A DNA stretch of 64,000 nucleotides from Clostridia bacterium (GTDB lineage: Bacteria; Bacillota; Clostridia; CAKSNL01; HGM11501): positions 32,001-96,000 of the forward strand of contig JAZQAZ010000047.1 of the NCBI GenBank assembly GCA_045545475.1. The letters are read 5' to 3'. The position numbers and the translations under genes were made by a program. Below the pieces are notes generated by a model. It did not search any database and was not told the origin of the DNA. It worked only from the letters and a program-made list of their open reading frames with translations. The number at the start of each line of letters is the position of its first letter. Within the stretch, counting starts at the first letter, position 1. Shown one piece after another: positions 1 through 64,000 of the stretch.

Positions 1-1135
1 GAGGTAAAACTGCTGCCTTGATGGGAGCAAGAGCGGGGTGGAAGTGAAGAACTGTTCTTACGTCACCCTCTGCAATTTCTTCTTCATCATAAGCTTCAAC
101 CAAGAAGGCAAGAACAACACGGTCTGCACCCAAGGAAGGCTCAACAACGTAAGGAGTGTATTTTTCGTTTGTTATGGGATCCATGTAAGTAAGCTCTTCG
201 CCTGAGTGATTGGTGTGCTGAGTTAAGTCGAAGTCTGTTCTGTCAGCAATACCCCAAAGTTCGCCCCAACCGAAGGGGAACATAAACTCGATGTCTGTTG
301 TAGCTTTGGAATAGTGAGAAAGTTCTTCAGGGCTGTGATCACGGAACTTTAAGCTCTCTTCGCGAACGCCGAGGGAGTAAAGCCAGTTCTTGCAGTAATC
401 TTTCCAGTACATAAACCAGTCAAGGTCTGTTCCGGGAGCACAGAAGAACTCAAGTTCCATCTGCTCAAACTCTCTGGTACGGAAAGTAAAGTTACCGGGA
501 GTGATTTCGTTACGGAAGGACTTACCTATCTGTGCGATACCGAAGGGAACCTTACGTCTTGTGGTTCTCTGTACGTTCTTGAAGTTTACGAAAATACCCT
601 GAGCAGTTTCGGGACGAAGGTAAATTTCGTTCTTTGCATCTTCTGTTACACCCTGGAAGGTCTTGAACATAAGATTGAACTTACGGATATCTGTGAAATT
701 GTGAGCTCCGCAGTCGGGGCAGGCAATGTTGTTTTCGCGGATGAATTCAAGCATTTTTTCGTTGCTCCAACCGTCAACTACTATTGATTCGCCCTTTTCG
801 TGGCAGAAGTCTTCAATTAACTTATCTGCTCTGAAACGGGATTTGCATTCCTTACAGTCCATGAGGGGGTCGGAGAAACCGCCAACGTGACCGGATGCAA
901 CCCAAACCTGGGGATTCATAAGTATTGCGGCGTCAAGTCCCACATTGTACTTTGACTCCTGCACGAATTTTTTCCACCATGCTCTTTTAACGTTGTTCTT
1001 AAGCTCAACTCCTAAAGGACCGTAATCCCAGGTGTTTGAAAGACCGCCGTATATTTCGGAACCGGAATATACAAATCCTCTGCCCTTACAGAGAGCAACA
1101 ACCTTTTCCATGGTTTTCTGTTCATTTTTCATCAT
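1..1135 (-). CDS. glyQS: Glycine--tRNA ligase (alpha2 type), 3' end truncated by window edge
   Basis: Hand translation of the minus strand gives [54 protein letters not shown]...[10 protein letters not shown]...[33 protein letters not shown] lies upstream. Absent from the ORF track because it has no stop in the window. Confidence 0.96.
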
Positions 1136-1252
1136 AATAAAAACATTCCTTTCACTTTTGCCGCCGGATTGCGGCAATCGCATATTCTTTTGGTATGTAA
1201 ATTACCAATAACATTATTTTAACAAAATAAGAAGATTTGTCAAGTAATAACC

Positions 1253-1281
1253 TTGATTTTTATAAATTTGTGTGATATAAT
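1253..1281 (+). promoter_or_regulatory. sigmaA-type promoter (TTGATT-17-TATAAT, extended -10 TG) for the 1332-valS unit; a divergent TTGACA promoter for glyQS lies at ~1216-1243 on the minus strand
   Basis: Consensus hexamers with 17-bp spacing (16 bp for the divergent promoter). Confidence 0.6.
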
Positions 1282-1331
1282 ATATCATTATATATAAATA
1301 AATGTAAAATTTTGAAAGCGAGGTATGCAAA

Positions 1332-2066
1332 ATGTCTGTTCGTTCAAGAAGACAGATAGTTTTTTCGTTCTTTATCGTTGCTCTGGTGGTAGCGGTCATT
1401 GCCGGTGCGGCAGGATATGCAACAGGGTACGGGGTTGAGTCAGAAAAAAGAATTAAGCTGATGGAAGAAAATAAATTGCTTACAGAAAAAAATGCGGAAC
1501 TTTCAGCGATAGAAATTGACATGGAAGAAAAAAATGCCCTCGCTGCCGAGAATGAAGAACTGAAAGCGGAAATTGAAGCAATCAAAGCTGAAAAGACAGC
1601 ACTTGAAGAAAAGGTTACGGAGCTTGAAGGAACTCTTTCCGATACACAGGAAACTCTCAGCGAAACGGAATCTGCACTCAGTGATGCTGAAGCGGAAGCT
1701 AGCGAAGGAGAAAATGGGCCTCAGTCGAAATTCATGGATAAGCTTACGAAGTGGTTTATAATAGGAATTGTAGGCGTGCTTGTGATAATGGGAGTGATGA
1801 TGCTTCTTGTTCCCAAAAACAGCAAAAAGTACGACAGTGATGAGGAAGATGAAGATGATGAGGAAACAGGAGAAGAGTCTTCTGATGTTCCTTTGGCAAG
1901 GGGAGATGCAAAGAAGGAAGAGCCTTTTATGCTGAAAGACGAAGAGGATGTTCAGACCGAAATTGTTTTCCCCGAAGAAAATAAACAAGAAGAAAACAAA
2001 GAATATTCCGTTCCGGATTCTTTAGAGGAACTCATGCGTGAAAGCATAAAGAGGAATGAACAATGA
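1332..2066 (+). CDS. Hypothetical membrane protein: N-terminal TM, long acidic coiled coil, second TM, acidic tail
   Basis: 244-aa ORF with RBS GAGGT. Hydrophobic stretches at residues ~10-30 and ~141-160 flank a heptad-like E/K/L-rich region. Confidence 0.8.
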   Translation: MSVRSRRQIVFSFFIVALVVAVIAGAAGYATGYGVESEKRIKLMEENKLLTEKNAELSAIEIDMEEKNALAAENEELKAEIEAIKAEKTALEEKVTELEGTLSDTQETLSETESALSDAEAEASEGENGPQSKFMDKLTKWFIIGIVGVLVIMGVMMLLVPKNSKKYDSDEEDEDDEETGEESSDVPLARGDAKKEEPFMLKDEEDVQTEIVFPEENKQEENKEYSVPDSLEELMRESIKRNEQ

Positions 2067-2239
2067 CAGAAAGAATAATATCAACCGTTCTCTTTTTAAT
2101 AGGCGGTGTCGTCTGCTACGGAGCGGGAAAAATAGCACCCCTTATCTTTAAGGATAAAGTAACGGATGAAAAAATACTTAACGTAAAAATTGCAGGATAT
2201 ATAGTGGTTTTGATTGCACTTTTTATCCTGTTCGTGTAG
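2063..2239 (+). CDS. Small 58-aa protein with two predicted TM helices (not in ORF track)
   Basis: ATGA overlap with the upstream stop and RBS GAGGA. Translates as MTERIISTVLFLIGGVVCYGAGKIAPLIFKDKVTDEKILNVKIAGYIVVLIALFILFV*. It fills the gap to the valS RBS. Confidence 0.75.
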   Translation: MTERIISTVLFLIGGVVCYGAGKIAPLIFKDKVTDEKILNVKIAGYIVVLIALFILFV

Positions 2240-2254
2240 AAAGGACATAAGGAA

Positions 2255-4948
2255 ATGATAGAACTTGAAAAAAATTATAACCCGGCCAAGTCCGAGGAAA
2301 AGCTTTATAAAAGATGGGAGGAAAGAGGCTATTTCCACGCAGAAGCAGACCCCGATAAAAAGCCTTATACAATAGTTATTCCTCCTCCCAACGTAACAGG
2401 TCAGCTTCATATGGGTCACGCTTTTGACGAAACACTTCAGGATATACTTATCCGTTTTAAGAGAATGCAGGGTTACTCTGCACTCTGGGTTCCGGGAACA
2501 GACCATGCAGGTATTGCAACACAGATAAAGGTCGAGGCTGAGCTTCGCACAAAAGAAGGTCTTACAAGATATGATCTCGGAAGAGAAAAATTCCTTGAGA
2601 GAGTATGGGACTGGAAAGAAAAATACGGAAGCCGTATTATAAGCCAGCTTAAGAAAATCGGATGCTCTTGCGACTGGGACAGAGAACGCTTCACAATGGA
2701 TGAAGGTTGCTCCAAAGCAGTAAGAGAGGTTTTTGTAAACCTTTATAATAAGGCACTTATATACAGAGGCCCCAGAATCATCAACTGGTGCCCCAACTGT
2801 ATCACAGCTCTTTCAAACGAAGAAGTTGAACATGCTGAGCATGCAGGAAATTTCTGGCACATAAAGTATCAGATAAAGGGCACGGAAGACTATGTTGTTA
2901 TAGCAACTACAAGACCTGAAACCCTTTTCGGTGATACTGCCGTTGCGGTAAACCCCGAGGATGAAAGATATAAAGACATCGTAGGAAAGACGCTTCTTCT
3001 TCCTCTTACCGACAGAGAAATTCCCGTTATTGCCGATGAATATGTTGACAAGGAGTTCGGAACAGGCTGTGTTAAGATTACACCTGCCCACGACCCCAAC
3101 GACTTTGAAGTAGGAAAACGTCACGACCTTGAAATCATAAAGGTTATGAACGACGATGCCACAATGAACTCATATGCAGGAAAATATGAGGGAATGGACC
3201 GTTATGAATGCCGTAAGGCTATGATAAAAGACCTTACCGATATGGGTCTTCTTGTAAAGACTGAAGAGCATTCTCATAACGTAGGTCAGTGCTACCGCTG
3301 CGGAACAACAATCGAGCCAATCGTATCCGATCAGTGGTTTGTTAAGATGCAGCCCCTTGCAGAAGCAGCTATCAAAGCTGTAGACAGCAAGGAAACAGAA
3401 TTCGTTCCGGACCGTTTTTCAAAGACGTATATGAACTGGATGGAAAACGTATACGACTGGTGTATTTCACGTCAGCTCTGGTGGGGACACAGAATTCCTG
3501 CATTTTATTGTGATTCCTGCGGCGAAATGACAGTATCCAAAGAAGACATCACGGTATGTCCCAAGTGCGGAAAGCCCGTACGCCAGGAGGAGGACGTTCT
3601 TGATACATGGTTTTCTTCTGCACTCTGGCCCTTCTCAACACTTGGCTGGCCCGAAAAGACAAAGGATCTTGATTATTTCTATCCCACAAGCACGCTTGTA
3701 ACAGGCTATGACATTATCTTCTTCTGGGTATCCAGAATGATATTCTCCGCCTGTGAGCATACAGGAAAAGCACCCTTCAAGCACGTATTTATCCACGGCT
3801 TGGTTCGTGACGGTAACGGCGAAAAAATGTCAAAATCAAAAGGAAACGGCGTTGACCCCCTTCAGATTATTGATATGTATGGTGCCGATGCACTCCGATT
3901 CACTCTTGTAACAGGTGTTGCACCCGGTAACGATATGAGATTCCCCGTAACCTATGATCCCCCGGTTGAAAAGGGTAAAAACCCCAATCCTGAGGTAAAC
4001 AAGATTGTAGGAGCTCCCGGAGTTGAGGCAAGCCGTAACTTTGCAAACAAGCTTTGGAACGCAGCACGTTTCGTTCTTATGAATCTCGAAACAGATGACT
4101 ACACACTTCCTGCAGAGGACGAGCTTTGTGCAGAGGATAAATGGATTGTAAGCCGCCTTAACACTCTTATCGGCGAAGTTACAAGAAGTCTTGAAAAGTT
4201 TGACATCGGTATTGCTATTTCTGCAATTTACAGCTTCGTATGGGACTGGTACTGTGACTGGTATATTGAACTTGTAAAGCCGAGACTTTACAATAAGGAT
4301 AATCCCACTAAGCTTGCCGCACAGAGAACCCTTGCTTATGTATTAATTAATGCGTTAAAGCTTTTACATCCTGTTATGCCATTCGTAACAGAAGAAATTT
4401 ACACCGCACTTTACGGTGAGGATGAAAGCATTATGGTATCTAAATGGCCCGAATATTCCGATAAGCTCACCTTCAGCGAAGACTTTGCCGAGACCGAGCT
4501 TGTTATAGGTGCAATTCGTGCTGCAAGAAACCTTCGTACTGAAATGAATGTTCCTCCTTCAAAGAAGGCTAAGCTTATCATAGTTTCAGAAAACGATGTG
4601 CCTTTCAGAAAGGGACAGGCGTTCTTTGAGAAGCTTGCATCTGCCTCTGAGGTTGAGTATTTAAATAACGAAGACGGTATTTCCGGTAACACAGTAAGTC
4701 AGGTAACAGAGGGTGCTAAGATTATCATTCCTCTTGACGAGCTTGTTGACAGAGAAAAGGAACTTGAACGCTTAAACGGCGAAAAAGAAAGACTTCTTTC
4801 CGAAATTGCCCGTGTTGAAAAACTTCTTTCTAATCAGGGCTATATCGCAAAGGCTCCCGCCGCTTTGGTTGAAAAAGAAAGAGCGAAGGGTGAAAGCTTT
4901 AAGAAGATGCTCATAGACGTTGAAGAGAGCATAAAGAAATATCAGTAA
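2255..4948 (+). CDS. valS: Valine--tRNA ligase
   Basis: [13 protein letters not shown] (HIGH), [17 protein letters not shown] and C-terminal coiled-coil arm; 897 aa. Confidence 0.98.
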
Positions 4949-4949
4949 T

Positions 4950-4983
4950 AAAAATCGGGCTTTCACAAGAAAGCCCGATTTTT
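4950..4983 (+). terminator. Inverted repeat / intrinsic terminator-like hairpin between valS and folC
   Basis: AAAATCGGGCTTTC-ACAA-GAAAGCCCGATTTT. Confidence 0.65.
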
Positions 4984-4999
4984 GAAAGGATTTGTAATT

Positions 5000-6226
5000 A
5001 TGGATAAAAACGAGGCACTTTCTTTCATTCACGGCACACTTAAATTCGGCTCTGTTTTAGGGCTTTCTTCCATAAAAAATCTTATGGAATACCTTGGTAA
5101 TCCGCAAAAGGGAATGAAATTCATCCATGTTGCAGGCACAAACGGCAAGGGCTCGGTATGCTCCATGCTTTCAGAAATGCTTATAAGTGCAGGATATAAT
5201 ACGGGGCTTTATACATCGCCCGCCCTTGTAAACTTCAACGAAAGAATCCGCCTTAACGGAAAAGAAATTTCGGATTTAGACCTTGCATTTTGCACCGAAA
5301 AGGTAAAAGAAGCCTGCAGAAAAATGGAAGAGGGAGGCATGTCGCATCCAACCGAATTTGAAATAGTAACAGCCATTGCCTTTTTATATTATAAAATGAA
5401 AAAGGCTGACATTGTGGTGCTTGAGGTTGGAATGGGCGGAAGGCTGGATGCCACTAATATCATTGAAAATCCTCTTGTTACGGTAATTACTTCCATAAGT
5501 CTGGACCATACGGATAGATTGGGAAGCACAATTTCTGAAATTGCAGGAGAAAAATGCGGAATAATAAAAAAAGGTGCCGTAACCGTTACAAGTGCTTATC
5601 AGAATCCGGAAGCACTCTCCGTCATAGAAAAAACAGCGGAAAATTTAATCGTTGCAAAAAAACCGCAGCTTAAGAATGAAACCTTATCGGGACTAACATT
5701 TGACTATGCGAATATGGAAAATCTCTTTTTGTCACTTACGGGAATCCATCAGCTTGAGAATGCTTCAATTGCGATAGCTGTTGCAAAGGTGATAGGGCTT
5801 TTTGATGAGGATATAAGAAATGGTCTTAAAAATGTAACTCATCCTGCCAGAATGGAAGTGATAAGGGAAAATCCTCCTGTAATACTTGACGGAGCACATA
5901 ACCCTTCCGCAATGGGGCATCTTAAAGAAAACGTGAGAAAATTCCTTAAAGGCTATAAAAGAAATCTTATCATCGGAATGCTTCGTGACAAAGATTATGA
6001 AGAGTGTGCATCTTTAATAGGAGGCGAATTTGACAGAATAATAACCGTTGACGTGCCGGGAAGCCGTGCACTTCCGAAGGAGGAACTTGCCGAAGTTTTG
6101 AAAAAATACTGCAATGATGTAACGTCCATGCCGTTATCTGAGGCGGTTTCAGAAATAAACGAAAAGGAAGCCTTTGTAATTGCAGGCTCCCTTTACATGG
6201 CAGGGGAATTTAAGAAACTTTTATAA
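5000..6226 (+). CDS. folC: Folylpolyglutamate synthase / dihydrofolate synthase
   Basis: IHVAGTNGKGS, LEVGMGGRLDATN, ISLDH and LDGAHN motifs; conserved position after valS. ATG 5000 preferred over the track's TTG 4982. Confidence 0.95.
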   Translation: MDKNEALSFIHGTLKFGSVLGLSSIKNLMEYLGNPQKGMKFIHVAGTNGKGSVCSMLSEMLISAGYNTGLYTSPALVNFNERIRLNGKEISDLDLAFCTEKVKEACRKMEEGGMSHPTEFEIVTAIAFLYYKMKKADIVVLEVGMGGRLDATNIIENPLVTVITSISLDHTDRLGSTISEIAGEKCGIIKKGAVTVTSAYQNPEALSVIEKTAENLIVAKKPQLKNETLSGLTFDYANMENLFLSLTGIHQLENASIAIAVAKVIGLFDEDIRNGLKNVTHPARMEVIRENPPVILDGAHNPSAMGHLKENVRKFLKGYKRNLIIGMLRDKDYEECASLIGGEFDRIITVDVPGSRALPKEELAEVLKKYCNDVTSMPLSEAVSEINEKEAFVIAGSLYMAGEFKKLL

Positions 6227-7498
6227 TCATTCTATATCATAAAGAGCGTTTATAATTGTGAAAAGGGTAGGAAAGGAATTCATCAGGTTCCATATTCCTA
6301 TGCCTGAAAGTCCTTTTTCCGATACAAGGTCAAGCTTTGCAAGTATGCTTCTTGCGTCTTCAAACCAAACCTCATGGTTTCTGCCTGAAGAATCTGTATA
6401 ATTAAAATATGGGGATGCGGAAGTCTCGTTGAAACGTATGGGAACGCCATAGCGTCTGGCAATATTTATTGCGGCAACGTTTGATATTGCTCTTGCACGG
6501 CTTTCGCCTGACACATAGGGAAGAGTCCAGTCGTAGCCGTAGTTGGGAACTCCCATCCATATTTTGTTTTGCGGAATTTCTGAAAGGGCGTAGTTAACCA
6601 CCTCCCGGACACGGTTTATGGGTGCAACAGCTAAAGGCGGACCGTAGGTATATCCCCATTCATAGGTCATTAAAAAAACCTTATTGGCATTATAGCCGAG
6701 TAAGCGATAGTCATGTCCTTCGTATAAAACTCCCGCCTGATCGGCTCTTGTTTTCGGGGCGACAGCAACGACGGTTATTTTATCAGGATTGAAAATGCCT
6801 GAAAGCTCTCCTAAAAGATTTGCATATGCCGATGCGTTTCTGCCGTATATATATTCAAAGTCCATGTCCACTCCGTCATAGGAGAGGTTTGCTGCCGTGG
6901 CAGAAATTTCTTTCAAAAGAGCATTTTTTGAACTGATGCTGTTCAATATAGCATCGGAAGCTTCCGAGGAAAAACCACCAGACGGAGAGAGGGTGGAAAC
7001 GGAAAGCAGAGTTTTGACTTTGGCACTTTCGGCAGAAGCTATCAAATCGGAGTCATCAATTGAAATTAAACTGCCGTCGCCTGTTGCTTCATAGGTAAAT
7101 GGCGTTAAATAGGTAAGATATGCAAGTGCATAATTTAATGTGTCTTTCGAAATGGAAGGATAGGCATATCCGTTTACGGAAAGGCGGCCTCTTTTTTTAT
7201 CAGTAAAGGATATTACGAGATTTTTTCCCACCGGAAGATATTCTGAACCGATTAAGGAAGGATTGTTTCTGAGTAGCTCCTTTTCCGTGATGCCAAATGA
7301 GCGGCTGACCGAATATAAACTGTCACCTTCCCTTACGGTATACTCTTTTTCCGGAGTCAATATTATAAGGCTTTGTCCTTCGGTAATCATATAAGGCGGC
7401 ATAATGCCGTTTTGCTCTGCTAAAAAAAGATAGTTTATACCGTATGTATTGGCGATTGAGTAAAGGCTTTCGCCCCGGGATACAGTGTGGATAATCAA
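6227..7498 (-). CDS. Spore cortex-lytic LysM-LysM-GH18 protein (YaaH/SleL/YdhD-like)
   Basis: Two LysM repeats (HTVSRGESLYSIA, YTVREGDSLYSVS), GH18 DGVDMDFEY, MTYEWG, VWFED and GIGIW. Likely TTG start at 7498 after AAAGGA. Confidence 0.88.
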   Translation of the reverse strand: MIIHTVSRGESLYSIANTYGINYLFLAEQNGIMPPYMITEGQSLIILTPEKEYTVREGDSLYSVSRSFGITEKELLRNNPSLIGSEYLPVGKNLVISFTDKKRGRLSVNGYAYPSISKDTLNYALAYLTYLTPFTYEATGDGSLISIDDSDLIASAESAKVKTLLSVSTLSPSGGFSSEASDAILNSISSKNALLKEISATAANLSYDGVDMDFEYIYGRNASAYANLLGELSGIFNPDKITVVAVAPKTRADQAGVLYEGHDYRLLGYNANKVFLMTYEWGYTYGPPLAVAPINRVREVVNYALSEIPQNKIWMGVPNYGYDWTLPYVSGESRARAISNVAAINIARRYGVPIRFNETSASPYFNYTDSSGRNHEVWFEDARSILAKLDLVSEKGLSGIGIWNLMNSFPTLFTIINALYDIE

Positions 7499-7571
7499 GC
7501 TGGCACATCCTTTATATAAAATTAGCTTAAAGTCATGGTATAAAACCATTTTATGAGAAAGGGGAATTTAA

Positions 7572-8270
7572 GTGACTGTGTTTTTTGAAAAACCGCTTCT
7601 GCCGGACGCAGATGCTAACATTTACATAACTTCGGCAGATATTGAAAATGCCGTAAAACCCTTTTTTTCTCCTTTGCTTGACGAGGCTATAAGAAAACAT
7701 TCAGATCTTACGATCTGTCATCTTGGCGGAAAAAGATTTGTAACAGCTTTGGGTACGGGTGAATATTATAAAAAGAAGATACCGAATGCCGAAATCATTG
7801 AAGGAATAACTGAAGTCAAAAGTCCTTATCCGCATGATGCGGCATACTGTGCGGCGGTTTTCGGAAAGTTTGCCGTGGCAAACGAAAAAGTTACGGATCC
7901 GTATCTTCTTTCAATATTAAAGGAAGAGTTTACATTTGTAAATGTCTCTCAGGGATATGCTAAATGTAATATATGCCCTATAAGGGAAAACGCGGTAATC
8001 ACCGAAGATGAGGGGATTTATAGGAAACTGTCTGATTATGTGGATGTTCTTTTAATAAAAAAAGGAAATATTTCCCTTCCGCCATATGAATACGGATTTT
8101 TTGGCGGAAGTACCGGCATGATAGGAAAGGATAAGCTTTTTGTTAACGGAAATATAAAAACTCTTGAAGATGCGGATAAAATTTACACTTTTTTAGAAAA
8201 ATACTCTGTAACGGCAATTGAAAGAGAAGGAAAAATTTCAGATATGGGATCAGTAATAGCCATCATGTAG
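7572..8270 (+). CDS. Hypothetical protein, DUF6873-like (amidinotransferase/GME-fold-like)
   Basis: HSD, SPYPHDAAY, QGYAKC, YGFFGGSTG and DMGS motifs resemble this clostridial family. GTG start with RBS GGGG. Confidence 0.6.
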   Translation: MTVFFEKPLLPDADANIYITSADIENAVKPFFSPLLDEAIRKHSDLTICHLGGKRFVTALGTGEYYKKKIPNAEIIEGITEVKSPYPHDAAYCAAVFGKFAVANEKVTDPYLLSILKEEFTFVNVSQGYAKCNICPIRENAVITEDEGIYRKLSDYVDVLLIKKGNISLPPYEYGFFGGSTGMIGKDKLFVNGNIKTLEDADKIYTFLEKYSVTAIEREGKISDMGSVIAIM

Positions 8271-8291
8271 GCTTAAGAAAGGAAGTTTTTC

Positions 8292-8972
8292 TTGGCACTT
8301 AGAATAATCAATCTTCCAAAAGGTGCAAAAAGTGTATTAAAGGATATAATAAAAAGCGACGGAACAGTAAGAAACAAGAGTGAAGCCATTTTTGTACTTT
8401 CGGATTATCTTATTTTATCGGAGGAGCCTTCAGCTGTATATGATATAGCGGAGTTTGTGGCCGGAAATGAGGCAGGAATTTCAGGAAAAATTGCAAAGCG
8501 TGCTTTTTCGATAATGGCAGAGGATAAGGATTTCTCTCTTATCGAAAGAAGAAAGGCAATTATGGAAAGCCTGGCAGAATGTGCAAATGAAACTGAAGAA
8601 CTGAACTTTGAAGGCTTTTTAACTTTCCGTACGGAAAAATACATCCGTCTTTTATACGGGGCGGTGTATAAGGCGGCAGAGGAAGTTTTTTTAGAGCGGG
8701 AATATAAGGAATTGACAGGTCTTTTAAGGGAGTCTGTAAGAGAAACAAGATCTCTTGTCAAAGAAGCACATATCTACGGATGCTTTATTTTTGACGAAAA
8801 CGGAAAAGAAATAACGGCAGAAAAGGGCCTCTATTTAGTAAAGCCTGACAGAATGTTTGAAAGGCTTTTAATTCTTGCCCCTGAAAGAATATATATCCAT
8901 TATCCGCCGGATGCGGAGATGCTTTCGGCGATAGAGGAAGTTTTCGGTCCTAACGTAATTTATATAAACTAA
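8292..8972 (+). CDS. YtxC-like sporulation protein
   Basis: LNFEGFLTFR, EREYKELTGLLR, LLILAPERIYIH and IEEVFG segments are typical of the YtxC family. Confidence 0.7.
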   Translation: MALRIINLPKGAKSVLKDIIKSDGTVRNKSEAIFVLSDYLILSEEPSAVYDIAEFVAGNEAGISGKIAKRAFSIMAEDKDFSLIERRKAIMESLAECANETEELNFEGFLTFRTEKYIRLLYGAVYKAAEEVFLEREYKELTGLLRESVRETRSLVKEAHIYGCFIFDENGKEITAEKGLYLVKPDRMFERLLILAPERIYIHYPPDAEMLSAIEEVFGPNVIYIN

Positions 8973-8987
8973 GGAAAAGGTGAAGTT

Positions 8988-10583
8988 ATGAAAACAGTGC
9001 TTTGTGCCGTAAATTCGGCGTATATCCATAAAAATCTTGCGGTGTTAAAGCTTTCGAAATATATTGGAGATAAGGTCAAAGTCAGGGAATTTAACGTGAA
9101 TTCTCCAAGGGATGTTATATATAATGAACTTTTAACGGAAAAAGCGGAAGTTTATTGCTTTTCCACTTACATATGGAATATTGAATGTATAAAAGCAATA
9201 GCTGAAAGACTTAAAAAGGCAACCGGAGCAGTAATTGTTTTTGGCGGACCCGAAGCAGGAGGAGACGCAGAGGGGCTTATACAAAGTTTCCCTTATATTG
9301 ATTATGTGATAAAGGGTGAGGGCGAGCTTGCCTTAGAACATCTTCTTGCTGTGCTTGAAAAGGGCGAAAAGCCAACTCTTCCCGGAATATATGATAAAAC
9401 CGGTGGAAGCGGAATAGCCCCTGCCTTGGAAGACGTACCTTTTTCATACGATGAAGCTGACATTTCAGTTAATGCAGGAAAGATCTTTTATTATGAAAGT
9501 TCCAGAGGCTGCTTTAACAAGTGTGCATACTGTGTATCGGGAAATGAAGATGTATGCCTTTATGATGAAGAAAAAGTAAAGGCAGAGCTTTCTCACATGG
9601 CATCGTTTAATCTTCCTTTAATAAAGCTTGTGGACAGAAGCTTTAATGCCTACGGAAAAAGAAGTGAAAGAATGCTTCGATTTTTATCGGAGGAAACGGG
9701 AGATACTTGCTTTCATCTGGAGGTTGCCCCTGACCTCTTTAATGAAGAAATGCTTGATATTATAAAAAATGCAAAAAAAGGAAAATTTCAGTTCGAAGCA
9801 GGAATTCAGTCATTAAATGAAGATACTTTATCGGCCATAGGAAGAATATGTAATAATGAAAAAGCACTTTCCAATCTAAAAAAAATAATATCTTACGGGA
9901 ATGTAAATGTTCACACAGATATTATTGCAGGACTTCCTATGGAAGATATGGAAAGCTTTATAAAAACTTTTAACGGTGTTTATGCCCTTAAGGCAAAAAG
10001 GATGGACGTTGGCTTTCTTAAGGTGCTTAAAGGAACTGTTATGGAAGAAATTGCCGAAAATTACGGTATTGTTTATGAAAGCGTACCGCCATATGAGGTA
10101 GTAAAAACGGATGCAATGACAGCGTTTGACTTATCTGAAATAAAAAAAGCACACCTTGCCTTAGATAGGATTTATAACAGCGGAGCTTTCAAAAACACCG
10201 TTTCGTCCCTTGAAAAAAATTACAATTCTTTCTTTGAAATGTATAAAACATTGGGTGGTATAATAGAGGAAGGAATGAGCCTGTCAAAAGTATTTTCAGT
10301 GCTTCTTTATAATTTTCCGCATCTTAAAAAAACGCTCATTATGGACTTTATGCTGTCGGGTGAAAAGAGAGTGCCGCACGGATTTGACAATATTTATATA
10401 GATAAGTTTTCCGAAAAGTGCATTTCGTTTCTGGCGGAAAACTGTGAAAGATACTTTCCCCATCTTTCACACCTTCATCCCGGTGCGGCTTTTAAGAAGC
10501 TTAAGTTTTATGCTTTTGCAGAAGGCATCTTTGTATCGGACAGAGAAGGTCAAAAAGTATTTGATATAACGGGCGAAATGTGA
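8988..10583 (+). CDS. Cobalamin-binding-domain radical SAM protein (DUF4080-associated type)
   Basis: N-terminal NSAYIHKNLA...FSTYIWN...GGPE B12-binding domain; YESSRGCFNKCAYC (CxxxCxxC); DIIAGLP. Confidence 0.88.
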   Translation: MKTVLCAVNSAYIHKNLAVLKLSKYIGDKVKVREFNVNSPRDVIYNELLTEKAEVYCFSTYIWNIECIKAIAERLKKATGAVIVFGGPEAGGDAEGLIQSFPYIDYVIKGEGELALEHLLAVLEKGEKPTLPGIYDKTGGSGIAPALEDVPFSYDEADISVNAGKIFYYESSRGCFNKCAYCVSGNEDVCLYDEEKVKAELSHMASFNLPLIKLVDRSFNAYGKRSERMLRFLSEETGDTCFHLEVAPDLFNEEMLDIIKNAKKGKFQFEAGIQSLNEDTLSAIGRICNNEKALSNLKKIISYGNVNVHTDIIAGLPMEDMESFIKTFNGVYALKAKRMDVGFLKVLKGTVMEEIAENYGIVYESVPPYEVVKTDAMTAFDLSEIKKAHLALDRIYNSGAFKNTVSSLEKNYNSFFEMYKTLGGIIEEGMSLSKVFSVLLYNFPHLKKTLIMDFMLSGEKRVPHGFDNIYIDKFSEKCISFLAENCERYFPHLSHLHPGAAFKKLKFYAFAEGIFVSDREGQKVFDITGEM

Positions 10584-10602
10584 GAAATTTATAAAGCTTA
10601 AT

Positions 10603-10641
10603 AAAAGTGCACGACGGCAAGTTTGCCGTTGGGCACTTTTT
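10603..10641. terminator. Bidirectional terminator between convergent genes
   Basis: AAAAGTGC-ACGACGGCAA-GT-TTGCCGTTGG-GCACTTTT. Confidence 0.7.
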
Positions 10642-10656
10642 AGTTAGATGCATATT

Positions 10657-13548
<2,892 letters not shown>

Positions 13549-13656
13549 TTAATAATAATTTCCTTGAATTTTCCGATATAAATTATAAAAAGTATTAAAT
13601 TTTAGTTGATTTTATCTCGCTTTTAATATAATATAAAATAAAGGGGGCGTTGGATT

Positions 13657-14466
13657 ATGCATTATGATAATGAACCGCTTTTCAGGATAAGAAGAGATAA
13701 AGGCGTATACAGAATGCCTGAGCCGCATTTTCATGCTTACCACGAGCTGTATTTTTTAATCAGCGGAAAAACAAAATATTTTGTAAACGGCGAAATATTT
13801 ATGCTTTCGCCGGGGGATCTTATTTTTATTCCGAAGGGTGATTTTCATCAGACAAATTATCCTGATCCCGATAACATTGAACGTGTAACGATAGTTTTTA
13901 ATGATGAATTTTCGGGGGAGCAGTTTAAGTCTTATGTCGATATACTTTCCGCACACAAATATTTCAGAATCCCGAAAGACCGTATAAATTTATTTCACGG
14001 TCTTATAAGACAGATAGAAGCTGAAGAGTCAAATAAAGAGAAGGATTATATTAATATGGAAAAATTCTATCTCGGTCAGCTTTTAATTATGATTTTAAGA
14101 TACAGAGAAAAAGAGCAGACTGTAAAATTAAGCTATTCCTGTCAATTGGCACAGGATGCCGCAAAATATATAAATGCAAATTATAATAAGGAACTTACAT
14201 TGGAGTCTATGGCTGAAAAATATTCTGTAAATGCCGACTATTTTTCGAAAATTTTCAAAAAAGCAACCGGCGTGGGATTTTCAAAATATTTAAATGCAAC
14301 CCGTTTATCTGCGGCACAGGAGATGCTTGCAACAACAACTGCGAGCATAACGGATGTTGCGCTTGAATGCGGATTCAATGACAGCAACTATTTCATTCAG
14401 GTGTTTAAGAAAGTTCACGGTATGACACCGAAAAAATATTCGATGCAGTTTCGCCTAAAAAAATAA
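13657..14466 (+). CDS. AraC-family transcriptional regulator (cupin + HTH), divergent from GH2
   Basis: HFHAYHELY cupin; C-terminal ITDVALECGFNDSNYFIQVFKKVHGMTPKKY. Confidence 0.92.
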   Translation: MHYDNEPLFRIRRDKGVYRMPEPHFHAYHELYFLISGKTKYFVNGEIFMLSPGDLIFIPKGDFHQTNYPDPDNIERVTIVFNDEFSGEQFKSYVDILSAHKYFRIPKDRINLFHGLIRQIEAEESNKEKDYINMEKFYLGQLLIMILRYREKEQTVKLSYSCQLAQDAAKYINANYNKELTLESMAEKYSVNADYFSKIFKKATGVGFSKYLNATRLSAAQEMLATTTASITDVALECGFNDSNYFIQVFKKVHGMTPKKYSMQFRLKK

Positions 14467-14483
14467 ATTGCTAAATTTTACAT

Positions 14484-14513
14484 GATTAAAAAAGCCTCCT
14501 TTCGCACAAATTA
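14484..14513 (+). promoter_or_regulatory. Possible sigmaG (forespore) promoter of the SASP gene
   Basis: GATTA-18 bp-CAAATTA compared with the sigmaG consensus GHATR-18-CAHWHTA (one mismatch). Position fits. Confidence 0.35.
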
Positions 14514-14544
14514 TTACTGTACAACGAAGCAGGAGGTGAAAAAC

Positions 14545-14736
14545 ATGACAAGAAATAAGAAGCTTGTACCTGAAGCAAAGGCTGCTCTTGATAAGTTCAA
14601 GATGGAATGTGCTTCTGAGGTTGGCGTAAACCTTAAGAACGGTTACAACGGCGATCTTACCGCTAAGGAAAACGGCAGCGTAGGCGGACAGATGGTTAAG
14701 AAGATGATTAAGTCCTACGAAGAAAACATGAAATAA
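14545..14736 (+). CDS. Alpha/beta-type small acid-soluble spore protein
   Basis: MTRNKKLVPEAKAALDKFKMECASEVGVNLKNGYNGDLTAKENGSVGGQMVKKMI; RBS AGGAGGTG. Confidence 0.95.
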   Translation: MTRNKKLVPEAKAALDKFKMECASEVGVNLKNGYNGDLTAKENGSVGGQMVKKMIKSYEENMK

Positions 14737-14765
14737 GAATCTTCGTAAAATTTTTCATGAAAAAT

Positions 14766-14797
14766 AAACGGTTGCGAAAGCAACCGTTTGTTTTTTG
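14766..14797 (+). terminator. Intrinsic terminator after SASP gene
   Basis: AAACGGTTGC-GAAA-GCAACCGTTT followed by a T tract. Confidence 0.8.
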
Positions 14798-14860
14798 TTG
14801 ACGAAAGGTTATCTGAGTGGTAAAATAAAAAAAGAATATAACTCCTGTGGAGGTGGCACT

Positions 14861-16378
14861 ATGTATGATTTAATTATAAAAAACGGAAATATAGCAGACG
14901 GAAGCGGAAAGGCATCTTATGTAAGTGATATAGCAATATCGGATGGTGTGATAGTCTGCATTTCAGAAAATATAAAAGGCGAAAGCAAAGAGGCAATCGA
15001 CGCATCTGGACTTACCGTAACACCGGGATTTATCGATTCTCACAGCCATTCGGATTATGCGGTTTTTGATTATCCCGATATGATTGAAAAAGTTGAGCAG
15101 GGAATAACCACATCAATCGGCGGTCAGTGCGGAATGACTTTAGCTCCGAACGGAGTAAAGGGCGACAAACTTGAAACTTTCGGCACTATGGTAAACGCCG
15201 CAAAGGATATTCCTCTTGGCTCAAACCTTAAAAACTTTGTGGGACACAGTGCTTTAAGAATAACTGCCATGGGATATGAAAACAGAAGACCGACATCCTC
15301 CGAGCTTGAAACAATGAAGGTATATTTAAGAGAGGCTATGGAAAACGGAGCATTGGGACTTTCCTACGGCCTTATCTATACGCCGAGCTGTTATGCCGAA
15401 ACCGATGAGCTTATTTCTCTTGCTAAGGTAGTAAAAGAATATGACGGACTCCTTAGTGCCCATATAAGAAACGAGGGCTTTGAATTTATAGAGGCGGTGG
15501 AAGAATTTTTAACCGTAATTAAAGAAACAGGCGTAAAGGCGGTATTTTCCCACCACAAGAGTATGTATAAGCCTAACTGGGGTAAGGTTAATAAGTCCCT
15601 TGAAATGATTAAGGCTGCTACCCGGGAAGGCTATGACATATACATGGATGTTTATCCCTATGAGGCATCAAGCACAAGCCTTGCGGCAACGGTAATTGCC
15701 AAAGAATTCCGTGCACTTGACAATAAGGGTATTGCAAAAATGCTCAAGGACAAAGTTATGCAGGACAGAATAAAAGATGCATATATAAAAAGAAACGGTG
15801 ACAGTCTTTCAAATCTTTTGCTTGTTGAATGTCCCGCTTTTTCGGAATATGAAGGAATGAGAATTGACGAAATAGCAAAGCTTTTGGGAAAAGATGACTT
15901 TGAAGCTGCTTTTGATATTTTAATCGGCTCAAATGCCAATGCCAATATTTGCAATTTTAGTATGAGCGAAGATGATATTGAAACGGTGCTTAAATATGAA
16001 AGAGCTATGATATGCACTGACTCTTCCGTGGCAAAGGATGCTAAAACCTATCACCCGAGATTAAAGGCATCCTTTCCGAGATTTTTTGGGAAATACGTCA
16101 GAGAGCGACGGGTTGTTACTCTTGAAGAAGCGGTGAGAAAATGCACTTTTATGCCTGCTTTGGTTTACGGACTTGAAAATAAGGGTAAAATTGAAGCAGG
16201 GTTTGATGCAGATATATGTATTTTCGATGCGGAAAAAATTATTGATAAATCAAGTTATGTAAACTGCACCCAGCGATGCGAGGGACTCAAGTTTGTAATC
16301 ATAGGCGGAGAAGTTGTGGCAGAAAATGCAGTTTATAACGGAAAGAAAAGGGGACGCTTTATTCTTCATAAAAGATAA
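14861..16378 (+). CDS. N-acyl-D-amino-acid deacylase (D-aminoacylase) family amidohydrolase
   Basis: TPGFIDSHSH, GQCG, HIRNE, SHHK, DVYPY and HPR...FPRFFG motifs; start after GGAGG. Confidence 0.88.
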   Translation: MYDLIIKNGNIADGSGKASYVSDIAISDGVIVCISENIKGESKEAIDASGLTVTPGFIDSHSHSDYAVFDYPDMIEKVEQGITTSIGGQCGMTLAPNGVKGDKLETFGTMVNAAKDIPLGSNLKNFVGHSALRITAMGYENRRPTSSELETMKVYLREAMENGALGLSYGLIYTPSCYAETDELISLAKVVKEYDGLLSAHIRNEGFEFIEAVEEFLTVIKETGVKAVFSHHKSMYKPNWGKVNKSLEMIKAATREGYDIYMDVYPYEASSTSLAATVIAKEFRALDNKGIAKMLKDKVMQDRIKDAYIKRNGDSLSNLLLVECPAFSEYEGMRIDEIAKLLGKDDFEAAFDILIGSNANANICNFSMSEDDIETVLKYERAMICTDSSVAKDAKTYHPRLKASFPRFFGKYVRERRVVTLEEAVRKCTFMPALVYGLENKGKIEAGFDADICIFDAEKIIDKSSYVNCTQRCEGLKFVIIGGEVVAENAVYNGKKRGRFILHKR

Positions 16379-16415
16379 TAAAAAGCTCTCAAGGCAACGC
16401 CTTGAGAGCTTTTTA
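16379..16415. terminator. Bidirectional terminator
   Basis: AAAAGCTCTCAAGGC-AAC-GCCTTGAGAGCTTTT between convergent genes. Confidence 0.8.
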
Positions 16416-17195
16416 TTATTTCAAGTAGTCCTTTAAGAAGTTTACGCTTGATTCCAAGCTTCTTAAAGCGTTTCCGCCTGCAAAGTTTGCATCCTGCTCA
16501 ATGATATAGTGAGAAACTCCTATTTCCTCGGCGGTCTTTAATATTCCTTCCCAGTAAAGGGTACCGTTTCCGACTTCGGTCATTGTGGCAAGAAACTTTC
16601 CGCCTTCGTTTCTGAGCATCATATCCTTTAAGTGGAGAATGTCGATTCTTCCGGCAAGTTTTTCCATCCAGTGACGGACATCGCCGCCGCCTGCCGCAAC
16701 CCAGCAGGTATCAAGCACGAAGCTTGTTGTCTCGGGATCAAGCCCTTCGTAGAGGTAGTCCATTAAAGTTCTTGTGCCGTCAATTCTCAGAAATTCAAAA
16801 TGATGGTTGTGATATGTAAGTTTATAGCCGTCCTTAGCATATTCTTTTGCAGCTGTGTTAAATTCCTTTATGAAGGAAAGTAAGTTTTCCTTGTTTTCCC
16901 TTGCAGGACCGGGCATTGCACCGATACCGATGTTTTTAGTACCCCAAAAATCATGAATCTTTTTTGTTTCTTCGGGGTTATTCAAAATTGCATTATAGTC
17001 ATAATGGCTTCCTATTACCTGCATATCATATTTTTTGCAGAGATTTCCCAGCAGTTCATAGGAGAAGGGCATGCCTGCTGTATGAAGCTCTTTTATTCCC
17101 ATTTCGTGAAGCTTTTTGAATGTGAGGTCAACATAGTCGTCACCCATAAAGAAATCTCTTACGGTGTATAACTGTAAACCGAGCTTTGTAAACAT
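16416..17195 (-). CDS. Sugar phosphate isomerase/epimerase (xylose-isomerase-like TIM barrel)
   Basis: GLQLYTVRD, YHNHHFEF, LDTCW, HLKD and IEQD motifs; start ATG 17195 after AGGAG. Confidence 0.88.
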   Translation of the reverse strand: MFTKLGLQLYTVRDFFMGDDYVDLTFKKLHEMGIKELHTAGMPFSYELLGNLCKKYDMQVIGSHYDYNAILNNPEETKKIHDFWGTKNIGIGAMPGPARENKENLLSFIKEFNTAAKEYAKDGYKLTYHNHHFEFLRIDGTRTLMDYLYEGLDPETTSFVLDTCWVAAGGGDVRHWMEKLAGRIDILHLKDMMLRNEGGKFLATMTEVGNGTLYWEGILKTAEEIGVSHYIIEQDANFAGGNALRSLESSVNFLKDYLK

Positions 17196-17334
17196 ATAAT
17201 CACTCCTTTTTAATGCTGTTTTAATTATAAAGCCTTTTTTTAGATTTTGCAAGATATTAATTTGCATATTGAATTTTTTTTGTTTTGGTTATATAATAAT
17301 ATAGATATATTATAATGAAAGAAGTTGGTTATTT

Positions 17335-18138
17335 ATGGCATTTAATCCTCCATGGAGAAATACATTCCCTCCACATAAAATTTTCGGCAACTTATATTTC
17401 TGCGGATCAAGAATTGCATCAAGCCACGTTGTTGATACGGGCGAGGGGCTTATTATGTTTGATACAGGTTACGGCTTTTGTTTATATCAGTTAATTGACG
17501 GGATGTACCGCCTGGGGCTTAATCCGTACGATATTAAATATATTTTCCACACTCACGGACATATCGACCATTTCGGAGGAACAAAAGCCCTGGTTGAAAT
17601 GTCGGGTGCAAAAACCGTAATCGGAGCAAAAGATGCTGATGCGGCAACGGGTGCACGTGACCTTTCCTATGCAAGAGAGCTGGATATGGAATATAACGAA
17701 AAGTTTACTCCCGATATTTTACTTAATGATGGTGATGAAATAACTCTTGGTAATACAACGGTAAAGGCAATGGCAACTCCCGGTCATACGGAGGGAGCAA
17801 TGAGCTATTTCTTTAATGTGACAGACGGGGTTGAAACTTACCGTGCAGGTCTTCAGGGCGGTATGGGAATGAACACATTGAGAAAAGAATATCTTGAAAA
17901 ATTCGGAATTCCTCTTTCAATCCGCGAGGATTATATAAAGGGAATGGACAGAATAAAGGCAGAACACGTTGACCTTCATATAGGTAATCATATGGGCGAT
18001 AATCACGCTCCCGAAAAATATGAAAAGCTTATGGCGGGAGACAAATATGCATTCATAAATCCTGATGACTGGGCAATTTCAATGGAAGAAGGCAAAAAAC
18101 GATTATACGATTTAATTGAAAAGGAAGAAGCAAAATGA
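17335..18138 (+). CDS. Metallo-beta-lactamase-fold hydrolase, subclass B3-like, without signal peptide
   Basis: PHKIFGNLYFCG N-terminus, THGHIDH (HxHxDH), TPGHTEG and IGNH. Confidence 0.8.
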   Translation: MAFNPPWRNTFPPHKIFGNLYFCGSRIASSHVVDTGEGLIMFDTGYGFCLYQLIDGMYRLGLNPYDIKYIFHTHGHIDHFGGTKALVEMSGAKTVIGAKDADAATGARDLSYARELDMEYNEKFTPDILLNDGDEITLGNTTVKAMATPGHTEGAMSYFFNVTDGVETYRAGLQGGMGMNTLRKEYLEKFGIPLSIREDYIKGMDRIKAEHVDLHIGNHMGDNHAPEKYEKLMAGDKYAFINPDDWAISMEEGKKRLYDLIEKEEAK

Positions 18139-19484
18139 CATATTCTGAATATTTATTAAAAATAAAGGATAAAAACGTCGGTTTTCTCGGCATAGGCAGA
18201 AGCAATATGCCCCTTATAAGAATGCTTGTAAAGGAAGGTGTTTCCGTAACCGTACGTGACGGAAAGGAGTCCGGAAGCTTTGGCGATATGGAAAATGAGC
18301 TTTTAAGTCTCGGTGTTAACGTGATAACCGGCGAGGACTATCTTAAAAACCTTGCCGTTCATGATGTAATTTACAAGACTCCCGGTATAAGAGGAGATAA
18401 ACCCGAAATTCTGGAAGCCGTTTCCCTCGGCACTATTCTTACAAGCGAAATGGAACTTTTCTTTGAGCTTTGCCCCTGCAAAATTTTTGCAGTAACAGGC
18501 TCTGACGGAAAGACCACCACGACTACTCTTATATATAAAATTTTGACTCAGGCGGGATACACATGTCATCTTGGAGGAAATATAGGAAGACCTTTAATCG
18601 GAGACATTGAAAAAATAAAACCGAATGATTTTGCGGTGGTGGAGCTTTCCAGTTTCCAGCTGTTTAATATGAAAAAGTCCGCAGACGTTGCGGTTATTAC
18701 AAATATTTCGGAAAATCATCTGGACTGGCACAAGGATTATGAAGAATATATTGATGCAAAGAAAAACGTATTTATTCATCAGGAAACAGATGATCTTGTG
18801 GTTTTGAATGAAGATAATTTCTACACAAGAGAAATGAAGGATGACAAGGACGGAAATGTGAAAACATTTTCTCTTACAACCGATGCAGATGTATGCCTGA
18901 AGGACGGATTTATTTATTCCGACGGCATCAGGATAATGAAAGCATCGGATATTAAAATCCCCGGTATTCATAATGTGGCAAACTATATGGCGGCAATTGC
19001 AGCAACCCATTTTTATGTTTCTCCCGAAGATATTGTGAATGTGGCGACGACCTTTGGCGGAGTGATGCACAGAAATGAGCTTGTTCGTGAAGTGGAAGGT
19101 GTTTCCTATTACAACGATTCTATTGCATCAAGTCCCACCAGAGCAATGGCGACATTGTCCTCCTTCGATGAAAAGGTAATTCTTATTGCCGGTGGCCGCA
19201 ATAAAGGGCTTAATTACCAGCCACTTGGCCCTGTGATTGCTGAAAAAGTCAAGCACCTTGTTTTGGTTGGAGAAACCAGCGATGATATAGAGGCGGCGGC
19301 AAAAAATGCAGGATTTTATTCAATCGAAAAAACTACAGATTTTGCTGAAGCTGTTATGATGGCAAAGAGAGCGGCAAAGCCGGGGGACAAGGTGGTGCTT
19401 TCGCCTGCGTCCACGAGCTTTGATAAGTTCCGTGATTTTGAAGAGCGCGGAAATACTTTCAAGGAAATAGTTAATTCGCTTTGA
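18135..19484 (+). CDS. murD: UDP-N-acetylmuramoyl-L-alanine--D-glutamate ligase
   Basis: AVTGSDGKTTT, LGGNIG, VELSSFQL, NHLDWH, YNDS and LSPASTSFD motifs. Confidence 0.95.
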   Translation: MTYSEYLLKIKDKNVGFLGIGRSNMPLIRMLVKEGVSVTVRDGKESGSFGDMENELLSLGVNVITGEDYLKNLAVHDVIYKTPGIRGDKPEILEAVSLGTILTSEMELFFELCPCKIFAVTGSDGKTTTTTLIYKILTQAGYTCHLGGNIGRPLIGDIEKIKPNDFAVVELSSFQLFNMKKSADVAVITNISENHLDWHKDYEEYIDAKKNVFIHQETDDLVVLNEDNFYTREMKDDKDGNVKTFSLTTDADVCLKDGFIYSDGIRIMKASDIKIPGIHNVANYMAAIAATHFYVSPEDIVNVATTFGGVMHRNELVREVEGVSYYNDSIASSPTRAMATLSSFDEKVILIAGGRNKGLNYQPLGPVIAEKVKHLVLVGETSDDIEAAAKNAGFYSIEKTTDFAEAVMMAKRAAKPGDKVVLSPASTSFDKFRDFEERGNTFKEIVNSL

Positions 19485-19493
19485 GGTGAGAAA

Positions 19494-20498
19494 ATGGATT
19501 TGCTCAGAAAGCTTACAAGTGTCCGAGGCGTATCGGGGCATGAAAGTGCGGCAGGAGAGGTGTTTAAAGAGCTTTTATCTAAATACACCAAAGATATAAA
19601 AACCGATGCTTTGGGAAATATAACAGGAAAAATCTCCTCCGGAATTAAAAACGCAAAAAAACTTTTAATAGAGGCTCACATTGACGAACTGGGACTTATG
19701 ATAACAGGGGTAGAAGAACGCGGATTTTTGACCTTTACACCCATCGGAGGAACAGATATGAAAATTCTTCCGGGATGTGAGGTTACCGTTCACGGGAAAA
19801 AGGATATTTACGGCGTTATTGGTGCAAAGCCTCCACATCTTATAAAAGACGGAGAAGATAAGGGGCTTAACATAGATATTATGGCAATTGATACTGGGAT
19901 TTTCGACATAAAGGATTTTGTTTCCGTGGGGGATATTGCAACCTATAATGCAGGGTTTACACCTCTTTCCGGAGACTATGCGGCAGACCGTGCATTTGAC
20001 GACAGAGCGGGACTTGCTGTGTTGCTTAAGGCGTTGTCGATGATTGAAAAGCCTAAAATGGATGTATATGTGTCAGCTACTGTGGGAGAGGAACTTGGAA
20101 CACGTGGGGCAAGGTGTGTCGCATGGAATGTGAATCCCGATTATTCAATTTCTGTGGATGTAACGTTCGGAACTTCCGAAGGAAGCAGCGAGCAGAGCTT
20201 TGAGCTTTCAAAAGGACCTACGATTTGCATCAGTCCCAGCTTGTCCTTGGATTTTACGAAACAGCTTATGAAGCTTGCAGGGGAAAAGGAAATTTTATAT
20301 CAGACAGAAACCGAAGGGGGAAATACCGGCACTAACGCCTGGGCGGTGGCAAAAAATGCCGATAACTGCCGATGTGCCTTGGTCTCTATACCCATAAGAT
20401 ATATGCACTCGACCTGTGAAGTGATAAATATAAAGGACATAGAAAGTGCTGCAAAATTAATTGCTGCATTCTGCGAGGAGGGCGAGCTTGATGCTTAA
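19494..20498 (+). CDS. M42-family (TET/FrvX) aminopeptidase, paralog 1
   Basis: AHIDE, FDDRAG, GEELG, VDVT and RYMHS metal-ligand motifs. Confidence 0.9.
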   Translation: MDLLRKLTSVRGVSGHESAAGEVFKELLSKYTKDIKTDALGNITGKISSGIKNAKKLLIEAHIDELGLMITGVEERGFLTFTPIGGTDMKILPGCEVTVHGKKDIYGVIGAKPPHLIKDGEDKGLNIDIMAIDTGIFDIKDFVSVGDIATYNAGFTPLSGDYAADRAFDDRAGLAVLLKALSMIEKPKMDVYVSATVGEELGTRGARCVAWNVNPDYSISVDVTFGTSEGSSEQSFELSKGPTICISPSLSLDFTKQLMKLAGEKEILYQTETEGGNTGTNAWAVAKNADNCRCALVSIPIRYMHSTCEVINIKDIESAAKLIAAFCEEGELDA

Positions 20499-21498
20499 AT
20501 TACTTACTGAAACAGACGGAGTATCAGGTTTCTGCTCGCCCATCAGAAAAGTGATACTGGACAACATTCCTGCAGGCGAAGTAACGGTTGATGCCCTGGG
20601 TAACATCATCGTATATAAAAAAGGAAAGTCTCAGGGAAAAAAGGTAATGTACTGTGCCCATATGGATGAGGTGGGCTTTATGGTTACCGGTATAACTGAT
20701 AAAGGATATATAAAATTCACAAGCTGCGGAGGAATCGACCCGCGTGTTATTGTTTCAAAGCGTGTGAGAATTGGTGAAAACAAGATTCCCGGCGTTATTG
20801 CGACAAAGGCTGTGCATTTGCAAAATGCCGATGAACGAAAAAAAGCAGCTGAAGAGAAAGGCCTTTCTGTAGATATTGGAGCATCCGATAAAGAGGAGGC
20901 AGAAAAGCTTGTGGCAATAGGAGACTATATTGCCTTTGATACAGACTTTTCGTACTTTGGCGATGACTCTATGAAGGGCAAGGCGTTGGATGACAGAGTC
21001 GGATGTGCCTGCCTTCTTAAAATGCTGGAAAAAGACTATCCTTATGATTTTTACGGCGTTTTTTCCACCTGCGAGGAAATAGGCGGAATCGGTGCAAGAG
21101 CGGCGGCTTCAAAAATAAGGCCGGATATGGCACTTGTTCTGGAAGGGACAACGGCATCAGATGTTTACGGATGCGAGGAAAGGGATTTTGTTACAAAACT
21201 CGGAAACGGCGTATGTATCCCTGTTCGTGACAGAAGCATGATAGCGAATCGCAAAATGGTGGAATTTTTGAAAAAATGTGCCTTTGAAGCAAATGTGAAA
21301 TGGCAATATAAATATGCGGCGACAGGCGGTACAGACGGTGGAGCAATTCATATAACCGGAGAAGGCATACCAACAGCGATATTGGCACTTCCATGCCGAT
21401 ATATTCATTCACCGGTCAGTGTGGCAAGCGTCAGCGACTACGAGGCGATGGTGAAACTTTCCGTAACTTTTGCGGAGAGAGCAATGGAAATATTATAA
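20491..21498 (+). CDS. M42-family aminopeptidase, paralog 2
   Basis: AHMDE, LDDRVG, CEEIG, LEGT and RYIHS; ATG 20491 after GAGGAGG overlaps the upstream stop. Confidence 0.9.
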   Translation: MLKLLTETDGVSGFCSPIRKVILDNIPAGEVTVDALGNIIVYKKGKSQGKKVMYCAHMDEVGFMVTGITDKGYIKFTSCGGIDPRVIVSKRVRIGENKIPGVIATKAVHLQNADERKKAAEEKGLSVDIGASDKEEAEKLVAIGDYIAFDTDFSYFGDDSMKGKALDDRVGCACLLKMLEKDYPYDFYGVFSTCEEIGGIGARAAASKIRPDMALVLEGTTASDVYGCEERDFVTKLGNGVCIPVRDRSMIANRKMVEFLKKCAFEANVKWQYKYAATGGTDGGAIHITGEGIPTAILALPCRYIHSPVSVASVSDYEAMVKLSVTFAERAMEIL

Positions 21499-21513
21499 TG
21501 GGAGGAACTTTTT

Positions 21514-22488
21514 ATGGAGCTACTTAAAAAACTTTGCGAAGCCTTTGGCCCTTCGGGATGCGAAACTGAAATTTCGGCCGTTATCGAAGAGGAGATGAGG
21601 CCTTATGCAGACGAAATATATTCTGATAACTTAGGAAACCTTATTTGCCATAAAAAGGGCACCGGTAAAAAGATAATGTATGCCGCTCATATGGACGAAA
21701 TAGGACTTATGGTCACGTTTATTGAAAAGACCGGTTACCTTCGCTGTGCACAAATCGGATACCTTCCGCCACATCTTTCGCTAAACCGTTTTGTAAAGTT
21801 TGAAAACGGCACTGTTGGAGTTGTGGCATATGAAAAGGAACATGAGGCAAATCTCCGTCAGGAAAAAGTGTTTATAGATATCGGAGCGAAGTCAAGAGAA
21901 GAAGCAGAAGAAAAGGTTTCTGTGGGTGATACCTGTAGCTTAATGTCTCACTTTACCGTAATGGGTGATAAGGTTTCGTCAAAAACTCTTGATAACAGAG
22001 CGTCATGCTATGCATTAATCCGTGCGGCAAAGGAAATTAAAACAGATAATGACATTTATTATGTATTTACAACCCAGGAGGAGGTAGGCCTTCGGGGAGC
22101 CGGCCCTGCTGCATTTAAAATAGAACCAGATTATGCGATATGTATTGATGTGACAATGAATGGGGATACTCCGGAATGCAACAAAAATTCCCTGCGTCTT
22201 GGTGGTGGTACGGCAATTAAGGTTATGGATCACTCAGTAATTACGGGGATTGAAGTAAGGAATAAGTTGATTTCACTTGCTAAAGAAAATGGTATAGCCT
22301 ATCAGATGGAAGTAATAACCGGGGGAGGAACAGATGCCGGAGCGATACATACCGTAAAGGGTGGTGTATTAACGGGAGCTGTTTCGATTCCCATGAGATA
22401 CATTCATTCGGCAACGGAAATGGCTGACAAAGGCGATATCGAAAATACGGTGAAGCTTATAACGGCTTTTGCCGAAACAACACTATAA
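21514..22488 (+). CDS. M42-family aminopeptidase, paralog 3
   Basis: AHMDE, LDNR, QEEVGLRGA, IDVT, GGTDAG and RYIHS. Confidence 0.9.
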   Translation: MELLKKLCEAFGPSGCETEISAVIEEEMRPYADEIYSDNLGNLICHKKGTGKKIMYAAHMDEIGLMVTFIEKTGYLRCAQIGYLPPHLSLNRFVKFENGTVGVVAYEKEHEANLRQEKVFIDIGAKSREEAEEKVSVGDTCSLMSHFTVMGDKVSSKTLDNRASCYALIRAAKEIKTDNDIYYVFTTQEEVGLRGAGPAAFKIEPDYAICIDVTMNGDTPECNKNSLRLGGGTAIKVMDHSVITGIEVRNKLISLAKENGIAYQMEVITGGGTDAGAIHTVKGGVLTGAVSIPMRYIHSATEMADKGDIENTVKLITAFAETTL

Positions 22489-22506
22489 ACGTAAAGGAGA
22501 AATACA

Positions 22507-23388
22507 ATGGATTATGTAGCACGTGCCATTACGATGGATGGTTTTGTGAGGATATATGCGGCAAACACCACAGAGCTTGTAAATGAAGCTGCGAAAATTC
22601 ACGGATGCAGTGCAACTGCGGCAGCTGCTCTTGGAAGAACACTCACTGCAACAGCAATAATTGGTGCAATGATAAAGGATGAAGATACTTCTGTTACTGT
22701 TCAGGTAGACGGTGGAGGCTCAATTGGCAAAATATGCACGGTTACAGACGGAAGTGCTTTTGTAAGAGGGTATTGCACCAACCCCATGGCGGATCTTCCT
22801 ACAAAGGCAAACGGCCATCTTGATGTGGGCGGAATTGTGGGAACAGACGGATATCTCGGTATAATAAAGGACTATGGAATGAAGGAACCTTATGTGGGAC
22901 ATGTGGAACTTGTATCGGGAGAAATTGCCGAGGATTTTACAAAATATTTCGCAGAGAGTGAGCAGACACCCTCTGCCGTAGGTCTTGGTGTACTTGTTGA
23001 TAAAGATTTGTCAATAAAAAGTGCCGGAGGATATATAATACAGCTCCTCCCCGGTGCGACAGATGAACATATTGAGGACATCGAAAAGTCACTTAAAGCA
23101 TTCGGAAGCGTTACGGAGGCAATAGAAAAGGGAATGACCCCGGAAGAGATAGCTGAAAGTCTTATGAGTGACCACAGCATGTTTTTTTATGACAACGTGG
23201 AAACCGGATATTTTTGCCCATGCTCTGAAGAAAGAATGGAAAGAGCATTAATTGCCATAGGGAAGAAGGACCTCAAAGAAATAATAGATACCGATGGGCA
23301 TGCTGAACTTAAATGTCATTTTTGCAGACGTAACTTTGACTTTTCAAAGGAGCAGCTTCTTGAAATATTAAATAAAGCACAACAGTAA
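22507..23388 (+). CDS. hslO: Hsp33 redox-regulated chaperone
   Basis: AAAALGRTLT, SGEIAEDF..YFAESEQTPS, and the C-terminal CPC...CHFC zinc motif. Confidence 0.95.
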   Translation: MDYVARAITMDGFVRIYAANTTELVNEAAKIHGCSATAAAALGRTLTATAIIGAMIKDEDTSVTVQVDGGGSIGKICTVTDGSAFVRGYCTNPMADLPTKANGHLDVGGIVGTDGYLGIIKDYGMKEPYVGHVELVSGEIAEDFTKYFAESEQTPSAVGLGVLVDKDLSIKSAGGYIIQLLPGATDEHIEDIEKSLKAFGSVTEAIEKGMTPEEIAESLMSDHSMFFYDNVETGYFCPCSEERMERALIAIGKKDLKEIIDTDGHAELKCHFCRRNFDFSKEQLLEILNKAQQ

Positions 23389-23451
23389 TTTTTTGCCGGA
23401 TTTGACAGAAACTTGAAAAACAGGTATTATGTAAATCAAGAGGTGATTTGT

Positions 23452-24540
23452 ATGAAAAAAATACTTACCTTTATCGGAGCGTTTACTTTGACTTTTATGA
23501 TGTTTGTTTTACCTTCGGAAGCGATAAGGATAACAAACAGTCCTGTATCTATGACAATGGCTGCAGAAAGCGGAGAAGTGGTATTTACCATAAACGACGT
23601 GGAGATATATCCTTCGCTGTATTATGCTGAAGGCGGAAGTTGTGCAAAGAAGCTTGAAATATGGATAACCGAAAACCGTATTGCGGAAAACCCCGAGTTT
23701 TTAATCTATTGTTACGATAAGGACGGCAATCATATAGATTCAGAGTATATCACGATGAAATATGATAACAGATATTCTCAGTATTGCGGATGCGTTTATG
23801 CCGATGTAAACACTGCCAGCGTTGAAATTCAGCCTGCAAAGCCGGGAAGCTGGTTTAATTCTTATTATTATTGCCGCTATGAAGGAATATCTGCAGATGA
23901 CGGCAGAAAACTTACTGTGCTTGACTTGCTTGTTCCCGATTACGAAGCTGTAGGATGGCACGGTGATGTTAATCTTTACGCACTTGACGGAAGAGAGCTT
24001 AAGGTTGCGTACTGCGATGTGGCCGCCTACAAAGCTGTGGGGTGGTATGAATGGGAAGATATCAAGATGATAGAATTCAGAGACTACTTCAGTAAGGGAA
24101 TTAACGACTGGGATTATGAATGTATACTTGAAAAAGTGGATACATTAAAAACTCTCATTAAAAATCCGTCTTATTTGCAGGAGTTGTCGGACGCTCAGTG
24201 CAAAGCTATGGATAAGTGGAGAGTGGAGCTTAATGCTCCGATGGCCCTGGTTGACTATCATGTTTTGTATAATGAGAAGGACGGCAAAGAATATCTGGCC
24301 ATTGAACTTCGTAATGTTTCCTACGGAACGATTTTATCATACAAAGCCGGATTCGTATGCCACGATAACGCAGGGACTATGATAAGAGAAGAAAATATAT
24401 ATTCTTCTGAAAGTACCGAACTTAATCCCGGAGAAAAGAAGATATTTTATTTTCAGTTGGATAATTACAATACGGATTATATCAGCAATTTTACCGTCAG
24501 AAGTGTCGTATTTAGTGACGGAACTTCCTGGAACGGTTAA
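23452..24540 (+). CDS. Secreted hypothetical protein with two internal DGR...VGW repeats and a C-terminal Ig-like domain
   Basis: Signal peptide MKKILTFIGAFTLTFMMFVLPSEA; repeats SADDGRKLTV...YEAVGWH and YALDGRELKV...YKAVGWY; ends VRSVVFSDGTSW. Confidence 0.7.
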   Translation: MKKILTFIGAFTLTFMMFVLPSEAIRITNSPVSMTMAAESGEVVFTINDVEIYPSLYYAEGGSCAKKLEIWITENRIAENPEFLIYCYDKDGNHIDSEYITMKYDNRYSQYCGCVYADVNTASVEIQPAKPGSWFNSYYYCRYEGISADDGRKLTVLDLLVPDYEAVGWHGDVNLYALDGRELKVAYCDVAAYKAVGWYEWEDIKMIEFRDYFSKGINDWDYECILEKVDTLKTLIKNPSYLQELSDAQCKAMDKWRVELNAPMALVDYHVLYNEKDGKEYLAIELRNVSYGTILSYKAGFVCHDNAGTMIREENIYSSESTELNPGEKKIFYFQLDNYNTDYISNFTVRSVVFSDGTSWNG

Positions 24541-24574
24541 AAATACAGGTGCGGTTTTTCCGTACCTGTATTTT
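24540..24574 (+). terminator. Intrinsic terminator
   Basis: AAAATACAGGTGCGG-loop-CCGTACCTGTATTTT. Confidence 0.7.
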
Positions 24575-24620
24575 GAAAAAATGCTATGATAGAATTTTTA
24601 TAAAAAACTTAAAAAAATGC

Positions 24621-24753
24621 TTGACAAAAGTGTGGGCATGTGTTATTATATTCAAGCACACCAAGTGGTTACAGAGGCGAAAAACTTAATAAAAAACTTT
24701 TTTCAAAAAAATGAAAAAAAGTTCTTGACAAACGGTTCTGATTATGGTATAAT
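24621..24753 (+). promoter_or_regulatory. Tandem strong sigmaA promoters (P1 24621-24649, P2 24725-24753) with upstream A-tracts, driving the tRNA operon
   Basis: TTGACA-17-TATTAT and TTGACA-17-TATAAT, both with an extended -10 TG. Confidence 0.8.
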
Positions 24754-24777
24754 AAATTCTGTTGTTGAAAAAGAAAT

Positions 24778-24853
24778 GGGAGCATAGCTCAGTTGGGAGA
24801 GCATCTGCCTTACAAGCAGAGGGTCATAGGTTCGAGCCCTATTGTTCCCACCA
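24778..24853 (+). tRNA. tRNA-Val(TAC)
   Basis: Cloverleaf GGGAGCA...TGTTCCC-ACCA; anticodon arm TCTGC-CTTACAA-GCAGA; TTCGA T-loop. Confidence 0.97.
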
Positions 24854-24860
24854 TTTTTTT

Positions 24861-24937
24861 GGCCTGGTAGTTCAGCTGGTTAGAACGCTAGCCTGTCACG
24901 CTAGAGGTCGTGGGTTCGAGTCCCATCCAGGTCGCCA
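24861..24937 (+). tRNA. tRNA-Asp(GTC)
   Basis: GGCCTGG...CCAGGTC-GCCA; anticodon arm CTAGC-CTGTCAC-GCTAG. Confidence 0.97.
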
Positions 24938-24942
24938 TTTTT

Positions 24943-25018
24943 GCCTCTGTAGCTCAGTTGGTAGAGCAAAGGACTGAAAATCCTTGTGTCACTGGTTCGA
25001 TTCCAGTCGGAGGCACCA
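24943..25018 (+). tRNA. tRNA-Phe(GAA)
   Basis: GCCTCTG...CGGAGGC-ACCA; anticodon arm AAGGA-CTGAAAA-TCCTT. Confidence 0.97.
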
Positions 25019-25025
25019 GGTAAAT

Positions 25026-25100
25026 GCGGGAGTGGCTCAGTGGTAGAGCGTCACCTTGCCAAGGTGAACGTCGCGAGTTCGAATCTCGTCTTCCGCTCCA
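25026..25100 (+). tRNA. tRNA-Gly(GCC)
   Basis: GCGGGAG...CTTCCGC-TCCA; anticodon arm TCACC-TTGCCAA-GGTGA. Confidence 0.97.
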
Positions 25101-25148
25101 AAAACACAAAGGAGACGCGTCAGATTTGGTGCGTCGCTTTTGTTATAA

Positions 25149-25222
25149 GGCGCCATGGCCAAGTGGTAAGGCAAAGGTCTGCAACACCTATATCCCCAGT
25201 TCGAGTCTGGGTGGCGCCTCCA
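25149..25222 (+). tRNA. tRNA-Cys(GCA)
   Basis: GGCGCCA...TGGCGCC-TCCA; anticodon loop CTGCAAC; U73 discriminator. Confidence 0.95.
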
Positions 25223-25223
25223 G

Positions 25224-25256
25224 AAAAAAGACTTGTCAGTTGACAAGTCTTTTTTT
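25224..25256 (+). terminator. Intrinsic terminator of the tRNA operon
   Basis: AAAAAAGACTTGTCA-GT-TGACAAGTCTTTTTTT. Confidence 0.85.
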
Positions 25257-25432
25257 AATGAAATTTGCCTGCGTCAAGTGAAATACGCTACGCGTATGAA
25301 ATATTGCTTCGCAATGTGAAATATGCCTTGCGGCATATGAAAAGGCAAATTTTATTTCACATTTTTCTGTAAGAAAAATATTTCATAATCCGTAGGGTTA
25401 TTTCATATCAACGAAGTTGATATTTCATTAAA
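25254..25432. repeat. Comb-like multi-hairpin repeat element: 5x TGAAA(T) followed by 4x ATTTCA, spaced by small hairpins, closed by an 11-bp inverted repeat
   Basis: TGAAAT at 25259, 25279, 25297 and 25317, and TGAAA at 25338; ATTTCA at 25354, 25380, 25400 and 25422. Outer IR is TTTAATGAAAT/ATTTCATTAAA. Confidence 0.85.
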
Positions 25433-25483
25433 TATTTACATATTGCTAATTCTATGTTAGAATGTTAGCAGAGGTGTTTAGTT

Positions 25484-25831
25484 ATGAAGGAAAACAAACT
25501 TATAGATTTATCTACGGATTTAGCAGTTAAAATTATAAAACTCTGTGAAACGATAAAAGGACATTATTCACTTGTAAATCAGTTAGAAAGAAGTTCTACA
25601 TCAATCGGGGCAAACATTCACGAAGCTAACTATGCTCACGGAAAGAACGATTTTATTGCAAAATTACAGATTGCTTTGAAAGAATGTTATGAAACAGAAT
25701 ATTGGCTCGAGCTTTTTGTAAAGTCAGAAATTTTAGATAGAGAAACTGCGAAAAATTTATATAATCAATGTGGTACAATTCGAAAAATGTTGATTTCTTC
25801 AATCAACACTGCAAAAAAGAACAGTAATTAG
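25484..25831 (+). CDS. Four-helix-bundle protein (TIGR02436 / 23S rRNA IVS-protein / Avd-like fold)
   Basis: LVNQLERSSTSIGANIHEANYAHGKNDFIAKLQIALKECYETEYWLELF signature. Own promoter TTTACA-17-TAGAAT (25435-25463) and RBS GAGGTG. Confidence 0.9.
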   Translation: MKENKLIDLSTDLAVKIIKLCETIKGHYSLVNQLERSSTSIGANIHEANYAHGKNDFIAKLQIALKECYETEYWLELFVKSEILDRETAKNLYNQCGTIRKMLISSINTAKKNSN

Positions 25832-25851
25832 AGCTGGCATCTAAACCATTC

Positions 25852-26035
25852 GGCGCCGTCCAGAAAAACAAGCACCATAAAACAGACTCGAACGAAGTCA
25901 TAGGAAAAAATGCGGAGCATTTTGACGTAGTTTTTCAAAACTGCGTTTTGAAAAATCGAGTCTGGGTGGCAAACATCGCAAGGACTAAAAAGTCTGCTAT
26001 AAAGTCATAGGCAAAAATGTAAAGCATTTTGCCGG
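25852..26035. repeat. Partial copies of the tRNA-Cys 3' end plus a degenerate ~32-bp direct repeat with hairpins
   Basis: GGCGCCgTCCAGAAAAA (25852-25868) versus GGCGCCTCCAGAAAAA (25213-25228). TCGAGTCTGGGTGGC (25956-25970) is identical to 25201-25215. AAGTCATAGGnAAAAATG...AGCATTTTG occurs at ~25895 and ~26002. Confidence 0.75.
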
Positions 26036-26248
26036 AGGTCAGTGGTTTGGTCAGGAAAATAAATAATGCGGGCATACAGAGAAGAGGTAGCATGATAGAG
26101 CACATCTTTCTGCGAAAGCAGAACTTTTGTTTTTAGAAGGTTGTATATAGAAAATCGTTTTACAATAAATATTTTGCTTGTATCTATTTACTTTGATACT
26201 TAGGTGTGATATACTTGGAGAAAATAATATGATAAAGGGGATAAACAT

Positions 26249-26920
26249 ATGAAAAAAGCATTATTGATATTTATGATCAGTATCAGTTTGACTTTGACAG
26301 GCTGTTCGAACGTCTCTATTGTAGATAAGGATGTAGAAAAAGAATATATCCTTAATTCTGACACTGAAGTTATTACTGAAGTCGATCTGTCTAAATTGAA
26401 CGATACTGAACTTAAATATGCTTATGAGGAAATTTTCGCAAGACACGGTAAGATATATACCGATACAAATTACGAGAAGTACTTTAACTCTAAAGATTGG
26501 TATGTTCCGAATCCCTCCTATGATGAAGATGATTTGTCTGAACTGGAGAAGGAAAATTCTGAATATATAAACGCCTATATCTTATCTAAAAAAACTGAAG
26601 ACAATGGTGACTCAGAAAATAACGCTTCTAAATTTGATGAAGATTATTTCTTTGCAAATTATTCGGATGACAATACATATATTATACCTGACAGTAGTGT
26701 GAGAAAATTGACGGTAAGCGAACTTTATAGCTATTCGTCAAGCGCTTTGGCTCTTATCCGTAATGAAATTTATGCTAGAAACGGATATATCTTTACAAAG
26801 CAGAAATACAGTGACTATTTTAACTCAAAAAGGTGGTATTCGCCAAATCCGTATTTTAATGAAAGTTGGCTAAGCAGTACTGAGAAATATAATATACAAC
26901 TTATAAAGAGTCTGGAATAG
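26249..26920 (+). CDS. Lipoprotein with two YARHG domains
   Basis: Lipobox LTGC; EEIFARHGKIY...YFNSKDWY and RNEIYARNGYIF...YFNSKRWY. Confidence 0.88.
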   Translation: MKKALLIFMISISLTLTGCSNVSIVDKDVEKEYILNSDTEVITEVDLSKLNDTELKYAYEEIFARHGKIYTDTNYEKYFNSKDWYVPNPSYDEDDLSELEKENSEYINAYILSKKTEDNGDSENNASKFDEDYFFANYSDDNTYIIPDSSVRKLTVSELYSYSSSALALIRNEIYARNGYIFTKQKYSDYFNSKRWYSPNPYFNESWLSSTEKYNIQLIKSLE

Positions 26921-26924
26921 AATT

Positions 26925-27803
26925 ATGAATTTACAAGAACAAAGAAGATTGAGAAAAAAACAACGGACCAAAATTATGGTTTTGGTGATTTTGGCATTGA
27001 TTACCGGATTTGTTGCCGGGGTGTGTTGTACAATTGCATTTACTGATAAGTATTCGATTATAATAACAAAACCTAATGAAGAAAAAATAAAGCCGGAGTC
27101 TGACGAACCGAAAACCGAAAGTGAGTTTTCGGGAGAGGTTGAGACTGAAGAAATTGAAGACAAAAAAATTTTTGCAAAAGCTAAAATAATTGCAATTGAT
27201 GCAGGACATCAGAAAAACGGGAATTTTTCACAGGAGCCTATAGCTCCCGGGGCTACACAAACCAAAGCTAAGACTTCGGGAGGAACTACCGGAGTCGCTA
27301 CAAAAATCCCCGAATATCAGGTGAATTTAGAAGTGGCTCTTTTGCTTGAGGAAGAATTGATATCAAGGGGATATGAAGTGATTATGATTCGAAGAAGCAA
27401 TGACGTCGATATAAGTAACTCTCAAAGAGCCATGGTAGCGAATGATGCAAATGCAGATGCCTTTATTCGTATACATTGCAACGGAGCCGAAAACAGCAAT
27501 GCTAAAGGAGCACTTACACTGTGTCAGACTTCGGAAAATCCTTATTGCGGAAATTTATATGATCAGAGTCGTTCTTTGTCTGAATTTGTGGTTGACGGAT
27601 TGTGCGAAGAGACCGGGGCTGCCAACCTGGGAGTTACAGAGACGGATACTATGAGCGGCATTAATTGGTGCCAAGTTCCCGTTACAATTGTTGAAATGGG
27701 ATTTATGACTAATTACGAAGAAGATATACTTCTTTGTGATACTTCTTATCAGAAGAAGCTTGCGATTGGAATAGCTAATGGAATTGATGATTTCTTTGCT
27801 TAG
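26925..27803 (+). CDS. Membrane-anchored N-acetylmuramoyl-L-alanine amidase (Amidase_3)
   Basis: N-terminal TM; IAIDAGH, EYQVN, IRIHCN and IVEMGFMTN zinc/catalytic motifs. Confidence 0.92.
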   Translation: MNLQEQRRLRKKQRTKIMVLVILALITGFVAGVCCTIAFTDKYSIIITKPNEEKIKPESDEPKTESEFSGEVETEEIEDKKIFAKAKIIAIDAGHQKNGNFSQEPIAPGATQTKAKTSGGTTGVATKIPEYQVNLEVALLLEEELISRGYEVIMIRRSNDVDISNSQRAMVANDANADAFIRIHCNGAENSNAKGALTLCQTSENPYCGNLYDQSRSLSEFVVDGLCEETGAANLGVTETDTMSGINWCQVPVTIVEMGFMTNYEEDILLCDTSYQKKLAIGIANGIDDFFA

Positions 27804-28007
27804 TAGAAAGAATCGCTGTTGTGAAGTAGCAAAATATAAGTAGTTACATGGTGGTTTTGGTATATGCTTTTGCTTGCTAAATTCATTTAGAAGGACTTTT
27901 CATCTTAACGCATTTCCTTTCCCGCCTGCAAAACACAATAGTATAATTGAAAGTGGCATACCTAAGAGTATAATACTTACATACATTTTGAAAGCGGATG
28001 ATTTTTT

Positions 28008-29300
28008 ATGAAAAAGATGCTGGCACGCTACCCAAAGGGAAACCCGAGACGTAAGTGGAAGCAGGATAATTTCGTGCTTTCTGTTACAAATGCCTCGCTC
28101 ATGGGACTGGAATACGGAAGCGAGTCCGATTTGGAAAAGGCGAGACGTGGCATGAAAACTGCAAAAGAAGCAGGCTTTAATATGGTTGAACTTCTCTGGG
28201 CAAGTCCTGTTATGGGTATGGAATCGGTTAAAATGGCAGAGCAGATTTCCATGCCCCTCATATATCAGAATATGCTTCGCTTCGGTGGAATGGGATACAG
28301 AAAAGAGAAAAATATAAAGCCGGAAGATAACGACCTTGAAGGCGTAATAAAAGATACAGCACCCTGGAAATCGGTTGTCGGTCTTTGCGTTTATGATGAG
28401 CCGCTTGACACCGAACAGCGTGAGTTAGCCAGAAAGCTTATTGACCGTATGGAGGAAATCTGTCCCGAAAAGCTTCCCTTCGCCTGCACGGATGCGGGAA
28501 AAATTGACGAAATGGCTGATGAAGTTGATCCCGCACAGCTATCCTTTGACCAGTATGCCTTTGGCGGCTGGGCAGGAGGCGGTATGGACAGGGAAAATCA
28601 GATGGACAGATGTCTTGGATACTGGGATAAAATGGAGATTGCAAAAAATGCGGCAAAACGCATTGATGCACCATTCTGGTTTTACTATCAGGGACACGAG
28701 CTTTCCTATAATCCCGTTTATGACGATTATTCATTTGCTGCATCCCGTATGATGGCAAACGCCGCACTTCTTTACGGTGCAAAGGGCGTATCCTGCTATA
28801 ATGAATTTGACGGTGCGTTTAATCCGGAAAACGGAGGACACGGCATTTATTTTGATGAGCAGCTTAAGCTTAATCATGAAATTGCAGCTCTCGGAAATAC
28901 GCTTATGGCACTTAGGTGCGAGAGGGTTATTCACGACGAAAGCCTTAAAACAGAAAATGCGAAGGTTCACTTTGCGACCATGGAGGAAAGCAAGCTCTTA
29001 AAAGGAAAACTTCCCAAACGAATTTCTATTTCCGAATTTTCGGATGATTACGGAAACGATTACCTTATGGTATTAAACCGCGATTACAAATATGACAGGC
29101 GATATGTCCTTGACTTAAAGGAAGAAAGACGCGTATGGCGTGTAAGCAATACTGACGGAGAACAGCATCTTGCCTTTGAAGGAGGTAAAAATAAGATAAT
29201 GGGAACCCTTACACCGGGAAGTATTGCTCTCTACCGTTTGCAGAAGTTGGAAGAAGAGCCTTATGCGATAGAGTATTATCTTGATAAAGGAACATTTTAG
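28008..29300 (+). CDS. Hypothetical protein, probable glycoside-hydrolase-like TIM barrel with C-terminal beta domain
   Basis: AKEAGFN, VYDEP, SFDQY, PFWFYYQ, ALLYGAKG and C-terminal YLMVLNRD resemble clan GH-A-like unknown proteins. No signal peptide. Confidence 0.55.
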   Translation: MKKMLARYPKGNPRRKWKQDNFVLSVTNASLMGLEYGSESDLEKARRGMKTAKEAGFNMVELLWASPVMGMESVKMAEQISMPLIYQNMLRFGGMGYRKEKNIKPEDNDLEGVIKDTAPWKSVVGLCVYDEPLDTEQRELARKLIDRMEEICPEKLPFACTDAGKIDEMADEVDPAQLSFDQYAFGGWAGGGMDRENQMDRCLGYWDKMEIAKNAAKRIDAPFWFYYQGHELSYNPVYDDYSFAASRMMANAALLYGAKGVSCYNEFDGAFNPENGGHGIYFDEQLKLNHEIAALGNTLMALRCERVIHDESLKTENAKVHFATMEESKLLKGKLPKRISISEFSDDYGNDYLMVLNRDYKYDRRYVLDLKEERRVWRVSNTDGEQHLAFEGGKNKIMGTLTPGSIALYRLQKLEEEPYAIEYYLDKGTF

Positions 29301-29335
29301 ACTTTAATTATTTACCTTTTATTTACAAATTCGCG

Positions 29336-29364
29336 TTGACAAACTTAAAGTAAAGTGATAAAAT
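29336..29364 (+). promoter_or_regulatory. sigmaA promoter of the riboswitch/P-type ATPase unit
   Basis: TTGACA-17-TAAAAT with extended -10 TG. Confidence 0.8.
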
Positions 29365-29370
29365 AAAAAC

Positions 29371-29496
29371 ATAAGGGAGTAGTCGGCACGGTATGTGCGA
29401 TGAAGTCAACACCTTGTAAATCTGTATATAACAGATTTTCTGGTTTCATCTTAAATGACAAGACTTATCTTAAAAGGATGGGTCTTGTCTTTTTTT
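29371..29496 (+). ncRNA. yybP-ykoY (Mn2+-sensing) riboswitch with overlapping terminator expression platform
   Basis: 5' AAGGGAGTAG, internal GTCAACAC and 3' ACAAGACTT, matching the yybP-ykoY core. Terminator GACAAGACTTATC...GATGGGTCTTGTC-T tract competes with P1. It lies upstream of a P-type ATPase, a known target class. Confidence 0.82.
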
Positions 29497-29568
29497 AATT
29501 TAAAATACCTTGCGGATGCATAAAGTATTCTGCGGGGAGAAATATAATTTCAGAAGGGAGATTTTCAA

Positions 29569-32178
29569 ATGAAGCATTTTTGTCAGGCAAAGGAATCGGT
29601 TATGGAATTTTTCAAAACCGATGAAAAGACGGGACTGAGTGAAGAAAGAGCAGAAAAACTTAAGGAAGAGTATGGTCTCAACAAATTAAAGGAAAAGAAA
29701 AAGAAAACAACAATGGAGCGTTTTCTTGACCAGTTCAAGGATGCAATGATACTTATTTTGATTGCTGCCGCAATTGTTTCATTCGTTGTAATTTGTGTCG
29801 AAAAAAACTGGGGAGAGCTTTTCGAGCCGGCACTTATCGTATTGATTGTTATCTTAAATGCGGTTATGGGCGTGTACCAAGAGGGTAAGGCAGAAAAGGC
29901 ACTAGATGCACTTAAGAGTATGTCTGCACCCCACGCAAGAGTAATCCGTGGCGGCGAAGAAAAAATCATTGATGCAAAGGACCTTGTGCCCGGGGATATA
30001 ATCCGCCTTGAAGCGGGAGATTTTGTGCCTGCGGATGCAAGACTTCTTCACAGTGCAGGCTTAAAATCGGAAGAATCCGCTCTCACAGGAGAATCTGTTC
30101 CTTCGGAAAAGGATTATCTTGCAGAGGTTGGGGAAGATGCTCCCATTGGCGACAGATTAAATATGGTTTATTCCGGATGCAGCATTACTTACGGAACAGC
30201 GACTGCTGTTGTTACCGCAACTGGTATGGATACCGAAATGGGGATGATTGCAAATCTTCTTGATAACGAAGATGAGGGACAGACTCCGCTTCAGCAAAAA
30301 CTTGCCCAGCTCGGTAAATATCTTGGAATTATGGCACTTGCAGCTTGTGCAATCATATTTTTTGTGGGGCTTACAAACGGAATAGCAGTACTTGAAATCT
30401 TTATGACTGCGGTTTCTCTTGCTGTATCGGCAATTCCTGAGGGACTTCCTGCCATTGTTACCATTGTGCTTTCAATCGGAGTACAGCGTATGGTAAAGAA
30501 AAATGCTCTTATCCGTAAGCTTCCTGCGGTTGAAACATTGGGCGGAGCATCTGTTATATGTTCGGATAAAACTGGAACGCTTACACAAAACCGTATGACT
30601 CTTACAAAGGCATATGTGGACGGCTTTTCTGAGACGGAAGGCATAAGCACTAACAACACCGAAGCGGTAAGAAAGCTTCTTATGTTAGGGGCACTTTGCT
30701 GTGACGGATCGGTTGTATTTGATGGTGATGAAGAAAAGCATATCGGCGACCCTACAGAAACTGCCATCGTTCTTGCGGCACATAAAAACGGTATGCCGAA
30801 GGAAAAAATTAATGAAAAGTTTCCTCGTCTTGCTGAAATTCCCTTTGACTCCGACAGAAAACTTATGTCAACCGTAAATCTCATGGACGGCAGAAAGATA
30901 GTAATCGTAAAGGGTGCCTTTGATATGATGGCAGAAAGGTGCGTAAAGGGAAATCTCAAAGCGGCGAAAAACTTCACAGAAGCTATGAGCAAAGACGCTT
31001 TAAGAGTTTTGGCAATAGGATATAAGGAAATTGACGAAGTACCCGAAAATCCCACATCCGAAGCTCTTGAAAACGGACTTACATTTATGGGACTCGTAGG
31101 TATGATTGACCCACCGAGACCCGAAGCGAAGGATGCGGTGGCACTGTGTAGAAGAGCCGGAATCAAGCCGGTTATGATTACAGGAGACCACGTTGTTACT
31201 GCCTCCGCAATCGCAAAAGAGCTTGGAATTCTTTCGGAGGGCGACAAGGCGATTACAGGAAGCGAACTTGACGCAATGACCGACAGAGAGCTGGATGAGC
31301 AGGTTGAAAACATTTCGGTTTATGCAAGAGTATCTCCCGAAAATAAAATAAGAATAGTTAAGGCGTGGCAGAGAAAAGATAAGGTTGTATCAATGACAGG
31401 TGATGGAGTAAACGATGCTCCTGCCCTTAAAGCTGCCGACATCGGCTGTGCTATGGGTATTACAGGCACAGATGTTGCAAAGGGTGCATCGGATATGACT
31501 CTCACGGACGATAACTTTGCAACCATAGTTGATGCTGTGAGAGAGGGCAGAGGCATTTACGAAAACATCAAAAAGGTTGTCGGATTTTTACTTGGGACCA
31601 ATATCGGCGAGGTAATAACCGTGTTTATGGCAATGCTTTTGTGGCATAAAACACCCCTTCTTTCTATGCAGTTACTTTGGATAAACCTTGTTACAGACTC
31701 ACTTCCCGCTATTGCTCTCGGGATGGAGGCTGTTGAAAGCGACGTAATGGATAAAGCACCCAAGCCGAAAAACGAAGGTATCTTTGCTGGCGGTCTTGGC
31801 ATCCGTGTGATACTTCAAGGTATTATGTTTGCAGTTCTTACCCTTTTCGGATTTAAGATGGGAGAAAATGTGACAGGAACATTGGAAGGCGGCCAGACAA
31901 TGGCGTTTATGATACTTGCCCTTTCCCAGGTTGTTCAGAGCTTTAATATGAGGAGTGAACATTCTCTCTTTAATATCGGAATGTTTTCAAATAAAAAGTT
32001 AAACGGTGCGGCAATTGTCTCTGTACTCCTTGTGGCTCTTGTTTTATTCACTCCCTTGAGAGTGGCATTCGGACTTGTGATACTTCCCTCTAAGCTTTAC
32101 CTTATAGCAGTTGGTCTGATATTTGTTCCGCTTCTGGTTATTGAAATAACAAAGGCGTTAAGGCATATTAAAAAATAA
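29569..32178 (+). CDS. P-type IIA cation-transporting ATPase (Ca2+/Mn2+, YoaB/PMR1-like)
   Basis: TGES, IPEGLP, DKTGTLT, MITGD and GDGVNDAPAL motifs; C-terminal TM block. Confidence 0.95.
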   Translation: MKHFCQAKESVMEFFKTDEKTGLSEERAEKLKEEYGLNKLKEKKKKTTMERFLDQFKDAMILILIAAAIVSFVVICVEKNWGELFEPALIVLIVILNAVMGVYQEGKAEKALDALKSMSAPHARVIRGGEEKIIDAKDLVPGDIIRLEAGDFVPADARLLHSAGLKSEESALTGESVPSEKDYLAEVGEDAPIGDRLNMVYSGCSITYGTATAVVTATGMDTEMGMIANLLDNEDEGQTPLQQKLAQLGKYLGIMALAACAIIFFVGLTNGIAVLEIFMTAVSLAVSAIPEGLPAIVTIVLSIGVQRMVKKNALIRKLPAVETLGGASVICSDKTGTLTQNRMTLTKAYVDGFSETEGISTNNTEAVRKLLMLGALCCDGSVVFDGDEEKHIGDPTETAIVLAAHKNGMPKEKINEKFPRLAEIPFDSDRKLMSTVNLMDGRKIVIVKGAFDMMAERCVKGNLKAAKNFTEAMSKDALRVLAIGYKEIDEVPENPTSEALENGLTFMGLVGMIDPPRPEAKDAVALCRRAGIKPVMITGDHVVTASAIAKELGILSEGDKAITGSELDAMTDRELDEQVENISVYARVSPENKIRIVKAWQRKDKVVSMTGDGVNDAPALKAADIGCAMGITGTDVAKGASDMTLTDDNFATIVDAVREGRGIYENIKKVVGFLLGTNIGEVITVFMAMLLWHKTPLLSMQLLWINLVTDSLPAIALGMEAVESDVMDKAPKPKNEGIFAGGLGIRVILQGIMFAVLTLFGFKMGENVTGTLEGGQTMAFMILALSQVVQSFNMRSEHSLFNIGMFSNKKLNGAAIVSVLLVALVLFTPLRVAFGLVILPSKLYLIAVGLIFVPLLVIEITKALRHIKK

Positions 32179-32268
32179 TATTTTATATGTAAAAATTCCC
32201 GAAATGGTTGCAAAATCTTCCCTGTGGTACTATAATCCGGGTATAACATAAAAAAGGGAGATGTTTTT

Positions 32269-33402
32269 ATGAAAAAATTCAGAGTAGGCGTTGTAGGCTT
32301 AGGTCACAGAGGAAGACTTATGTTTGCTCTTGCAGCAGATTCCTTTGATTCGGTCATTCCTGCGGCAGCCTGCGACTTGTTTGAAAGAAACTTCTACGAA
32401 AAGCAGTGGCTTATGGATGATGCTATGTGTAATCTCTACCCCGAAACCGTGTTTTATAAGGACTATGACGAGATGCTTGAAAAGGCGGATCTTGATGTTA
32501 TAATAGTTGAAACGGGGGCTGACGTGCACTGCGATTTTTGCATAAAGGCTCTGGAAAAAAACATAAATGTATTGACCGATATTCCTGTTGTTGCAAACCT
32601 TTCAGAGGCTGAAAGAATCTGGAAGGCGGCTGAAAAGTCAACTGCTATGATTTCTGTCGGTGCAAATCCCAACGAGCAGAAGTTTGCAGTTATGCTTCAG
32701 GAGTTTTCTAAGTCGGGAAGACTTGGAAAGCCCTACTGCATGGAGGCTGAATACATTCACTGGAGTATGCCTAATTCCGAAGGACATAAGGCTCTTACCG
32801 AAAACGGCGACTGGAGAAAGCTTCTTTCTCCCATAAGATACTGCACCCATTCTCTTGGTCCTCTCCTTACTGTTGTGGATGAAGAGCTTCGCTATGTAAG
32901 CTGCTTTGGAACAGGACCTCACGCCGATGATTATGACGGTAACAAGAAGGACGATATGGTTTGTGCAAACTTTAAAACAGAATCCGGCATTGTTATCCGA
33001 CTTATGAGAAACGGCCGCTGCCGTGCCGATATCGGACATCACAATTACAGAGTATTCGGAACGGAAGGGTATATGGAGCGAATTGACCGCTTCGGAAAGC
33101 CTATGATAAGATACAACTCCATGAAGGATGAAAATAATAAGCTTCAGGAAATAAGTGGCGAATTTACACCTCCTGCATATAAGGATAACCCAAAGGCAAA
33201 GGGACACGACGGAATTGATTTTGCGATGCAGGATCATTTCTTCAAGGCACTTTCCGAAGGAGGGGTAGCTCCCATCACCCTTAAGGAAGGCCTTGAAATG
33301 ACACTTCCCGGAATTTATGCAGAGGAATCCGCAAAGCGTGGCGGCGAGGTAATCCGTATGGTATATCCTTGGGAAGACGACTGGTCAACAGAAATAAAAT
33401 AA
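32269..33402 (+). CDS. Gfo/Idh/MocA-family NAD(P)-dependent oxidoreductase
   Basis: N-terminal GVVGLGHRG Rossmann motif; EAEYIH, YCTHSLGP and GHDGID. Confidence 0.85.
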   Translation: MKKFRVGVVGLGHRGRLMFALAADSFDSVIPAAACDLFERNFYEKQWLMDDAMCNLYPETVFYKDYDEMLEKADLDVIIVETGADVHCDFCIKALEKNINVLTDIPVVANLSEAERIWKAAEKSTAMISVGANPNEQKFAVMLQEFSKSGRLGKPYCMEAEYIHWSMPNSEGHKALTENGDWRKLLSPIRYCTHSLGPLLTVVDEELRYVSCFGTGPHADDYDGNKKDDMVCANFKTESGIVIRLMRNGRCRADIGHHNYRVFGTEGYMERIDRFGKPMIRYNSMKDENNKLQEISGEFTPPAYKDNPKAKGHDGIDFAMQDHFFKALSEGGVAPITLKEGLEMTLPGIYAEESAKRGGEVIRMVYPWEDDWSTEIK

Positions 33403-33414
33403 ATTAAAAAGTTC

Positions 33415-33443
33415 TTGACAAATAAAAAAAACGGTGGTATAAT
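33415..33443 (+). promoter_or_regulatory. sigmaA promoter of the T-box leader
   Basis: Perfect TTGACA-17-TATAAT with extended -10 TG. Confidence 0.85.
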
Positions 33444-33459
33444 CCTTTCAACATAAATA

Positions 33460-33735
33460 AACAAACGCAGTGATGCGGAATAGTAAGTAAGGACTTCACC
33501 TTTCAAGAGAAATGCCGGTTGGTGCAAGGCATAAGGGAAAATTTACTGAACTCGCCGCGGAGCGGTTGCCGTGAAATGTAAAGAGTAATGGCAAACGGGA
33601 ACTCCCGTTACAGAGTTAAGATGTGTTGGCATCTAAGGGCATCCTTTGGGATGAAAAAGAGTGGTACCGCGGAAATGTTTAAATTTTTACGTTTTCGTCT
33701 CTTTGGAAAAGCAAAGAGACGGAAACGTTTTTTTA
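33460..33735 (+). ncRNA. T-box riboswitch, leucine specifier (CUC)
   Basis: Stem I with AGAGA and GGTG motifs; GAA-CTC specifier at 33551-33553. T-box AGAGTGGTACCGCG at ~33658-33671. Terminator ACGTTTTCGTCTCTTTG...CAAAGAGACGGAAACGT-T tract at 33689-33735. Confidence 0.9.
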
Positions 33736-33774
33736 TTGAATCGCAAAAATATTTTGAAAGAAAAGAGGGTTTTT

Positions 33775-35163
33775 ATGAAAAAAATCAACATCACAGATAT
33801 AACATTAAAGGAGCTTTCAAAGGACAGGGGAATTTCACTTTTATTCCGTGAAAAGACAGCTGTTTCCGCCTGTGCTGATTCTCTCGGAATCGATGCAATT
33901 GAGCTTGCCGGCGTTAAAAATGAAAGAGAAGATAAAATTATATATAAAACCATATCTCAGAACGTAAAGGAAAGCGTTGTTGCAATTCCGGTTGGCTTTA
34001 CAAAGGAAGAAGTTGCACTTTCCTGGGAATGCATAAAGGAAGCAGCAAAGCCTCGCCTTCAGGTGGAAGTTCCCGTATCAACGGTGCAGATGGAATATAT
34101 CTATCACATCAAGGAAGAAAAGATGCTTGAAAAAATTGCTGAGCTTACAAAGGAAGCAAAGACTATTTGCTCCGATGTTGAATTTTCTGCACTTGATGCA
34201 ACAAGAGCAGACATTGCGTTCTTGGTTGCGGCGGCAAAAATTGCAGCCAAAAACGGTGCAACGGTAATTTCCGTATCCGATGATGCAGGTGTATCCCTTC
34301 CTTCTGAAATCGGAGAAATTGTATCTTCAATAAAGGCAGAACTTGACATCCCCTTATATGTAAGAGTGTCAGATGCACTCGGAATGGCAAGCGCATCTGC
34401 AATAGAGGCAATTAAAAACGGGGCTGACGGAGTGAAGAGTGCAATGGCAGGAGAAAATATTTTATCCTCTGGCGTAATTTCCGATATCGTAAGTGCAAGA
34501 GGCGATGCCCTTGGCATAGAAACAAGCCTTAAAAATACAAAAATCCACAGAAGCATTGACGATCTGCTTCTGTCAATCAATCATGAAGTATACGACACTG
34601 ACGGTACAGTAAGCGAAAAGAAAAAGATTTTACTCGATGCAGACAGCACCATTTTCCAGGTATCCCAGGCGGCAGAAGTACTGGGCTATGACCTGTCCGA
34701 TGAGGATTTGGGAAATGTACTTCGGGCAATAGTGAACATATGTGAGAAGAAGGGCACCATTGGTGCAAAGGAGCTTGAAGCATTAATTGCCAGTGAAGCA
34801 CAGAGAGTTCCTTCCACATATCATCTCGAAAGCTATACCACCACCTGCGGAAACAAAATGGATTCAATGTCTCAGGTAATACTTAAATGCAATGATGAAA
34901 TAATCTCCGGTGTAAGTGCAGGCGACGGTCCCATCGATTCGGTATTCCGTGCAATTGAACAGAGCATCGGCTTCCACTATGAGCTGGACGATTTCCAGAT
35001 TCAGGCTGTAACAGAGGGTAAAGAGGCACTCGGTTCTGCCATTGTAAAGCTGAGAAACAACGGAAAGCTCTATTCCGGTAACGGAATTTCCGCCGACATC
35101 GTTGCGGCAAGTGTAAGAGCTTATATAAACGCACTTAACAAAATTGTCTTTGAGGAGAATTAA
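33775..35163 (+). CDS. Degenerate 2-isopropylmalate synthase homolog (probable pseudoenzyme) with intact C-terminal LeuA allosteric domain
   Basis: Aligns by eye to LeuA (DVEFSALDATR, GDGPIDS, QAVTEGKEALG, AYINALNK). However, DTTLRDGEQ is DITLKELSK, HCHND is RVSDA, and GIGERAGN and HESGIHQDG are absent. Start ATG 33775. Confidence 0.85.
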   Translation: MKKINITDITLKELSKDRGISLLFREKTAVSACADSLGIDAIELAGVKNEREDKIIYKTISQNVKESVVAIPVGFTKEEVALSWECIKEAAKPRLQVEVPVSTVQMEYIYHIKEEKMLEKIAELTKEAKTICSDVEFSALDATRADIAFLVAAAKIAAKNGATVISVSDDAGVSLPSEIGEIVSSIKAELDIPLYVRVSDALGMASASAIEAIKNGADGVKSAMAGENILSSGVISDIVSARGDALGIETSLKNTKIHRSIDDLLLSINHEVYDTDGTVSEKKKILLDADSTIFQVSQAAEVLGYDLSDEDLGNVLRAIVNICEKKGTIGAKELEALIASEAQRVPSTYHLESYTTTCGNKMDSMSQVILKCNDEIISGVSAGDGPIDSVFRAIEQSIGFHYELDDFQIQAVTEGKEALGSAIVKLRNNGKLYSGNGISADIVAASVRAYINALNKIVFEEN

Positions 35164-35164
35164 C

Positions 35165-37621
35165 ATGAAAATCGTATTTTCGACAAAAAATGTAAGCCGC
35201 CCGTCTTTTCTGGACTTGTGCCGCTATGCATATGACTACGGATATTCGGGATTTGAAATTTACGATGCGACAAAAGAGAGAGCATCCCACTATGACAGCA
35301 TTCTCCGTAATGACCGCACGGCAGATGCGAAAAGAAAGTTACTTAACAGAAGCCTTTCTGTTTCGGCACTTCATTATCCCTACAGCATTGATTCGGATGA
35401 AGCAACGGGGGACGGCATATATAAATATGTAGTTATGGCACGCATTGCCGGCATTGAAAACGTAATAGTAAGAATCGAAAAGGAAACGGATAAGGCAGTG
35501 CTTTCAGAAAAGCTTGGCGAAGCTATAAAATGCGCCGAAAAGTCTGATGTAAGAATCCTTCTTGAAACTGTCGGCTATCTTTCGGAAACTGAGCATGTAA
35601 TTGATATAATAAACCATTTCTCATCAGCAGTGCTTGGTGCTTCCTGGAATATCAGAGGCACATACTTCGGTGCAGGAGAAAGTGCAGAAACCACCATAAA
35701 AAGCCTTGGTGCATATATAAAATATGTACGTCTGGGTGATATGGCGGACGGCAAAACCGTTTTAATAGGCGAGGGAACACTTCCTGTAGGCGAATTCATA
35801 AACGCCCTTACGAGCCTTAACTTTGACGGCTTTGTATGTGCTTCATGGAACGATGAAATCAACGATGCTGATATTGTACTCACTCACTTTGCAAACTATA
35901 TTGCATCCCTTTCAAGGGATAAAAAGGAGCACGACAAGGTATATTACAACAGAGCAAAGACAGGTACCTTTGTATGGAAAAAGTATGACATCATCGACTA
36001 TACCTTCTCCGAGGTGCTTGACACAATGGTAGAAAAGTACCCCGACCAGTATGCATTCAAGTACACAACCCTTGACTATACAAGAACATACGCCCAGTTC
36101 CGCCGTGATGTGGATGAATGTGCCGCAGCTTTAATTTCCCTCGGCGTAAAAGCAGGAGACCACGTGGCTGTATGGGCAACAAACATCCCTGCCTGGTATA
36201 TCACCTTCTGGGCAACCACGAAAATCGGTGCCGTATTGGTTACGGTAAACACCGCATACAAAATCCACGAAATTGAATACCTCTTAAAGCAGTCGGATAC
36301 CCATACTTTGGTTATGATAGATGAGTGCAAGGACATTAATTATAAGGAAATTATGGAGGAACTATGCCCTGAGCTTAAGACTATGAAACCCGGCGATGCA
36401 CTCTATTCCAAAAACCTGCCCTTCCTTCGTAATATCGTAACAGTAGGCTTCTCTATGCAGGGGTGCCTTACCTGGGAAGAAATGTTAAAGAGAGCAGAAA
36501 TGGTGCCCCGTGAAGAGGTAAGGCGACGTGCATCGCTTGTCAAGGCAGACGATGTATGTAATATGCAGTATACATCGGGAACTACAGGCTTCCCCAAGGG
36601 CGTAATGCTTACCCACAGAAACATTGTAAATAACGGTAAGACGATAGGCGACAGAATGGATTTATCCACCGCTGACCGTATGATGATTCAGGTACCTATG
36701 TTCCACTGCTTTGGAATGGTGCTTTCAATGACATCAATGATGACTCACGGCGGAACACTTTGCCCCATGCCTTATTTCTCACCGAAATCATCCCTTGCCT
36801 GCGTAAACGATGAGCATATCACCTGCTTTAACGGCGTCCCCACAATGTTTATCGCAATGTTTGCACATAAGGACTTTGCAAAGACCGACTTTTCATATAT
36901 GAGAACCGGGATTATGGCAGGTGCAAACTGCCCTGCGGACCTTATGAGACGTGCTGCGGACGAAATGAATATGCGTGAGATTATCTCCGTTTACGGTCAG
37001 ACCGAAGCATCACCGGGATGCACGATGGGTGAAGTAAATGAGGATATCGACCACAGAGTTGAAACAGTCGGTTCACCCTTCCCCGGCGTTGAGTGTAAGA
37101 TAATCGATCCCGAAACAGGGGAAGAATTGCCCGACGGTGAAAGCGGCGAATTTGTGGCACGCGGATTTAACATAATGAAGGGCTATTATAAAATGCCCGA
37201 AGCAACCGCACAGACCATTGATAAAGACGGATGGCTTCACTCTGGCGACATCTGTTGCCGTACACCTGACGGATATTTCAAGGTAACCGGCCGTCTTAAG
37301 GATATGATAATAAGAGGCGGTGAAAACCTTTATCCCAGAGAAATTGAAGAATTTTATCTTACCAATCCTAAGGTACGTGACGTTCAGGTTGTGGGTGTGC
37401 CGGATGAGCGTTACGGCGAGGAATGCTGTGCGTGGATAATTCTTCACAAGGGCGAGGAGGCAACCGAGGAAGAAATGAAGGAATTCGGTAACGCTTCCAT
37501 TGCACGCCATAAAGTGCCTCGCTATTTCATTTTCGTGAAAGAATTCCCCATGAATGCGGCAGGTAAAATATTAAAGTATAAAATGCGTGATGAATCCAAG
37601 GAAATACTTGGTCTTAAATAA
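35165..37621 (+). CDS. Fusion of a degenerate xylose-isomerase-like TIM barrel (~250 aa) and an AMP-forming acyl-CoA ligase (YngI/ACSF2-like)
   Basis: C-terminal QYTSGTTGFPKG, PMFHCFG, YGQTE, GWLHSGD, RGGENLYPREIEE and GKILK. N-terminal GYSGFEI, ILLET and IGEGTLP. ATG lies 1 nt after the upstream stop. Confidence 0.88.
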   Translation: MKIVFSTKNVSRPSFLDLCRYAYDYGYSGFEIYDATKERASHYDSILRNDRTADAKRKLLNRSLSVSALHYPYSIDSDEATGDGIYKYVVMARIAGIENVIVRIEKETDKAVLSEKLGEAIKCAEKSDVRILLETVGYLSETEHVIDIINHFSSAVLGASWNIRGTYFGAGESAETTIKSLGAYIKYVRLGDMADGKTVLIGEGTLPVGEFINALTSLNFDGFVCASWNDEINDADIVLTHFANYIASLSRDKKEHDKVYYNRAKTGTFVWKKYDIIDYTFSEVLDTMVEKYPDQYAFKYTTLDYTRTYAQFRRDVDECAAALISLGVKAGDHVAVWATNIPAWYITFWATTKIGAVLVTVNTAYKIHEIEYLLKQSDTHTLVMIDECKDINYKEIMEELCPELKTMKPGDALYSKNLPFLRNIVTVGFSMQGCLTWEEMLKRAEMVPREEVRRRASLVKADDVCNMQYTSGTTGFPKGVMLTHRNIVNNGKTIGDRMDLSTADRMMIQVPMFHCFGMVLSMTSMMTHGGTLCPMPYFSPKSSLACVNDEHITCFNGVPTMFIAMFAHKDFAKTDFSYMRTGIMAGANCPADLMRRAADEMNMREIISVYGQTEASPGCTMGEVNEDIDHRVETVGSPFPGVECKIIDPETGEELPDGESGEFVARGFNIMKGYYKMPEATAQTIDKDGWLHSGDICCRTPDGYFKVTGRLKDMIIRGGENLYPREIEEFYLTNPKVRDVQVVGVPDERYGEECCAWIILHKGEEATEEEMKEFGNASIARHKVPRYFIFVKEFPMNAAGKILKYKMRDESKEILGLK

Positions 37622-37625
37622 TTTT

Positions 37626-37655
37626 AATGCGGTAAGGGAAACCTTACCGCATTTT
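37626..37655 (+). terminator. Intrinsic terminator closing the T-box operon
   Basis: AATGCGGTAAGG-GAAA-CCTTACCGCATT-TT. Confidence 0.75.
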
Positions 37656-37666
37656 CTAAAGAATAA

Positions 37667-37695
37667 TTGACGTAATCAAAAGATTGTGATATACT
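37667..37695 (+). promoter_or_regulatory. sigmaA promoter for aminotransferase-ppa-tetR
   Basis: TTGACG-17-TATACT with extended -10 TG. Confidence 0.65.
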
Positions 37696-37743
37696 TAAAA
37701 ATTAAAGATAGATTTTACACTTATCCTTAAGGAGGCTTTTTAT

Positions 37744-38931
37744 ATGGTATCTGAAAAAATGTATGAGCTCGGAAGCAAAAGAAGCGAAATCCGTGAGCTT
37801 TTCGAGTATGGATTAAAAAGAAAGGCAGAAATCGGAGCTGAAAATGTTTTCGATTTCAGCTTGGGTAACCCCAGCGTTCCTGCACCCGAATGTGTAAAGG
37901 AAGCACTCGCTGATTTAGTACTTAACACAGACCCCGTGGCACTTCACGGCTACACCTCTGCCCAGGGTGCACCCGATGTAAGAAAAAGCTGTGCAGACTA
38001 CGTAAATAAAACCTTTGGTACAAGCTATACAGGGGACAATTTCTATATGACGGTAGGTGCGGCGGCATCCCTTACAATTTCCCTTTCCGCAATATCTGAA
38101 GAGGGAAGCGAGGTTATCGTTCTTGCACCCTTTTTCCCCGAATACACAGTATTCATAAAGCAGGCGGGAATGACGCCCGTAACAGTAAAGTGCCGCGAAG
38201 AGGACTTTCAAATTGACTTTGATGCACTCAAGTGTGCAATAGGAGACAAGACAAAGGCGATAATCATAAATTCACCAAACAATCCTTCAGGCGTTGTGTT
38301 CTCCGAGGATACAATCAAGCGCCTTGCCGAAGTTTTAGCCGAGGCGGAAGCAAAATATAACAAGGAAATATACATAATTGCGGACGAGCCTTACCGTGAG
38401 CTTGTATACACAGATGGCGTAACCGTTCCTTTCATTCCTAACTATTACAACAACACAATAGTTTGCTATTCCTTCAGTAAGTCACTTTCCCTTCCTGGTG
38501 AAAGAATCGGTTATATCTTAGTTCCAGACAAGGCAACCGACTGGAAAAAGGTTTACTTTGCGGTTTGCGGAGCAGGCAGAAGCCTTGGCTTTGTTTGTGC
38601 ACCGTCCCTTTTCCAGAAGATTGTACCCAAATGCATAGGAAAAACAGCGGACATTTCAATCTACAAGAAAAACCGAGATATTTTATGCGATGCACTCACA
38701 AAATACGGCTACAAGGTGGCACAGCCCGATGGTGCGTTCTATCTTTTTGTAAAGGCAATGGAGTCTGATTCCCACGCTTTTTGCGAAAAGGCTAAAAAGT
38801 ATGAACTTCTCTTGGTGCCCGGTGACAGCTTCGGCTATCCCGGCTACATCAGAATTTCCTACTGCGTATCAACTGAAATGATTGAAAAGTCACTTCCTTC
38901 ATTTGAAAAACTTGCTGCGGAATATAAATAA
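37744..38931 (+). CDS. Class I/II PLP-dependent aminotransferase (aspartate aminotransferase-like)
   Basis: FSLGNP, NSPNNPSG, DEPY and SFSKSLSLPGERIGY (PLP lysine). Confidence 0.93.
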   Translation: MVSEKMYELGSKRSEIRELFEYGLKRKAEIGAENVFDFSLGNPSVPAPECVKEALADLVLNTDPVALHGYTSAQGAPDVRKSCADYVNKTFGTSYTGDNFYMTVGAAASLTISLSAISEEGSEVIVLAPFFPEYTVFIKQAGMTPVTVKCREEDFQIDFDALKCAIGDKTKAIIINSPNNPSGVVFSEDTIKRLAEVLAEAEAKYNKEIYIIADEPYRELVYTDGVTVPFIPNYYNNTIVCYSFSKSLSLPGERIGYILVPDKATDWKKVYFAVCGAGRSLGFVCAPSLFQKIVPKCIGKTADISIYKKNRDILCDALTKYGYKVAQPDGAFYLFVKAMESDSHAFCEKAKKYELLLVPGDSFGYPGYIRISYCVSTEMIEKSLPSFEKLAAEYK

Positions 38932-38946
38932 GAAAGGAAAATAACT

Positions 38947-39480
38947 ATGTCAAATATATGGCATGACATATCGCCAAAAAGAATAAAGCCGGAAGATTTC
39001 ATCTGCGTAATTGAAATATCCAAGGGCAGTAAGAAAAAGTATGAGCTTGACAAGGAAACAGGCTATCTGATGCTGGACAGAATTCTTTATACCTCCACTC
39101 ACTATCCTGCAAACTACGGCTTTATCCCGAGAACCTACGGTGACGATAATGACCCCCTTGACGTGCTTTTAATCTGCTCCGAGCAGATTGAGCCTATGAC
39201 CTTGGTCCGTGCTTACCCAATAGGCGTTATTTCCATGATTGACAACGGCCGTAAGGATGAAAAAATCATTGCAATTCCCTTTAACGACCCCAACTACAAT
39301 ATGTATAACGACATATCGGAGCTTCCAGGCCACGTATTTGCGGAAATGAAGCACTTTTTCACCGTTTACAAAAATCTTGAAAACAAGGAAACGGCGGTTG
39401 ATGAAGTAAGCGGCAAGGAAGAATCTGTAAAGATAATAAACGATGCTATAAGAAACTATATAAAGAAATTCTGCGAATAA
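38947..39480 (+). CDS. ppa: Family I inorganic pyrophosphatase
   Basis: KYELDK, YPANYGFIP, DNDPLD and DEKIIA. Confidence 0.95.
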   Translation: MSNIWHDISPKRIKPEDFICVIEISKGSKKKYELDKETGYLMLDRILYTSTHYPANYGFIPRTYGDDNDPLDVLLICSEQIEPMTLVRAYPIGVISMIDNGRKDEKIIAIPFNDPNYNMYNDISELPGHVFAEMKHFFTVYKNLENKETAVDEVSGKEESVKIINDAIRNYIKKFCE

Positions 39481-39492
39481 AGGAATTTTCAT

Positions 39493-40077
39493 ATGTCTAA
39501 GAAAACTGAGAGAAATACTAAAGGCAAAATAATAAAAGCGGCGTGGGATTTATTCTACGAGCAGGGCTATGACGATACCACCGTTGAGGAGATAATTGAG
39601 CGTTCGGGCACATCCAAGGGCTCATTTTATCACTATTTTGAGGGAAAGGATGCACTTTTTGAATCCCTTTCCTATATATTCGACGATGAGTACAGCCGCC
39701 TTCAGGAGAATATGCCGGAAGAACAAAACGCCTTTGATAAGCTTTTATACTTAAATGAAAAGCTTTTTTCCATGATTGAAAACAGAATAGATATTGAGCT
39801 TTTGAAAAGACTCTATTCCACACAGCTTGTAACAAAGGGGGAGAAGCACCTTCTTGACAGTAAGAGGGTTTACTATAAGCTTCTTAAAAAGATTGTGACA
39901 GATGGGCAGGAGAAAGGCGAACTTAAAGAAGATATGTCGGTAAACGAAATCGTAAAGCTTTATGCAATGTGCGAAAGGGCACTTTTGTATGACTGGTGCC
40001 TCTGTAACGGAGAGTATTCATTAAAGCAATATGCTAAAAAAACAATGCCGATGTTTCTTAAGGAAATTAAAGTTTAA
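39493..40077 (+). CDS. TetR/AcrR-family transcriptional regulator
   Basis: N-terminal HTH TTVEEIIERSGTSKGSFYHYF. Confidence 0.92.
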   Translation: MSKKTERNTKGKIIKAAWDLFYEQGYDDTTVEEIIERSGTSKGSFYHYFEGKDALFESLSYIFDDEYSRLQENMPEEQNAFDKLLYLNEKLFSMIENRIDIELLKRLYSTQLVTKGEKHLLDSKRVYYKLLKKIVTDGQEKGELKEDMSVNEIVKLYAMCERALLYDWCLCNGEYSLKQYAKKTMPMFLKEIKV

Positions 40078-40152
40078 ATAAAAGTAAATTTTCAGTATTG
40101 TTTTTGGTACAGGTATATAAGCCTTGTACTGCAAGGAGTATATTGAATTTTA

Positions 40153-40222
40153 AGGGAACTTAGTATAGACTGCAGTCTGTAATGAGTTCCCTATTGATTT
40201 TTATAAAAAAGTGTGTTATAAT
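40153..40222 (+). promoter_or_regulatory. Palindromic candidate operator followed by a sigmaA promoter (TTGATT-17-TATAAT) for the symporter
   Basis: AGGGAACT...AGACTGCAGTCT...AGTTCCCT at 40153-40192; -35 at 40194 and -10 at 40217. Confidence 0.55.
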
Positions 40223-40264
40223 CCCAAGGTAGCTAAAATTGGAAATAAGAAAAGGAGAATGAAA

Positions 40265-41872
40265 ATGGACATTTTAGCATTTGTACTTTACTTTGTTGCC
40301 ATGATAGGCATAGGTTTGTTTTTCTTTATAAAATCAAAAGCTGTTACAGAAAAGGACTATTTCCTTGGCGGAAGAGCTATGGGCCCCTGGGTTACAGCAA
40401 TGAGCGCTCAGGCATCAGATATGAGTGCCTGGCTTTTAATGGGTCTTCCCGGAAGCATCCTTGCCTTCGGCTTCGGTCAGGCGTGGATCGGTATTGGTCT
40501 TGCAATAGGTACTGCGGCTAACTGGATTTTGGTTGCAAAGCGTCTTCGTAAGTTTTCCAAGGCTTCCGGCGATGCAATCACACTTCCTCAGTATCTTTCC
40601 AACCGTTTCCTTGCAAAGAGCCATACTTTAAGCATCATCTGTGCAGTAGTGTTCCTTGTATGCTTCACAATTTATGTTGCTTCTGCTTTTGTTGCAGGTG
40701 CAGGCGTATTTACAACACTTGTTCCCACACTTACAACAGAAACTGCAATGCTCATCTTTGCGGCAATCGTTTTGGTATATACCTTCCTTGGCGGCTTTAA
40801 TGCCGTTTGCTGGACGGACTTTTTCCAGGGACTTTTGATGCTTGCTGCACTTTTGATCGTTCCCATTGCCATCGTTTTTGTAAAGGATCTTGATCCTGCC
40901 GCAATAAACACTGTATATTCCGGTCCCAACGGCGAACAGTTTACTTTTGTTGCTAACTTCTTCAATGCAAGCTGGCAGGATATTCTTTCCGGTCTCGGCT
41001 GGGGTCTCGGATATTTCGGTATGCCTCACATCATCGTAAGATTTATGGCTATTGAAAAGCCTTCTATGGTTAAAAAGAGTGCAACTGTTGCTATCATCTG
41101 GGTTGTACTTTCCCTTGCGGCAACAATTATGATAGGATATCTCGGAAGAATGTTTGTATATGCTGACGGAACAGACCTTTCAAAGGCACTTCTCGAAACA
41201 GGAAATCAGTCACTTATTTTCGTTGAACTTGCCCGTGATGTATTCCCCGCATTTATCGCAGGATTGTTGCTTGCGGCAATAATCGCGGCATCCATGTCAA
41301 CTGCAGACTCTCAGCTTCTCGTTGCGGCATCTTCCTTCTCAAGCGATATCTATAAGCCCATCGTAAGAAAAAATGCATCCAACAAGGAAATGCTCTGGGT
41401 AAGCCGTATAATCGTTCTTGTAATTGCTGTTGTTGCATACTTTATCGCAAGCAGTGAAGGAAAAGCTGCTCAGGCTATTATGAACCTTGTGTCAAATGCA
41501 TGGGGTATCTTCGGTGCGGCATTCGGACCTGCAGTGCTCTTATCTCTCTTCTGGAAGAGATTTACATACAAGGGTGCTGTTGCCGGTATAATTACCGGTG
41601 CACTGGTAGATATGTGTTGGTTATGGATGCCTATTTTCAAAACTCAGACAATTAGTGCGAATATTCACGGAATAAACGGAGTATCAGAAGGAACTATTGA
41701 TGTACTTACTAATATCGGAACCTTGGGCTCTTTAACAGGAATTTACGAAATTATTCCCGGCTTTATCATTGGCGGTTTGGTTGCTGTAATCGTTACATTA
41801 ATCGATAAAAAGCCCTCTGCCGAGGTTGAAGCAATTTACGAAAAGGCAACAGATAATTCAATCGACGACTAA
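40265..41872 (+). CDS. putP: Sodium:solute symporter, PutP (Na+/proline)-like
   Basis: DYFLGGR, SAQASDMSAWLLMGLPG, WTDFFQG, WGLGYFGMPHI and AASMSTADSQLL. Confidence 0.85.
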   Translation: MDILAFVLYFVAMIGIGLFFFIKSKAVTEKDYFLGGRAMGPWVTAMSAQASDMSAWLLMGLPGSILAFGFGQAWIGIGLAIGTAANWILVAKRLRKFSKASGDAITLPQYLSNRFLAKSHTLSIICAVVFLVCFTIYVASAFVAGAGVFTTLVPTLTTETAMLIFAAIVLVYTFLGGFNAVCWTDFFQGLLMLAALLIVPIAIVFVKDLDPAAINTVYSGPNGEQFTFVANFFNASWQDILSGLGWGLGYFGMPHIIVRFMAIEKPSMVKKSATVAIIWVVLSLAATIMIGYLGRMFVYADGTDLSKALLETGNQSLIFVELARDVFPAFIAGLLLAAIIAASMSTADSQLLVAASSFSSDIYKPIVRKNASNKEMLWVSRIIVLVIAVVAYFIASSEGKAAQAIMNLVSNAWGIFGAAFGPAVLLSLFWKRFTYKGAVAGIITGALVDMCWLWMPIFKTQTISANIHGINGVSEGTIDVLTNIGTLGSLTGIYEIIPGFIIGGLVAVIVTLIDKKPSAEVEAIYEKATDNSIDD

Positions 41873-41876
41873 AATA

Positions 41877-41907
41877 AAGGCTGTCTTCGGACAGCCTTGT
41901 TTTTTTT
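41877..41907 (+). terminator. Intrinsic terminator
   Basis: AAGGCTGTC-TTCG-GACAGCCTT plus T tract. Confidence 0.8.
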
Positions 41908-41956
41908 ATAGATATATGGTATACTAATAATATCTTTTAATATTAAGGAGTATTTT

Positions 41957-42625
41957 ATGCTTTATCTTATATCTTTTCTTGAAGGAATAATAACCTTTAT
42001 ATCGCCCTGTATGCTTCCGATGCTTCCGGTCTACGTTTCCTATTTTGCGGGAAACGATAAGGAAAAGGGAATGGGGAAAACATTTGTAAACGCCCTTGGC
42101 TTTGTTTTTGGCTTTACAGTGGTTTTCATCCTTATGGGTGCCTTTGCCGGTGCTGTGGGTGGCTTTTTAAGAAAATATCAGATTGCCGTAAATATTATAA
42201 CCGGCCTCGTCGTAATATTTTTCGGGCTTAACTTTATGGGAGTATTTAAGCTTAATATCTTCCGCGGAATGAGCGGAAGAATGGATAATAAGGAGCTGGG
42301 CTTTTTTTCATCCCTTCTTTTCGGAATAATCTTTTCCATAGGATGGACGCCCTGCGTCGGGACATTTTTAGGCTCTGCATTAATGATGGCATCAGGCTCC
42401 GGAAGCACGTCAAAGGGCATATTTATGCTTATAGCATACTCTCTCGGCCTTGGCATTCCCTTTATTGCAAGTGCCCTTTTAATTGATAAGCTTAAAGGTG
42501 CTTTTGATTTTATTAAAAGGCACTATAACATAATAAACATTGTTTCGGGAATCCTTTTAATAATAGTCGGTATTTTAATGATGACCGGGCTTATGGGAAT
42601 ATTTTTGGGAATGTTAGGTGATTGA
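41957..42625 (+). CDS. ccdA: CcdA/DsbD-type transmembrane disulfide reductase
   Basis: FISPCMLPM and WTPCVG cysteine motifs; multiple TM helices. Confidence 0.9.
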   Translation: MLYLISFLEGIITFISPCMLPMLPVYVSYFAGNDKEKGMGKTFVNALGFVFGFTVVFILMGAFAGAVGGFLRKYQIAVNIITGLVVIFFGLNFMGVFKLNIFRGMSGRMDNKELGFFSSLLFGIIFSIGWTPCVGTFLGSALMMASGSGSTSKGIFMLIAYSLGLGIPFIASALLIDKLKGAFDFIKRHYNIINIVSGILLIIVGILMMTGLMGIFLGMLGD

Positions 42626-42626
42626 T

Positions 42627-43211
42627 ATGAAAAAAGAATTAAAGTGGATAATTGCTGTACTGGTATTTGCACTTTTCATAGGCGGTGCATATCTTCTCTA
42701 TGATAAGCTTGGGGAGAAATTTGCCCCCGACCGCCTGGCAGAAAGCACTCCGTCGGAGGAAACCACAAAAGAAGATTCCCTTCCGGAAGAAACTGAAAAA
42801 GCCCCGGACTTTACGGTGTATGACAGAGAAGGAAACGAGGTAACCCTCTACGGTATGAGAGGAAAGCCCACGGTTGTGAACTTTTGGGCAAGCTGGTGTC
42901 CGCCCTGCAAGGAGGAGCTTCCCGATTTTGAAAAGATGTATATTGAAATGGGCGATGAAGTTAACTTCATGATGGTTGATATGACGGACGGCTATCAGGA
43001 AACAAGAGAAAAGGGCGAAGCATATATAGCTGAACAGGGCTTTACGTTTCCTTTGTATTTTGATCTCGACCAGAATGCGGCATACACCTACGGAATACAA
43101 AGCCTTCCTACAACGGTTTTCTACGACAAAGAAGGAAATATGATAACCTATGCCATGGGAATGATAGACTATGAAACCTTATTAAAGGGAATAAAAATGA
43201 TAACGGAGTAA
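42627..43211 (+). CDS. Membrane-anchored TlpA/ResA-like thioredoxin
   Basis: N-terminal TM, APDFTV, NFWASWCPPC and LPTT cis-Pro loop. Confidence 0.9.
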   Translation: MKKELKWIIAVLVFALFIGGAYLLYDKLGEKFAPDRLAESTPSEETTKEDSLPEETEKAPDFTVYDREGNEVTLYGMRGKPTVVNFWASWCPPCKEELPDFEKMYIEMGDEVNFMMVDMTDGYQETREKGEAYIAEQGFTFPLYFDLDQNAAYTYGIQSLPTTVFYDKEGNMITYAMGMIDYETLLKGIKMITE

Positions 43212-43217
43212 TCGGGA

Positions 43218-43616
43218 ATGAAAAAAATAAGTGTGATCGCTGCCTTAATGCCATTATTGGTGTGGTCCATCTGGTTTCTTGCTGTAAGAGAAAGCTTAGA
43301 TGTGCTGATACTTTCAGGTGCAAACAAGATGGCGTTTTTTATGAGTGTATTTTTTGCGATATTCAGTGCAGTTTTTATAAAAAAGTTAAAATGGTATTAT
43401 CTGTGCAATTTGATTTTTATCACCACGCACGGAATCGGATTTTATAAAGCGACCACGGCGTATTTGCTGAGAGTCAATAATCAGATTCTTTTGGGAACAC
43501 AGAAGGATGCTTCGCAGGCTGTTTTGGTATATACATTAATAATTATGTTGGTATGTGCCTTTGTAAAAACTTATCTTGAGAGCTACGAATATATGTCAGG
43601 TGGGAAAAAGAAATAA
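43218..43616 (+). CDS. Hypothetical membrane protein (~4 TM)
   Basis: 132-aa hydrophobic ORF, 6 nt after tlpA, RBS GGAG. Confidence 0.65.
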   Translation: MKKISVIAALMPLLVWSIWFLAVRESLDVLILSGANKMAFFMSVFFAIFSAVFIKKLKWYYLCNLIFITTHGIGFYKATTAYLLRVNNQILLGTQKDASQAVLVYTLIIMLVCAFVKTYLESYEYMSGGKKK

Positions 43617-43637
43617 AATAAAAGGGCAAAAGCCCTT

Positions 43638-44420
43638 TTATTTTATTTCTTTCATATATGCTTTAGGAGTTTTGCCAAACTCTGACTTAAAGCTTCTGTA
43701 AAAAGTCCTTATGGAATTAAAGCCTGAATCAAAGGCTGCTTCCGTAAGGCTTTTTCCTTCGTGCATTAAAATAAGAGCATTTTTAAGCCTCACGGTTGAA
43801 AGATATTTTGAAAAGCTTATCTTAAACGATGAAGAGAAATATCTTGAAAGATAGTTTTCGTTGTAGCCAAGGCTCTGGGAAAGATTTTTTAATGAGAGGT
43901 CCTCGCGAAAGTGGTCATAAATATGGGTTAAAATCATAGAGGAGAGGGAGGGATCCGTTGGGGAAGAGCCGCTGCAAAAGTCAATATTTTCTGCAACCAG
44001 CCCTAAAATTGTGTAAATATATCCCTTTTGCAGAATTTCGTTTTCTTTTGTGCCGTTTAATAATTTTATATATCGTTTAATTTTTGAAACAGCCTTTTTC
44101 TCTGTAATGAAGGGATTTAAGGTTGTTTTGTTTTTTACAAATTCCGTAAATTCACCGCAAAGATAAATTGGGATGATGAGTACGGATGATTTTGAATAGT
44201 CCTTTGTGGCATAAGCGTGGGAATCGAAGCTTAAAACAACGCACATTTCTCCCTTTTTAAGCTTTCTGTAGTGGGAGTTTACGGTAATGTCCATTTCACC
44301 GTCGTCCACAAAATAAAGCTCTAAATGGGAGTGAAACCCCGAAATAGAGGAATCGTTTTCATATTCTTTATAAAACAGAAAGTTCTGCTTTTCCCGTTCA
44401 ATTCTGAAAATGGCGTCCAT
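43638..44420 (-). CDS. AraC-family regulator, divergent from DMT transporter
   Basis: HSHLELY cupin; LTEAAFDSGFNSIRTFYRSFKSEFGKTPKAY. Confidence 0.92.
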   Translation of the reverse strand: MDAIFRIEREKQNFLFYKEYENDSSISGFHSHLELYFVDDGEMDITVNSHYRKLKKGEMCVVLSFDSHAYATKDYSKSSVLIIPIYLCGEFTEFVKNKTTLNPFITEKKAVSKIKRYIKLLNGTKENEILQKGYIYTILGLVAENIDFCSGSSPTDPSLSSMILTHIYDHFREDLSLKNLSQSLGYNENYLSRYFSSSFKISFSKYLSTVRLKNALILMHEGKSLTEAAFDSGFNSIRTFYRSFKSEFGKTPKAYMKEIK

Positions 44421-44540
44421 AAAAAGCTCCTTTAGTAAGAAAGTGGCATAAAATAATAGTATTCTGGCAAGAAAGCGCCAAAAAATTACGCTATAATTAT
44501 AGCCGATTGTTTGATTTAAGTCAAGGGAAGGGAGAAATTT

Positions 44541-45473
44541 ATGAGTTTTTTGGTTTTTCTTTGTGCTGTATTAAAAAATGCCATATACGGACTTTCGGTG
44601 TTTTTTGTGGGAGCATTAACTGATAATGTGGATGTTCTTGATGTTCTGGCATTAAGATACATTATAAGCTTTGCCGCGCTTTCGGTTTTAAGAGCCTTAA
44701 AAGTTATTAAAATAAAAGTAAGGCTTAAAGACTTTTTTGATAAAAGCTCCGGAGCATGCGATGTGCTTTTAGCCGGCTTGTTTGAGCCTTGTCTTTATAT
44801 GTTTTTTGAAACCGTGGGCATATCTATGACAACGGGAATTACGGCAGGTGTAATTATTTCTTTAAGTCCGGTGGCAAACTGCTTTACCGAAGCCGTTGTT
44901 CTTAAAGTAAAAGCGGGAGCACTTAAAATATCCTTCCTTATCGTGGGGATTATCGGTGCTTTGTATATTGCGATAAAGGGCGGAAGTGCCGGCGGAGAGG
45001 ATAAACCGCTCGGTATCTTGTTTATGTTTCTTGCAATTATTGTGGGCGCATTTTTCTCATCCTTTTCATCAAAATCTTCAAAAAGGTTTTCTTCAATTGA
45101 AATCACTTACATAACTGTTGCAATGGGGCTTATTCTCTTTAACGGCGTAAATGTGGTAAGACATCTGATAGCAGGAAGCATAGAAAGCTATTTTGTACCG
45201 TACTTTACCCCTGAAAATATTAAAGGCTTTATTTTCCTCGGCATAATATCAACTTGCCTTGCAACCTTTATGAATAACTATGCCTTATCTAAAGTAACGC
45301 CTACCACAATGGCGGCATTTGGCGGAATTTCCACATTGGTAACAGTTCTTGGCGGAGTATTTTTAGCCGGAGAAAATATATATTACTATCATTATATAGG
45401 CTTTGCACTTATTCTTTTCAGAATGATTTCCGTAAGTGTGCTTGATATAAATAAAAGCCGTAAACATTCTTGA
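44541..45473 (+). CDS. DMT/EamA-family transporter
   Basis: About 10 TM helices in two repeats; LALRY, EPCLYMFFET and GVFLAGE. Confidence 0.85.
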   Translation: MSFLVFLCAVLKNAIYGLSVFFVGALTDNVDVLDVLALRYIISFAALSVLRALKVIKIKVRLKDFFDKSSGACDVLLAGLFEPCLYMFFETVGISMTTGITAGVIISLSPVANCFTEAVVLKVKAGALKISFLIVGIIGALYIAIKGGSAGGEDKPLGILFMFLAIIVGAFFSSFSSKSSKRFSSIEITYITVAMGLILFNGVNVVRHLIAGSIESYFVPYFTPENIKGFIFLGIISTCLATFMNNYALSKVTPTTMAAFGGISTLVTVLGGVFLAGENIYYYHYIGFALILFRMISVSVLDINKSRKHS

Positions 45474-45526
45474 CTTTAAGGCTTTTCTGTGCTAAAATCG
45501 TAGAAAATATCAGAGGAGGTTTTTTT

Positions 45527-47134
45527 ATGAAAGCGGCAATCGTCCAGGCACCTTATTCAAGGGATTTATCAAAGTCCGACGAATATTTTGATTATAAAAT
45601 AAACTTACTTAAAGAAATGAAAGACGATGTTGACATCATCGTTTTGCCGGAGTATTCAGATGTACCCTGTGCAACCACTAATTTGGAGGAAACACTTTTT
45701 TATCACGATAAATATATTGACACTCTTTTATCGGAATGTGAAAAGACGGCAAAAAGATGTAATGCCCTCCTTTTCGTAAACGCTCTTTCAAAGGAAGAGG
45801 GCGGATATAGAAACACTACCTATGTTTACGGAAGAAGCGGAGAACTTCTCGGCAAATACTTTAAGAAGCACCTGCCTCCGCTGGAGCTTGAAACATTGGC
45901 ACTTGACAGCGACTACACCTTTACATATTCCGAGCCTTTCACAATGGAAATCGAAGGCTTGCGCTATGCATTTTTAACCTGCTATGACTTTTATTTCTAT
46001 GAGGCAACAGCTCGTATTGCAAGGGAAAATGTGGATGTTATTATCGGTTGTTCACTTCAGAGAAGCGACACACATTCTGCCATAGAAATTATGTGCCGTC
46101 ACCTTGCATATAACACCAACGCCTATGTGCTTCGTTCATCCGTAAGCTTTTCTGAGGATTCCGACATCTGCGGCGCAAGTATGGCGGTTACGCCCAAGGG
46201 GGATGTACTTCTTAATATGAAGGGCAAATTCGGCGTAGGCTATGCAGAGTTTGATCCTTCCGACAAATACTTAAAGCCTGCAGGCTTTGGTAGAGGGGAT
46301 GCACCCCACTATGAGTATATCGAATACGGAAGAAAGCCCTGGCAGTACAGAAGCGGCGGAAGTGCCATTGTTCCCTTTGAGGAATATATGCCCTATCCCA
46401 GAGTTTGTGCCCATCGTGGATTTTCCTTTGCTGCTCCCGAAAACACAATGCCTGCCTACGGTGCGGCAATCGGTATGGGGGCGGACGAGATAGAGCTTGA
46501 CCTCTGGCCCACAACAGACCACGAACTTATAAGCTGTCACGATAAATTCCTGCACAGAATTTCAAACGGAGAGGGCCCCGTTACGGATAAATCCCTTGCC
46601 GAGCTTAAGGCCCTTGATTTCGGTTGTAAGTTCAGCGACAGCTTCAAGGGCTTGAAGCTTGTTACCTTTGAGGAAATATTAAAGCATTTTTCCGGTCACA
46701 CAATAATGAACGTTCACTTAAAGCCCATGAACGAAGAGGAATTCCCGGACTGGTATGTGGATAGACTTCTCTATTTAATAAGAAAATACGAGGCAGAACG
46801 CCACGTTTATCTGATGGTTGAAGAGGATAAGCAGATCGCACACTTCAAGCGCATCGCTCCCGAAATTCCCATCTGCGTGGGACACAATAAAAATGATCCA
46901 TGGGGAATTGTTGACAGAGCAATAAGGCTTGGTGCAGAAAAAGTACAGTTCTATAGACCTTACATTAATCAGGAAATGATAGATAAGGCCCGTGCCAACG
47001 GAATTATCTGTAACCTTTTCCATACAGACGACCCCGATGAAGCAATTGAATTTATTAAAATGGGAATTGACACAATCCTTACCAACAACTTCTGTATAGT
47101 GCAAAGGGCGGTAAACGATTATTTAGGTAAATAA
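45527..47134 (+). CDS. Fusion of a carbon-nitrogen hydrolase (nitrilase fold) and a glycerophosphodiester phosphodiesterase
   Basis: Glu-Lys-Cys triad LPEY / YFKKHL / LTCYD; GDPD motifs CAHRG, PENT, IELD, CHD and DTILTN. Start ATG 45527 after GAGGAGG. Confidence 0.88.
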   Translation: MKAAIVQAPYSRDLSKSDEYFDYKINLLKEMKDDVDIIVLPEYSDVPCATTNLEETLFYHDKYIDTLLSECEKTAKRCNALLFVNALSKEEGGYRNTTYVYGRSGELLGKYFKKHLPPLELETLALDSDYTFTYSEPFTMEIEGLRYAFLTCYDFYFYEATARIARENVDVIIGCSLQRSDTHSAIEIMCRHLAYNTNAYVLRSSVSFSEDSDICGASMAVTPKGDVLLNMKGKFGVGYAEFDPSDKYLKPAGFGRGDAPHYEYIEYGRKPWQYRSGGSAIVPFEEYMPYPRVCAHRGFSFAAPENTMPAYGAAIGMGADEIELDLWPTTDHELISCHDKFLHRISNGEGPVTDKSLAELKALDFGCKFSDSFKGLKLVTFEEILKHFSGHTIMNVHLKPMNEEEFPDWYVDRLLYLIRKYEAERHVYLMVEEDKQIAHFKRIAPEIPICVGHNKNDPWGIVDRAIRLGAEKVQFYRPYINQEMIDKARANGIICNLFHTDDPDEAIEFIKMGIDTILTNNFCIVQRAVNDYLGK

Positions 47135-47154
47135 AAAAATCCGTGAGTGAAAGC

Positions 47155-48033
47155 TCACGGGTTTCTTTTATTTCTGAATTTAAGCGGTGTTTTGCCGAAG
47201 CGTTTTTTAAATGCCGTTGAAAAATAGTCAACATTATGAAAGCCTGAATCAAGGGCGATATAGCGGACGGAATGATTGGTGTCCCTTAAAAGCTCTGCGG
47301 CACGCTCTAAACGGCACTCTCTTATTTCCTCCGAAATGCCGATGCCCTTGACCTTTATAAAAAGATGCTGAAGGTATGAAATGCTTAAATGGCAATGGTC
47401 GGCAATATCGGAAAGGGTAATATCTTCGGTAAAATGTTCCTTTATATAGTCTATGGCATCAAAGATATAAGGACTCATATTCTCACGGGCAAAAAGGGCG
47501 CTTATGGCGTTTTCATAATGAGGCGATGTTGTTATATGTTCTTTTAAGAGAGCGGATAAAACCTTAAGAAAGGTTTTAAGGGATGCTTCTTCGTCATCGG
47601 TTATATGTAAGAGTGCGTCATTATGAAGCGAGGGTATATCGGTTTTGAGCCTTTTTGATAAAAGCGATGCGGTTTTTTCTCTTAAAGTCCCCTTTATGCC
47701 GGTAACGGAAACGATGGAAAAAAGCGTGTTTTCTATAAAAATCGGCAAGGATATTTCCGTGACTCCCGCATAGCAGGTGACCTTTTGTATTTCACCGTCA
47801 TTTTTCATTTCTGCTTGATATTTGTTTTTAAGATAAACGCACCTTCTCTGAAGCCCCCGGTTTTTCTTTATGGCAAGGCAGTAGGGGTTTTTGTGCCACT
47901 TCCTTATTTCCGGGAGCTTAAGTTCACTATCCGTGCAAAGCAGGTTATAGCGGTCATATATTATAATATCCCATTGACGGCTTTTTTTAATATCTTCTAT
48001 ATATTCTTTTATTAAAACGGCACAATCTTTCAT
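47155..48033 (-). CDS. AraC-family regulator with N-terminal sensor (PocR-like) domain
   Basis: HKNPYC...C...TCYAGVTE sensor region; IALDSGFHNVDYFSTAFKKRFGKTPLKFR. Confidence 0.88.
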   Translation of the reverse strand: MKDCAVLIKEYIEDIKKSRQWDIIIYDRYNLLCTDSELKLPEIRKWHKNPYCLAIKKNRGLQRRCVYLKNKYQAEMKNDGEIQKVTCYAGVTEISLPIFIENTLFSIVSVTGIKGTLREKTASLLSKRLKTDIPSLHNDALLHITDDEEASLKTFLKVLSALLKEHITTSPHYENAISALFARENMSPYIFDAIDYIKEHFTEDITLSDIADHCHLSISYLQHLFIKVKGIGISEEIRECRLERAAELLRDTNHSVRYIALDSGFHNVDYFSTAFKKRFGKTPLKFRNKRNP

Positions 48034-48142
48034 AAATACCTCATAAAAACTAAAAAATAAAGCATAAAATCAAAGTTTTTTCTCTATTATAATGCTATAC
48101 TGAATTTAAGTCAAGAAAAATTAATCGAAAGAAGGGTGTTTT

Positions 48143-50368
48143 ATGGAAAGTATATGGATTGATGCAGTAGAATTTAATACAAAAGGTGGATGGAAAAAGG
48201 AAAGTCAGTTTGTAAGGGAAATGGGAAGCTCATACCTTGTTGCAAATGACGTTCCGGGAACTCCCGCTGCCGATGCTGAAACTGAATTTACAGTTACCGA
48301 GGAGGGCTGGTACAGAATTTTTGCCCGCACAAAAAACTGGAAATATCCCGAAGCACCCGGTCAGTTTACCGTAAAGGTCGACGGGGAAGAGACGGCACAC
48401 ACTCTTGGTAAAATGCCCATTTTATATTGGTACTGGGATCTGGCGGGTGATGTTTACTTAAAAAGCGGCAAACACAAAATCGCTCTTTCTGATAAAACCG
48501 GATGGCTTTCAAGATGTGCTGCTATAATCATAACAAACGATTTTGATTATACCCCTTCTCCCGAGGAAAAAAGATGGCAGAAAGACAGAGCGGAGATGAA
48601 GGGCATATCATTAAAAACAAAGGATTACGGAAGCTTTGATTTTGCGGTTGTGGGTGCAGGCCCCGGCGGTATTCCTGCGGCGATAAGTGCCGCGCGCCAC
48701 GGACTTTCCGTTGCACTTATTTCAGGCCGTCCCACAATAGGCGGTAACGCCAGTGACGAAGGCTCCATCGGCTTGGACGGTGCAGGCTCCCATATCAAGG
48801 GCTATCACGAAACGGGAATTGCCAACGAGATAAAAAGAGTTTACGAGGAATTTCCCGATTTTACATATCAGTCCGCCCTTGAATACCTTGTGGAAAAGGA
48901 AAAAAACATTACCGTTTTCTTAAATGAAATCTGCATTGATGCAGAAAGTGAAAACGGCATAATTAAAAACATAACTTTGGTTAATGCTGAAACTCTCTGC
49001 CGACATACCCTTTCTGCACCTTACTTCTGCGACTCTACGGGTGACGGATGGGTTGGTTATTTTGCAGGTGCGAAATACCGTGTGGGAAGAGAGGCAAAGC
49101 ACGAATACGACGAGAATTTTGCCCATGAAGCACCTGACCTTTTAACCATGAGCGGATGTAACTGTGCTCCAGGTGTTGTAAGAAACTTTGCAGCAGAGGA
49201 TACAGGCTCTCCCGTGGAATTCGTCGCTCCCGACTGGGCCATAAAGTTCCCGAAGGAGCTTTACAGAAAACCTCAGTATAAGCACACCACAGAGTGGTGG
49301 CTTGAAAACTCCAACGATTATGACGATTTGTGGGACAGCGAATTTACCCGTGATGCAATGGTGCGTCTTGGTATAGGCTATTTTGACTGGAGAAAAAATC
49401 TCTACGAAGAAAAAGAAATTTTCGCAAATTATCGTCTTACAGAACTTGCCCTTCACTTATCAAAGCGTGAAAACCGCCGTATCATAGGTGACTATGTTTT
49501 AAGCCAGAAGGACTATACCGAGCAGACCGAGTTTCCCGATGCCATAGGCTATCACGGCTGGGGAATTGACATACACCACGTTAAAGGTATATTCTCAGGG
49601 GCAGAGGGTGCGTTTGACAGAGATAAGGGCGTTGGCGTTCCACCAAGTCCCATCCCTTACAGGTGTCTTTATTCCGTTAATATCAGAAATCTTTTCACCG
49701 CATCACGCTGCAGCTCATTTACCCATATGGCATTAGGCTCAACAAGAGTAGAATCCACCCTTGCACTATGCGGTCAGGCTGTCGGAGCAGCGGCATATCT
49801 TTGCAAAAAGTATGAAGTATTGCCGAGGGACATTTACCTTTTCTATATAAAGGAATTACAGCAGACATTAATATGCGATGACCAGACGATTTTGGGAGTT
49901 AAGGGCGAGGATGAAGCGGACAAGGCAAGATGTGCAACTGTTACAGCAACCAGTTTTGATAAAGAAGAGGCGGCTTTCCCCGAAAATGTTATAAACGGAG
50001 AAATCCGCTCAATCGAAAAAAATAACGCCTGGATTTCGGACAAGACAAAGGGGCTTCCTCAGAGTATTACCCTTGAATTGCCGAAGGACGAGAAAATATC
50101 TGAAATTCACATTACTGCAGATACGGACCTTACACTTCCCAGGCACTCCTACTGGCCCGTTGAAGTACCCTTCCTTCACACCTTAAAGGATGCGGACATT
50201 GAAATTCTTAAAGACGGCGAATGGAAAAAGATAGGCGAAATAAGAGGAAACTTTATAAGAAAAAATAAGATTGTCTTTGCACCTGAAATTGCAAAGGCGG
50301 TAAGAGTAACTGTTCTTTCTGCAAGTGGGGAAGATGTGGCAAAGATAAACGAAATAAGAATTTATTAA
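48143..50368 (+). CDS. FAD-dependent oxidoreductase flanked by beta-sandwich (CBM/discoidin-like) domains
   Basis: VVGAGPGG, IGGNAS, DSTGDG, RENRRIIGDY, IPYRCLY and GSTRV; C-terminal AWISD...SITLEL...INEIRIY. Confidence 0.85.
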   Translation: MESIWIDAVEFNTKGGWKKESQFVREMGSSYLVANDVPGTPAADAETEFTVTEEGWYRIFARTKNWKYPEAPGQFTVKVDGEETAHTLGKMPILYWYWDLAGDVYLKSGKHKIALSDKTGWLSRCAAIIITNDFDYTPSPEEKRWQKDRAEMKGISLKTKDYGSFDFAVVGAGPGGIPAAISAARHGLSVALISGRPTIGGNASDEGSIGLDGAGSHIKGYHETGIANEIKRVYEEFPDFTYQSALEYLVEKEKNITVFLNEICIDAESENGIIKNITLVNAETLCRHTLSAPYFCDSTGDGWVGYFAGAKYRVGREAKHEYDENFAHEAPDLLTMSGCNCAPGVVRNFAAEDTGSPVEFVAPDWAIKFPKELYRKPQYKHTTEWWLENSNDYDDLWDSEFTRDAMVRLGIGYFDWRKNLYEEKEIFANYRLTELALHLSKRENRRIIGDYVLSQKDYTEQTEFPDAIGYHGWGIDIHHVKGIFSGAEGAFDRDKGVGVPPSPIPYRCLYSVNIRNLFTASRCSSFTHMALGSTRVESTLALCGQAVGAAAYLCKKYEVLPRDIYLFYIKELQQTLICDDQTILGVKGEDEADKARCATVTATSFDKEEAAFPENVINGEIRSIEKNNAWISDKTKGLPQSITLELPKDEKISEIHITADTDLTLPRHSYWPVEVPFLHTLKDADIEILKDGEWKKIGEIRGNFIRKNKIVFAPEIAKAVRVTVLSASGEDVAKINEIRIY

Positions 50369-50372
50369 TAAT

Positions 50373-50401
50373 AAAAAAGTCAGGCACTGCCTGACTTTTT
50401 T
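50373..50401 (+). terminator. Intrinsic terminator
   Basis: AAAAAAGTCAGGCA-C-TGCCTGACTTTTTT. Confidence 0.75.
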
Positions 50402-50452
50402 ATTGCAATTTATACGTATTGTGCTATAATTAATAAAAAAGGGGGAATAACA

Positions 50453-51145
50453 ATGTTTGACGGAAAAATGAAAGCGTTAACCTTCAGCTATGATGACGGT
50501 GTTACACAGGACATCCGTCTGGTTGAAATTTTCAACAAATACAACTTGAAGTGTACCTTTAACTTAAATTCCGACTGTCTGGGAATGGAAGGAAGGCTCG
50601 AACGCCCGGAATATAATGTAAACCACACCAAGGTAAAGCCGGAGGATGTAGGGCACATCTATTCGGGGCACGAGGTGGCGGTGCACACTCTTACACATCC
50701 GAATTTGACCATTCTCTCTGATGATGAAGTAATCCGCCAGGTGGAAGAGGACAGAGTGAAGCTTTCTTATCTTTGTGGCTACGAAGTGGTTGGTATGGCA
50801 TATCCGGGCGGTCATTTTGACGACCGTGTGGTTTCTTTAATCGAAAACCATACCGGCGTTAAGTATTCAAGAGAGGTGCAAAGGACAAAAAGCTTTGAGC
50901 CCTTTACAGACCTTTACCGCTATAAGGGAACGCTTTATCATCACGTTGACTGGGATGAACTTTTTACTATGGGTGAGGAATTTATAAACTTAAAGGCAGA
51001 TACCCCGAAGGTATTTTACATCTGGGGACACGCCTATGAATTTGACATTCATCCCGAAAGATGGGAGCAGTTTGACGAGTTCTGCCGTATGATTTCAGGT
51101 AAGAGCGACATTTTCTACGGCACAAACAAAGAAATTCTTCTGTGA
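50453..51145 (+). CDS. Polysaccharide deacetylase (CE4/NodB-like)
   Basis: TFSYDDG, HTLTH, AYPGG and WGH motifs. Confidence 0.9.
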   Translation: MFDGKMKALTFSYDDGVTQDIRLVEIFNKYNLKCTFNLNSDCLGMEGRLERPEYNVNHTKVKPEDVGHIYSGHEVAVHTLTHPNLTILSDDEVIRQVEEDRVKLSYLCGYEVVGMAYPGGHFDDRVVSLIENHTGVKYSREVQRTKSFEPFTDLYRYKGTLYHHVDWDELFTMGEEFINLKADTPKVFYIWGHAYEFDIHPERWEQFDEFCRMISGKSDIFYGTNKEILL

Positions 51146-51152
51146 GGTTACT

Positions 51153-51377
51153 ATGGAAATAAAAAAAGGAATATATAAACACTTCAAAGGAAATATGTAT
51201 GAAGTTCTTGGAATGGCACTTCATTCCGAAACGGTAGAGGAAATGGTTATATATAAGGCACTCTACGGCGAAGGGAAGACCTGGGTGCGTCCTGCATCCA
51301 TGTGGGATGAAGAAGTGGAATACGAGGGGAAGAAAGTAAAGCGGTTTGAGTTTATCGGAGATAAATGTGCTTTATGA
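51153..51377 (+). CDS. DUF1653-family small protein
   Basis: GIYKHFKGNMYEV...HSET...YKALYG...WVRP...RF. Confidence 0.9.
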   Translation: MEIKKGIYKHFKGNMYEVLGMALHSETVEEMVIYKALYGEGKTWVRPASMWDEEVEYEGKKVKRFEFIGDKCAL

Positions 51378-51393
51378 AAACGGGAAAAGAGAT

Positions 51394-51432
51394 AACAAAA
51401 AAGAAGTAAGCTAAGCTTACTTCTTTTTTGTT
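51394..51432. terminator. Bidirectional terminator
   Basis: AACAAAAAAGAAGTAAG-CTAAG-CTTACTTCTTTTTTGTT. Confidence 0.75.
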
Positions 51433-51525
51433 CGAAAGGCTTACGATTTACAAGATGATTTCTAAGTATTATAACGGACTTCTTTAAGTCCTTATGGGCT
51501 TTTGTTTTTTATCATATGCTTCTTA

Positions 51526-52473
51526 TTACTGGAAATGATAGCCTACAGATAAGGGCCTGAAAGCGGCACCGTTTCTTAAGATGGAACCGTCCTTAATAGA
51601 ATAAGTACTGCTTGAAACTATTACCTTGCCGCTCCAGTTACCTTCGGCGGTTCTTAAAGAGTTACCGTTTCTTGAAAGAACAACAAACCAGTGTGTGGAA
51701 TTGCTTACGATGATTACGTCGCCTGCTCTTATTTCATCGGGATTGTAGAAGGCGCTGCCTCCTCTGGGAGAGCTTTTGCCGAATACATACTTTACGAAGT
51801 CGGCAGCATAGGCAGCACACCCCTTGGAGCCGTAACTGGAAATTTTAGGTCTCTGGGATGCTGACCAGGTAGTGCCGTTGCTGAATCCGGCTTTGTTTAT
51901 AAATTCGTTTACCTTTGCGTTGTAGGAAGAAGAACCTGAGGAAACCGCAGTGTTTGCAGTATTGTTGGAAGAAGTTTTCTTTTTAACAAGACGGATTCTT
52001 ATTGCCTCAATCGCTCTGCTCTTGCCGACAGTTCCTGCGATCTGGTCTTCGCCTACAAAATTGTGCCATCCTTCATAAGCAACGTGAACGGAATATTCAA
52101 CCGTGTAGTACTTGGCGATTTCGCCCTTAAGACGGATTTTTATCGCCTCTAAACGAAGGCTCTTGCCGGAAGAACCGCCCATTTCATAGTTGGAGCGATA
52201 GCGGGTATCCCAACCACGGTTCTGAATGTGAGTGTTATATTCGATGGAACCGCTCATACCGGAAATCTTTATCCAGATGGCTTCCATTCTGAGTCCCTGA
52301 CCTGTGGTACCGCATATTGCACCGTTTTTTACTTCGGGCAATGTTCCTTTGTTCTGTACGTGAGCTTTATAGGTTACAGAGGGAGTTGCAGCATCTGCCA
52401 CTGAGGGGAGTGCACATACGGAAAGTATGGTTGCGATTGTTAAAACAAGGGATATGATTTTCTTTAATTTCAT
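51526..52473 (-). CDS. Secreted protein with three ChW repeats and a C-terminal CHAP-like cysteine peptidase domain
   Basis: Signal peptide; repeats YKAHVQNKG, YNTHIQNRGW and YSVHVAYEGW, each followed by G(T/S)xG..LR/EAI. Ser/Asn linker. C-terminal GCAAYA, HWFVV and EGNW. Confidence 0.8.
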   Translation of the reverse strand: MKLKKIISLVLTIATILSVCALPSVADAATPSVTYKAHVQNKGTLPEVKNGAICGTTGQGLRMEAIWIKISGMSGSIEYNTHIQNRGWDTRYRSNYEMGGSSGKSLRLEAIKIRLKGEIAKYYTVEYSVHVAYEGWHNFVGEDQIAGTVGKSRAIEAIRIRLVKKKTSSNNTANTAVSSGSSSYNAKVNEFINKAGFSNGTTWSASQRPKISSYGSKGCAAYAADFVKYVFGKSSPRGGSAFYNPDEIRAGDVIIVSNSTHWFVVLSRNGNSLRTAEGNWSGKVIVSSSTYSIKDGSILRNGAAFRPLSVGYHFQ

Positions 52474-52618
52474 TTTTTTTACCTCTTTCTTTTTGATTTT
52501 TTAATTTTTTATATTTTTGACTGTGAGTAAATGTTTCGGTGGGCAGCCGATTAAGCCCCGATCATTCCTTTGCTGTTTATTTTTATGGGGAAGATTCATG
52601 AAAGACTGATTTTATTTC

Positions 52619-55600
52619 TCAGGAAGGGTGACTTCCTCCTTTCTTTGAAGCAAACTTCTTGAAAAAGTCTCTTAATCTGTATACACTTTTTATACAAGGG
52701 GAAAGCTCCGTTTGCTTTCCTAAAAGATATGAGATATATTCGCGCTCGGAAGAAAGCCGTTTGGTTGTGCGAGCCTTTTCTCCGTAAATCTCTTTTGCAA
52801 GGATTATGGCTTCGGAGAAATAAGCAGAAGCTTCTTCTAAATTTCCGATTTTTCTGGAAACATCGCCAAGAGAACTCAAAATGGAGAGCATACGCTTTTT
52901 GTTTTTCGATGAGTATGCTTTTTCAGTTTCCTTTGCTTTGAGATAGTAGGATTTTGCGGATTTAAGTGAGCCTTCGTCTTCTGCGATTCTTCCGAGATAA
53001 ATAAGTACACATGCTGTGCGGCTGTTTAGTTTGCCGTATAGATTATATACATAGAGAGCGGAAGCAAAATAATCCTTGGCGTAGGCGGGATTGCTCTGGT
53101 AAACCTGAATTTTGCCCCAGGCAAAATCCAGGTCAGCCAGAATAAGGTGCAATCCCGGTTTTATGGTGGAAAAACCCTTAGAAGCTTTATTAAGAAATGT
53201 TGCTCCACGGCCACAATCTCCGGAATCAATCAGTGCTTCTCCGAGTCTTAAGGCGGATAAAGCGGTGAGATAATCGTATGGACCGAAAAGAGCTTTCCTT
53301 ACGGTGTATGCGGAAGTGAAGTGCTCTGCGGCAGCAGTATGCCTTCCGTTAATTGAGCAAAGCCGTCCCAGTATGTGTTCTGCTTCGGCAACGGTTTTGC
53401 TTTTGCTGCCGTAAAGATTTTTTGAAATGTCAAGGTGCCTGCGAATATATTTTATGGCAAGTGAAATGTCGCCTTCGCCTTTTTTTAGAAGGGCAATGTT
53501 TTTATATACTGTAGATAATAAGGGAAGACTTAGATGCGAAAGTCGTAATATCTTTTCTGCATCAAAAAGATATTTGCAAGCTTTTTCAAATAGCGTCAGT
53601 TTAACTGCACTTTCGCCTGCCACATTAAGAGCAGCTGCAAAGAGTAGGGTGGGTACTGCACCCGGTGCATTAAGTATCTTTACGGCATATGAGCTTGCGT
53701 TGAAGGACTCCTCGTAATTACCCGAAGCTGAAAGGAATTTTGCAAAATTTAATAGTATTTCGGCACTGTCTGCTGTTTTTGGTTCCAACTTTTTTAATGA
53801 ATAAGACAAGGAAGCAATGACGGTAGCAATGGAATTTGTACGGTAGCCGTCTGTGAAAACGAAGTCTGACATTCCTCTTGAAACAGATAAAAGCATAGGA
53901 AGAATAAGCATTTCCTTGTTTTGCTGGGCATCAAGGATGTACTCTTTGACTGAGGAGGATAAGGTAAGAAGGTAATTTTGGGGGTTTGAAGAAATGATAC
54001 CTTTGGAAATGAGTGCTTTGATAGAAGAAAAGTTTTCGAGGGAAAGCTTTTCAGAAAGAAGATCGGGTAAAATGCCTGTTTTTCCGAAAAGTGATAGATT
54101 GAGAAGAATGTATTTCTCGTTATCTGTGAGTGGAAAAACCTTAAAAAATGCTTTGTGAAAATTTCTTCCGGTATCCGTCAGGCTGTTTATAATCTCATTG
54201 AAAATTACACTGGGGGTTCTTTTGGATGCAGATACTGCCTTGCCGAGTATTACGGCTGATTCTGCAAGATTATCTACCATGGAAAAAATTACTCGTAAAG
54301 AAGTCTCTTCATCCTTAGACAAAGTCTTTTCATAATAATGATAAAATATGTCGACAAGTGAAGCTGTTTCTCTTATCGGGGGAAGCTCATAGCTGAAAAA
54401 GTCAGGCATATCTTTGGGATTTTCACCTGTTATGATGATTTTTGCAGGTAATGATAAGAGAAAGGACAAATCATCACTCTCATGAAGATTCTCTTTGTCA
54501 ATAATTATTATAGTATCAGAGTCAGCTTTCTGAGCAATCATCTTCTTTTTGCGGGCAAGATAATCCGAGGTGTTCTCGTGCTCAAAAGGTGATATGCCGC
54601 TTATCGGAAAAATTTTATCATCCCTTAAATCCATGGTTAGAGGTGCTGCTGAATTTACATATATTACAGCGTTGTATAAATTTCGATAAGCCTTTACATA
54701 AGAGAGTAGTAGAGAGGTTTTGCCTTCTCCTTTTTTACCGTAAAGGTAAATCTTATTGTGCATTTTGAAAAGTTCATGGATCACGGAAATTTCATTGTCT
54801 CGACCTGTATGAAAATCTGTGAAGTCAGGCTCAGAAGAAAGCAGGTGAAAATCCTTTGGATTTAAATAGGCGAGAATTTTATCTATCTGGCTTATAAGTT
54901 CTCCGACAGTTTTGTAACGATCTTCGGGATTTGCAGCCAGGGTTTTGGTGAAAAGCTCTGAGATCAAAGGAAAAGACTTTGGGTCGGCATCCTTGAAAAT
55001 GGGCAAGTCGGCAAAGGTATAAACTGAGAAGCGGTGCCTTTCGGAAGGAAGAGAATGGCGGGATAACATTTTGTAAAATATTATTTCGCCAAGGGAAAAT
55101 ATGTCGCACTCTGCTCCTAACTTTTTTGCCTCCTCCGGAAGCAACATTTCAGGTGCCCTAAAGGCACTGCTTACGGAAGAGAGGGAAGAAAGCAGTACGT
55201 TTTCTTTCAAAGAGATACTGTCGGTTTCAAAAATCATCACGACATCGGGATTTTCTGGAAGAGTCATAATACATTCAGGTTTTAATCCCAGGTGTAAAAG
55301 CCCTTTGAAATGGAAACGCTCCAAAGAAAGAGCAATGGATTTTGCACGTCTCATAAGGTCGTAAAGAGAATTTTCGCTTATTCTGTCATAGGTTAGGCCT
55401 CCGATACATGACATTCCTCTGTACATTGTACCGTTTGAAGAAAATGTTTTTTCTTCCCGAGAGAATGCTTTGCTGTTAAGTTTTAAAAGAAAGCTTTGCT
55501 TCTGCTTTTCTGTAAAGCTTCTCATGCCTTCTCTAAAGTCCTGAGCATCGCTTTTGTCAATGGGAAATAGTGTGCCTTCGCTGTTTCTTGAAAGAATAAG

Positions 55601-55771
55601 TGAATCAGGATTATATTCCTTTAATAAATACTTCTTCTTTTCTCCGTTTTCGTTATATTCTGCAAAATATAAAACGCAGGATAAATCGATTCCGGCGAGG
55701 GATTTTATTTCGTAAAATCCTTTTGAATTTTTGGGGCGAACAATATCGCCCGGCTTTAAGTATCTGTCCAT
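52619..55771 (-). CDS. Pseudokinase + P-loop (STAND/NB-ARC-like) NTPase + TPR repeat protein
   Basis: Kinase fold remnants LLKEY, HLGLKPEC, RAPE and DIFSLG; HTGRDNEI followed by Walker A GKKGEGKT and IIIID; C-terminal ~42-aa TPR-like repeats (LYGSKS..VA, LFGPYD..TA, IYGEKA..T). Confidence 0.82.
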   Translation of the reverse strand: MDRYLKPGDIVRPKNSKGFYEIKSLAGIDLSCVLYFAEYNENGEKKKYLLKEYNPDSLILSRNSEGTLFPIDKSDAQDFREGMRSFTEKQKQSFLLKLNSKAFSREEKTFSSNGTMYRGMSCIGGLTYDRISENSLYDLMRRAKSIALSLERFHFKGLLHLGLKPECIMTLPENPDVVMIFETDSISLKENVLLSSLSSVSSAFRAPEMLLPEEAKKLGAECDIFSLGEIIFYKMLSRHSLPSERHRFSVYTFADLPIFKDADPKSFPLISELFTKTLAANPEDRYKTVGELISQIDKILAYLNPKDFHLLSSEPDFTDFHTGRDNEISVIHELFKMHNKIYLYGKKGEGKTSLLLSYVKAYRNLYNAVIYVNSAAPLTMDLRDDKIFPISGISPFEHENTSDYLARKKKMIAQKADSDTIIIIDKENLHESDDLSFLLSLPAKIIITGENPKDMPDFFSYELPPIRETASLVDIFYHYYEKTLSKDEETSLRVIFSMVDNLAESAVILGKAVSASKRTPSVIFNEIINSLTDTGRNFHKAFFKVFPLTDNEKYILLNLSLFGKTGILPDLLSEKLSLENFSSIKALISKGIISSNPQNYLLTLSSSVKEYILDAQQNKEMLILPMLLSVSRGMSDFVFTDGYRTNSIATVIASLSYSLKKLEPKTADSAEILLNFAKFLSASGNYEESFNASSYAVKILNAPGAVPTLLFAAALNVAGESAVKLTLFEKACKYLFDAEKILRLSHLSLPLLSTVYKNIALLKKGEGDISLAIKYIRRHLDISKNLYGSKSKTVAEAEHILGRLCSINGRHTAAAEHFTSAYTVRKALFGPYDYLTALSALRLGEALIDSGDCGRGATFLNKASKGFSTIKPGLHLILADLDFAWGKIQVYQSNPAYAKDYFASALYVYNLYGKLNSRTACVLIYLGRIAEDEGSLKSAKSYYLKAKETEKAYSSKNKKRMLSILSSLGDVSRKIGNLEEASAYFSEAIILAKEIYGEKARTTKRLSSEREYISYLLGKQTELSPCIKSVYRLRDFFKKFASKKGGSHPS

Positions 55772-55910
55772 TTTTGTTAACCTCCTTTTTTAGTTTACAC
55801 TGATTTTTTACCATAAAAGGGACTATAAGTACAGGTATCGAAAAAAACACCTCTGAAACGTCGATGGTTTGATGTTTCAAAGGTGTTTTTTAAAAATTAT
55901 AATAAAATAT

Positions 55911-55939
55911 AAAAGCCGGTGAAATTCACCGGCTTTTTT
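55911..55939. terminator. Terminator hairpin downstream of the GH109-like gene
   Basis: AAAAGCCGGTGAA-A-TTCACCGGCTTTT. Confidence 0.7.
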
Positions 55940-55940
55940 G

Positions 55941-57173
55941 TTATCTTTTTCTTCTTATTGTGTACTTGTGGTCTTCGCCGTGTACTCTCTTTAACCATTC
56001 ACCGTTTGTAAAGTCGGGAATGCCAACTGCGTGACCTGTTGCAATGGATTCTTCGGAAAGTGCGGATATGCACATTACGGAAGCAGCATCGTAAACGTCA
56101 ATGGGGCTTTCCCATCCGTTCTGAACACAGTTTACGAATGCGGAGAAAACAAGACCGTCAATTCCGCCGTGACCGCCTGATATGTTGGCGGGATCCTGCC
56201 AGAGGGGATGATCGCTTTCGCCGTTATACTGCTCGGCGTTTCTTAAAAGACCTTTAGAGCTCCATTCGCACTTATGGTGTTCAGGGTTATTGTCAAAGTA
56301 GAACAAGTCACCGTTTTCGGTGTAATAAGCCTTTGTTCCGTGAACGGCAAAGTCTCTTGAATAGCAACGCGGAAGGGTTGTTTCAAGGTTAAGTGTAATT
56401 GTTTCGCCGTGAGCACACTTGATAATTGTTGTAACAACGTCGCCCTGCATAACATCGTGACCGATAATAGAATCAGCACCGTGACCGGTTTCTTCGGAAT
56501 AAGCACGAAGACCTTTAGCGCAGGATGCAACGGAAACAAGGCTTACCATACGGTTTCCGTCGTTAACTCCTAAAATTTTGCAGATGGGAAGAAGTTCGTG
56601 TGTTGGGTAGTTATCGCAGTTACGGTTAAGGTAATTACGGAGACGATAATGACCAAGCTCCTTACCTCTTGCGATTTCGTTACGAAGGTCGTGACGGTAA
56701 CCGCCTTCACAGTGAACAACTTCACCGAAAAGTCCCTTGTTAACCATATCGAGAAGCATAAGCTCACGACGGCCGTAACAGCAGTTTTCCATCATCATAA
56801 AGAATGTGCCTGTCTCTTCCTGGGTATGTACAAGTCTGAAGCATTCGTCAACAGAGTATGCACCGCCAACCTCCATTGCTGTGGGCTTTCCTGCCTTCAT
56901 TGCATCAATTGCAATTGTTGCATGGGATTCCCATGCGGAAGCAATCATAACTGCCTCAACTTCGGGATCGTTTAATATTTCGTGATAGTCTGTGGTAGAC
57001 TTAGGAACGGGACGATTTCTTTCGGTAAGAATTCTCTCCATTTTTTCTATCTTCTTAGGATCGATGTCGCACATTGCAACAATTTCAACATCGTCACGTC
57101 CGGGTAAGTTGTGTCCAACCCATCCTTCGCCTCGGAGACCAAGTCCGATAAAACCAAGTTTTAATTTAGCCAT
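55941..57173 (-). CDS. GH109-like NAD+-dependent glycosidase (Gfo/Idh/MocA fold; alpha-N-acetylgalactosaminidase-like), paralog A
   Basis: GFIGLGLRG, MEVG, MENCCY, NYPTH, TTLPRCYSR and GGHGGID. Confidence 0.8.
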   Translation of the reverse strand: MAKLKLGFIGLGLRGEGWVGHNLPGRDDVEIVAMCDIDPKKIEKMERILTERNRPVPKSTTDYHEILNDPEVEAVMIASAWESHATIAIDAMKAGKPTAMEVGGAYSVDECFRLVHTQEETGTFFMMMENCCYGRRELMLLDMVNKGLFGEVVHCEGGYRHDLRNEIARGKELGHYRLRNYLNRNCDNYPTHELLPICKILGVNDGNRMVSLVSVASCAKGLRAYSEETGHGADSIIGHDVMQGDVVTTIIKCAHGETITLNLETTLPRCYSRDFAVHGTKAYYTENGDLFYFDNNPEHHKCEWSSKGLLRNAEQYNGESDHPLWQDPANISGGHGGIDGLVFSAFVNCVQNGWESPIDVYDAASVMCISALSEESIATGHAVGIPDFTNGEWLKRVHGEDHKYTIRRKR

Positions 57174-57281
57174 TTATATCAATCCTTTCATGTAAACTAT
57201 GATTTACAAATCCTATTATATATGATAAATTTCTTTATTGCAATACGAAATCGGATAAAAACCTATGATTTTGGCTACTTT

Positions 57282-58502
57282 TTATAAACTGTAAAGCGTT
57301 TTTTCTTTTTCTTTACGGCAAAGCCATATGCCGTTTGTAAAGTCGGGGATACCTACGGGCATGCCTGTTGCAATGGATTCATCCGAAAGTGCGGTAATGC
57401 ACATTGCAGATGCCGCATCGTAAACGTCAACGGGACTTTCCCAACCGTTTTTTATAGACTGGGCAAAAGCGGATAAAACAAGACCGTCCATACCGCCGTG
57501 ACCGCCCGTGAGACCTTCTTTTAGTGTTTTTTTCCAGAGAGGATGGTCATATTCAGAGTAAAAGTCTTCTATATTGCCGTAAAAATCCTTATGAGCTTCG
57601 GATTTGTGATGCTCCGGGATGTTATCAAAATAGAATGAATCGCCGTTTTCCGTAAATATTCCCTTTGTTCCGTGAACGGAAAGGTCACGGCTGTAAAAAC
57701 GGGGAAGGGTTGTTTCAAGGTTAAGATGTATTGTTTCACCGTGGGCACACTTTATAATTGTTGTAACAACGTCGCCGTGCATAGCACCGTAAGGAAGAAT
57801 ATCTTCTGTGCCAAAGCCGGTTTCTTTTGAATAATGTATAAGCCCCTTGGCAGGAGATGCCGCGGAATAAAGACTTACCATACGGTTACCGTTATTTATG
57901 TCCAAAAGCTTGAATATGGGGATAAGTGCGTGGGTGGGATAAGTATCGCAGTTGCGGTTTAAGTAGTTGCGGAGGCGGTAATGCTTTAATTCACGGGCAC
58001 GCGCCAGGGAATTACGAAGGTCGTGACAGTACCCACCGGAGCAATGAACAATATCTCCGAAAAGGTTTTGCCTCGCCATATTAAGAAGTATCATTTCGGT
58101 TCTTCCGTAGCAACAGTTTTCAAGCATCATAAAAAATGTGCCTGTTTCTTCCCAAGTATGTACTAATCTAAAGCAGTCATTTACGCTGTATGCACCGCCC
58201 ACTTCAAGACCGACGGGCATACCTGCCTTCATGCATTCTATTGCGATGGGAATGTGTGATTCCCAGTCGGTTGAAATGATAACAGCTTCAACTTCGCTAT
58301 CCTTTAATATATCGTGGAAATCTGTGGTCGCCTTCGGGTTAAAGCCCTTTGCACCTATTTTTGCCGAAGCGGCTTCGAGCTTTTCTGAATCAATATCGCA
58401 TATCCAGCGAAGGGAAACATCCTCACGGGCAAGTATGCATCCGTGAAGCCAGTAGTCACCACGCCTTCCCATTCCGATAAAGCCGATTTTAAATTTATCC
58501 AT
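57282..58502 (-). CDS. GH109-like NAD+-dependent glycosidase, paralog B
   Basis: GFIGMGRRG, LENCCY, YPTH, TTLPRFYSR and GGHGGMD. Long identical blocks shared with paralog A. Confidence 0.8.
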   Translation of the reverse strand: MDKFKIGFIGMGRRGDYWLHGCILAREDVSLRWICDIDSEKLEAASAKIGAKGFNPKATTDFHDILKDSEVEAVIISTDWESHIPIAIECMKAGMPVGLEVGGAYSVNDCFRLVHTWEETGTFFMMLENCCYGRTEMILLNMARQNLFGDIVHCSGGYCHDLRNSLARARELKHYRLRNYLNRNCDTYPTHALIPIFKLLDINNGNRMVSLYSAASPAKGLIHYSKETGFGTEDILPYGAMHGDVVTTIIKCAHGETIHLNLETTLPRFYSRDLSVHGTKGIFTENGDSFYFDNIPEHHKSEAHKDFYGNIEDFYSEYDHPLWKKTLKEGLTGGHGGMDGLVLSAFAQSIKNGWESPVDVYDAASAMCITALSDESIATGMPVGIPDFTNGIWLCRKEKEKTLYSL

Positions 58503-58578
58503 AAATAACAGCCCTTTCGTACCTTTTTATTAATTATAGGTTAAAGGTATAAAGTTTGCAACAGTAAAAATTCGTGTT

Positions 58579-59325
58579 TTAATCTATAAAATTAATTTCG
58601 GTGATTTCAGAAGCACTTTCAGAATCAATATATAAAAGGAAGTCGGGATGAGTCTTTAAAAGTGTTGCGGGCACCATATTGGAAACTTCCTTTGCAGCAA
58701 GGGTCTTTGCGATAGCTTCGCTCTTTACCTTATAGGGAACGCAGGAAATTATCTTTTTGCAGAGCATAATTTGATAAGCGGTCATTGAAACAGCCTGCTT
58801 CGGCACATCGTCAATTGTGGCAAACCAGCCTTCGCCCATCTGCTGAGCCTTGCAACGCTCATTTAAGTCAACAACGATATAAGCTTCCTTTGTATCAAAG
58901 TCTGCAGGGGGATCGTTGAAGGCGATGTGGCCGTTTTCGCCGATTCCGATGAGGCCTAAATCAATGGGAGCTTTTCTTATTTCCTCTGTAAGGTGGGGGA
59001 TTCCCTCCGGCGTTCCGTCAACAAAGTGAGCAGCCTTTAAGGGGCCAACCTTTTCTACGAAACGTTCCTTTAAATATTTTCTGAAGCTTGCACCGTGAGT
59101 TTCGGGGAGGTTTACATATTCATCCAAGTGGAACATTTCAACCTTTGTCCAGTCAATTCCTTCTATCTTTGTCAAAGCATCAAGTGTGTCAAACTGGGAA
59201 GCACCTGTTGAAAGAGCAATTCTTGCCGAGCCCTTTTCCTCAATACACTTCTTTATTATTTCAGCCGATTCCTTTGCCGCGCTCTTTCCAAGCTCATAGC
59301 GGTCTTTTGCAATTCTTATTTCCAT
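58579..59325 (-). CDS. nagB: Glucosamine/galactosamine-6-phosphate deaminase-isomerase family
   Basis: STGASQ, FHLDEY and GIGENGHIAFNDP. Start is ATG 59325 or TTG 59334. Confidence 0.8.
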   Translation of the reverse strand: MEIRIAKDRYELGKSAAKESAEIIKKCIEEKGSARIALSTGASQFDTLDALTKIEGIDWTKVEMFHLDEYVNLPETHGASFRKYLKERFVEKVGPLKAAHFVDGTPEGIPHLTEEIRKAPIDLGLIGIGENGHIAFNDPPADFDTKEAYIVVDLNERCKAQQMGEGWFATIDDVPKQAVSMTAYQIMLCKKIISCVPYKVKSEAIAKTLAAKEVSNMVPATLLKTHPDFLLYIDSESASEITEINFID

Positions 59326-59326
59326 T

Positions 59327-60493
59327 TCAGTCAAGTTCCTTTCCTTCTATTATTACTTTCTTTATATTTATGCCCTCGTCAAAAAAGACAAGGTCTGCAT
59401 AATATCCTTCTTTTATTTCGCCGCGGTTTTTAAGATTCATAACTCTTGCAGGGTTTACGGTAAGCATTCTTACCGCACTGCAAAGGGGAATGTCCGCTTC
59501 TTTTACCGCAACACGCAAAAGCCTGTCGCATGTTGCAACGCTTCCGGCGTATGCACTTTTGTCGGTGAGATAGGCAACGCTTCCGTCACTTACGGTTAAA
59601 AGTCCGTCGTCTTTACGCCCTAAAATATATTCGCCTTCTGGCATTCCGGCACCTCGCATAGAGTCTGTGATAAGGCACATTCTTCTCTGACCTTTAATTT
59701 TGTAGATAAGGCTTAAAAGCTCCTTCGGAAGATGGATTCCGTCTGCTATCACCTCGACAAAAACCGCATCCTCAAGGTATGATGTATCAACGGCACCGAG
59801 TTTCCTTGAAAGATTTCTTCTTGTAACCTGGTTCATACCCGAATAAAGGTGGGTAGCAAGGGTGCAGCCTTCATCAATCAAAGGTTTTAATTCTTCGTAT
59901 ACAGCATCGGTGTGACCGAAGGAGGATGTTATGCCCTTTTCTTTGAGGAAACTGTTAAGCTCTCTGCTTCCTTTAAGCTCCGGTGCAAAACTTATTCTTC
60001 TTAAAGTGCCGCAGCCTTTTTTATAAAATTCCTCATACTCGGCCCTGTCGGGATTTTTTATGTATGCGGGGTTCTGTGCGCCGCACATTGAGTGGGAAAA
60101 ATAAGGCCCTTCAAGATGGCTTCCTGCAATATTGGGTTTTCCCGGTGCATTTTCTGCCATAACCTCTTTCACGTTTTCGATGAATTTTAATGTGTCCGTA
60201 AATGAGGAGGATGTGCAGGTGGGATAAATTGTTGTTGCACCGTGCTTTGCACTTACATAGGCGGCTTTTCTTACTGCATCTTTATCCCCGTCGGCATAAT
60301 CGAATCCGCCCGCACCGTGGGTGTGAATGTCGATAAAGCCTGATGAAACATAAAGGCCTTCTGCATCAATTTCTTCGTCAAAGGGAAGATTGTCTTCCGT
60401 AACTTTAGAAATTTTTCCGTCTTCTATGTAGATGTATCTTCCTTTGAGAAGAAAAGAGGAAACGATAACCGCATTTTTTATTCTTATTATCAT
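59327..60493 (-). CDS. nagA: N-acetylglucosamine-6-phosphate deacetylase
   Basis: GFIDIHTHG, HLEGPY, APE, GHT, THLYSGM, DGIH and LITD. Confidence 0.93.
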   Translation of the reverse strand: MIIRIKNAVIVSSFLLKGRYIYIEDGKISKVTEDNLPFDEEIDAEGLYVSSGFIDIHTHGAGGFDYADGDKDAVRKAAYVSAKHGATTIYPTCTSSSFTDTLKFIENVKEVMAENAPGKPNIAGSHLEGPYFSHSMCGAQNPAYIKNPDRAEYEEFYKKGCGTLRRISFAPELKGSRELNSFLKEKGITSSFGHTDAVYEELKPLIDEGCTLATHLYSGMNQVTRRNLSRKLGAVDTSYLEDAVFVEVIADGIHLPKELLSLIYKIKGQRRMCLITDSMRGAGMPEGEYILGRKDDGLLTVSDGSVAYLTDKSAYAGSVATCDRLLRVAVKEADIPLCSAVRMLTVNPARVMNLKNRGEIKEGYYADLVFFDEGINIKKVIIEGKELD

Positions 60494-60508
60494 AAAAACA
60501 CTCCTTTC

Positions 60509-60548
60509 TTGACAATTTTATTATAATGTGATATTATCAAACAGTCAA
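60509..60548. promoter_or_regulatory. Overlapping divergent sigmaA promoters for nagA (-) and AraC (+)
   Basis: Plus strand TTGACA(60509)-17-TATTAT(60532); minus strand TTGACT(60548)-17-TATAAT(60525). Confidence 0.6.
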
Positions 60549-60660
60549 TAGACTAAATTAACTTATTTTGTACAAAATTATATTTTTATATATAATTAAA
60601 TGCGATAAATAAGGATTAAATTATAATATATATAACAAAATATGATTGTGGGGTGGGAAA

Positions 60661-61476
60661 ATGCAGAGCTTTGACAGAAATCTTCCCGAAATGAATTGCT
60701 TTTCGCTTGAAGTTAAGGATATAGCCTTCCACGTTCCGCCCATTAAATGGAACGGGGACATACTGGGGCATATCGGGATAAACGATGTGTTCTTTTTCGT
60801 TCTTTCCGGTGAATGCTATATGAAAATAGAGGATGATTGCTTCATTGTGAAAAGTGGTCAGATTGCATATTTACCCAAAGGGAAAATGCGGGCATATACC
60901 CGTGTTACCGAAAATTTTGTGATGTACGAAATTGCTTTTGATATAAAGGCGGACGGGAAAGAACTTTTTCCTTTAATCGGCCTTGATAAAGGAGAATATG
61001 CCGTTGATACAGAAAATCCTGACGCCATTAAAGCATTGTTTGAGGGTGCATCCAGATACGAATTTAACAGAAGCGGATTTTTCGACATAGCGGCATCGGC
61101 AAAATGCTTTGAAATAATATCGGAGTATGCCAGGTTAAGATTGCTTACTGAAGGAAAGAAACAACCGTTTTCGGAGGTTATCGGCTATATGAAAAAGCAC
61201 ATAGGGGAGACTATATGCCTTGAAGAGCTTTCGAATGTGGCATTTATGCAGAAAAACTATTTCGTAAAAAAATTCCGCGAGGCTTATATGACTCCCCCTA
61301 TGGAATATTTTGCCCGCCTTAAAATTTATGAGGCGATGAAGTATCTTTCCGGAGGAGATATGAGAATTGACGAAACCGCAAAAATGGTGGGGATTTCAGA
61401 CAGTGCATATTTTTCGAGATTTTTCAAAAAACATACGGGACTTACTCCGGCCGATTACAGAAAGTTATTTAAATAA
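60661..61476 (+). CDS. AraC-family regulator divergent from nagA-nagB
   Basis: N-terminal cupin-like region; IDETAKMVGISDSAYFSRFFKKHTGLTPADYRK. Confidence 0.9.
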   Translation: MQSFDRNLPEMNCFSLEVKDIAFHVPPIKWNGDILGHIGINDVFFFVLSGECYMKIEDDCFIVKSGQIAYLPKGKMRAYTRVTENFVMYEIAFDIKADGKELFPLIGLDKGEYAVDTENPDAIKALFEGASRYEFNRSGFFDIAASAKCFEIISEYARLRLLTEGKKQPFSEVIGYMKKHIGETICLEELSNVAFMQKNYFVKKFREAYMTPPMEYFARLKIYEAMKYLSGGDMRIDETAKMVGISDSAYFSRFFKKHTGLTPADYRKLFK

Positions 61477-61548
61477 TAAATATTTCCTATTGCAAAAGCT
61501 TGGGTTTTGATGTAAAATAAGATAATGCACAAAAAAGGAGAATGAGTT

Positions 61549-63237
61549 ATGGATTTTAAGTCATATATTGCAGAAAAAATAGCTGTGGCAGCCGAGGGAG
61601 ATAAGGAAGCAATCCTTGCTTTAATCGAAAAGCCGAAGGACGAAACTATGGGAGATGCGGCGTTTCCCTGCTTTTCGCTTTCCAAGGTTTTAAGAAAAGC
61701 TCCCAATATGATTGCGGCGGACCTTGCTGAAAAAATCGCATCCGACGATGTGATTGGCGAAGTATCTGCTGTCGGCGGCTATCTTAATTTCTTTTTTAAT
61801 AAAAAGTTTTTTGTAGCGGATCTTGCAGAAAAAATTATAAAAGAGGGCGACTCCTACGGAAAGAGCATCGATGGCGAAGGGAAAACCGTTGTAATCGACT
61901 TTTCCTCTCCAAACATTGTAAAGCCCTTCCACGTAGGTCATTTGTTCTCCACAGCTGTCGGAAACTCTTTGTCCAGAATATATGATTTTCTTGGTTATAA
62001 GGTGGAAAAGCTTAATTACCTTGGGGACTGGGGAACTCAGTTCGGCAAGGTAATTACCGCATATAAAATGTGGGGAGATAAAGAAATTGTTGAAAAAGAC
62101 CCCATAAACGAACTCAATAAGCTTTATGTGAGATTCCACGAGGAAGCGGAAAAGGATTCTTCCTTGGAGGACAGAGCAAGAAGTGAATTTCATCTTCTTG
62201 AAACAGGAGACGAAGAAAACTACGGACTCTGGAACTGGTTCCGTGAGGTTAGTATAGAAGAATTCAAAAAGGTGTATGACAAAATGGGTATCACCTTTGA
62301 TTCCTATAACGGCGAAGCATTTTTTGCAAAGAGGACAGACTCAATTGTAGGCGAGCTTAAGGAGAAAAATCTTCTTACCTTAAGTGAAGGTGCATATATA
62401 GTTGAGTTTCCCGATATGCCTCCTGCAATCGTGCTGAAGCAGGACGGCTCCACAATTTATACCACCCGTGACCTGGCATCTGCCGAATACAGAGCAAATA
62501 CATACAATTTTGATAAGAACATCTACGTTGTGGGACTTCCTCAGAGTCTTCACTTCAAGCAGATTTTTGCAACACTTGAAAAGCTCGGCAAGGACTATGC
62601 GGAAAAATGTACCCATGTCGGTTTCGGAACGGTTAAGTTTGCAACCGGTGCTATGTCGACAAGAAGCGGAAATGTTGTACTTCTTGAAACAGTTTTATCC
62701 GAGGCAATAAACAAAACTGCCGAGATTATGCGTGCCAACGGAAACAGTGAGGAAGATATTGCTGATGCTGCAAATAAGGTGGGGATCGGTGCAATTTTCT
62801 ACACCTTCCTTAAAAACAGCCGTGAAAAGGACATCATCTTTGACTGGGATGATATTCTGGACTTCAACGGCGAGTCAGGTCCTTATGTACAGTACAGCTA
62901 TGCAAGAGGAAAGAGCGTAATGCGTAAGGCTGAAATAAAAGATTATTCCGGTGCAAGCTTTGACTACGATATAACCCCCGAAGAATACTCTCTTTGCAAG
63001 CTGCTTTCGGAATTTTCCGACACAGTAAGAGCGGCGGCCGAAAAGAACGAGCCTTTCTACATCAACCGTTATGTGACAAATGTTGCAAAGGCATTCAATA
63101 AATTCTACAATACAACTCCCATATTAAAGGGAGATGAAAACACGATGAAGGCAAGATTGTTACTTACAGAGGCAACCACAATCTGCATAAAGAACGCTCT
63201 TGCACTTCTCGGAATAAACACAGTTGAAAGAATGTAA
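61549..63237 (+). CDS. argS: Arginine--tRNA ligase
   Basis: DFSSPNIVKPFHVGH, NYLGDWGTQFG, MSTRSG, GPYVQYSYAR and terminal ERM. Confidence 0.97.
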   Translation: MDFKSYIAEKIAVAAEGDKEAILALIEKPKDETMGDAAFPCFSLSKVLRKAPNMIAADLAEKIASDDVIGEVSAVGGYLNFFFNKKFFVADLAEKIIKEGDSYGKSIDGEGKTVVIDFSSPNIVKPFHVGHLFSTAVGNSLSRIYDFLGYKVEKLNYLGDWGTQFGKVITAYKMWGDKEIVEKDPINELNKLYVRFHEEAEKDSSLEDRARSEFHLLETGDEENYGLWNWFREVSIEEFKKVYDKMGITFDSYNGEAFFAKRTDSIVGELKEKNLLTLSEGAYIVEFPDMPPAIVLKQDGSTIYTTRDLASAEYRANTYNFDKNIYVVGLPQSLHFKQIFATLEKLGKDYAEKCTHVGFGTVKFATGAMSTRSGNVVLLETVLSEAINKTAEIMRANGNSEEDIADAANKVGIGAIFYTFLKNSREKDIIFDWDDILDFNGESGPYVQYSYARGKSVMRKAEIKDYSGASFDYDITPEEYSLCKLLSEFSDTVRAAAEKNEPFYINRYVTNVAKAFNKFYNTTPILKGDENTMKARLLLTEATTICIKNALALLGINTVERM

Positions 63238-63243
63238 GCTATA

Positions 63244-63273
63244 AAGCCGAGGGGAATCGACTCCCCTCGGCTT
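63244..63273 (+). other. Strong hairpin between argS and helD, without a U tract
   Basis: AAGCCGAGGGGA-ATCGAC-TCCCCTCGGCTT. Confidence 0.55.
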
Positions 63274-63293
63274 ACAAAAGGAGGTGAGTACCC

Positions 63294-64000
63294 ATGAGTA
63301 TAGAAGAAAAAGACTTTTTGGAAGAACAGGAATATCTTGACACTGTCATGGATGTGCTCGCACACCTTCTCGACAAAAGGCGTCAGGCTCTTGAAAAATC
63401 TAAAAGAGAGGTAATAGAGCTTAACAAGACAATGATGGATGACATCGGAAACGATGTGCAGTCCTTGGGTAAGTTTGTTGATGCCTATTCCTACCTTGTG
63501 GAAATTGACAGCCGTGCAGGAGCAATGCATGACAGTGAGGTGGAATATGCAAGGCTTCTTACAATGCAGAATACACCTTATTTTGCAAGGATGGATTTTA
63601 AGCTTAAGGACTCATGTCCGATGAAAATTTACATCGGAATAAACAGCCTTATAGACGAAGAAAAGCTTGACTTTTATGTGTTTGACTGGCGAAGCCCTAT
63701 AGCGGGAATGTACTATGATTTTGAGCTTGGAGATGCAAAGTATTCTTCTCCCGGCGGTGAGGTTTCGGGCGAAGTAACGTTAAAAAGACAGTTTAAGATA
63801 TGGAAGGGCGAAATCCTTTCTGCATACGACAGCTCAATTGCCATCGAGGATGATGTGTTGTCCGAAGCACTCTCAAAAAGTGCTGATTCCAAAATGAGAG
63901 ATATTGTCTGCACAATACAGCGTGAACAGAATCAGATTATAAGGGATAAAGAAAGCAAATACTTAATTGCTTTCGGTCCTGCGGGAAGTGGAAAAACCTC
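63294..64000 (+). CDS. helD: HelD-like RNA polymerase recycling helicase, truncated by window edge
   Basis: Hand translation gives MSIEEKDFLEEQEYL...PYFARMDF...IYIG...DWRSPIA..YY...KRQF...MRDIVCTIQREQNQIIR...GPAGSGKT. RBS AGGAGGTG. Confidence 0.9.
   Translation, partial: MSIEEKDFLEEQEYLDTVMDVLAHLLDKRRQALEKSKREVIELNKTMMDDIGNDVQSLGKFVDAYSYLVEIDSRAGAMHDSEVEYARLLTMQNTPYFARMDFKLKDSCPMKIYIGINSLIDEEKLDFYVFDWRSPIAGMYYDFELGDAKYSSPGGEVSGEVTLKRQFKIWKGEILSAYDSSIAIEDDVLSEALSKSADSKMRDIVCTIQREQNQIIRDKESKYLIAFGPAGSGKT

Follow-up and report, generated by a model that had tools for sequence, protein, structure and literature searches.

The 179-nt element at positions 25254-25432 of the window, by which we mean the entire 64,000-nt stretch of clostridial DNA analysed here, is a back-to-back pair of Gut-1 RNA motifs that together form a single polar module. 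This module, a comb of short repeated words each with its own mini-hairpin, belongs to a small accessory unit whose upstream half it forms; a leading hairpin precedes it and a gene of the PF05635 family follows. What appears to be new is that the two Gut-1 halves form one unit placed before PF05635/TIGR02436 genes, an arrangement described in no paper that we found; a full-text literature search returned no publication linking Gut-1 or hairpin/word arrays to PF05635 genes.

Both halves of the comb are recognized by the Rfam covariance model of Gut-1 (RF01706; gathering cut-off 50 bits), positions 25276-25348 on the forward strand with 66.3 bits (E 2.5e-13) and positions 25349-25430 on the reverse strand with 50.3 bits (E 2.7e-9). 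The consensus of the model is a threefold repetition of UGAAAU followed by a hairpin, and the element shares with the family a covariance-model score at or above the gathering score, three hairpins with UGAAAU linkers, and covariation of the hairpins. An earlier note on this DNA, made from the letters alone, had regarded the element as unannotated, and had itself counted an exact match to a described RNA family against its view. The Rfam scan that it proposed returned Gut-1 on both halves, and the comb is hence not a new kind.

In the account given by Weinberg et al. 2010 (PMC2864571), Gut-1 is a probable non-coding RNA, not a cis-regulatory one, from human-gut metagenomes only, and the motif presented there is a single arm whose function is left unexplained. 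The combs share with it the three short hairpins joined by conserved UGAAAU linkers, and these hairpins covary in the combs. They differ from the published motif in that: 1) two arms in inverted order make up one polar unit; 2) at least nine words can take the place of the linker, UGAAAU being just one of them; and 3) the comb unit goes together with a PF05635 gene, and in the GTGAAAT clade also with tRNA tails. The second, inverted arm and the genomic context are absent from the Rfam Gut-1 entry. The Rfam model detects GTGAAAT-type combs only, not the other word types, and Gut-1 is present in 17 of the 41 genomes searched.

Words, hairpins and fold of the comb

The comb opens with five TGAAA(T/A) words and continues with four ATTTCA words. 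In the left arm TGAAAT starts at 25259, 25279, 25297 and 25317 and TGAAAA at 25338, giving spacings of 20, 18, 20 and 21 nt, whereas the ATTTCA words of the right arm start at 25354, 25380, 25400 and 25422 (spacings 26, 20 and 22). An outer perfect 11-nt inverted repeat joins 25254-25264 to 25422-25432, and two more perfect 11-nt inverted repeats within the element are both centred on words. The possibility that these 11-bp word helices are partner-specific extensions was rejected, since all hairpins begin with AT-rich pairs and the nested partner is not singled out. The earlier note had read much of this layout correctly: the TGAAA(T) units at a period of about 20 nt and the ATTTCA units after them are there to be read directly, as are the closing 11-bp repeat and all six of its spacer hairpins, TAATCC/GGGTTA containing one G-T pair, and its proposed pairing between 25261 and 25343 falls within the complementarity of start box and centre (Table 1). 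This complementarity, which recurs with different letters in combs of other word types, would allow the left arm to be closed by a different, long-range pairing.

Table 1. Features of the comb unit and its surroundings, in coordinates of the window
Feature	Position	Strand	Remarks
tRNA-Cys (GCA)	25149-25222	+	ARAGORN; Rfam tRNA 61.4 bits; final gene in an operon of five tRNAs (Val, Asp, Phe, Gly, Cys)
Terminator-like hairpin between A-tract and T-tract	25224-25255	.	15-nt arms, 100% complementary; starts one base past the tRNA CCA
Left arm	25254-25348	+	Words and short hairpins between them; includes the Gut-1 match on the forward strand
Start box (word 0 and 5' arm of first hairpin)	25257-25270	+	Complementary to the centre, 25343-25356, over 14 nt (93%)
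Right arm	25349-25432	-	Complementary ATTTCA words and longer hairpins; contains the Gut-1 match on the reverse strand
Promoter-like site TTTACA-17-TAGAAT with TG	25435-25463	+	10/12 matches; consensus match only
115-aa four-helix-bundle gene (Avd-like)	25484-25831	+	PF05635 94.9 bits (cut-off 33.8); TIGR02436 105.1 bits (cut-off 24)
Right-end motif GGCATCTAAACCATTC	25836-25851	+	Recurs behind combs or behind the gene at other loci
Older tRNA-Cys 3'-end remnant and left terminator arm	25852-25876	+	Marks the right edge of a ~630-bp insertion, 25223-25851

Folding of both strands, as the earlier note had suggested, gives strongly stable structures. As RNA, the forward strand reaches -51.6 kcal/mol where shuffles average -31.9 (z -5.39), and the reverse strand -49.9 kcal/mol where they average -27.6 (z -5.84), with 0 of 200 shuffles as good in either case. 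The hairpins of the two arms in the window are not complementary to each other, and only word helices of 7-11 bp are possible between the arms.

At the left end of the repeated unit stands the terminator-like hairpin that precedes the comb. The sequence of its stem is different at every locus, its layout is the same behind tRNA-Tyr, -Arg, -Lys and -Leu in the source genome, and in copies of the GCTAAAT-type unit the likeness between copies begins just before their own leading hairpin.

An alignment of 17 related GTGAAAT-type combs was used to examine the fold beyond the window. RNAalifold recovers from it three word-word helices and four hairpins, in which 21 of 44 pairs have compensatory changes. 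The predicted pairs are formed in 96.5% of cells as opposed to 84.1% in shuffles and 30-49% in slid controls, and 81 cells are double-changed against 22.9 in shuffles; none of 500 shuffles reaches either the pairing or the double-change value. Nearly all of the double changes fall within the hairpins. Within a word type the word helices are almost invariant, and word-word pairing is therefore not separable from a protein that reads the words in both orientations. Among the 228 distinct hairpin sequences of 62 parsed combs, 160 have at least four perfect pairs: 62/99 on the left against 4% of shuffled sequences, and 98/129 on the right against 12.6%. Left hairpins have on average 4.7 pairs and U-rich loops, while right hairpins have 6.2 pairs and GAA or AAA loops; words are spaced 14-21 nt apart on the left and 22-26 nt on the right in these combs, as against 7-9 nt in arrays that are toothless. 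On the gene's strand there are 11 G-T mismatches to 6 A-C, a weak excess that leans towards sense-strand RNA but is too small to decide the strand. The pairing figures show that the comb hairpins are kept through compensatory change and are under selection. In this respect the earlier proposal of a structure retained despite sequence divergence fits both the paired fraction and the 21 double-changed pairs, and its ladder of word-word helices with side hairpins is the same structure at which RNAalifold arrived independently.

The locus behind tRNA-Cys

The comb unit begins one base after the CCA of tRNA-Cys, and the operon which that gene ends has a promoter-like site at 24725-24753 with 12/12 matches. 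A second promoter-like site lies between the comb and the gene, three bases past the former and 21 bases before the start codon of the latter. The protein encoded by this gene matches PDB 2RLD (E 1.7e-23), and its profile also matches 2GSC at 1.8e-4; both entries contain 5 chains, and by analogy the 115-aa protein would be oligomeric and probably pentameric. It had no match in the defence-system libraries of PADLOC. The PF05635 family is widespread, and has one studied relative, Avd.

The same tRNA-Cys is followed by different sequences in related genomes. In three sister genomes (G004, G007 and G011) only a terminator is found, without comb or gene; at this place G010 carries a comb with a different word type but lacks the gene, G009 has a palindrome and G001 a stub. 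The comb unit thus appears to have been inserted behind tRNA-Cys. This claim rests mainly on the three empty sister sites, since the repeat of the tRNA tail is weak when set against shuffles: the segment 25852-25876 matches the tail of tRNA-Cys in G007 at 23 of 25 positions, with a gap-tolerant score of 54 that is marginal against a shuffled maximum of 49, and inside the window the direct repeat of the tRNA-Cys 3' end does not rise above shuffles (score 31, shuffled maximum 33). The ~630-bp unit contains no transposase, integrase or recombinase.

Combs, PF05635 genes and their words across genomes

In the 2.74-Mb assembly of the source genome the Gut-1 model matches 14 places, of which the copies at the end of contig C48 and the start of C31 overlap by 141 nt and are one locus. 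Their common architecture runs from the end of a tRNA or other gene through an A-tract, hairpin and T-tract to the start box, and thence through three to four repeats of word and short hairpin to a centre whose sequence complements that of the start box, after which come three to four repeats of complementary word and longer hairpin. Such units stand behind tRNA-Cys, -Tyr, -Arg, -Lys and -Leu. A word-agnostic detector of exact-word combs marked 9 places in the genome and 0, 0 and 0 in three window-shuffled genomes. On inspection its match on C34 proved to be an ordinary hairpin pair and was discarded as a comb.

Four PF05635 genes were found in the source genome by tblastn, and all four are directly preceded by a comb: GTGAAAT/ATTTCAC combs in the window and at the tRNA-Tyr locus, a GCTAAAT/ATTTAGC comb at C18 and an AATGATG/CATCATT comb at C24. 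A fifth PF05635 copy, cut by a contig end, has a comb of the C18 type, 99% identical but with a different left flank, and there is a third, truncated copy of that type. Combs lacking a gene are common, those of the source genome being at C9, C31/C48, C4, C20 and C8.

The association extends well beyond this genome. In the family (14 genomes) a comb lies directly upstream of 19 of the 24 PF05635 matches, 18 of these combs being whole or cut by a contig end and one partly deleted; widening the search to the order gave no genomes beyond these 14. The five matches without a comb are two truncated genes with comb remnants, two with toothless palindromic word arrays and one with a tandem-word bracket. 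In the class, the PF05635 family is found in 142 of 399 genomes. The 30 best-scoring class matches, which belong to a different subfamily, have 0 combs, and at least three exact tandem words stand just before the gene in 10 of these 30 against 45 of 844 background windows. An unselected sample was then made of the next 80 listed matches that had no internal stop, had not been fetched before and lay outside the window's family. Hairpin combs accounted for 50 of these (both arms upstream in 46, the left arm alone in 4); a further 23 had tandem-word arrays, 3 had toothless palindromic arrays and 4 had nothing. In this tally 30 of the 80 were called by a strict detector, one of them toothless by eye, the others by reading, and 7 rows labelled as tandem by script were not all checked by eye. 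In 57 of 62 cases the comb points the same way with respect to the gene. Outside the window's family, PF05635 is present in 4 of 4 genomes with a Gut-1 match and 5 of 23 without (hypergeometric 0.007). Some genomes have combs but no PF05635 gene, namely G013 (94% complete) and G003 (75% complete), and others (G007, G009 and G004) have combs but no gene of the matching clade. The link with four-helix-bundle genes that the earlier note had surmised thus turns out to be both strong and general, at 4/4 in the genome, 19/24 in the family and 50/80 in the class.

The note's other proposed link, to tRNA genes, holds for some clades and fails for others. A tRNA precedes 13/17 of the GTGAAAT-type units, 4/6 of the ATGAAG-type and 3/4 of the AATGATG-type, as against 0/13 of the GTGATAT-type and 1/16 of the GCTAAAT-type. 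The tRNA hosts are diverse (Cys, Tyr, Arg, Lys, Leu, Met, Gln and Val), tmRNA precedes two units (L031 and L120), and the C24 unit of the source genome lies ~400 nt after a 5S rRNA gene. Units of the other clades are located behind protein genes or have a promoter of their own.

Nine word types were recognized, each complementary between its own arms. On a quick tree of 102 proteins the 12 word labels need 15 changes, where the minimum is 11 and the shuffled mean 69.6, and none of 200 shuffles is as low. The GCTAAAT clade (16 rows) forms one branch across 10 host families, and the GTGATAT clade (13 rows) one branch across 9. Each protein clade keeps its own heptamer word, and the paralogues within the source genome use three different words, GTGAAAT, GCTAAAT and AATGATG. 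A tree shared by word and protein is expected from the joint inheritance of a linked gene and comb alone and is not proof of recognition; what it adds is that words are held constant as the hairpins change, and that a single genome maintains several pairs which are not interchangeable.

Possible roles of the comb unit

The reading that we prefer, and hold with roughly even confidence, is that the comb acts as a structured RNA made from the sense strand, and that the Avd-like protein encoded next to it, probably a pentamer, reads its repeated words. The comb would be made as sense-strand RNA, at this locus by read-through from the strong tRNA operon. Its hairpins would hold the heptamer words out as single strands, or its arms would zip word to word into a ladder. 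The words may serve as recognition sites of the neighbouring protein, at about one word per protomer, and the second arm would be able to sequester the words so displayed. The complex might then control or process the transcript of the unit itself, either by autoregulation or by an IVS-like separation from the host transcript. The arm-to-arm complementarity of related clades, in which the words flank the gene in the manner of rRNA intervening sequences (see below), also speaks for this reading.

A ring protein that reads spaced RNA words has a precedent in TRAP, which acts on GAG/UAG repeats. The likeness is one of working principle only, as TRAP has no homology to the PF05635 protein: by analogy, a homo-oligomer could here read one short word per subunit, and the four to five words of each arm are near the number of protomers. 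A nearer relative is Avd, which PF05635 is stated to resemble (PMC10053308). In diversity-generating retroelements Avd is described as a homologous four-helix bundle in which the same residues from several protomers grip a tetraloop-capped RNA stem-loop (bioRxiv 10.1101/2023.10.23.563531; PMC10053308), and the first of these sources reports that all five protomers of the Avd pentamer take part in binding the stem-loop, whose cap is UNCG. Unlike the Avd systems, the locus in the window has no reverse transcriptase, template repeat or variable repeat nearby, and the proposed ligand is an array of repeated words, not one long stem-loop. The single RVT_1 gene of the genome lies on another contig (C10), in a DGR-like trio, and retro-mobility of the unit was set aside as having no direct support. 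The five-chain relatives of the protein, the binding of RNA by Avd, and the conserved fold and clade-specific words of the comb together lead us to favour a sense-strand RNA with four to five displayed words.

The position of promoters bears on how such an RNA might arise. Units of the GCTAAAT type favour a sense-strand RNA: they open with an extended -10 box and a hairpin, and the space ahead of the gene is too short for another promoter, which places the comb in the 5' UTR there. The single-arm arrays of genome G039, each with a terminator behind it, point the same way. Against it, the window and all of the GTGATAT clade have a promoter-like site placed after the comb and ahead of the gene; there the comb would be outside the primary transcript of the gene, unless transcription from upstream reads through the terminator-like hairpin. 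Combs lacking a gene, and genomes whose combs have no cognate gene, also count against it. RNA reads from four runs give cover over the region that is essentially confined to the tRNA genes, mostly by way of contigs of other organisms.

A different, IVS-like role, which we consider unlikely, would make the comb a processing or insulating stem, whose paired arms are cut (e.g. by RNase III) or block exonucleases and so split tRNA precursors from the downstream message, while the protein does something else. Classical PF05635 members, the founding ones of the family, are described as lying in intervening sequences of 23S rRNA excised by RNase III (PMC4990558; bioRxiv 10.1101/2024.02.27.582315). 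The comb unit resembles ORF-bearing insertions of this kind, such as the Coxiella burnetii IVS with S23p, in its gene family, its complementary arms, its residence in a stable-RNA transcription unit and its sporadic distribution (PMC4990558). Complementarity between the arms is seen for all nine word types, RNAalifold gives the ladder as its consensus, and units stand behind tRNA, tmRNA and 5S rRNA genes. In the tandem-word clade, moreover, words without hairpins bracket the gene, at least two words upstream and at least two reverse-complement words downstream being found in 18/23 units and in 0 shuffled controls, and in three of the four left-only combs (L175, L167 and L123) a right arm with hairpins lies behind the gene. 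As the arms flank the gene in these related clades, the comb in the window is the closed form of an IVS-like unit, with both arms side by side before the gene. Yet the window unit lies behind tRNA-Cys and not inside a helix of 23S or 16S rRNA, its arms are both upstream of the gene and do not enclose it, with no ATTTCA array behind the gene, and they consist of repeated words and side hairpins that admit no long plain duplex. A plain stem would need neither repeated nor clade-specific words, and would leave unexplained the fixed polarity by which short hairpins with U-rich loops come first and longer ones with GAA loops second. In the window only the word helices would form, and 7-11 bp is short for RNase III.

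It is improbable, in our judgement, that the comb acts as DNA, as an operator or iteron-like array, double-stranded or extruded, that lets the four-helix-bundle protein, or else a host factor, control the abutting promoter. A -35 box of promoter-like character does follow the last word by three bases here and abuts it throughout the GTGATAT clade. Direct and inverted sets of words resemble the layouts of iterons and operators, and the element is quasi-palindromic, both strands folding equally well. The spacing of the words is not locked to the helical repeat, however: the observed ranges (14-21 on the left, 22-26 on the right and 7-9 in toothless arrays) led us to reject iteron-like helical phasing, and even values are favoured, as they would be if stems lengthen one base pair at a time. 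For the hairpins to change in a compensatory manner they must at some stage be single-stranded, the comb is downstream of the promoter in GCTAAAT-type units, and the known ligand of Avd is RNA (bioRxiv 10.1101/2023.10.23.563531).

Quite improbable, too, is that the arms are the ends of a small mobile DNA element, MITE-like where the gene is missing, acting as terminal inverted repeats with protein-binding words and moving into the tails of stable-RNA genes. This reading is supported by the absence of the unit at tRNA-Cys in G004, G007 and G011, the other word type at that site in G010, the older tRNA 3'-end remnant at the right edge, the at least 8 comb loci of the source genome, the GCTAAAT units that are 99% identical with different left flanks, three identical tandem copies in G011 and the swapping of whole hairpin modules between orthologous loci. 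Against this, the ~630-bp unit has no transposase or integrase, the many tRNA targets (Cys, Tyr, Arg, Lys, Leu, Met, Gln and Val) are unlike a single att site, the direct repeat inside the window is statistically weak (31 against 33), no target-site duplication was seen at C9 or L011, and the gene, when present, lies outside the arm pair in 46/50 combs.

The classification of Gut-1 in Weinberg et al. 2010 as probable non-coding and not cis-regulatory (PMC2864571), the single-arm copies with their own terminator in G039 and the many copies without a gene would all fit a free-standing small RNA that is near the gene by accident, as first proposed for Gut-1, but this is very improbable given a gene association that is far beyond chance, polar and clade-specific. 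A CRISPR array was rejected, as the constant part is only 7 nt long, the variable parts are self-complementary hairpins and the second half is inverted. Families of the REP/BIME/REPIN and BOX type are likewise multi-copy intergenic hairpin modules of alternating orientation, often located behind terminators. In REP/BIME/REPIN, however, the palindromes are the conserved part and the partner gene is a RAYT transposase, whereas in the combs the hairpins are free, only the 7-nt linkers are fixed and the partner gene is PF05635.

Returning to the preferred reading of words recognized by an Avd-like protein, a broader version of it can be put forward, though as speculation that we think has only a small chance of holding as a whole. 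PF05635/Avd-like proteins would be oligomeric readers of short repeated words, and combs, tandem-word brackets and classical rRNA IVSs would all belong to a single class of selfish cassettes that travel as passengers on stable-RNA and host transcripts, with each protein clade matched to its own 7-nt word. The placement right behind the CCA of many different tRNA genes and the remnant at 25852-25876 would then point to spread via an RNA or tRNA-primed intermediate and not by a DNA integrase.

Gut-1 has been an orphan motif since 2010, and PF05635 is called functionally uncharacterised in two accounts (PMC10053308; bioRxiv 10.1101/2024.02.27.582315); their pairing turns two orphans into one testable system. 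The three natural pairs of word and protein in the source genome (GTGAAAT, GCTAAAT and AATGATG) furnish built-in controls of specificity. If the protein turns out not to read the word, the comb remains a clear example of a fold, in RNA or DNA, that is conserved across hundreds of different hairpin sequences. If it does, it would be a compact and naturally reprogrammable reader of 7-nt words; the clustering of accessory genes behind tRNA, tmRNA and rRNA genes in gut Clostridia would then have an explanation, and the intervening sequences of rRNA would become part of a larger family.

Classic PF05635 genes and gene neighbourhoods

Combs, the paired arms of repeated words and short hairpins, were absent at the best-scoring ("classic") PF05635 genes among the class-level loci (L083-L112). 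Many of these genes carry runs of tandem words of 7–9 nt immediately 5' of the ribosome-binding site, found by a strict count at 10 of the 30 loci, compared with 45 among 844 background windows. At several loci the four-helix-bundle gene is overlapped or directly followed by a small gene of varied type (see table). The only RVT_1 gene of the window's own genome lies in a trio of ORFs encoding 373 aa, 84 aa and the 318-aa reverse transcriptase, a layout resembling that of a diversity-generating retroelement; no PF05635 match adjoins this trio.

Features discussed in this part (positions without prefix are those of the window; G000, the window's own genome; G002 and G011, related genomes of the family; C, contig; L, fetched locus)
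Feature	Location	Remark
Right-end motif	25836-25851; G000:C9, G000:C18, L011, L063, L069, L190	GGCATCTAAA..TTC
Two-hairpin element	25880-25970	terminal part 25956-25970
Partial second copy	near 25996-26035	
Tandem double combs	G011:C10:49518-50156	L013, L029
Recombinant remnant	G000:C42, about 2830-2960	
tRNA-Tyr locus	G000:C48, 43181-43264	ortholog on G002:C14 (L028/L053)
Reverse transcriptase trio	G000:C10:140366-143917	L193
Downstream neighbour	L068, L082	Pol-beta-type nucleotidyltransferase
Downstream neighbour	L060, L061	short pyrophosphatase-like ORF, under Pfam cut-off
Downstream neighbour	L070	156-aa ORF, no assigned family

Right-end motif and a possible second insert behind tRNA-Cys

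The right-end motif recurs immediately 3' of combs or of the four-helix-bundle gene, and may represent a unit boundary, part of a promoter or a target. At two loci (L063 and L190) it continues into a -10 box, followed by a hairpin and then the next comb, and in the related genome G009 it constitutes one half of a palindrome immediately 3' of tRNA-Cys.

The two-hairpin element terminates in the window with a copy of the T-arm and acceptor strand of tRNA-Cys. The same element follows tRNA-Cys in the related genome G004, and in G011 a perfect 20-nt direct repeat corresponding to the 3' end of tRNA-Cys lies on either side of it. It looks like another small insert aimed at tRNA-Cys, unrelated to the comb unit.

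Tandem and recombinant combs, and proposed conversion among copies

Three complete and identical double combs stand in tandem in G011, with a period of 230 nt. The recombinant remnant in the window's own genome joins a toothless-clade four-helix-bundle gene (this clade is associated with word arrays without hairpins), truncated after ~6 codons, to the distal part of a comb of the GTGAAAT type with 90% identity to the window comb. At the tRNA-Tyr locus, right-arm hairpin modules have been swapped entire between the two species, while the words are identical; this exchange suggests conversion among comb copies, with the words serving as homology.

Follow-up and report, generated by a model that had tools for sequence, protein, structure and literature searches.

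Why should a LeuA-type protein that has lost its active site be encoded together with an acyl-CoA ligase, behind a leader RNA that reads a leucine codon? This question is raised by two adjoining genes in a 64,000-nucleotide stretch of DNA from a Clostridia bacterium (the whole of which we refer to as the window). The initial annotation had proposed that the ligase activates isovalerate or a related branched acid for leucine synthesis, and that the dead LeuA protein serves as its leucine-sensing partner.

Layout and T-box control of the operon

All features of the locus are located on the forward (+) strand. A sigma-70-type promoter with a TG extension (TTGACA-17-TATAAT; 33415-33443; 12/12 consensus matches) precedes a T-box leader RNA (33461-33705) that matches the full Rfam model RF00230 (positions 1-219; 134.9 bits against a gathering threshold of 93; E = 7.7e-30) and is the strongest of the seven T-boxes in the host genome. 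Its specifier codon is CUC (Leu; 33551-33553), with GAA before it and a purine (G) after it (GAA-CUC-G; 33548-33554). The conserved T-box core AGUGGUACCGCG (33660-33671) contains the UGGU sequence that would pair with the 3' end (ACCA) of the tRNA, and the leader ends in an intrinsic terminator (33689-33735) consisting of a 17-bp stem (33689-33728) and a T-run. Two genes follow: pLeuA (ORF1; 33775-35163; 462 amino acids), a LeuA paralogue, and ORF2 (35165-37621; 818 amino acids), which encodes a xylose-isomerase-like TIM barrel fused to an AMP-forming acyl-CoA ligase. ORF2 starts 1 nt past the stop codon of ORF1, and the GAGGAG sequence upstream of it lies inside ORF1. A hairpin with a 12-bp stem and a GAAA loop, followed by TTTCT (37626-37653), is likely the operon terminator. 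The order of promoter, Leu T-box, coupled reading frames and terminator given in the initial annotation was thus recovered in full, as was the absence of leuB, leuC and leuD from the vicinity. RNA-library contigs from one study span the ORF1/ORF2 junction (34990-35367 and 35070-35347), a weak indication given that DNA carry-over is possible.

Further downstream, a promoter-like site (37667-37695) is found in front of a class-I aminotransferase gene of the PRK06836 type (37744-38931; the unit spans 37667-38931). A candidate for the separate promoter ascribed to this gene is therefore present, but the gene adjoins the pLeuA operon in only 3 of 81 sources and hence is not a conserved neighbor; its part in the pathway is uncertain.

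Among 78 related loci with upstream sequence, 64 carry a T-box in front of pLeuA, and none was detectable in the other 14. The specifier column could be read in 63 of the related leaders, and each contained a leucine codon (CTC in 56, CTG in seven). We consider it nearly certain that the operon is under the control of a Leu T-box. The sequence and its membership in the T-box family show leucine starvation to be the switch: uncharged tRNA-Leu binds the leader via the CUC specifier, the antiterminator is stabilized, and both coupled genes are transcribed.

The LeuA-like protein pLeuA

The pLeuA protein comprises a degenerate DRE-TIM barrel (residues 1-260), a shortened linker (261-330) and a LeuA_dimer domain (331-457), a two-domain layout that it has in common with the short form of bacterial LeuA (TIGR00973 / PRK00915; HMGL-like plus LeuA_dimer). 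Its Pfam matches score 96 bits (HMGL-like) and 108.6 bits (LeuA_dimer). The latter, allosteric and dimerization domain (PF08502; 34765-35145) covers profile positions 4-130 of 131, in keeping with the earlier description of a well-kept regulatory domain. The barrel is 25% and the regulatory domain 30% identical to that of Escherichia coli LeuA. Both proteins possess a glycine at the site of the feedback-resistant E. coli substitution G462D, as listed in Table 1 of PMC12967937; the corresponding residue of pLeuA, G420, is a glycine in 105/106 family members.

The barrel differs from that of LeuA. When it was read against PDB entry 3ewb (Listeria LeuA) and the E. coli protein, DTTLRDGEQ was found to be changed to DITLKELSK and HCH to RVS, GERAGN was missing, and about 35 residues, the HESGIHQDG segment among them, had been deleted. 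In a family sample made up of the window protein and 105 representatives of 50%-identity clusters (n = 106), the HxH, R-D-x-E and HxSGIHxDG motifs were each present in 0/106 members, which bears out the active-site loss previously noted for the window protein. Scores against the NCBIfam LeuA equivalog models (263.7 and 234.8 bits) fall below half of the cut-offs (532 and 598.7 bits), and the pLeuA gene, unlike that of LeuA, is coupled to a ligase gene instead of leuBCD. Without metal ligands, catalytic residues or subdomain I, pLeuA should be incapable of the LeuA condensation reaction, and it is very probably not a synthase.

The loss of every catalytic motif might be taken to mean that ORF1 is a decaying, functionless leuA relic. 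However, approximately 105 clusters at 50% identity share the architecture of 455-480 amino acids, the gene is present in 67 of 399 sampled genomes, and the fusion gene directly follows pLeuA in 77/80 related loci, the contig ending in the other three. Estimates of dN/dS from the 25 closest of 49 pLeuA pairs at 80-98.5% identity gave 0.03-0.10 overall, with 0.05-0.12 for the barrel and 0.004-0.036 for the regulatory/dimerization domain, the most constrained part of the protein among these pairs. Selection, conserved architecture and synteny refute the relic reading, including that of a recent neutral pseudogene, and leave it next to no probability; they support the view that ORF1 is an ancient, selected and catalytically dead LeuA paralogue. 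They also uphold the predicted conservation of the gene pair. Its spacing is tight (estimated median gap about 2 nt; at most 20 nt in 67/75 loci), and 66/67 genomes with pLeuA also contain the ligase. A search for a single-chain pLeuA-ligase protein found none, which speaks weakly against the explanation favored below.

The ligase and a probable route from isovalerate to leucine

The ANL-superfamily ligase domains of ORF2 (36026-37567) correspond to AMP-binding (residues 288-675; 320.4 bits) and AMP-binding_C (726-801; 60.9 bits), and the core motifs SGTTGFPKG, YGQTE, GRLKDMIIRGGEN and GK801 are invariant. The best NCBIfam match, PRK12583, stays under its cut-off (672.9 versus 832 bits). In the proposed route, ORF2 would convert isovalerate, ATP and CoA to isovaleryl-CoA, as its context suggests, and three further steps would be encoded elsewhere in the host genome and, in relatives, often in the same cluster. 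A three-subunit 2-oxoacid:ferredoxin oxidoreductase, with a P-loop NTPase gene before it, would carboxylate isovaleryl-CoA reductively to 4-methyl-2-oxopentanoate, from which an aminotransferase (of the IlvE type or the downstream one) would form leucine.

Neighbor counts over 81 sources fit this scheme: KorA-, KorB- and KorG-type oxidoreductase subunits occur in 12 loci each (with five additional KorA fragments), the P-loop NTPase in 23, and the aminotransferase that recurs is a class-IV enzyme of the IlvE type (12 loci). The host genome contains a P-loop-KorABG set (C18:65667-68863), IlvE (on C20) and an HTH-cupin ligase behind an Ile T-box (on C41). In the neighborhoods counted over the 81 sources, paralogous ligases of this HTH-cupin type have 46 T-boxes directly upstream, 33 with an ATC (Ile) and 13 with a GTA or GTC (Val) specifier. 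Neither LeuA, LeuB, LeuC, leuD, IlvC nor IlvD was found in the 95%-complete host genome; lacking a visible de novo branched-chain pathway, the host should obtain its leucine from the isovalerate route or by uptake. We further surveyed genomes of at least 90% completeness sampled across the class, the counts referring to related and hence non-independent genomes. LeuA (E <= 1e-90) is present in 146/399 of them, but in only 5/67 carriers of pLeuA versus 141/332 non-carriers. Hence, 62/67 carriers are without LeuA, in line with the initial interpretation.

By labelling, Allison and co-workers reportedly established that rumen and gut anaerobes convert isovalerate, isobutyrate and 2-methylbutyrate to leucine, valine and isoleucine through reductive carboxylation. 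To our knowledge, no genes were assigned in that work. Such assimilation needs the same set of enzymes (acid activation, a ferredoxin-dependent 2-oxoacid synthase and a transaminase) and takes place in the same habitat, the relatives of our locus stemming from metagenome-assembled genomes of ruminant and other guts. Genomic context thus supports well the salvage function ascribed to the ligase, and we hold it to be the probable one.

Two other uses of the ligase have to be weighed. It could provide isovaleryl-CoA mainly as a primer of iso-branched membrane fatty acids, exogenous isovalerate then sparing leucine from breakdown for lipid. Induction by uncharged tRNA-Leu suits sparing as well as synthesis, and most fusion genes without pLeuA stand alone, with no oxidoreductase genes adjoining. 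MbcS, the Staphylococcus aureus short-chain acyl-CoA synthetase for 2-methylbutyrate and isobutyrate, supplies fatty-acid synthesis with branched acids of external origin (PMC10026030). By its description, MbcS resembles ORF2 as an AMP-forming ligase that activates such acids in a Firmicute, yet it serves lipid priming, and the abstract of PMC10026030 mentions neither a T-box nor a TIM-barrel fusion nor a LeuA-like partner. This use is rather unlikely: in 12 loci and one further locus (L111), the ligase shares an operon with both IlvE and the 2-oxoacid:ferredoxin oxidoreductase, LeuA is depleted among pLeuA carriers, the entire de novo pathway is missing from the host, and an amino-acid pathway accounts more readily for a partner with a leucine-binding domain.

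Still less probable is a different leucine-related substrate (2-hydroxyisocaproate, isocaproate, 3-methylcrotonate or 3-hydroxyisovalerate) that the TIM barrel and an Amidohydro_2 protein would process. The latter is encoded beside pLeuA operons in 29 loci (81 sources) and lacks a role in the plain isovalerate scheme; the intact barrel is isomerase/epimerase-like, a distant member weakly matching fructoselysine 3-epimerase and hydroxypyruvate isomerase models, and the ligase belongs to another ANL subfamily than the Ile/Val T-box ligases (about 25% identity). Against this, the parallel with those ligases and the shared oxidoreductase favor the three isoacids, and dehydrogenase or dehydratase genes, as expected for alternative-acid routes, do not recur in the neighborhoods.

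The TIM barrel and the possible role of pLeuA

The fusion is more widespread than its partner, being present (E <= 1e-150) in 198/401 genomes compared with the 67 carriers of pLeuA. Among 20 pLeuA-less fusion loci examined, 13 have a CTC T-box of their own and none (0/20) has pLeuA or a LeuA-like neighbor; such solo fusions behind Leu T-boxes also occur in genomes with LeuA. Since the fusion works without pLeuA in many genomes, the core function should reside in the fusion alone, with pLeuA a dispensable accessory and not the standing partner of the ligase that the initial annotation had envisaged.

The N-terminal domain of ORF2 (AP_endonuc_2, PF01261; residues 20-231; 35222-35857; 50.4 bits, cut-off 31.1) matches the barrels of ketose 3-epimerases, hydroxypyruvate isomerase and inosose dehydratase, although in the window it has no NCBIfam match at E <= 0.01. 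We know of no characterized fusion of a PF01261 domain to an ANL ligase. While relatives without pLeuA keep the E-D-H-E-type ligand set, N162, R164, G165, R189 and S227 stand in place of the canonical metal ligands in the window; of the intact ligase with an extra N-terminal barrel reported earlier, the ligase part therefore stands, and the barrel is without its metal site. Scored at E134, D162, H165, H189, D192 and E227, the site is complete at each position in 20/20 pLeuA-less fusions, is kept in 15, 22, 20, 25, 25 and 22 of 25 distant pLeuA carriers, and in 36, 0, 0, 0, 36 and 1 of 36 members of the window's branch. In sequence terms, the decay of the site tracks pLeuA: intact without it, relaxed in distant carriers and replaced in the window's lineage.

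In the reading that we favor, pLeuA would be a leucine-binding accessory subunit that docks on the TIM barrel and returns leucine occupancy to the ligase, the metal site having possibly decayed after pLeuA was recruited. That pLeuA is such a sensor is a tentative proposal, to which we give somewhat less than even chances. A precedent is HisZ, which, as described in PMC9734150, is a catalytically dead paralogue of histidyl-tRNA synthetase and the regulatory subunit through which histidine inhibits the short-form ATP phosphoribosyltransferase HisG(S). The principle proposed here for pLeuA is the same: an enzyme that recognizes the end-product amino acid has an inactive paralogue, retained as the subunit that allosterically controls the first committed and ATP-consuming step in the synthesis of that amino acid. 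The two systems have neither fold nor pathway in common; binding and regulation, demonstrated for HisZ (PMC9734150), are proposed for pLeuA, which is dispensable in many lineages with the same ligase.

Alternatively, pLeuA and the TIM barrel might take part, directly or as helpers, in catalysis or substrate handling specific to the leucine branch, by binding 2-oxoacids or acyl-CoA, by channelling between ligase and oxidoreductase, or through a metal-independent version of the step carried out by the intact barrel. The invariant metal site of the pLeuA-less forms suggests real chemistry, a catalytic or ligand-binding step beyond a ligase-only scheme, and its replacements in the window's branch are non-random (N162 in 35/36, R164 in 36/36, R189 in 35/36). 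The pLeuA barrel may do more than scaffolding, since it is constrained (dN/dS about 0.08) and retains D8, T10, E107, Y108, K113, D141, R144 and D169, several of which line the LeuA active site; in addition, Amidohydro_2 accompanies only the pLeuA type (0/20 pLeuA-less loci). We nevertheless consider this alternative unlikely: no metal ligand and no catalytic subdomain is left in pLeuA, its regulatory domain is under stronger constraint than its barrel, the Ile and Val branches manage without such a helper, and the isovalerate route is complete as far as its known reactions go.

Beyond the initial annotation, our analysis provides the Kor, IlvE and sister-ligase context, the missing de novo genes, the wider distribution of the fusion and the decay of the TIM site. 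In the literature searched, we found no paper connecting isovalerate assimilation with these genes, with T-boxes or with a dead LeuA. Taken as a whole, the explanation of a leucine-starvation operon for isovalerate salvage with pLeuA as leucine-sensing subunit has, in our estimate, an even chance of being correct. If it is, gut bacteria starved for leucine would regenerate it from isovalerate, an acid produced by fermentation.

Leucine T-box control and gene pairing in the window and its relatives

A sigma-70-type promoter with perfect elements (TTGACA, a spacer of 17 nt, TATAAT and an additional TG motif; 33415-33443) is followed by a T-box leader (RF00230; 33461-33705) that matches the covariance model over its full length (positions 1-219 of 219). 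With 134.9 bits, against an Rfam gathering score of 93, it is the highest-scoring of the seven T-boxes in the host genome. As read in the model alignment, the specifier is GAA-CUC-G (33548-33554), a leucine codon followed by a purine; the conserved core AGUGGUACCGCG is of the UGGN type (33660-33671), and a 17-bp stem with a T-run forms the leader terminator (33689-33735). Gathering score, specifier with its purine, UGGN core and terminator/antiterminator region of RF00230 were all found, and binding of tRNA by the leader is predicted. ORF1 (33775-35163), with matches to HMGL-like and LeuA_dimer models, encodes the 462-amino-acid LeuA-like protein pLeuA, and ORF2 (35165-37621), starting one base past the ORF1 stop codon, encodes a protein of 818 amino acids in which a TIM barrel (PF01261) precedes AMP-binding and AMP-binding_C domains. 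Downstream lie a hairpin (37626-37653), a separate promoter-like site and a class-I aminotransferase gene. The initial annotation had described a promoter, a Leu T-box, coupled reading frames and a terminator, and each of these elements was right. The class-I aminotransferase, present in 3 of 81 sources, was ruled out as a conserved member of the pathway.

The draft host genome contains 35 tRNA genes as found by ARAGORN (among them C47:10899-10982), including tRNA-Leu genes with the anticodons AAG, CAA, CAG, TAA and TAG; GAG was not found. Reading of the CUC specifier would hence need tRNA-Leu(AAG), in which position 34 would presumably be inosine, unless a GAG gene is present in the unassembled part of the genome; AAG, CAG and TAG are the sole anticodons recovered that are candidates for reading CUN codons. 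The window itself carries a cluster of five tRNA genes (24778-25219), past which two Gut-1 RNAs (RF01706) lie adjacent and in opposite orientation [25276-25348 (+), 66.3 bits; 25349-25430 (-), 50.3 bits]. Three metatranscriptome runs of one study contain 0.08-0.12 of the sampled words. RNA contigs, in which DNA may be included, match parts of the leader and of both genes at 90-99% likeness, and two of them span the ORF1/ORF2 junction; most pieces (cut-off at least 90%) are only 90-95% alike and thus derive from relatives.

Conservation of the gene pair, which had been singled out as a check on the initial annotation, is borne out by 80 loci from species-representative genomes. The TIM-barrel domain directly follows pLeuA in 77 of them, while the contig ends in the other three; in two of the 77 loci the contig stops before the ligase domain. 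The two genes are separated by an estimated gap whose median is about 2 nt, with 20 nt or less in 67/75 loci. Identity to the window proteins ranges from 68 to 98% for the ligase domain, from 41 to 93% for pLeuA and from 27 to 97% for the TIM domain. Upstream sequence is available for 78 loci. With an nhmmer profile made from 50 leaders, a T-box was detected ahead of pLeuA in 64 of these, and every specifier that could be read, 63 in total, codes for leucine (56 CTC, 7 CTG). When seven of the 14 T-box-less loci were rescanned with Rfam at E<=0.01, nothing was found before pLeuA, and the sole match was the T-box of a second ligase in locus L043. In eight of the 14, pLeuA lies within or heads an operon that includes shared oxidoreductase genes (L017, L059, L061, L065, L070, L075, L077, L090).

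A catalytically dead LeuA paralogue under selection

The barrel of pLeuA can be aligned end to end with the LeuA proteins of Listeria (PDB 3ewb) and Escherichia coli. Of the motif DTTLRDGEQ, the substrate-binding Arg, the metal-binding Asp and the Glu are replaced by K-E-S (within the stretch K-E-L-S), the metal-binding HxH of strand 7 reads R-V-S, GERAGN is absent, and a deletion of about 35 residues has removed the segment (subdomain I) that bears HESGIHQDG. The His of HxSGIHxDG in this subdomain of LeuA is catalytic. ORF1 scores less than half of the LeuA equivalog cut-offs (263.7 vs 532 for NF002086; 234.8 vs 598.7 for TIGR00973). The LeuA_dimer domain (PF08502), by contrast with the active site, is retained over profile positions 4-130 of 131 (108.6 bits) and may bind leucine.

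When 1.8 billion cluster representatives were searched, a large family of 455-480 amino acids emerged, with identities down to about 34%. We aligned the 112 matches of 445-530 amino acids among the 150 listed; 105 were pLeuA-like and seven LeuA-like. Among the 105 and the window protein, none carries HxH, R-D-x-E or HxSGIHxDG (0/106 each), and R-D alone is found in 3/106. Codon-level dN/dS values, calculated for the 25 closest of 49 pairs with 80-98.5% identity, are 0.05-0.12 for the barrel and 0.004-0.036 for the regulatory domain; pairwise identity averages 44% over the barrel and 67% over the regulatory domain. In E. coli LeuA, G462D is listed as a feedback-resistant change (PMC12967937, Table 1). 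The residue of ORF1 that aligns with it, G420, is Gly in 105/106 family members.

Taken together, the loss of the motifs throughout the family, the dN/dS values and the retention of G420 indicate that catalysis was lost anciently and uniformly, and that the tightest constraint falls on the allosteric and dimerisation domain. Judged from these alignments, ORF1 encodes a LeuA paralogue incapable of synthase activity and under strong selection. The proposal that ORF1 is a LeuA with its active site gone and its C-terminal regulatory domain well kept therefore holds across the family, and the neutral drift expected of a recent pseudogene is not seen in either domain. Searched by itself against PDB sequences, the regulatory domain gave only chance matches to activin receptors (E 0.18-0.48). 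Fused pLeuA-ligase proteins or longer forms were absent among 8000 scored candidates, which is weak evidence. The searches also recovered some full-length LeuA-like representatives of 503-511 amino acids (P0249, P0251) that keep GERAGN-like and DGEQ motifs, but in which Cys takes the place of the substrate-binding Arg and one His of HxH, or both, is missing; they seem to be another group of LeuA paralogues that degenerated in part and independently.

The ligase fusion and the metal site of its TIM barrel

The ligase part of ORF2 matches AMP-binding with 320.4 bits and AMP-binding_C with 60.9 bits. The ANL motifs (SGTTGxPKG, YGxTE, the hinge region and the C-terminal catalytic Lys) are invariant in 38/38 aligned proteins, and by these motifs ORF2 is an intact ANL ligase. 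At E<=1e-150, orthologues of the ligase domain occur in 198/401 genomes, including 66/67 carriers of pLeuA. Nearly all of the best 150 matches (at least 60% identity) lie in open frames of about 820-905 amino acids and hence represent TIM::ligase fusions, which the source annotation calls only "AMP-binding protein" or "fatty-acyl-CoA synthase". We inspected 20 loci without pLeuA, from genomes picked among the best-scoring ones. All 20 encode fusions of 839-874 amino acids; 13 have a T-box directly upstream, with the specifier CTC in 13/13, and genes for pLeuA, LeuA-like proteins or Amidohydro_2 are absent from the vicinity of all 20. In one of them (L111), a P-loop NTPase gene and the genes for the three subunits of a 2-oxoacid:ferredoxin oxidoreductase (KorABG) lie downstream of the fusion. 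LeuA is present in nine of these 20 genomes. Since the fusion is more widespread than pLeuA and stands behind its own CTC T-box in 13 of the loci without it, the leucine-controlled TIM::ligase is the core of the system. pLeuA is an addition to it, confined for the most part to genomes that have lost LeuA. In three pLeuA-less genomes of the window's own family (loci L093-L095 of genomes G007, G008 and G012), the fusion lies downstream of asd-, dapA- and dapB-like genes. The leader profile detected no T-box there, so that regulation of the fusion may differ in the closest pLeuA-less relatives of the window.

The TIM barrel of ORF2 matches PF01261 with 50.4 bits (Pfam cut-off 31.1), while NCBIfam assigned no family to this domain. 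Six residues, E134, D162, H165, H189, D192 and E227, are what we take to be the metal-ligand set of xylose-isomerase-like TIM barrels (Glu/Asp/His/Glu). Each of them is kept in 20/20 fusions from pLeuA-less loci, and, in the same order, in 15, 22, 20, 25, 25 and 22 of 25 distant pLeuA-associated fusions. The corresponding counts in the branch of the window are 36, 0, 0, 0, 36 and 1 of 36. The window protein accordingly lacks the canonical set and has N162, G165, R189 and S227. The replacements are themselves conserved in this branch (N162 in 35/36, R164 in 36/36, R189 in 35/36); they fall at 35645-35731 of the window (ORF2 residues 162-189) and in the corresponding alignment columns of L013-L057 and L064, with no sign of drift. 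The pocket may thus not be dead, and Asn162, Arg164 and Arg189 may bind an anion independently of metal. In the unrooted tree of the ligase domain, the pLeuA-less sequences form one clan (20/20, support 1.0) and the branch of the window forms a clade (36/36, support 0.995); with 20 pLeuA-less genomes sampled, this topology is consistent with either a single gain or a single loss of pLeuA. The conserved replacements also favour a rival view, according to which the two barrels, that of pLeuA and that of the ligase fusion, would serve in catalysis or channelling; against it stand the synthase motifs lost throughout the aligned pLeuA family. We prefer, tentatively, to view pLeuA as a leucine-sensing partner of the ligase.

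A probable branched-acid salvage pathway in neighbourhood and host

All reading frames of the 80 loci and the window were clustered, and cluster representatives were searched against Pfam. Alpha, beta and gamma subunits of a 2-oxoacid:ferredoxin oxidoreductase were found in 12 loci each, together with five alpha fragments, and a class-IV (IlvE-type) aminotransferase likewise in 12. In 23 loci, a MinD/ParA/Mrp-like P-loop NTPase of 220 amino acids is encoded, always immediately upstream of the oxidoreductase alpha subunit (e.g., L022:2095-2766). It gives weak matches to models of Fe-S cluster carriers, and near the oxidoreductase no gene for a delta/ferredoxin subunit was seen; the NTPase may assist the 2-oxoacid synthase in maturation or electron transfer. 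An Amidohydro_2 protein of about 269 amino acids with an N-terminal HxH directly follows the pLeuA-type ligase in 29 loci (e.g., L041:11237-12046), as against 0/20 pLeuA-less loci.

Further ligases of 750-785 amino acids, in which an N-terminal HTH (XRE type) and a cupin are fused to an AMP-binding enzyme, each have a T-box of their own (L015, L019, L021, L025-L029, L031, L034, L035, L037, L038, L040, L043, L044, L049, L051, L053, L057, L060, L064, L066, L068, L069, L072, L073, L078, L079, L081, L084, L087, L088, L091, L092) and often stand in tandem beside the Leu operon. Of their 46 T-boxes, 33 specify Ile (ATC) and 13 Val (GTA or GTC); for three of the Val specifiers, where the alignment contains an inserted pair, the reading was made by eye. 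Enzymes rarely carry an HTH-cupin module, which here may be the Ile/Val counterpart of a sensor. T-boxes for Leu, Ile and Val, each with an acid-CoA ligase, together with one oxidoreductase and one branched-chain transaminase, make up the enzyme set required to convert isovalerate, 2-methylbutyrate and isobutyrate to Leu, Ile and Val. T-boxes of other specificity were also seen. On host contig C9, outside the window, a Tyr T-box [GAA-UAC-G; 10733-10992 (+)] precedes genes for a 525-amino-acid sodium:solute-symporter-like protein, a 544-amino-acid AMP-binding ligase and a CysK-like PLP enzyme, and this unit may likewise salvage an aromatic acid (4-hydroxyphenylacetate?) for tyrosine synthesis. 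T-boxes with the specifiers TTC (Phe; L015:15085-15336) and TGG (Trp; L078:12583-12329) occur in two related loci.

The host itself encodes the shared components on other contigs: the P-loop NTPase and KorABG (C18:65667-68863, with the NTPase at 65667-66236), an IlvE homologue (C20), an Amidohydro_2 homologue (C30:140583-141347), an HTH-cupin ligase behind an Ile (ATC) T-box [C41:94338-96864 (-)] and a second HTH-cupin ligase (C29). No LeuA was found in this 95%-complete genome, whose sole other HMGL-like gene encodes an oxaloacetate-decarboxylase-type alpha subunit adjoining the beta subunit. Searches for LeuC and LeuB returned only a 659-amino-acid aconitase-like frame and a weak isocitrate-dehydrogenase-like match, respectively, and neither IlvC nor IlvD was found.

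In a class-wide sample of genomes that are at least 90% complete, pLeuA profile scores are bimodal, and pLeuA (best match of at least 445 bits) is present in 67/399 genomes; the order-level sample, a small one, gave 7/14. True LeuA (TIGR00973, E<=1e-90) occurs in 146/399 genomes, namely in 5/67 pLeuA carriers vs 141/332 non-carriers, a contrast that is descriptive and not a test because the sampled genomes are related. Four of the five LeuA-positive carriers belong to one genus and lie above the cut-off, while the fifth lies below it. The expectation that carriers lack the leu genes thus fits the host, which is also without LeuB and LeuC, and most carriers, but five carriers keep LeuA.

The pair stands under the control of a Leu-specifier T-box and is strictly coupled, pathway genes are present both in its neighbourhood and in the host, and the host lacks the de novo route. 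On this basis the ligase would activate isovalerate, the oxidoreductase would work in the carboxylating direction, and pLeuA would bind leucine and modulate the ligase. Two rivals concern the first step: the ligase might supply lipid primers, or its substrate might be another leucine-related acid. The recurrent oxidoreductase speaks against both, the IlvE-type aminotransferases against lipid priming and the parallel with the Ile and Val T-box ligases against another acid, and we continue to favour isovalerate. For a modulating role of pLeuA, HisZ with HisG(S) is the closest precedent; on the pLeuA side, the evidence consists of synteny and co-occurrence. We tentatively offer a scheme that we consider rather doubtful as it stands, in which gut and rumen Clostridia possess a "codon-addressed" salvage: T-boxes for Leu, Ile, Val and possibly Tyr and Phe would each induce a dedicated acid-CoA ligase feeding a shared ferredoxin-dependent 2-oxoacid synthase, so that fermentation acids are turned into amino acids. 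After loss of de novo synthesis, the dead LeuA of the Leu branch would have become a HisZ-like leucine-sensing subunit docked on the TIM barrel of the ligase, taking over the ligand-sensing or catalytic role of this barrel, whose metal site then decayed.

In the main texts of the literature searched, no paper was found that deals with a dead LeuA family, with branched-acid ligases under T-box control or with the TIM::ligase fusion; in PMC3766115 the terms looked for are absent. Regulon tables in supplementary files may list such genes. Neither the gene set with its codon-addressed control nor the LeuA pseudoenzyme appears to have been described so far.

That many fibre-degrading and other gut anaerobes need or use isovalerate, isobutyrate and 2-methylbutyrate is knowledge about 60 years old, on which ruminant feeding draws, and the biochemical route is likewise long established; to our knowledge, the genes for branched-acid assimilation and their control are poorly assigned. 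The locus and its relatives provide a concrete gene set, three T-box-addressed ligases, the P-loop NTPase with the three-subunit 2-oxoacid:ferredoxin oxidoreductase, and IlvE. Many of the Clostridia sampled have this set; for the TIM::ligase fusion by itself, the figure is the above 198 of 401 genomes. Some pLeuA-less fusions are identical to proteins recorded from cultured species, which makes biochemical tests feasible. The family also offers a natural series for the evolution of pseudoenzymes, in which an essential enzyme, LeuA, lost catalysis and is strongly selected beside a new partner, while in parallel the metal site of a second barrel disappeared.
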